Assembly (NCBI RefSeq): GCF_006345805.1
Contig: NW_021826832.1
Span: forward strand, 1-11,964
DNA from: Octopus sinensis
Taxonomy: Eukaryota
Length of the DNA stretch: 11,964 nt
Direction of reading: 5' to 3'
Every line of letters begins with the position of its first letter. Positions within the stretch are counted from its first letter, which is position 1. A model generated the notes under the pieces. The model was not told the origin of the DNA, did not search any database, and saw nothing but the letters and a program-made list of their open reading frames with translations. Made by a program: the position numbers and the translations under genes. Below, piece by piece: positions 1 through 11,964 of this stretch.

Positions 1-201
1 CGTGCGAAATGCTTACCGGTATTTCGTCTGCCGCTACGTTCTGAGTTCAAATTCCGCCGCGATTGACTTTGCCTTTCATCCTTTCGGGGTCGATTAAACA
101 AGTACCAGTTACGCATTGGGGTCGATATAATCAACTTGATTTGTGTGTCTGTCCTTGTTTGTCCCCTCTGTGTGTAGCCCCTTGTGGGTAGTAAAGAAAT
201 A
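1..201 (+). mobile_element. tRNA-derived SINE, octopus-type family A, copy 1 (5' end cut by window edge)
   Basis: Pol III B-box-like GTTCAAATTCC at 45-55, central core GCCTTTCATCCTTTCGGGGTCGAT, 3' end GTAAAGAAATA. The same sequence recurs at 202-364, 364-456 and, inverted, at 9432-9632. Family recognised from memory of octopus SINEs. Confidence 0.8.
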
Positions 202-364
202 GGTATTTCCTCTGCCGCTACCTTTTGAGTTCAAATTCCGCCGAGTTTGACATTGCCTTTCATCTTTTCGGGGTCGATTAAATAAGTATCAGTTACGTAC
301 CGTGATCGATGCAATCGACTTTATCCCTTTGTCTGTCCTTGTTTGTCCCTTCTATGTTTAGCCC
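202..364 (+). mobile_element. SINE family A, tandem copy 2 (5'-truncated)
   Basis: Starts at GGTATTTC directly after the end of copy 1. Aligns by eye to about 18-180 with scattered substitutions. Confidence 0.8.
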
Positions 365-456
365 GCCGGGCGAAATGCTTAGCTGTATTTCGTCTGTCTT
401 TACGTTGAGTTCAAATTCTGCCGAGGTCGACTTTGCATGTCATCCTTTCGGGGTCG
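364..456 (+). mobile_element. SINE family A, tandem copy 3 (3'-truncated)
   Basis: CGCCGGGCGAAATGCTTAG...GAGTTCAAATTC...CATCCTTTCGGGGTCG; similarity stops abruptly at 456. Confidence 0.75.
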
Positions 457-1060
457 CGCGTTACTGACTTGCGGAGCTTTGTCAAACTTTTATTTTAACG
501 TGTAGGACGGATCCGGCTATTGTCAGAGTCCATTGTGAACAACACCCTCCCCTTTATTTGTCCTGGAAGCGAGGGCAATTTTTTCTCTATCTAGTGACTA
601 TGGCAAAGTAGGTTTTGTGGTGGACTTGATTGAAAGAGTTGAACAAGGGCACCTTTCTCTTTGGCGATGGCCTTATTGATTTTTCAGGTCCTACATGAAA
701 AGGAAAGTGAGACTGGAGTTGGAGGTAGTCAGCCAGTAAGTTCGTTGAACGGTGGGTGAATGTAGCAAGGATGATCGTGTGACTGGGCCTGCAATAACTG
801 AGAATATGCTGAGGATCCGTTGATGCTAAGGGACCCAAAGTGCGTGCGGTCTATTTGGTCACCTTACGGTGGAACTACCCGCTGTTGGGGAAGCATATTG
901 TTGAAATAATTGGAAGTAATGTGCAAAAAGTTTTATAAAGTAGGTAAGGGTAATTAATCAGGTCAGTGTCATATTTACATATTAGTAAAGAAGAGGGAGG
1001 GGATTAGCTAGCATGGGATACAGATAATCTATGATCAGGTGATAGGAAGCACAACCATAT

Positions 1061-1067
1061 TTATCTA

Positions 1068-1109
<42 letters not shown>

Positions 1110-1156
1110 CCTACGTACCAACCTACCTACCAACCTACCTGCCTATATATATATAT
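1061..1156. repeat. Compound microsatellite (CT)n-(ATCT)n-(ACCT)n-(TA)n
   Basis: Seen directly. Confidence 0.9.
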
Positions 1157-1344
1157 GTATCCATCTATCGATCGATCGATTTATTTGTCGTATATCAAAC
1201 ATACACGCATATAAATACATGAACACATAGATGGATAGATTTAAACACACATCTATTTGTACACCTATAATTGTATCTGAATATTATGTAAATGTATGTG
1301 AGTGTATACATACATACAGACATATATATATAAATATATATATA

Positions 1345-1697
1345 CTCTTTACTTTTTTACTCTTTTACTTGTTTCAGTCATTTGACTGCGGCAATGGTGG
1401 AGCACCGCCTTTAGTCGAGCAAATCGACCCCGGGACTTATTCTTTGTAAGCCCAGTACTTATTCTATCGCTAAGTGACGGGGACGTAAATACACCAGCAT
1501 CGGGAGACAAACACAGACACATACACACATACACACACATACATATACACATATACATATATACGACGGGATTCTTTCAGTTTCCATCTATCAAATTCAC
1601 TCACAAGGCTTTGGTCGGCCCGAGGCTATAGTAGAAGACACTTGCCCAAGGTGCCACGCAGTGGGACTGAACCCGGAACCATGTGGTTGGTAAGCAA
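1345..1697 (-). mobile_element. tRNA-derived SINE, octopus-type family B (5'-truncated)
   Basis: On the minus strand: B-box-like GGTTCAGTCCC (1663-1673), then CACCTTGGGCAAGTGTCTT, an internal (TG/TA)n tract (about 1510-1563) and a short AAAGAGT-type tandem tail (1345-1370). A diverged relative lies at 7476-7640. Confidence 0.8.
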
Positions 1698-2687
1698 TAT
1701 ATATGTGAAAATGTATATATACATATATATATGAACGTGGCATACACACACAAGCACACACACAGCTACGTGTATCACTGTTTCGGCCAGGCTATCATAG
1801 ATTTTACCACCCATCTTGTCACAGCGTCATCTCTACCGCTGTTTCAGCTTTTCGAATGATGCCCCCCACCCCACACCGAATAGCGGAGAAAACCAAGAAT
1901 CCCCACTGTACATGACCCCCAGATTTCACTCACATTCGCGTACTGTTCGAAGGACAAACTGTGTAGCCAATGTCATCGATCTCTCTGAGGGCAATTTTAA
2001 CTTACATCATTTCTAATTCGATATTTAAAGAAACGCACTTGTTTTGAAACTCTGTCTGAGTGAAGTAAGTACGCCTGAAGTCCTAAGACATGAACCTTCG
2101 TAACAGAGCACAACTAAGTCTTTCATCCCTACAGTGAGGGCCCTGTGAGACTGAAATATAAAAGAGCTTCATTGATAACAGATGTTTCACATTACAATAC
2201 GAGTGTACTATCTCATGTAAGATGAAGTGTATGTCGTCATAGAGCTTTTCCAGGAACAACAAACGATTACGTTCTTTCTTCTAAGGTTCTATAGAAACAA
2301 GCACGTTATATACTTCGCTTTTGAAAGTGCAGTTATTCATTGTAGATTATATATCGAATACGCAATAGAATCGCAGTTTCTTTCTCTGCTTGATTTCGAG
2401 CTGAATATAACGGGTAAATTATCTACATCACCTTCTACAGAAATCCTGCTCGTATGAATGTATTTGTTCGTTTAAAAATCGACTGCAATATACAGGATTG
2501 ATAATAAAAATAATATAAAAGATCTTCCCCCTTTTTTTTATATATATATAACAAGATTAATCGCTTTGGAAAAACGCAAGGCAACGCAAAGAAAAAGATC
2601 GTAAGCATTAAGAAATTCAAAAATTGTCTCGTACATAAATGGCTTCACTGAGTCTGTTATGAGACTGCGATGGAAAACGCAAACCAA

Positions 2688-2761
2688 AATAATGATAATA
2701 ATGATAATAATAAATAATAACAATAATAATAATATAATAATAATAATAAATAATAATATTA

Positions 2762-2827
<66 letters not shown>

Positions 2828-2892
2828 GTAATAATAATAATAATATAGTAATAATAATAATAATACTAATATAATAATAAATAATAGTAATA

Positions 2893-2935
<43 letters not shown>

Positions 2936-2990
2936 TAATAATAAGAAGAAGAAGAGAAAAGAAGAAGAGAAGAAGAAGAGAAGAAGAAGA
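2688..2990. repeat. Long imperfect (AAT)n tract switching to (AAG)n near 2943
   Basis: Seen directly. Confidence 0.95.
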
Positions 2991-3404
2991 ATAGACAAAA
3001 TAAAACGAATAAATAAAGGAAATACAGAGTATGTGCTACTTTAGTATTCTATCTCAAAAGGAACATATTATTAGTGTCATTAGAACCGTAATTCATAGGG
3101 AACAGCAAAGCGGACCAGAAACTTTATTTGAAACCCTCTCTAAGAAACTACATTCCAAAACCACTATTCATCCATTATAGATAAGCACACAAACAGCATT
3201 AATGTGAAAAACTCGTCTGTAAAAAGGCTTCTTGATAACTGAGAGAGTTTTTATAAATGTCTTTTAGAAATGCCTTCGATAGAAATATCGGGAAAATGGA
3301 TAATGAAAGAGCCGTTCCTAATCAAGTGCTGGAAACGAGAAATATGAAATATGAATGTCATTTTATCAACTGGCAGAATATTATAAGCTCACAGGAATTT
3401 CACC

Positions 3405-3407
<3 letters not shown>

Positions 3408-3489
<82 letters not shown>

Positions 3490-3723
3490 GCATTATGTAT
3501 GCGTAATAATTGTATATGTATAAACATGTGTATGCTTGTGCGTTTGTGTGTTAGAGAGAGAGAGGAGAGAGTTATATGCGTCCATACATTTATACATACG
3601 TAAGTATTTGTATATACGTATACATGTAGATGTATATGCATTTGTTATATATATATTATATATATATATATATATGTATGAGTGTATATGCACATATATG
3701 TATATATGAATATATATATATAT

Positions 3724-3757
<34 letters not shown>

Positions 3758-3957
3758 ATATAAATTATATGCATATATATATGCATATATATTTATACAT
3801 ATACATATATACATACGCATGCATGGATGCATATACCACTTCGAATGTCATAATGTTTAGTTGTGTAGTAATTTCCTGTCAAGAAAGACTGCTTGTTATA
3901 CGCAAATTACATCTATATACACTTATATATGAGATGTATGTGCGTGGGCGTGCATGT

Positions 3958-4007
<50 letters not shown>

Positions 4008-4068
4008 ATACGTACACATAGGTAGAAATTGATTGAGATATGTCTGTGTGTATTTGTATGAGTGTATT

Positions 4069-4106
<38 letters not shown>

Positions 4107-4142
4107 TTCTATATATACACGTGCATATGTGCGTGTGTGTGT
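3408..4142. repeat. Cluster of (TA)n/(TG)n microsatellites and low-complexity DNA
   Basis: Pure (TA)n at 3408-3477, degenerate TA at about 3640-3815, (TA)n(TG)n at about 3960-4007 and 4070-4142. Confidence 0.9.
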
Positions 4143-4502
4143 GGACGTGTTTTCCAGGTATATACTATTTGCATATGCATGCGTGTTTGTAATTAGCGTA
4201 TTGCGCCTTGCTTATGCATATTTGATTGAATAAATAACTGCAAATTATATTAGCCAAATTATGGCTGAATCGTTTGAATTTCATAGCAATTTTGTTTCAT
4301 GCTTATATGGAAGGAGTTAGTTTCTCTGCTGAGTAAAGCGGAAACACTAACTGTGATCTTTCGCTCTCATGTTTTTAGTGTCGGATTTTTAATGGCCGCC
4401 TAGTTTTAATGCTAGAGTAAAAAAGAGGAAGTGAATACATTACAAAGAGAACTTGTAATGATGTAACACGCACACATGCTCGCGCGAGCATGCACGTATG
4501 GG

Positions 4503-4530
4503 TATATATACATATATATATATATATATA
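4503..4530. repeat. (TA)n left flank of the hammerhead array
   Basis: Seen directly; abuts the array. Confidence 0.9.
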
Positions 4531-4649
4531 TTAACAATTAAGGAACGGCCATAATAGGCCATTCACCCACTAGAAATAACAGCCCAAGCTTCTACCGCAA
4601 ATAAAGATTAATTCCGTAAACAGGAGAAATTAAAAAACATTTACCCTGT

Positions 4650-4754
4650 ATTTCTTGTACGGTAACCGTTTCATCCGCTGTTTAATGTAAAACTAACCTG
4701 ATTAAATTAAATCAAGCCAATCTTCCATAAGCCCTCGGATTCTTCAGCAGAAAT
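4650..4754 (-). ncRNA. Type I hammerhead ribozyme, copy 1 (core intact; 1-nt deletions in stems I and III)
   Basis: Reverse complement has CTGAAGA (4741-4747), stem II ATCCG/CGGAT, and GAAACGGTTACCGTA followed by CAAGAAAT. Confidence 0.7.
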
Positions 4755-5132
4755 AGCTAAGTCGGAACAGATATTTACACGAGGCATACACAATCTTGCC
4801 AAGTCATATCTGACCTAAAATTTTCAAATCGTCGCACTCGCGCCAAATTTATCGGCAGCAAATAAATATCAGCCGTCGATTCCATTACGAATTAACCAAA
4901 AAATTCATAATTAATCAATATAGGGTGGCAAGGAAAATTTTGTAGAATTTTATTGCACCAGCGGCCCAGTGGGAAAAAATTAAATAGTCATAGACCATTT
5001 TTAAGTTCAACATTAACATTAAGGAACGGCCATAATAGGCCATTCACCCACTAGAAATAACAGCCAAAGCTTCTACCGCAAATAAAGATTAATTCCGTAA
5101 ACATGAGAAAATTAAAAAACATTTACCCTGTA

Positions 5133-5239
5133 ATTTCTTGTACGGTATACCGTTTCATCCGCTGTTTAATGGTAAACTAACCTGATTAAATTAAATCAAG
5201 CCAATCTTCCATAAGCCCTCGGATTCTTCAGCAAGAAAT
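5133..5239 (-). ncRNA. Type I hammerhead ribozyme, copy 2 (intact)
   Basis: Reverse complement of 6073-6179. Predicted cleavage between 5141 and 5140. Confidence 0.85.
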
Positions 5240-5621
5240 AGCTCAAGTCGGAACAGATATTTACACGAGGCATACCCAATCTTGCCAAGTCAATATCTGA
5301 CCTAAAATTTTCAAATCGTCGCACTCGCGCCAAATTTATCGGCAGCAAATAATATCAGCCGTCGATTCCATACGGAATTAACCAAAAAATTCATAATTAA
5401 TCAATATAGGGTGGCAAGGAAAATTTTGTAGAATTTTATTGCCACCAGCGGCCCAGTGGGAAAAAATTAAATAGTCATAGACCATTTTTAAGTTCAACAT
5501 TAACAATTAAGGAACGGCCATAATAGGCCATTCACCCACTAGAAAACATAACAGCCAACTTCTACCGCAAATAAAGATTAATTCCGTAAACAGAGAAAAT
5601 TAAAAAAACATTTACCCTGTA

Positions 5622-5726
5622 ATTTCTTGTACGGTATACCGTTTCATCCGCTGTTTAATGGTAAACTAACCTGATTAATTAAATCAAGCCATCTTCCATA
5701 AGCCCTCGGATTCTTCAGCAAGAAAT
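5622..5726 (-). ncRNA. Type I hammerhead ribozyme, copy 3 (core intact)
   Basis: Same motif with two 1-nt deletions in the stem II extension. Predicted cleavage between 5630 and 5629. Confidence 0.8.
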
Positions 5727-6072
5727 AGCTCAAGTCGGAACAGATATTTACACGAGGCATACCCAATCTTGCCAAGTCAATATCTGACCTAAAATTTTCA
5801 AATCGTCGCACTCGCGCCAATTTATCGGCAGCAAATAAATATCAGCCGTCGATTCCATTACGGAATTAACCAAAAAATTCATAATTAATCAATATAGGGT
5901 GGCAAGGAAAATTTTGTAGAATTTTATTGCCACCAGCGGCCCAGTGGGAAAAAATTAAATAGTCATAGACCGATAAATTTGGCGCGAGTGCGACGATTTG
6001 AAAATTTTAGGTCAGATATTGACTTGGCAAGATTGGGTATGCCTCGTGTAAATATCTGTTCCGACTTGAGCT

Positions 6073-6179
6073 ATTTCTTGCTGAAGAATCCGAGGGCTTA
6101 TGGAAGATTGGCTTGATTTAATTTAATCAGGTTAGTTTACCATTAAACAGCGGATGAAACGGTATACCGTACAAGAAAT
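6073..6179 (+). ncRNA. Type I hammerhead ribozyme, copy 4 (intact)
   Basis: Stem I ATTTCTTG (6073-6080) pairs with CAAGAAAT (6172-6179). Core CTGAAGA at 6081-6087. Stem II ATCCG (6088-6092) pairs with CGGAT (6151-6155). GAAA at 6156-6159. Stem III ACGG-TATA-CCGT. GUA cleavage triplet at 6169-6171. Confidence 0.88.
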
Positions 6180-6559
6180 TACAGGTAAATGTTTTTTAAT
6201 TTTCTCCTGTTTACGGAATTATCTTTATTTGCGGTAGAAGCTTTGGCTGTTATTTCTAGTGGGTGAATGGCCTATTATGGCCGTTCCTTAATTGTTAATG
6301 TTGAACTTAAAAATGGCTATGACTATTTAATTTTTTCCCACTGGGCCGCTGGTGGCAATAAAATTCTACAAAATTTTCCTTGCCACCCTATATTGATTAA
6401 TTATGAATTTTTTGGTTAATTCCGTAATGGAATCGACGGCTGATATTTATTTGCTGCCGATAAATTTTGCGCGAGTGCGACGATTTGAAAATTTTAGGTC
6501 AGATATTGACTTGGCAAGATTGGGTATGCCTCGTGTAAATATCTGTTCCGACTTGAGCT

Positions 6560-6663
6560 ATTTCTTGCGGAATCCGAGGGCTTATGGAAGATTGGCTTGA
6601 TTTAATTTAATCAGGTTAGTTTACCATTAAACAGCGGATGAAACGGTATACCGTACAAGAAAT
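6560..6663 (+). ncRNA. Hammerhead copy 5 with damaged core (CGGA in place of CTGAAGA)
   Basis: All stems are present but the catalytic core is 3 nt shorter at 6568-6571. This is either a mutation or a sequencing error. Confidence 0.6.
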
Positions 6664-6888
6664 TACAGGGTAAATGTTTTTTAATTTTCTCCTGTTTACG
6701 GAATTAATCTTTATTTGCGGTAGAAGCTTTGGCTGTTATTTCTAGTGGGTGAATGGCCTATTATGGCCGTTCCTTAATTGTTAATGTTGAACTTAAAAAT
6801 GGTCTATGACTATTTAATTTTTTCCCACTGGGCCGCTGGTGGCATAAAATTCTACAAAATTTTCCTTGCCACCCTATATTGATTAATT

Positions 6889-6898
6889 ATATATATAT

Positions 6899-6944
<46 letters not shown>

Positions 6945-6955
6945 TACCTATATAT
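6889..6955. repeat. (TA)n right flank of the hammerhead array
   Basis: Seen directly. Confidence 0.9.
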
Positions 6956-7475
6956 AGTGTATATGTTTTTACTGTGGTAGCTTAACTTCAATTTAATTAA
7001 CTCTAAAACTGATAGGCGTCGAAAACGCAACGAATCAATCCTACTTTCCGGTATCATCTATGTGTACCTATCTTCATTTATCACCGTCGTAGCTGCCCTC
7101 CTAGATATTTGGCTGCAATTTGCGGGATGCTAACCAGACGTATAGAACAGCATTTCCCATACTTTTGTTTGTTCATCAATTCTTTGATCAGAGGACAAAT
7201 CTTGCAAAACATCTGACTGAGTCTCCCACGGTGCTATTCAATTGCTTCATCATGAATTAAATACATCTGTAATTTCCATTAACCCAAGAGCCCCATCATT
7301 TGATTGGACAATTAATATATTAGACTAGGTCGTACAGTGGTTGCTCGGTTGTTATTTAAGCATTCTTTATTTTTTATCTGCCATTGTTTATTTGAAATAG
7401 CTACCTTATGCACATATAGGTTGAACTCGTTTCCAACCCAGTTGTGTATTGTATGAGCGTGAAGGTCACGCAACA

Positions 7476-7640
7476 TCTTTTATCTTTGGCTTGTTTCAGG
7501 TATTAGACTCCAGCTACCCGGGAGAACCACCTTCGGGTATTTAAGTTGAACTGATCGATCAGAGCCCTTTCACTAAGTTTTAGAGACGTAAACACGCCAA
7601 TACATGTTGTCTAGTGGTTGTGAGAAACAAACACACATAT
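7476..7640 (-). mobile_element. Diverged 3' fragment of SINE family B
   Basis: TCTTTTATCTTT..CTTGTTTCAG..TAGACT..GGAG.ACCACCTT..CTAAGT..GACGTAAACAC..ACAAACAC is collinear with 1345-1520. Confidence 0.65.
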
Positions 7641-7649
7641 TAAAGTAGA

Positions 7650-7724
7650 CATACAGACACAGACACATGCATATGTGTATGTATATAATATACATGTTTA
7701 CATGTATATATATATAAATATATA

Positions 7725-7779
<55 letters not shown>

Positions 7780-7970
7780 CATACATCATACATACATACA
7801 TACATGCATATACATGTATATGTAAAAACGCATATGGCGAGTATCTATATATTTCAATACATACATTCATATATTATACACACACACACAGATATATATA
7901 TATATATAATGATATATATGTGTGTGTGTGTGTGAGTGTGTGTGTTGTGGGGGGGGGTTAGTGTGTGTGT
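7650..7970. repeat. Compound (TA)n/(TACA)n/(CA)n/(TG)n microsatellites
   Basis: Seen directly. Confidence 0.9.
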
Positions 7971-8358
7971 GAGTATGCAAATACTGATTTGGAAGCGTTG
8001 TGAATGAATATGTGCATATTTGTATGTTGCTTTATTGTATGCTTTATTGGTTTTATCAAACCAATATGTGAAATTTCTTCTCATGCCTAAACATACAACA
8101 TATACCAATCGAGAATGCAGGACCAGAAGATTAGTTATATATTACAATAGATAATCCATCACCGATGTCTTATCCGTACCCATATTTTTGTCAATAGATT
8201 TAATAGCTTGGAACTACTTCAGAAAATTTCAAGCAGCTTTTCATCTGCAAATTGTATATGCATATTTGTGGTAGAGTGCCGTTTGTGCATAGGCAACTAG
8301 AGGTTTAATAATTACAAGTACTACCTAGAATTTTATCCTTCAGTATAAAATTAAGTAA

Positions 8359-8580
8359 CACTCCTTCGGTTACGACAACAAGGGTTCCAGGAGATCCGAT
8401 CAACGGCACAGTTTGCTTATGAATTTATCGTGCAAGTGGTTGAGCATTCCACAGACACCTATACCCGTTGGAGCGTATTTCTCAGGGTGATTTAGCACGA
8501 CGCAGAATGTGACACGGCTGGCCATGTGAAACACATACAACTCATTTGTGCTAGCTCGGCAGACTAGAGCAACGCGAAAT
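8359..8580 (-). mobile_element. Diverged fragment of a third octopus-type interspersed repeat (probable SINE)
   Basis: Motifs CGGTTACGAC, GGGTTCCAG, GATCCGATCAACGG, GTGCAAGTGG.TGAGCA.TCCACAGACAC and GAGCAACG.GAAAT match my recollection of a common octopus repeat. No second copy in the window; strand is tentative. Confidence 0.5.
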
Positions 8581-8782
8581 CACCGTATGCATATATAACC
8601 ATACATACGCAAGCAGCATCTGACCGGTCCTTCACAAATGTTCACTCTATAACCGCATTCCGACCCGACCCTTAATTACTTTTCTGCTATTCTATCATAC
8701 TTCTTTTAATTTATCTTTCCAAGCGCCTTTGCGAAAACTTGTCCCCATTCTGCAATTTAGTTTTTGATCACTCAACATTTAA

Positions 8783-9415
8783 ACGCACGCACACACACAC
8801 TCATACACACATGCACACACACACATACACACATACACACGCATGCGCGCACAAGAACACATACGCATACGTGCATGTACACAAACTCAGGTGCACACAC
8901 AGACACACACACATCCAAATGGCTGTGTGTCTGCTTAATTATTTATTAGTCGCTCCATCCATATATACATATCCTCATGGATGTATGTCCGTCGTTCTGT
9001 ATATGAATGTGCACATTTCATATATATATATATATATATATATTAGAATATATATGTATATTTATATTAGAATATATATATATATATATAACTATATTAT
9101 GGTATATATATTTTGTGGTATAATTTACTTAACATTTCACCTGGTTTATGACTACGCCAAACACCTACATTACACACATATATATACATATGTAAATATA
9201 CATAAATTTAAATTCAATATGCATACATATGTGCACGTCTGTATGAATATACATATATATAGGTATGCGCGCACACATGCACACACATATGTATATATGC
9301 ATGAATATATATACATATAAAATAAATAAACAGATATATATACGTATACATATATGTGTGTGTGTAGTATGTACATATGTATATTCATATACCCGTGCAT
9401 ATATGTATGCATATT
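8783..9415. repeat. Degenerate (CA)n/(TA)n low-complexity region
   Basis: Seen directly. Confidence 0.85.
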
Positions 9416-9431
9416 TGTTTCAAATTTTGAC

Positions 9432-9632
9432 ATAAGGCCCGCAAATTAAGAGAGAGGTGTAAGTCGATTACATTACCCCCCCCCCATGCTCAATTGGTGA
9501 TTATTTTGTCGGCGCCGAAGCCTGAAGTGCAAAGTCGTCTCCAGCGGCCTTTGAACTCAGAATGTAAGTTCGGAATAAATGTCACTAAGTATTTTATTTG
9601 GCACAGTAATGATTTTCTCAGCTCGCCGCCTT
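9432..9632 (-). mobile_element. Old, near full-length diverged copy related to SINE family A
   Basis: Reverse complement starts AAGGCGGCGAGCTG and contains TTCTGAGTTCAAA, GACTTTGC and GTAATCGACTT, collinear with 1-140 and 202-322. Confidence 0.7.
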
Positions 9633-9789
9633 ACACATATATAGACGTATTGCCGCATACTATATTAAATGCTACACATCTACCTTCCTGCCTACATCTT
9701 ATTCCCTAACTACCTGCCCACCTACCGGTCTAAATAGCAAATCAAACCATCTATCTATATATCGATCAAGCAATCTGTCTGCCGGTCTG

Positions 9790-10070
9790 TATGTGAGTGT
9801 ATATGCATTTAATATAAATATATTATATATATATATATATAATAATATTATATATATATATTATATATATATATATATATATATTATACATACATACAAG
9901 ACATATATATATGTATACATGCATGCATATACATTCCTATATGTATATATGTCTCTATGTATATTGTGTATATATATATATATATATATGCGTGTGTTGT
10001 ATTGTATATATTATATATATATAAATATAATTCATAGACATGTGCGTATATATGTGTGTGTGTATACATA
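9790..10070. repeat. Degenerate (TA)n/(TG)n microsatellite
   Basis: Seen directly. Confidence 0.9.
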
Positions 10071-10206
10071 CAATCGTATAATCTTAGGCATGCATTCCCT
10101 CGGCAACGATATCTTAAAAATCAGTTATTTATAATCGAAATTTTCATAAACAAATTTTGAAAACTGAATTAAGCTGAAAAATGAAAATAATGATAGCAAT
10201 TATGAT

Positions 10207-10208
<2 letters not shown>

Positions 10209-10261
<53 letters not shown>
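10209..10261. repeat. (TAA)n microsatellite at the LINE 5' junction
   Basis: About 17 perfect units, directly followed by RT coding sequence. Confidence 0.95.
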
Positions 10262-11964
10262 TTCCCTAATGAACAGAAAGGATGTAAACGTGGATCCTAC
10301 GGCTGTAAAGACCACTACTCATCAATAAGATGATCTTAGAAGATTGTCACAAACGACACAAAAACTTATCAATAGCCTGGATAGACTATAAAAAAGGCTT
10401 TGATAGCCTACCACATAGCTGATTAGGAAATGCCTTGAAATGTATAAGATAGCACCAACTCTGCGAAACTTCTTGACTGTAAGTATGAGATCATGGAGAA
10501 CCACACTAACTCTGAACAGTGACAGTGAATCCCTAAATGCTGGTGATGTAAAATTTCGTGTGGCATTTTCCAGGGTGACTCACTGTCACCACTCCTCTTT
10601 TTTTTATCCTTAATACCTCTCTCAAAGCTGCTCCAATGACGCGCAGTACGGGTATAAAATGTTTGAAATAAAAATTAATCATCTCTTTTACATGGAATGA
10701 TTTAAAGCTTTTTGCAAAAAATGATCAACAACTCAAGGGCGTTACTAGCGATAGTCAAAAACATTCAGTGACGACATCAGAATGCAATCGGCCCTCGATA
10801 AATGTGCCAAAGGCTACCTTTATCAAGGAAAAATGACAGAAACATCTAACGTTAACCTTGACCAACAGAATGTCATAAAAGAACTAGACCCAGCGGAGAG
10901 CTACAAGTACCTAGGGGTAATGTGAGGGAACGGAATAGGCATTCAGAGATGAAGGAAAGGATCAGGAGAGAATGCTATCGACGAGTGAGAGCAATACTCA
11001 AGACAGAGCTGAATGCAAGAAACAGGATCGAAGCAATCGATGCATTAGCTATACCAGTCGTGACTTACAGTTTCAATATTGTTAACTGGTCAATTACTGA
11101 AATATGTCAGCTCGACAGAAATATAAGGAAACTGTTGACAATGCATAGAATGCACCACCCTAAGGCAGATACAGAACGACTCTATCTGCCAAGAAAAGAG
11201 GGAGGCCGTGGTCTTTTGCAACTGGCAATAACAATGAGATTGCTACAATTGGCCTAGACACCTACCTAAAAACTCTGAGGACTGGATGTTAAAACTTGTC
11301 TCAAAACATGAAAACAAGAAGCATCATACTCAGTCACAAAAACAGGCAAAGGAATATCTAAGTGAATTCCGAATACAACCAATTTCGGAATTAGAGATAG
11401 ACATACAAGAACAAGCACAGAAAAAGCTAGGCGCATGAAAACCCGTGCCAAAACTGCGGCCTTAGATATTCTGAATAATAAATGGCAAGAAAAACCTCTC
11501 TATGGCAAATACCCAAAGAGAGCGAATAATGCGATATCGACAAAGCCCTGACCCTCAATGGCTAATGGCCTCTGGCTTAAATCTGAAACAGAGGGGTTTA
11601 TCATAGCAGCTTAAGATCAATGCCCTACCACAAGAAACTACCAGGCCAACATATTAAAGATCAGAAGCAGTCCAACGTGTCGTGTATGCAAGTAACAAAA
11701 TGAAACCAAGTGCAGTCTTCTAGCGCCTACAGAGTATCTCACAGGCCGATAGAGCTGCACAATATATTCACTGGGTAATCTGTAAAAACCTGGATTTGCC
11801 CCATGAAAAACTGGTGGGAACACAAACCACCCCCAGTGCTTGAAAATGACCACATCTCTCACTCCTCTGGAACTTCACCATTCAAACTGACAGGAAGATA
11901 GATGCAAATAGGCAGACATCATATTGAAAGACTTCAACAAAAGAACATGCCTCCTCATTGATAT
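10262..11964 (+). mobile_element. Dong/R4-clade non-LTR retrotransposon (RT + zinc knuckle + restriction-like endonuclease); 5'-truncated, frameshifted, continues past the window
   Basis: Manual translation across frameshifts gives EQKGCKRGSYGCKD, AWIDYKKGFDSLPH, GIFQGDSLSPLLF (10562), HLFYM(D)DLKLFA (about 10680), LDKCAK, YKYLGV (10902), HPKADTERLYLPRKEGGRGL (in ORF 10922-11257), YGKYP, SETEGFIIAA*DQCLPTRNY, CRVC (11678), and LWNFTIQTDRKIDANR(P)DII..LID. This motif order is characteristic of R4/Dong elements. Confidence 0.92.

What the first reader, a model, noticed from the sequence alone, without database searches (positions are those of the whole stretch)
4530..6890. Retrozyme-like multimer of a ~490-nt hammerhead RNA in an octopus-like genome
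Seen: about 4.8 near-identical copies of a non-coding unit (consensus about 490 nt after filling single-base gaps), with five type I hammerhead motifs. Predicted cleavage sites are 483, 489 and 484 nt apart. Established: metazoan non-LTR retrozymes and Penelope-like element (PLE) pseudo-LTRs are tandem units with type I hammerheads, and retrozyme transcripts self-cleave to monomers that circularise. Inference: this is such a family, with a monomer larger than the roughly 150-400 nt I recall for described animal retrozymes. I do not recall a cephalopod description, but cannot verify novelty.
Basis: partly seen in the sequence, partly recalled or inferred. Interest (0 to 1): 0.9.

Follow-up and report, generated by a model that had tools for sequence, protein, structure and literature searches.

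The report
Two-armed hammerhead retrozyme copied from circles
A 491-base unit carrying a predicted self-cutting hammerhead ribozyme has spread to hundreds of places in this animal (likely octopus) genome, mostly as two back-to-back arrays of near-identical copies, a pattern that likely records a borrowed Penelope-type reverse transcriptase rolling round one circular RNA from both ends of a DNA cut.

Summary
The repeat and its type I hammerhead are real, but the window holds two head-to-head arms (2.9 + 1.9 units) in (TA)n, not one tandem run. It is a young, dispersed, non-autonomous family: a 491-nt monomer, at least 551 insertion ends, two subfamilies, compensatory changes in the ribozyme stems. 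Of 98 loci, 73 have two arms joined at their 5' ends. One arm ends at monomer position ~131 and the other at ~237; none of 76 two-armed loci has the same end twice. This is the Penelope-like (PLE) inverted-copy-plus-tail signature, with a 106-nt tail. Units within an insertion, both arms included, share that insertion's variants (0.4 differences against 5.3 between insertions), which points to one monomer copied many times. Best reading: twin-primed rolling reverse transcription of a circular retrozyme RNA by a PLE enzyme (inferred; no partner identified). 5' ends cluster just after the predicted cut. Contigs of runs guessed to be RNA show clustered A>G changes, and inherited variants lean A>G, suggesting ADAR edits written into the genome (weaker). 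The size is not unusual. The scan noted a different, ribozyme-free tandem unit with PLE-type ends in another genome.

The parts
4530..5971 (-). Arm A: 2.94 tandem monomers. 3' end (monomer position 131) at 4530, against (TA)n; 5' truncation (position 147) at 5971
5970..6890 (+). Arm B: 1.88 tandem monomers. 5' truncation (position 290) at 5970; 3' end (position 237) at 6890, against (TA)n
5970..5971 (.). Head-to-head junction of the two 5' ends, with 2 nt of microhomology
6786..6890 (+). About 106-nt 'tail' (monomer 132-237) that separates the two fixed 3' ends; likely the stretch between two RT start sites
   Evidence: meaning inferred from PMC11167929
6075..6178 (+). Intact type I hammerhead: stem I, CUGAAGA, 68-nt stem II, GAAA, palindromic stem III; predicted cut after 6171
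6562..6662 (+). Hammerhead copy with a damaged catalytic core in this assembly; cut site position after 6655
5623..5724 (-). Intact type I hammerhead; predicted cut after 5630
5134..5237 (-). Intact type I hammerhead; predicted cut after 5141
4651..4752 (-). Hammerhead copy with single-base gaps in stems I and III; predicted cut after 4658
4503..4531 (.). Left (TA)n target microsatellite
6888..6956 (.). Right (TA)n target microsatellite

Best explanation
This is a dispersed 491-nt hammerhead repeat family whose insertions sit in (TA)n, mostly as two head-to-head arms with fixed 3' ends at monomer positions ~131 and ~237, and it is likely a non-autonomous retrozyme copied by a borrowed Penelope-like (PLE) reverse transcriptase/endonuclease from a monomeric, likely circular, RNA. 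Model: (1) an array is transcribed and the hammerhead cuts out 491-nt monomers, probably helped by dimerisation through the palindromic stem III (predicted). (2) Monomers circularise (inferred). (3) A PLE protein dimer nicks both strands of a (TA)n tract and primes two cDNAs on one RNA, one at ~131 and one at ~237 (inferred; the fixed, paired ends are shown). (4) Each RT rolls round the template for a fraction of a lap up to about 12 laps, so all units carry that molecule's variants (the homogeneity is shown; rolling is inferred). (5) Many RTs stop near the hammerhead cut, as on a nicked circle or cleaved oligomer (the clustering is shown). (6) The two cDNA ends are joined, often by microhomology (junctions shown). 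ADAR likely edits the RNA, and some edits would be fixed in new insertions. Class assignment about 0.9; the full mechanism about 0.65; the editing step about 0.5.
For: Architecture: 73 of 98 loci have two arms with one 131-type and one 237-type end. Of 76 two-armed loci, 0 have the same end twice; two of the other three ran off the fetched stretch and one ended at 110. Six of 19 one-armed loci keep a short 237-type stub. 18 of 20 loci picked only by the 237 end had a 131-type end opposite. One monomer per insertion: over 289 units, pairs differ by 0.40 (same arm), 0.39 (other arm) and 5.3 (other insertion) at 58 segregating sites. 122 of 123 insertion-fixed variants testable in both arms are in both, with 22 partial cases; for example A84G is in 12 of 12 units of L067. 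Regrowth is needed: in loci picked by an end, the median arm is under one unit (0.87 in the young subfamily, 0.41 in the old), yet arms reach 11.6 units, and older arrays are not longer. Two primings on one template: in 12 of 76 pairs neither arm contains the other, and 3 are disjoint. In 17 of 76 pairs both 5' ends fall within 12 nt modulo the unit (permutation mean 4.7; 0 of 20,000 reached 17), and 7 of the 17 differ by whole laps. Cut site: 36 of 171 arms end at positions 1-30 (p 6e-11); internal junctions are exact in 298 of 320 crossings. Ribozyme: 4 pairs change on both sides, against 0 in slid controls. PLE link: intact RT+GIY-YIG ORFs exist, and one such family also ends in (TA)n with an optional ~35-nt tail. 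A purified PLE protein nicks and extends both strands, starts at two internal sites bounding the tail, and is predicted to be a dimer (PMC11167929). Editing: tree-counted A>G 25 against T>C 11 of 73 events (terminal 15 against 3 of 34), while singletons show 12 against 20 of 222. The same RNA-sense A>G cluster appears in contigs of two studies. At seven of its sites G is in 0-1 of 333-353 genomic units, and two edited patterns have 0 genome matches against 324 for the unedited one.
Against: No partner PLE was found: the unit has no similarity to 32 PLE loci beyond one 19-nt match, and only 150 of 5,031 GIY-YIG candidates were scored. A closed circle does not by itself explain why 29 of 102 multi-lap arms stop at positions 1-35, so linear or nicked templates must contribute. 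Only 6 ends lie at positions 1-3, and part of the cluster sits at a U-run at 22-29. In the whole circle stem I is not in the best fold (pairing probability 0.02; the hammerhead form costs 4.8 kcal/mol). In vitro the PLE start site did not differ between strands, and hammerhead cleavage was dispensable (PMC11167929). Eight of nine tested Xenopus retrozyme dimers did not cleave. The covariation comes from few independent events. Editing: simple polarisation gives only A>G 13, T>C 8, G>A 7 of 45, and the older subfamily shows no excess (2 of 30). The runs are only guessed to be RNA, no DNA of the same individuals was laid, and 40 rows of the difference table were not shown. The first 39 loci were the search's best matches and lean to long arrays.
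Confidence: 0.65

Rival explanations
1. Same PLE twin priming, but the usual template is a linear multimeric transcript, partly cleaved by a slow dimeric hammerhead. Arrays are homogeneous because their donors already were.
For: 29 of 102 arms longer than one unit stop at positions 1-35. Exact internal junctions (298 of 320) fit uncut multimers as well as ligated circles. Only part of the family was sampled, so donors can be missing. Multimeric RNAs are seen in axolotl (PMC7229834, passages).
Against: Linear copying with 5' truncation can only shorten arrays, yet the median arm is under one unit while others reach 11.6. Fixing a new variant in every unit of both arms needs a monomer bottleneck. 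Coincident 5' ends that differ by whole laps (7 of 17) are natural on a circle. A mixture of both routes is likely.
Confidence: 0.18
2. Single PLE termini or monomers insert, and arrays then grow and homogenise as DNA by unequal crossing-over or conversion (the satellite-birth scenario discussed in 10.64898/2026.07.22.740005).
For: 22 partial variants show some within-array exchange or duplication; it is the standard model for satellites.
Against: Older-subfamily arms are shorter, not longer (0.41 against 0.87 units, p 0.007). Partial variants are few and mostly in non-adjacent units. Inverted arms are as alike as tandem neighbours. 5' ends are tied to the ribozyme cut.
Confidence: 0.06
3. The inverted arm arises by self-priming or fold-back of one cDNA or of an antisense template, as suggested for rotifer Penelope elements, not by two primings.
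For: 10 of the 17 coincident junctions are same-lap, near-perfect palindromes. Self-priming was proposed for head-to-head PLE junctions (PMC3846280, passages). It explains shared variants between arms without further assumptions.
Against: Fold-back makes one arm a subset of the other; in 12 of 76 pairs neither contains the other, and 3 are disjoint. It does not explain why the copied arm stops exactly at the other fixed end.
Confidence: 0.06
4. The unit is simply the pseudo-LTR of an autonomous PLE whose full copies were not sampled.
For: PLE-type ends, tail and target; many Xenopus retrozymes match PLE termini; the PLE search was far from complete.
Against: None of 98 family loci holds an ORF inside the insertion. 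The monomer is permuted and perfectly tandem, and it has no similarity to 32 PLE loci. Descent from a pLTR remains possible, but the copies seen spread on their own.
Confidence: 0.04
5. For the A>G signal only: it reflects unsampled alleles or copies, selection for G-U-tolerant pairs, or transcription-associated DNA mutation rather than ADAR editing.
For: No matched DNA; the run type is a guess. Several fixed A>G sites turn A-U into G-U pairs. No excess in the older subfamily. A coding-strand A>G excess in transcribed DNA is known (recalled, not from a call).
Against: Wobble tolerance predicts a C>T excess too, but C>T 7 against G>A 11 shows none. The clustered changes are partial, recur in two studies and are nearly absent from the assembly.
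Confidence: 0.4

Closest known systems
Metazoan non-LTR retrozymes (Cervera & de la Pena 2020, PMC7229834; Li et al. 2026, 10.64898/2026.07.22.740005)
   Same: Non-coding, low-GC tandem monomers, each with a type I hammerhead; dispersed dimers to multimers; a self-paired fold; PLEs in the same genome; proposed circle-to-tandem-cDNA cycle.
   Different: In the passages and sections read, no two-armed inverted build, no fixed paired 3' ends, no (TA)n targeting, no test of within-insertion homogeneity and no cephalopod case. Stem II here is 68 nt. Circles and cleavage were shown there and are not shown here.
EN+ Penelope-like elements: Neptune/Nematis, Poseidon PAc, Naiad (PMC8557442, PMC11167929, PMC3846280)
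   Same: Inverted 5'-truncated copy head-to-head, a tail on one end only, microsatellite/AT-rich targets, hammerhead in the repeat.
   Different: No ORF; tail about 106 nt rather than 30-40; both arms are multimers of one permuted unit; near-strict pairing of the two ends.
Non-autonomous Chlamys PLEs such as MRC1 (PMC8557442, passage)
   Same: Non-autonomous PLE parasites that often form multicopy head-to-tail insertions.
   Different: Green algae; they generally resemble their autonomous partners at the 3' end; most Chlamys lack hammerheads.
pDo500 satellite of Dolichopoda cave crickets (PMC2837043)
   Same: Roughly 500-bp tandem repeat with a hammerhead under compensatory constraint; single and double hammerhead cleavage discussed.
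   Different: Described as an abundant satellite (about 5% of a genome), not as dispersed two-armed insertions.

Membership tests
Non-LTR retrozyme | Tandem monomers with a type I hammerhead in each unit | tested here: met
   3 of 5 window copies intact; 595 exact core matches in the genome
Non-LTR retrozyme | No protein-coding capacity; GC below about 45-50% | tested here: met
   GC 36%; longest Met frame 66 aa; no ORF inside any of 98 insertions
Non-LTR retrozyme | Dispersed genomic copies | tested here: met
   297 matches in 39 scored of 776 candidates; 137 and 551 exact end junctions, controls 0
Non-LTR retrozyme | No LTR, primer-binding site or polypurine tract | tested here: inconclusive
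   No LTRs in the mapped insertions; PBS and PPT were not searched for
Non-LTR retrozyme | Transcribed | tested here: inconclusive
   Contigs of 4 laid runs (of 18 listed), all only guessed to be RNA, cover the unit
Non-LTR retrozyme | Self-cleavage and accumulation of monomeric circular RNA | not testable with these tools
   Indirect only: 5' ends cluster after the cut; monomer bottleneck
Rfam Hammerhead_1 (RF00163) | Score at or above the gathering cut-off of 34 bits | tested here: not met
   21.5 and 21.4 bits; the core and three stems are present, with a long stem II
Autonomous EN+ PLE | RT plus GIY-YIG ORF within the element | tested here: not met
PLE-mobilised element | Inverted 5'-truncated copy, tail at one end, microsatellite target | tested here: met
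   same kind of ends in an autonomous PLE family of this genome
PLE-mobilised element | Terminal sequence shared with an autonomous partner | tested here: inconclusive
   None among 32 PLE loci, a small part of 5,031 candidates
PLE-mobilised element | Target-site duplication | tested here: inconclusive
   Hidden by (TA)n; flanks of a few loci (L046, L034) look duplicated by eye; not counted

The most novel reading that the evidence does not exclude
Each insertion is a fossil of one circular RNA molecule. A PLE RT/endonuclease dimer primes both strands of a (TA)n cut at two obligatorily different sites and rolls round the same circle, so A-to-I edits made on that RNA become fixed in every unit of the new germline insertion. 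The family would be direct genomic evidence for the proposed retrozyme circle-to-tandem-cDNA cycle, and a route by which ADAR editing feeds heritable A>G change into a genome.
Probability: 0.35. Interest if true: 0.85.

Novelty: new variant of a known kind. Interest (0 to 1): 0.62.

Why it matters
That retrozyme circles are reverse-transcribed into tandem cDNA by PLE enzymes has been proposed but, in the papers read, not shown (PMC7229834, PMC7761336); the 2026 preprint leans on co-occurrence and homology and discusses DNA-level satellite growth. This young family lets the question be tested from the genome: ends, lap counts and variants all point to one monomer per insertion and to PLE machinery. 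It also gives a sharp rule for PLE biochemistry (one short end and one tailed end per insertion, 106 nt apart), and a defined substrate and target for an in vitro assay. If the A>G signal holds, RNA edits are being inherited through retrotransposition.

Tried and rejected
Single head-to-tail array: rejected. Assembly artefact: rejected, since the same build recurs on many large contigs. miRNA family hits over the junction: they reflect the inverted repeat and are far below cut-off. Unusual monomer size: rejected. Error-prone RT jumping across a nick: indels at the cut junction are no higher than elsewhere. Partner hunt: GIY-YIG loci and 12 of 52 Rfam hammerhead loci show no sequence link. A loose end from one run matched a single unrelated locus with no similarity to the unit. 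Expression: no RNA holder is listed on record. The flanks had no cover in the four laid runs, which is not used as evidence. Depth shares are distorted because most contigs fit several copies, so no editing levels are claimed. ADAR neighbour preference on the fixed A>G sites was only mildly in the expected direction (5' U 7, A 3, C 2, G 1 of 13) and was not tested further. L063 was dropped from counts as a duplicate of L062. For one search, 22 of 46 distinct hammerhead regions were used, chosen for few apparent indels and for subfamily spread. The tree used 54 of 77 young-subfamily loci (those with at least 85% of sites called) and left out individual old-subfamily loci. A look-up of earlier findings by sequence gave nothing. 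Literature searches found no cephalopod retrozyme, no two-armed retrozyme and no ADAR-retrozyme study; the library lacks most subscription papers, and supplements (for example species lists in PMC7229834 and the preprint) were not seen.

Full report
Observation. Tandem Repeats Finder gives two arrays of period 487, at 4530-5971 (3.0 copies) and 5970-6890 (1.9 copies), and self-BLAST shows that they are inverted relative to each other. Both outer ends abut (TA)n. Each unit carries a type I hammerhead layout: stem I, CUGAAGA, a 68-nt stem II, GAAA, a palindromic stem III and a GUA cut triplet. Three of five copies pass a strict scan; one has single-base gaps and one a damaged core. The isolated region folds into the hammerhead shape (z -5.4). 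Rfam scores it below cut-off. Monomer positions below count from the first base after the predicted cut. The host was not identified by any search; 'octopus' is a recalled resemblance.

Family. A search of the own genome (2.72 Gb) gave 297 matches in the 39 scored of 776 candidates, the listed ones 96-99% identical. From 169 cut-to-cut units the consensus is 491 nt, 36% GC. Exact patterns count 137 junctions of one end with (TA)n, 551 of the other end and 595 ribozyme cores, with reversed controls at 0. The surplus of the second end belongs to an older subfamily, about 92% identical. Between subfamilies the ribozyme changes in a compensatory way: one pair in stem I, two in stem II, and the two central bases of the stem III palindrome, which can pair only between two molecules (22 of 46 regions; slid controls show none; few independent events). 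The circular monomer is more structured than shuffles (z -6.0, 40 shuffles), though its best fold lacks stem I.

Architecture. I mapped 99 loci: the 39 best matches including the window, 40 picked by the 131 junction and 20 picked by the 237 junction; L063 was dropped as a duplicate. Of 98, 73 have two arms joined at their 5' ends with one 3' end at ~131 and one at ~237; 3 more are two-armed with one end cut off by the fetch or at 110; 19 are one-armed (6 with a short stub of the 237 end); 3 are complex. No two-armed locus has the same end twice. This is the PLE signature: an inverted 5'-truncated copy and a 30-40-bp tail on one end only (PMC8557442 and its preprint, passages; PMC3846280, passages). 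For the anole PLE, purified protein nicks and extends both strands of AT-rich DNA and starts at two internal sites that bound the tail (PMC11167929, parts 1-2 of 4 read). This genome has intact ~780-aa RT+GIY-YIG ORFs with the CX2-5CxxC linker that marks Neptune/Nematis types. One such family ends in (TA)n with an optional ~35-nt tail (3 of 9 copies). None shares sequence with the unit, so the partner is unidentified. PLE fragments near 6 of 98 family loci lie outside the insertions.

One template per insertion. In the young subfamily (77 loci) 163 variant-locus events are fixed across the units of an insertion, 122 of 123 in both arms where testable, against 22 partial cases and 222 singletons. 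Pairwise differences are 0.40 within an arm, 0.39 across arms and 5.3 between insertions. In loci picked by an end the median arm is under one unit, and older arms are shorter, while arms elsewhere reach 11.6 units. Arrays must therefore regrow from a monomer at insertion, which a circular template gives. In 12 of 76 pairs neither arm contains the other, which excludes fold-back as the general route. In 17 of 76 both 5' ends fall at the same monomer position (permutation mean 4.7), 7 of them whole laps apart, as if two RTs met on one circle. Against a purely closed circle, 36 of 171 arms, and 29 of 102 multi-lap arms, stop just after the cut. This suggests that the ribozyme cuts in vivo and that nicked circles or cleaved oligomers also serve; part of the cluster may be stalling at a U-run. 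Internal junctions are exact in 298 of 320 crossings. The circle-to-tandem-cDNA route was proposed, with PLEs as candidates, in PMC7229834 and PMC7761336 (passages); the 2026 preprint (parts 1-3 of 5 read) supports PLE origin and discusses DNA-level amplification.

RNA and editing. Eighteen runs hold the sequence, none on record as RNA, 14 guessed to be. Four from four studies were laid; all are contigs, and they cover the unit. One X3 contig carries nine RNA-sense A>G changes within 71 nt (monomer 338-408), and X6 contigs show the same sites in part of their depth. At seven of the nine sites G occurs in 0-1 of 333-353 genomic units; 359 and 350 are genomic variants too. Two such forms have no exact match in the genome, against 324 for the unedited pattern. 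Among inherited variants, parsimony on a tree of 54 haplotypes gives A>G 25 and T>C 11 of 73 events, and 15 against 3 on terminal branches (p 7e-4 and 4e-4); singletons show no such bias. L064 has four A>G changes fixed in all its units. Results against: the simple polarised count is weaker (13, 8 and 7 for A>G, T>C, G>A of 45), the older subfamily shows no excess, the tree is poorly resolved, and no DNA of the same animals was laid. PMC7229834 mentions editing only as a possible cause of retrozyme heterogeneity.

Comparison and verdict. By the testable features this is a non-LTR retrozyme that works like a non-autonomous PLE. Its size is within known ranges. Eight searches (listings, with passages of the papers named) found no cephalopod retrozyme and no description of paired fixed ends or within-insertion homogeneity for retrozymes; a 2026 octopus repeat annotation has no mention of hammerheads or retrozymes in its main text (PMC13282606, term search). 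Supplements were not seen. Verdict: real; a new variant of a known kind; class about 0.9, twin-primed rolling mechanism about 0.65, inherited editing about 0.5; interest 0.62.

Noticed in passing
window:10260-11964 (+): Frameshifted non-LTR retrotransposon remnant (RT-like and endonuclease-like peptide pieces) next to a (TAA)n tract. It resembles R4/Dong elements (recalled); Pfam gave no match for the one 131-aa piece scanned.
   Followed up: partly
window:18-364: 1.9 copies of a 184-nt unit, 84% alike; looks like a SINE-type repeat (recalled).
   Followed up: no
L161-L172 (e.g. L164:636-1830, L166): A second, unrelated hammerhead family with a short stem II passes Rfam's cut-off (8 of 52 matches). 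L164 is a head-to-head inverted insertion in (TA)n; L166/L167 is a ~430-nt tandem that includes microsatellite.
   Followed up: partly
L093:673-4373, L095: A young PLE family has a 479-aa open frame overlapping the start of the 781-aa RT/GIY-YIG frame in another phase, suggesting a two-frame layout.
   Followed up: no
window:4530-6890 in runs X3, X6 and X1: The deepest contigs in X3 and X6 carry a haplotype like L131 (between the two subfamilies) plus a 6-nt deletion, not the commonest genomic form; X1 (another coded organism) carries old-subfamily letters and more diverged relatives.
   Followed up: partly
L123:909-975; L136; L102: Odd junctions: a stuttered run of the U-rich motif near monomer 22-30 (L123), and a four-part insertion whose outer arms both stop exactly at the cut site (L136).
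   Followed up: no
L062 and L063: The same insertion with the same flanks twice, 42 kb apart: a segmental duplication or an assembly duplicate.
   Followed up: no

What the first reader, a model, noticed from the sequence alone, without database searches (positions are those of the whole stretch)
6073..6179. Atypical hammerhead: stem II extended by a 58-nt insert forming a G-U-rich hairpin
Seen: between ATCCG and CGGAT lies a 58-nt insert in which 6100-6118 pairs with 6125-6143 (18 pairs, one A-A mismatch). Five pairs are G-U (6106/6137, 6108/6135, 6110/6133, 6111/6132, 6113/6130). These would be A-C mismatches on the other strand, so the fold is polarised to the hammerhead strand, which supports selection on RNA structure. 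The first pair of stem II is A-U rather than the usual G-C. Inference: the internal loop (6093-6099 / 6144-6150) may supply the tertiary contact with stem I. A stem II this long could escape standard motif searches.
Basis: partly seen in the sequence, partly recalled or inferred. Interest (0 to 1): 0.75.

Follow-up and report, generated by a model that had tools for sequence, protein, structure and literature searches.

The report
Long-armed pseudoknotted hammerhead in Penelope retrozyme
This is a self-cutting RNA motif with an unusually long side arm, carried by a 490-base non-coding jumping repeat present in thousands of copies in this animal genome; the loop in that arm likely braces the motif by pairing with a neighbouring strand, and the broken ends of genomic copies suggest that it cuts in living cells, though cutting has not been tested at the bench.

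Summary
The motif is a type I hammerhead in a ~490-nt non-coding unit, here in a two-armed tandem/inverted insertion in (TA)n (4530-6890), with about 4,000 pattern matches genome-wide: a Penelope-type non-autonomous element (non-LTR retrozyme). The distal hairpin is conserved and varies mostly by pair-keeping single changes, but one insertion lacks it, so it looks like a scaffold, not a catalytic part. Arm ends pile up 2-15 nt after GUA (23 of 162, 4.9 expected), a likely trace of cleavage in vivo. The G·U argument has a rival: runs guessed to be RNA show A>G excess on this strand, so editing may create G·U pairs. No autonomous partner was found; nothing is bench-tested. The scan noted similar long-stem-II retrozymes in other genomes before. 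Verdict: new variant of a known kind.

The parts
4530..6890 (.). Whole insertion of the ~490-nt unit: two arms head to head, between (TA)n runs 4503-4531 and 6888-6956
4530..5968 (-). Left arm, about three units; its RNA-sense 3' end (4530) is the fixed end E1, about 128 nt after the cleavage site
5970..6890 (+). Right arm, about 1.9 units; its 3' end (6890) is the fixed end E2, about 233 nt after the cleavage site
6068..6072 (+). GAGCU directly 5' of stem I: 5' strand of the predicted pseudoknot
6073..6080 (+). Stem I 5' strand (pairs with 6172-6179)
6081..6087 (+). Catalytic core C3-A9 (CUGAAGA)
   Evidence: sequence
6088..6092 (+). Proximal stem II 5' strand (pairs with 6151-6155); first pair A-U, labile across subfamilies
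6093..6099 (+). Internal loop 5' strand; GGCUU 6095-6099 is the 3' strand of the predicted pseudoknot, always starting 7 nt after A9
6100..6143 (+). Distal hairpin of stem II: 18 pairs, five G·U, one A·A, 6-nt loop
6144..6150 (+). Internal loop 3' strand, A-rich; no partner found
6156..6171 (+). G12-A14, then self-complementary stem III 6159-6170 (loop included; fits a double hammerhead), then GUA 6169-6171 with predicted cleavage after 6171
6172..6179 (+). Stem I 3' strand, first bases of the predicted cleaved monomer
5127..5244 (-). Second intact copy of the ribozyme region
5616..5731 (-). Third copy, two 1-nt gaps in the hairpin
4644..4759 (-). Fourth copy, several small gaps
6555..6669 (+). 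Fifth copy, core short of 3 nt (assembly error or decay)

Best explanation
This is a type I hammerhead motif inside a ~490-nt protein-free repeat with thousands of (TA)n-targeted copies, likely a non-autonomous Penelope-like element (non-LTR retrozyme), whose long stem II likely works as a two-part arm: an internal loop predicted to brace the ribozyme by a 4-5 bp pseudoknot, and a distal hairpin that likely only closes and positions that loop. Inferred cycle: tandem units are transcribed; stem II folds first (very stable), GGCUU 6095-6099 pairs with GAGCU 6068-6072 and holds stems I and II side by side; cleavage after GUA 6171 is partial and probably helped by pairing of two palindromic stems III (double hammerhead); released monomers are ligated to circles; a Neptune-type RT/GIY-YIG protein in trans nicks (TA)n and starts copying at two fixed sites (E1, E2), giving two head-to-head arms. 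Shown here: the fold's covariation, copy number, insertion anatomy, fixed ends, the pile-up of arm ends at the cut site, variants shared by all units of an insertion. Inferred: cleavage, circles, the activating role of the pseudoknot, the dimer, the identity of the mobilising protein.
For: Copy number: 3,185 matches against 107 control plus 902 against 0. Covariation of stems I, II (proximal), III: 42 double-change cells against 11.7 shuffled, 95% of cells paired against 33-47% for slid registers (related sequences inflate this). Pseudoknot: 4-5 pairs possible in 25 of 25 representatives, register kept next to stem I also where stem I is 7 bp; A-U in 4 and G-C in 20 of 24 distinct rows at 6069/6098 (alignment anchored on the motif); four haplotypes, all fully paired, make up 86 of 92 insertion-level entries; G6096 and C6097 have only 13 and 22 exceptions genome-wide; chance of a 4-bp match at this place 0.12, 5-bp 0.04. 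Stem III is self-complementary over 12 of 12 positions in 25 of 25 representatives although its loop changes UAUA to UGCA; duplex -18.8 against hairpin -2.9 kcal/mol. Anatomy: 68 of 95 insertions with both flanks are head to head, 64 of 68 have one E1 and one E2 end, 160 of 163 3' ends lie at these two sites, 152 of 163 have TA-rich flanks; tandem/inverted copies with an optional tail and two RT start sites are PLE hallmarks (PMC8557442, PMC11167929). Cut-site trace: 23 of 162 arm 5' ends lie 2-15 nt after GUA, 4.9 expected, p 1e-9; 6 in the 15 nt before it. 78 variants are carried by all units of an insertion, 58 of them on both arms, as expected from copying one monomer. Intact Neptune-like ORFs of 775-781 aa exist in the genome.
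Against: No cleavage assay. The 10.1-11.1 pair is unpaired in 36 of 98 insertions called, so activity may be low. Nearest-neighbour folding gives stem I a probability of only 0.02-0.06 (pseudoknots and tertiary contacts are not modelled). The pseudoknot rests on one double change (probably one evolutionary event) and a few one-sided changes; the 35 substitutions at 6096/6097 showed no compensation; with the 3' strand slid by +1, 75% of cells still pair and the covariation score is the same; the helix is weak (-3.8 kcal/mol). Other long-stem-II hammerheads in this genome show no obvious like pseudoknot (by eye). The distal hairpin has 0 of 19 pairs with a double change against the commonest pair, A·C in 4 and 2 insertions at two pairs, and is missing its 3' strand in both hammerheads of L241. 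15 of 18 arms ending just after the cut site are longer than one unit, so most internal hammerheads of a template were uncut or religated. No autonomous partner shares sequence with the unit among 50 GIY-YIG loci. In the anole PLE, hammerhead cleavage was not needed for insertion in vitro (PMC11167929).
Confidence: 0.62

Rival explanations
1. The pseudoknot is a brake, not a brace: pairing of the internal loop with the strand beside stem I attenuates the single hammerhead (for instance in the circular monomer), and cleavage goes through the double hammerhead in multimers, as recalled for the satellite RNA of cereal yellow dwarf virus-RPV.
For: That satellite's (+) hammerhead has an atypical long helix II of segments split by internal loops (PMC1636495, Table 1 note); titles in reference lists say that an alternative tertiary structure attenuates its cleavage and that it needs a double hammerhead (the loop-to-bulge pairing itself is recalled). 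Here stem III is a conserved 12-nt palindrome, the first stem II pair is weak and most arms ending at the cut site span uncut internal hammerheads.
Against: Pseudoknots between the stem I and stem II sides activate about 40% of natural hammerheads (PMC3088659). The spacing from A9 to the pseudoknot strand is constant (7 nt), which suits a geometric brace. Stem III here has 4 bp as a monomer, more than typical dimer-only motifs (PMC4209133).
Confidence: 0.15
2. The G·U-rich hairpin is a passenger shaped by editing: ADAR converts A to I in A-U pairs of the retrozyme RNA, reverse transcription fixes them as G, and strand-polarised G·U pairs pile up with little selection on the hairpin.
For: Three runs guessed to be RNA show 9, 6 and 5 places with A>G against 2, 0 and 1 with T>C; four DNA-like or unlabelled runs show 6/5, 5/5, 5/5, 4/3; Fisher p 0.011, places not independent and thresholds unequal. 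A>G at 6085, 6088, 6258 and 6426 is seen in those runs while 0 of 94-102 insertions carry G there. A6134 (UAG context, in the hairpin) reads G at 6-12% in three studies and is G in some genomic lineages. Template-level variants: A>G 16, T>C 10, p 0.046; unit-private changes 29 and 37. L241 moved without the hairpin.
Against: The runs are contigs, RNA is a guess, and no DNA of the same individual was laid. A>T against T>A is as skewed (11 and 3), G>A is as common (17), and p 0.046 is one of six tests. Pair-keeping changes include U>C, C>U and G>A, which editing does not make; propagated variants keep pairing far more often than single ones; diversity in the hairpin is 0.040 against 0.077 elsewhere (16 unit types).
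Confidence: 0.1
3. The distal hairpin is kept for a job other than catalysis, as a binding site for the mobilising RT or a host dsRNA-binding protein; the hammerhead is protein-assisted or marginal.
For: Its sequence, loop included, is more conserved than the catalytic stems although structure alone would allow double changes. The anole PLE hammerhead cleaves only when the PLE protein is present (PMC11167929).
Against: Other stretches of the unit are as conserved or more (diversity 0.02-0.04 at unit positions 67-198 and 265-330) and lie nearer the RT start sites. L241 transposed without it. Unrelated families in the genome have long stems II of different sequence.
Confidence: 0.1
4. The arrays are satellite DNA spread by DNA-level events and the fold is a relic or chance.
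For: Tandem units 95-100% alike; unequal crossover is proposed for retrozyme arrays (10.64898/2026.07.22.740005).
Against: Dispersed insertions with two fixed 3' ends, inversion junctions, TA targets, ends at the cut site and covariation.
Confidence: 0.03

Closest known systems
Metazoan non-LTR retrozymes (Cervera and de la Pena 2020, PMC7229834, passages seen; Li et al. 2026, bioRxiv 10.64898/2026.07.22.740005, parts 1-3 of 5 read)
   Same: Protein-free tandem units of a few hundred bases, one type I hammerhead each, low GC (36-38%), strongly self-paired as a circle (z -6.5), thousands of copies, PLEs in the same genome.
   Different: Stem II spans 68 nt instead of about 4 bp plus a loop; predicted Watson-Crick pseudoknot from an internal loop instead of the usual loop 1-loop 2 contact; A-U, A·C, A·A or U·U at 10.1-11.1; unit of 490 nt, above the 170-400 nt of the circles described; regular two-armed insertions with two fixed ends.
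Penelope-like elements, Neptune clade (structure from PMC8557442, passages; mechanism from PMC11167929, parts 1-2 of 4; hammerheads from PMC4209133, passages)
   Same: Tandem plus inverted 5'-truncated copies, optional tail at one end, two start sites, microsatellite targets, palindromic stem III.
   Different: No ORF; tail about 105 nt instead of 30-40; full hammerhead with 8-bp stem I, not the minimal form; G10.1-C11.1, called highly conserved in PLE minimal hammerheads, is absent; no partner element found.
Pseudoknotted hammerheads (Perreault et al. 2011, PMC3088659, passages)
   Same: Base pairs between the stem I side and the stem II side stand in for loop-loop contacts, in all three types; U·U at 10.1-11.1 is tolerated.
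   Different: In the passages seen the pseudoknots use terminal loops or tails with short stems II; here the strand is one side of an internal loop capped by an 18-bp hairpin. Not the PK hammerhead of PMC11300833, in which the pseudoknot replaces helix II.
[quoted passage not shown] 1999, titles only, content recalled)
   Same: Long helix II with internal loops; alternative tertiary pairing; double-hammerhead cleavage.
   Different: Plant virus satellite with helices of 5, 4 and 4 bp; here a genomic retroelement with 5 plus 18 bp; whether the pairing activates or attenuates is open.

Membership tests
Type I hammerhead ribozyme | Core C3-U4-G5-A6-N7-G8-A9, G12-A13-A14, A15.1-U16.1, H17 | tested here: met
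   6081-6087, 6156-6159, 6170-6171
Type I hammerhead ribozyme | Three helices, stem I open, supported by covariation | tested here: met
   double changes in 5 of 8, 2 of 5 and 1 of 4 pairs
Type I hammerhead ribozyme | R10.1-Y11.1 pair, usually G-C | tested here: inconclusive
   A-U in this copy (purine-pyrimidine pair), but A·C, A·A or U·U in 36 of 98 insertions called; never G-C
Type I hammerhead ribozyme | Reaches the Rfam Hammerhead_1 gathering score | tested here: not met
   no hit for this copy, 21.4-21.5 of 34 bits for two others; the 45-position model has no room for the insert
Type I hammerhead ribozyme | [quoted passage not shown] | tested here: inconclusive
   pseudoknot supported by one double and several one-sided changes; not probed
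Type I hammerhead ribozyme | Self-cleavage after H17 | not testable with these tools
   indirect only: arm ends pile up after GUA
Non-LTR retrozyme | Tandem non-coding units, each with a type I hammerhead | tested here: met
   95 complete units, mostly 485-492 nt; a 66-codon frame is not kept across subfamilies
Non-LTR retrozyme | Expressed as linear and circular monomer RNA | tested here: inconclusive
   contigs of runs guessed to be RNA cover the unit but cannot tell circles from tandem copies; shared variants point to a monomer template
Non-autonomous Penelope-like element | Tandem/inverted insertions, tail at one end, microsatellite target | tested here: met
Non-autonomous Penelope-like element | Sequence shared with the pLTR of an autonomous PLE | tested here: inconclusive
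   none among 50 loci drawn from the 150 scored of 5,029 GIY-YIG candidates; search far from complete
PK hammerhead (PMC11300833) | Pseudoknot replaces helix II | tested here: not met
   helix II is an ordinary nested, covarying stem

The most novel reading that the evidence does not exclude
Host A-to-I editing acts on this retrozyme's RNA and its marks are written back into the genome by reverse transcription, so that editing both builds the G·U pairs of the long arm and tunes the ribozyme: editing A10.1 opposite C11.1 would make an I-C pair like the canonical G-C, while editing in the GAAA box would switch it off. The long stem II would then be an editing-sensing arm on a pseudoknot-braced hammerhead.
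Probability: 0.15. Interest if true: 0.8.

Novelty: new variant of a known kind. Interest (0 to 1): 0.48.

Why it matters
Hammerhead surveys use short stem II descriptors; here a long-stem family has about 4,000 matches while a short-stem pattern with a like stem III gives 269 against 71 control, so a major share of animal retrozymes may be missed. The element offers a natural test of whether an internal-loop pseudoknot activates or brakes a type I hammerhead, with subfamilies supplying ready-made compensatory variants. Its insertions keep a footprint of cleavage in vivo and of two-start Penelope copying, both poorly documented. If editing marks are fixed by retrotransposition, G·U polarity cannot be read as proof of selection on structure in such elements.

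Tried and rejected
Rfam: only miRNA look-alikes from inverted repeats and microsatellites, all under gathering scores. A 66-codon frame across the ribozyme is cut to 7-40 codons in other subfamilies: not a gene. Autonomous partner: blastn, short-word blastn and a covariance model found nothing related in 50 GIY-YIG loci; PLE fragments near 8 unit-bearing loci look like neighbours in the same microsatellites. I first took the long-stem hammerheads beside Neptune ORFs for their own; self-comparison showed they belong to other inserted elements. Extra compensatory changes in the pseudoknot were sought among genome-wide variants at 6096 and 6097: none; those 24 loci were left out of the haplotype count. 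First count of junction ends held an artefact at unit positions 1-2 from the linear reference; redone with two rotations. No RNA holder listed on record. My first pairing check had an index error, corrected. A sequence look-up in the scan's notes found no look-alike. Three papers (Miller and Silver 1991; Song and Miller 2004; Lunse et al. 2017) were not held, so the satellite RNA precedent rests on a table note, titles and recall. Searches that found no paper describing a type I hammerhead with an internal-loop pseudoknot and long capped stem II in an animal retrozyme, or any cephalopod retrozyme. Supplements were not read; those of PMC7229834, PMC3088659 and PMC8557442 (which lists half cores 35-50 nt apart) may hold such cases.

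Full report
Observation. The core (6081-6087, 6156-6159), an 8-bp stem I and GUA 6169-6171 make a type I hammerhead. The insert folds far better on this strand (z -4.5) than on the other (z -1.6). Rfam misses this copy.

Context. The motif lies in a ~490-nt unit repeated three times on the - strand and about twice on the + strand (4530-6890) between (TA)n runs. G000 is a 2.7-Gb animal genome ('octopus-like' is my recall from its repeats and the wording of note e1-8807256). Patterns for the long-stem motif give 3,185 matches against 107 control and a further 902 against 0 with a base other than U at 11.1. I fetched stretches mainly from the first places listed on C1-C3, so the sample is not random. 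Of 95 insertions with both flanks, 68 are two arms head to head; 64 of these have one end about 125-136 nt and the other about 232-245 nt after the cleavage site; 160 of 163 RNA-sense 3' ends fall at these two sites and 152 of 163 abut TA-rich DNA. Tandem plus inverted copies, a tail at one end and microsatellite targets are described for Penelope-like elements (PMC8557442, passages), and the tail was traced to two RT start sites (PMC11167929, parts 1-2 of 4). Tandem non-coding units with type I hammerheads are non-LTR retrozymes (PMC7229834, passages), proposed to be non-autonomous PLE derivatives (10.64898/2026.07.22.740005, parts 1-3 of 5). Intact RT plus C-terminal GIY-YIG frames of 775-781 aa are present ('Neptune' is my label from the cysteine linker), but none of 50 such loci shares sequence with the unit.

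Structure. On 25 representatives picked by hand from 160 copies to span subfamilies and avoid indel errors, stems I, proximal II and III covary: 5 of 8, 2 of 5 and 1 of 4 pairs show double changes. Stem III stays self-complementary over all 12 positions in 25 of 25 while its loop changes, which makes sense in a double hammerhead (duplex -18.8, hairpin -2.9 kcal/mol; dimers described in PMC4209133 and PMC6765202, passages). The first stem II pair is A-U in 62, A·C in 26, A·A in 6 and U·U in 4 of 98 insertions called, so it is loosely held; U·U there is known to be tolerated (PMC3088659).

The internal loop. Its 5' strand GGCUU (6095-6099) is complementary to GAGCU (6068-6072), directly 5' of stem I. 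In 25 of 25 representatives 4-5 pairs are possible, the loop strand starts 7 nt after A9, and the partner stays next to stem I when stem I is 7 bp. Pair 6069/6098 is A-U in the window's subfamily and G-C in the others. Over 231 indel-free copies in 88 insertions four fully paired haplotypes make up 86 of 92 entries, among them an independent C-G plus G·U version. G6096 and C6097 have 13 and 22 exceptions in the genome, none compensated. Against: one double change only, a 0.12 chance of four pairs at this place, a slid register that scores as well, and near-palindromic strands that could pair between molecules. I put the pseudoknot at about 0.7. Pseudoknots brace about 40% of hammerheads (PMC3088659), but a long helix II with internal loops and attenuating tertiary pairing is on record for a plant satellite RNA (PMC1636495 Table 1 note and reference titles; details recalled), so brace or brake is open.

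The distal hairpin. Diversity is 0.040 against 0.077 in the rest of the unit, though other stretches are as conserved. No pair shows a double change against its commonest form; 6108/6135 does occur as U·G (60), U-A (25) and C-G (3). Variant pair types seen in two or more insertions keep pairing 9 times and break it twice; those in single insertions keep once and break 8 times (p 0.005). Yet L241 lacks the 3' strand in both of its hammerheads. So the hairpin is under selection for pairing but is likely a scaffold, not part of catalysis.

Traces of activity. Arm 5' ends at inversion junctions pile up 2-15 nt after GUA: 23 of 162 resolved ends (4 unresolved), 4.9 expected; 6 lie in the 15 nt before it, and the strong distal hairpin causes no such pile on its 3' side. 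RT stalling at the folded junction is a rival reading. 15 of 18 such arms are longer than one unit, so cleavage is partial or the template is a reopened circle. 78 variants are shared by all units of an insertion, 58 across both arms, as expected if each insertion is copied from one monomer; gene conversion is a weaker alternative.

Editing. In contigs of three runs guessed to be RNA (three studies) places with A>G outnumber T>C 20 to 3 (a fourth run had one contig), against 20 to 18 in four DNA-like or unlabelled runs (p 0.011 with unequal thresholds and dependent places). Several sites (6085, 6088, 6258, 6426) never carry G in 94-102 insertions of G000, and one loose end carries a cluster of A>G across the GAAA box. 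A6134 in the hairpin reads G at 6-12%. Editing of repeat dsRNA is general in animals (PMC5625713, listing only). The genomic signal is slight (A>G 16, T>C 10; other skews as large), and no matched DNA was laid, so it stays a lead.

Novelty. The class is known; the arm is not described in the papers found (searches; supplements unread), where long helix II means 6-8 bp (PMC13725137, passages). Other unrelated elements in this genome have stems II of 26-61 nt, and the scan noted similar long-stem-II, two-armed retrozymes in other genomes (unchecked notes, not support). Verdict: real, likely functional, a new variant of a known kind; interest 0.48.

Noticed in passing
L117:6151-7571: An unrelated two-armed repeat in (TA)n with a 51-nt stem II hammerhead; one of its ends resembles this family's E2 end (CACCCT...ATTAATTAT), hinting at a shared mobilising protein.
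   Followed up: partly
L113:6772-7885, L115:584 and 6519, L117:6037, L129:1415 and 4667: Further hammerheads with stems II of 26-61 nt, several with an internal loop and a distal hairpin, one with A-U as first pair: long stem II recurs in this genome.
   Followed up: partly
L120:5132-5175: The 3' region of a Neptune-like element holds a compact hammerhead with U·U at 10.1-11.1 and a 4-nt palindromic stem III; the abundant L115-type family shows no CUGANGA core within its bounds.
   Followed up: partly
L241:1335-2307: Insertion whose two hammerheads both lack the 3' strand of the distal hairpin (stem II 47 nt): a natural deletion test.
   Followed up: partly
L236-L239: Older subfamily with GUC instead of GUA at the cut site and an A·C mismatch in the hairpin.
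   Followed up: no
window 6183-6240: A splice-donor-like CAG/GGUAAAU just after the ribozyme followed by a pyrimidine tract and UAG; the acceptor is not kept in other subfamilies. PLEs are known to keep introns.
   Followed up: no
window 10300-11964: Frameshifted remnant of a non-LTR retrotransposon RT region on the + strand (GDSLSP and LYLPRKEGGRGL motifs; clade label recalled, no Pfam hit for 10862-11257).
   Followed up: partly
window 18-460: 184-nt tandem repeat, about two and a half copies, 84% alike.
   Followed up: no
window 4530-6890: Units differ almost only by 1-3 nt gaps, as expected from long-read assembly error in this short contig; the broken core at 6568-6571 may be such an error.
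   Followed up: partly
window 1370-1500 and 1565-1690: Fragments of abundant SINE-like repeats between microsatellites (identity recalled, not tested).
   Followed up: no

Follow-up and report, generated by a model that had tools for sequence, protein, structure and literature searches.

Layout and family of the hammerhead array

The window, the whole stretch of 11,964 nucleotides of Octopus sinensis DNA analyzed here, carries one insertion at 4530-6890 that is composed of a hammerhead unit of ~491 nt; the minus strand holds about three units and the plus strand 1.9. From a junction at 5970 the two arms point away from each other, back to back, with (TA)n on either side. The features are as follows:

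4503..4531, no strand: left (TA)n target tract
4530..5971, minus strand: left arm, two full and two partial units, with monomer 131 (site A) as its outer 3' end
5133..5239, minus strand: hammerhead with intact core, left arm
5622..5726, minus strand: hammerhead with intact core, left arm
5970..5971, no strand: inversion junction; the arms, truncated at their 5' ends at monomer 147 and 290, meet here with a 2-nt overlap
5970..6890, plus strand: right arm, one full and two partial units, with monomer 237 (site B) as its outer 3' end
6073..6179, plus strand: intact type I hammerhead, core 6081-6087, predicted cut after 6171
6560..6663, plus strand: hammerhead copy with damaged core, inside the long helix described in the earlier note
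6888..6956, no strand: right (TA)n target tract

The earlier note had assumed a monomer of 532 nt. The actual period is 484-491 nt, and the helices listed there were therefore taken from two adjacent units. Differences between units are mostly single-base indels and look like read errors. The unit has a GC content of 0.36, and the sole frame of at least 70 aa from stop to stop over the array is one of 72 aa spanning the junction; the element is protein-free and lacks an LTR. Since (TA)n is present on both sides, any target-site duplication would be masked. Two other repeats lie in the same window: a tandem 184-bp unit at 18-364 (1.9 copies, 84% matches) and, at 10262-11964 beside a (TAA)n tract, a degenerate non-LTR retrotransposon. 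Judged by eye its motifs resemble R4/Dong elements; a 131-aa piece of it had no Pfam match above the cut-off.

The predicted ribozyme shows the core CUGANGA, GAAA and NUH in type I order together with three stems, the arrangement of a type I hammerhead. The copy at 6073..6179 has a stem I of 8 bp, a ~60-nt hairpin that extends stem II, and a 4-bp stem III with a palindromic loop. Its core is intact in 156 of the 165 monomers of the window's subfamily. Across subfamilies the stems carry two-sided, compensatory changes at 8 of 17 pairs, and stem III is palindromic throughout subfamilies 1-4. The base of stem II is A-U rather than the usual G-C, which counts against the explanation favored below. 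Rfam models gave no hit to the unit at gathering score, probably owing to the long stem II. In the consensus fold the ribozyme is not blocked by a complementary strand, and 5' ends of insertions are enriched just after the predicted cut site (27 of 192 within positions 1-30), at most an indirect sign of self-cleavage. A palindromic helix III and dimeric hammerhead action are described in PMC4209133; in Xenopus, only one of nine predicted dimers cleaved (bioRxiv 10.64898/2026.07.22.740005). We also observed two ribozyme-flanking motifs, monomer 13-17 and 360-364 (window ~6184-6188 and ~6527-6531), which are near-invariant in five subfamilies and able to pair, possibly as a tertiary or extended stem I contact.

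Exact matches to the ribozyme motifs of three subfamilies numbered 609, 3120 and 271 in the 2.7-Gb assembly, and two further, more distant subfamilies were found beside a remnant of a Penelope-like element (PLE). Mean identity of the other four subfamilies to that of the window is 0.90, 0.75, 0.63 and 0.56. Copies number in the thousands; the repeat is young, its arrays in (TA)n are nearly identical to one another, and they are chromosomal and dispersed. Unlike viroids, the family is genome-encoded. For the analyses below we dropped L062 (a duplicate of L063), overlapping loci, L094, L095, L146 and L175; from alignment A3, 11 of 20 subfamily-4 loci and 7 of 20 subfamily-5 loci were excluded, most for partial match. 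L062 and L063 are near-identical insertions with identical flanks ~42 kb apart; either the locus was duplicated nearby or one of the two is an assembly haplotype. Type I hammerheads that likewise have a long stem II and a palindromic stem III were noticed at L243:2074, L244:6267, L246:3575, L250:8012 and L256:2713. A (TA)n tract lies ~130-250 nt beyond each, and clear homology to the window family was absent from them.

Predicted fold and insertion ends

All five helices proposed in the earlier note lie at their coordinates and are fully paired:

6414-6427 with 6696-6709, plus strand: helix 1, 14 bp; compensatory between subfamily majorities at 6 of 14 pairs
6351-6358 with 6380-6387, plus strand: helix 2, hairpin; compensatory at 3 of 8 pairs; ends 17 nt before site B
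6500-6507 with 6538-6545, plus strand: helix 3 (CAGATATT helix), weak; 18 of 24 pair states kept
6751-6758 with 6765-6772, plus strand: helix 4, hairpin; compensatory at 5 of 8 pairs; ends 13 nt before site A
6742-6749 with 6824-6831, plus strand: helix 5; compensatory at 2 of 8 pairs; encloses site A

A helix of at least 14 bp was present in 3 of 200 dinucleotide shuffles, and the number of helices of at least 8 bp (20 observed, 12.0±3.3 shuffled) was reached by 2 of 200. The comparison of circular folding energy with shuffles proposed earlier yielded z between -5.2 and -5.7 for three window monomers, with none of 60 shuffles as low in each case; the monomer portion without the ribozyme still gave z = -4.7. 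The five helices coexist in a single circular fold of 6345-6831. The whole monomer had been called self-complementary: the fold is indeed branched with 10-11 hairpins, but only 59-62% of bases are paired and an AU stretch of 26 nt is open. Likewise, the long helix does enclose a hammerhead at 6560-6663, but its core is damaged there, and in the cut monomer helix 1 closes the domain of the insertion ends instead. A circle does not follow from the fold as had been suggested, as a linear monomer cut at the ribozyme site forms all five helices as well.

The earlier note also expected the ribozyme strand to stand out by its G-U pairs and its folding energy. Three of the five helices contain one G-U pair each, but folding energy fails to single out the strand. 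The strands of the window monomers differ by ~35-45 kcal/mol, but shuffles show most of this gap too (~30), and the opposite strand beats its own shuffles too (z -3.3 to -6.7). In three subfamily copies, z for ribozyme and opposite strand was -5.3 and -4.1, -5.6 and -6.7, and -4.2 and -3.8. Most of the gap thus comes from composition, and we dropped this asymmetry as evidence.

We examined 161 insertions, three of which are cut by the locus edge, and found their outer ends at two fixed positions. Among the 106 two-armed insertions 94 pair an end at A with one at B, one has A on both sides, none has B on both sides, and in 11 one end stayed unclassified; all 52 one-armed insertions end at A or B. 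The arms thereby differ by a 106-nt 'tail' between the two sites. Outer ends abut TA in 240 of 264 cases. By eye, a similar pair of ends can be seen in subfamilies 4 and 5, which are not included in these counts. Site A keeps its position even where its letters change. Variants within an array are mostly shared: 351 of 374 are common to at least 80% of its units and 166 of 172 occur on both arms, and 9 of 31 long arrays have a private variant that is fixed.

Both insertion-end sites fall into one stretch of the unit:

6211..6427, plus strand: one unit's conserved domain (monomer 42-260), which helix 1 closes and which contains helices 2, 4 and 5

In the cut monomer helix 1 is formed by 42-55 with 247-260, leaving a domain of ~220 nt with site A at window position 6299 and site B at 6404. 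Helix 4 is followed after 13 nt by site A (~131) and helix 2 after 17 nt by site B (~237), and both sites are open or weakly paired AU. A Penelope-type copying enzyme probably takes hold of the RNA at this domain in order to copy it.

Two further pairings were seen. Site B offers an alternative partner to the 3' strand of helix 1 (window 6396-6421, monomer ~228-254); the consensus fold of three subfamilies chooses this alternative hairpin over site B in place of helix 1, a possible switch that would hide the start site. An unlisted hairpin at monomer 265-272 with 287-294 has one A-C mismatch in the window's subfamily and is fully paired in subfamilies 2 and 3.

Covariation of the helices

In an alignment of three subfamilies the 46 pairs of the earlier note were paired in 95.3% of cases, with two-sided changes at only 6 pairs. 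With five subfamilies (36 copies, identity down to 56%) they were paired in 87.2%, and 24 of the 46 change on both sides. Covariation across family members, proposed in the earlier note as a check, was borne out: the score was 0.363 as compared to 0.191 in shuffled alignments, where none of 500 reached it, and to at most 0.128 in slid ones. Since the shuffle control ignores relatedness, we added a comparison with other possible helices, using the 77 of at least 7 bp in the reference copy, five of them being those of the earlier note. In subfamilies 3-5 the five helices kept 124 of 141 pair states and the 72 others 888 of 1593; compensatory pairs amounted to 16 of 47 and 48 of 531, respectively. 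Because the subfamilies share ancestry, the pair counts do not represent independent events; the five helices had been named before the distant relatives came into view. RNAalifold, given the alignment of five subfamilies alone, returned the cores of helices 1, 2, 4 and 5.

The helices differ in their conservation. Helix 3 is absent from the consensus folds of both three and five subfamilies and has compensatory changes at 2 of 8 pairs and several breaks; some of its two-sided changes adjoin alignment gaps and are not trusted. Subfamily 3 has lost two of the last three pairs of helix 1, and subfamily 4 all of them. By the alignments, helices 1, 2, 4 and 5 are solid and helix 3 is weak.

Several compensatory pairs follow the path G-C to G-U to A-U, and new G-U states were found at 9 pairs as compared to A-C at one (p=0.011). 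This excess points to the ribozyme strand as the one whose pairing is selected, with the U/G-rich make-up contributing. Within subfamilies the signal is weak and mixed. Inherited changes kept pairing in 32 of 67 cases and private changes in 26 of 99 (p=0.005); restricted to transitions there was no difference (27:16 inherited, 24:14 private). Inherited changes were not significantly depleted at helix sites relative to open sites (p=0.45).

We also considered neutral satellite DNA with chance inverted repeats, as the units are tandem and a U/G-rich strand pairs readily. Covariation measured against three controls, together with the pairing of insertion ends, refutes it and leaves it a negligible probability. 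The claim that the unit is selected as a structured RNA and is not a plain satellite is thus supported, with 24 of 46 pairs changing on both sides, recovery by RNAalifold and G-U outnumbering A-C nine to one. A selected fold had been expected to mean a compact RNA; its purpose looks like retrotransposition, with two insertion ends carried, and not like viroid-style compactness.

Selection might also act on hairpins in single-stranded DNA, either in a Helitron-like rolling circle or at cDNA ends: a hairpin lies 13-17 nt inside each end, and both strands beat shuffles in folding. The hammerhead covaries, however, and the G-U intermediates belong to the RNA-sense strand and would be A-C in cDNA, a polarity that largely refutes the proposal; the variable truncation at the 5' side and the inversion of the arms are consistent with retrotransposition. 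We therefore regard hairpin selection in DNA as extremely improbable.

Proposed copying of the unit and possible partner enzyme

The family resembles the metazoan non-LTR retrozymes (PMC7229834; bioRxiv 10.64898/2026.07.22.740005) in its short tandem units with one type I hammerhead each, dispersed occurrence, GC below 50%, absence of an ORF and self-paired predicted fold; these retrozymes include molluscan examples, and mobilization by PLEs has been proposed for them. For such elements predicted self-paired folds were described and circles shown in coral, mussel and axolotl (PMC7229834), and frog retrozymes were linked to PLE terminal repeats (bioRxiv 10.64898/2026.07.22.740005). The unit is longer, with 491 nt in comparison to ~170-400 in PMC7229834, the preprint giving 51-972. 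Expression and circles were demonstrated for those elements, whereas the window family is known from genomic sequence and contigs. In their available text, the retrozyme papers give fold predictions for single sequences, and covariation outside the ribozyme, fixed double ends and back-to-back arms are undescribed there.

Hallmarks of PLEs are a one-ended tail, an inverted truncated copy and a bias for (TA)n (PMC8557442). In the system of PMC11167929 two internal start sites bound the tail, both DNA strands are cut and extended, and a dimer is predicted. GIY-YIG Penelope-like elements (PMC8557442; PMC11167929; PMC4209133) share with the window family the inverted 5'-truncated arm, the one-ended tail, two internal start sites, (TA)n targets and a hammerhead with long helix II and palindromic helix III. 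Unlike them, the window unit is devoid of an ORF and its tail measures 106 nt and not 30-40 nt. Short TA homology accompanies its ends, which lie in open AU; in PAc, by contrast, copying begins in an AC-rich stem-loop and involves no homology.

We consider it probable that the element is a protein-free non-LTR retrozyme whose folded domain with two fixed ends serves as a platform for a borrowed Penelope-like RT, acting on a probably circular monomer. The array would be transcribed, the hammerheads would cut the transcript into monomers, and a host ligase would close these. A PLE protein, likely a dimer, would bind the conserved domain and cut (TA)n, and both DNA ends would be primed on a single RNA, with site A serving one end and site B the other; each site lies in an open AU stretch a short way 3' of a conserved hairpin. 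Both strands would then roll round the template, and the two cDNAs would join at their 5' ends to give back-to-back arms.

The same element with the same selected fold might do without a circle, if a PLE enzyme worked on uncleaved linear multimers or jumped between linear monomers, or if arrays grew by unequal crossover. The linear cut monomer forms all five helices, and the enrichment of 5' ends near the cut site agrees with a linear template. In vitro, PAc works from unprocessed RNA, and in the lizard PLE assay insertion did not need hammerhead cleavage (PMC11167929); local amplification is favored in bioRxiv 10.64898/2026.07.22.740005. However, in all seven two-armed cases private variants are fixed in every unit of both arms, which implies a bottleneck of one monomer followed by re-expansion in both orientations, and although a multimer would contain numerous A and B sites, insertions with A+A or B+B hardly occur (1 of 106). 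We hold copying without a circle to be unlikely. As far as sequence can tell, a monomer circle best explains arms of many units with shared private variants and no reuse of sites. Contigs from eight sequencing runs whose RNA status was guessed contained the unit in all eight, and a 230-nt flank was without cover; an end-to-start contig was found in two (X2, X20; also X17), as tandem DNA also gives, and these contigs therefore do not bear on expression or circularity. Over the whole set, 15 of 20 sequencing rows were guessed to be RNA, all of them contigs.

Among variants fixed in arrays of subfamily 1, read on the ribozyme strand, A>G exceeds T>C (16 and 6, p=0.003), and 10 of the 16 follow U; the arrays of this subfamily include L031, L049, L064, L080 and L085. 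The skew is absent from subfamily 2 (14 and 17). It may reflect ADAR A-to-I editing, but selection for G-U gives an identical skew. The excess on the RNA strand of the youngest subfamily would also suit a viroid-like RNA that replicates from RNA to RNA and leaves genomic arrays as by-products, as would the branched fold, the hammerhead, the size and the presence of several lineages. Hammerhead viroids and plant LTR retrozymes, discussed in part in PMC7229834, share the branched fold and a hammerhead; theirs is of type III and not of type I, and the window family differs by its unblocked ribozyme, its lack of an LTR, its genomic encoding and in showing no sign of RNA-RNA replication. A non-exhaustive look noticed no hammerhead on the opposite strand, Rfam hits are absent, the conserved domain coincides with the ends of DNA insertions, and copies are chromosomal and dispersed. 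Replication of this kind appears very improbable to us.

The retrozyme reading can be carried further, and here we are tentative, the extension being on balance somewhat doubtful: the ~220-nt domain would be a conserved RNA 'origin' for a Penelope-type RT, the circular RNA would carry two hairpin-plus-AU modules each priming one end of the cut DNA, and A-to-I edits introduced in the folded RNA would be written back into the genome. If true, such an origin would explain the PLE tail and the inverted arms. The mobilization of retrozymes and the choice of internal start sites by PLEs are open questions in the literature cited here. The structure backed by covariation can be linked to two precisely placed start sites, documented by over 100 natural insertions. 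The helices to mutate and rescue in an existing in vitro assay are thereby named, and searches for such elements and for their partner enzymes gain a structural profile. Within a known class of retrozymes, the addition is the deep covariation of the fold and its link to the two start sites. A retrozyme of a cephalopod, or covariation outside the ribozyme of a metazoan retrozyme, was absent from the literature listings searched, although supplements of PMC7229834 or the preprint could list one; in the available text of an octopus repeat annotation the words ribozyme and retrozyme occur zero times (PMC13282606).

Terminal repeats of 20 PLE loci, a small sample of old copies out of 851 candidates, contained no clear homolog of the family profile. 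Two candidate associations were rejected. At L171:885-1228 an old PLE RT fragment abuts the 5' end of a subfamily-3 copy; a template switch was considered, but the fragment has no relative above 81% and an old neighbor is equally likely. The PLE beside a relative at L241 is a separate insertion beyond a TA tract, with unrelated terminal repeats. At L241:245-6687 three independent TA-targeted insertions are adjacent, namely two distant relatives of the family and a broken RT/GIY-YIG element with inverted ends of ~270 nt. The relatives L242 and L248 match RVT_1 and GIY-YIG.
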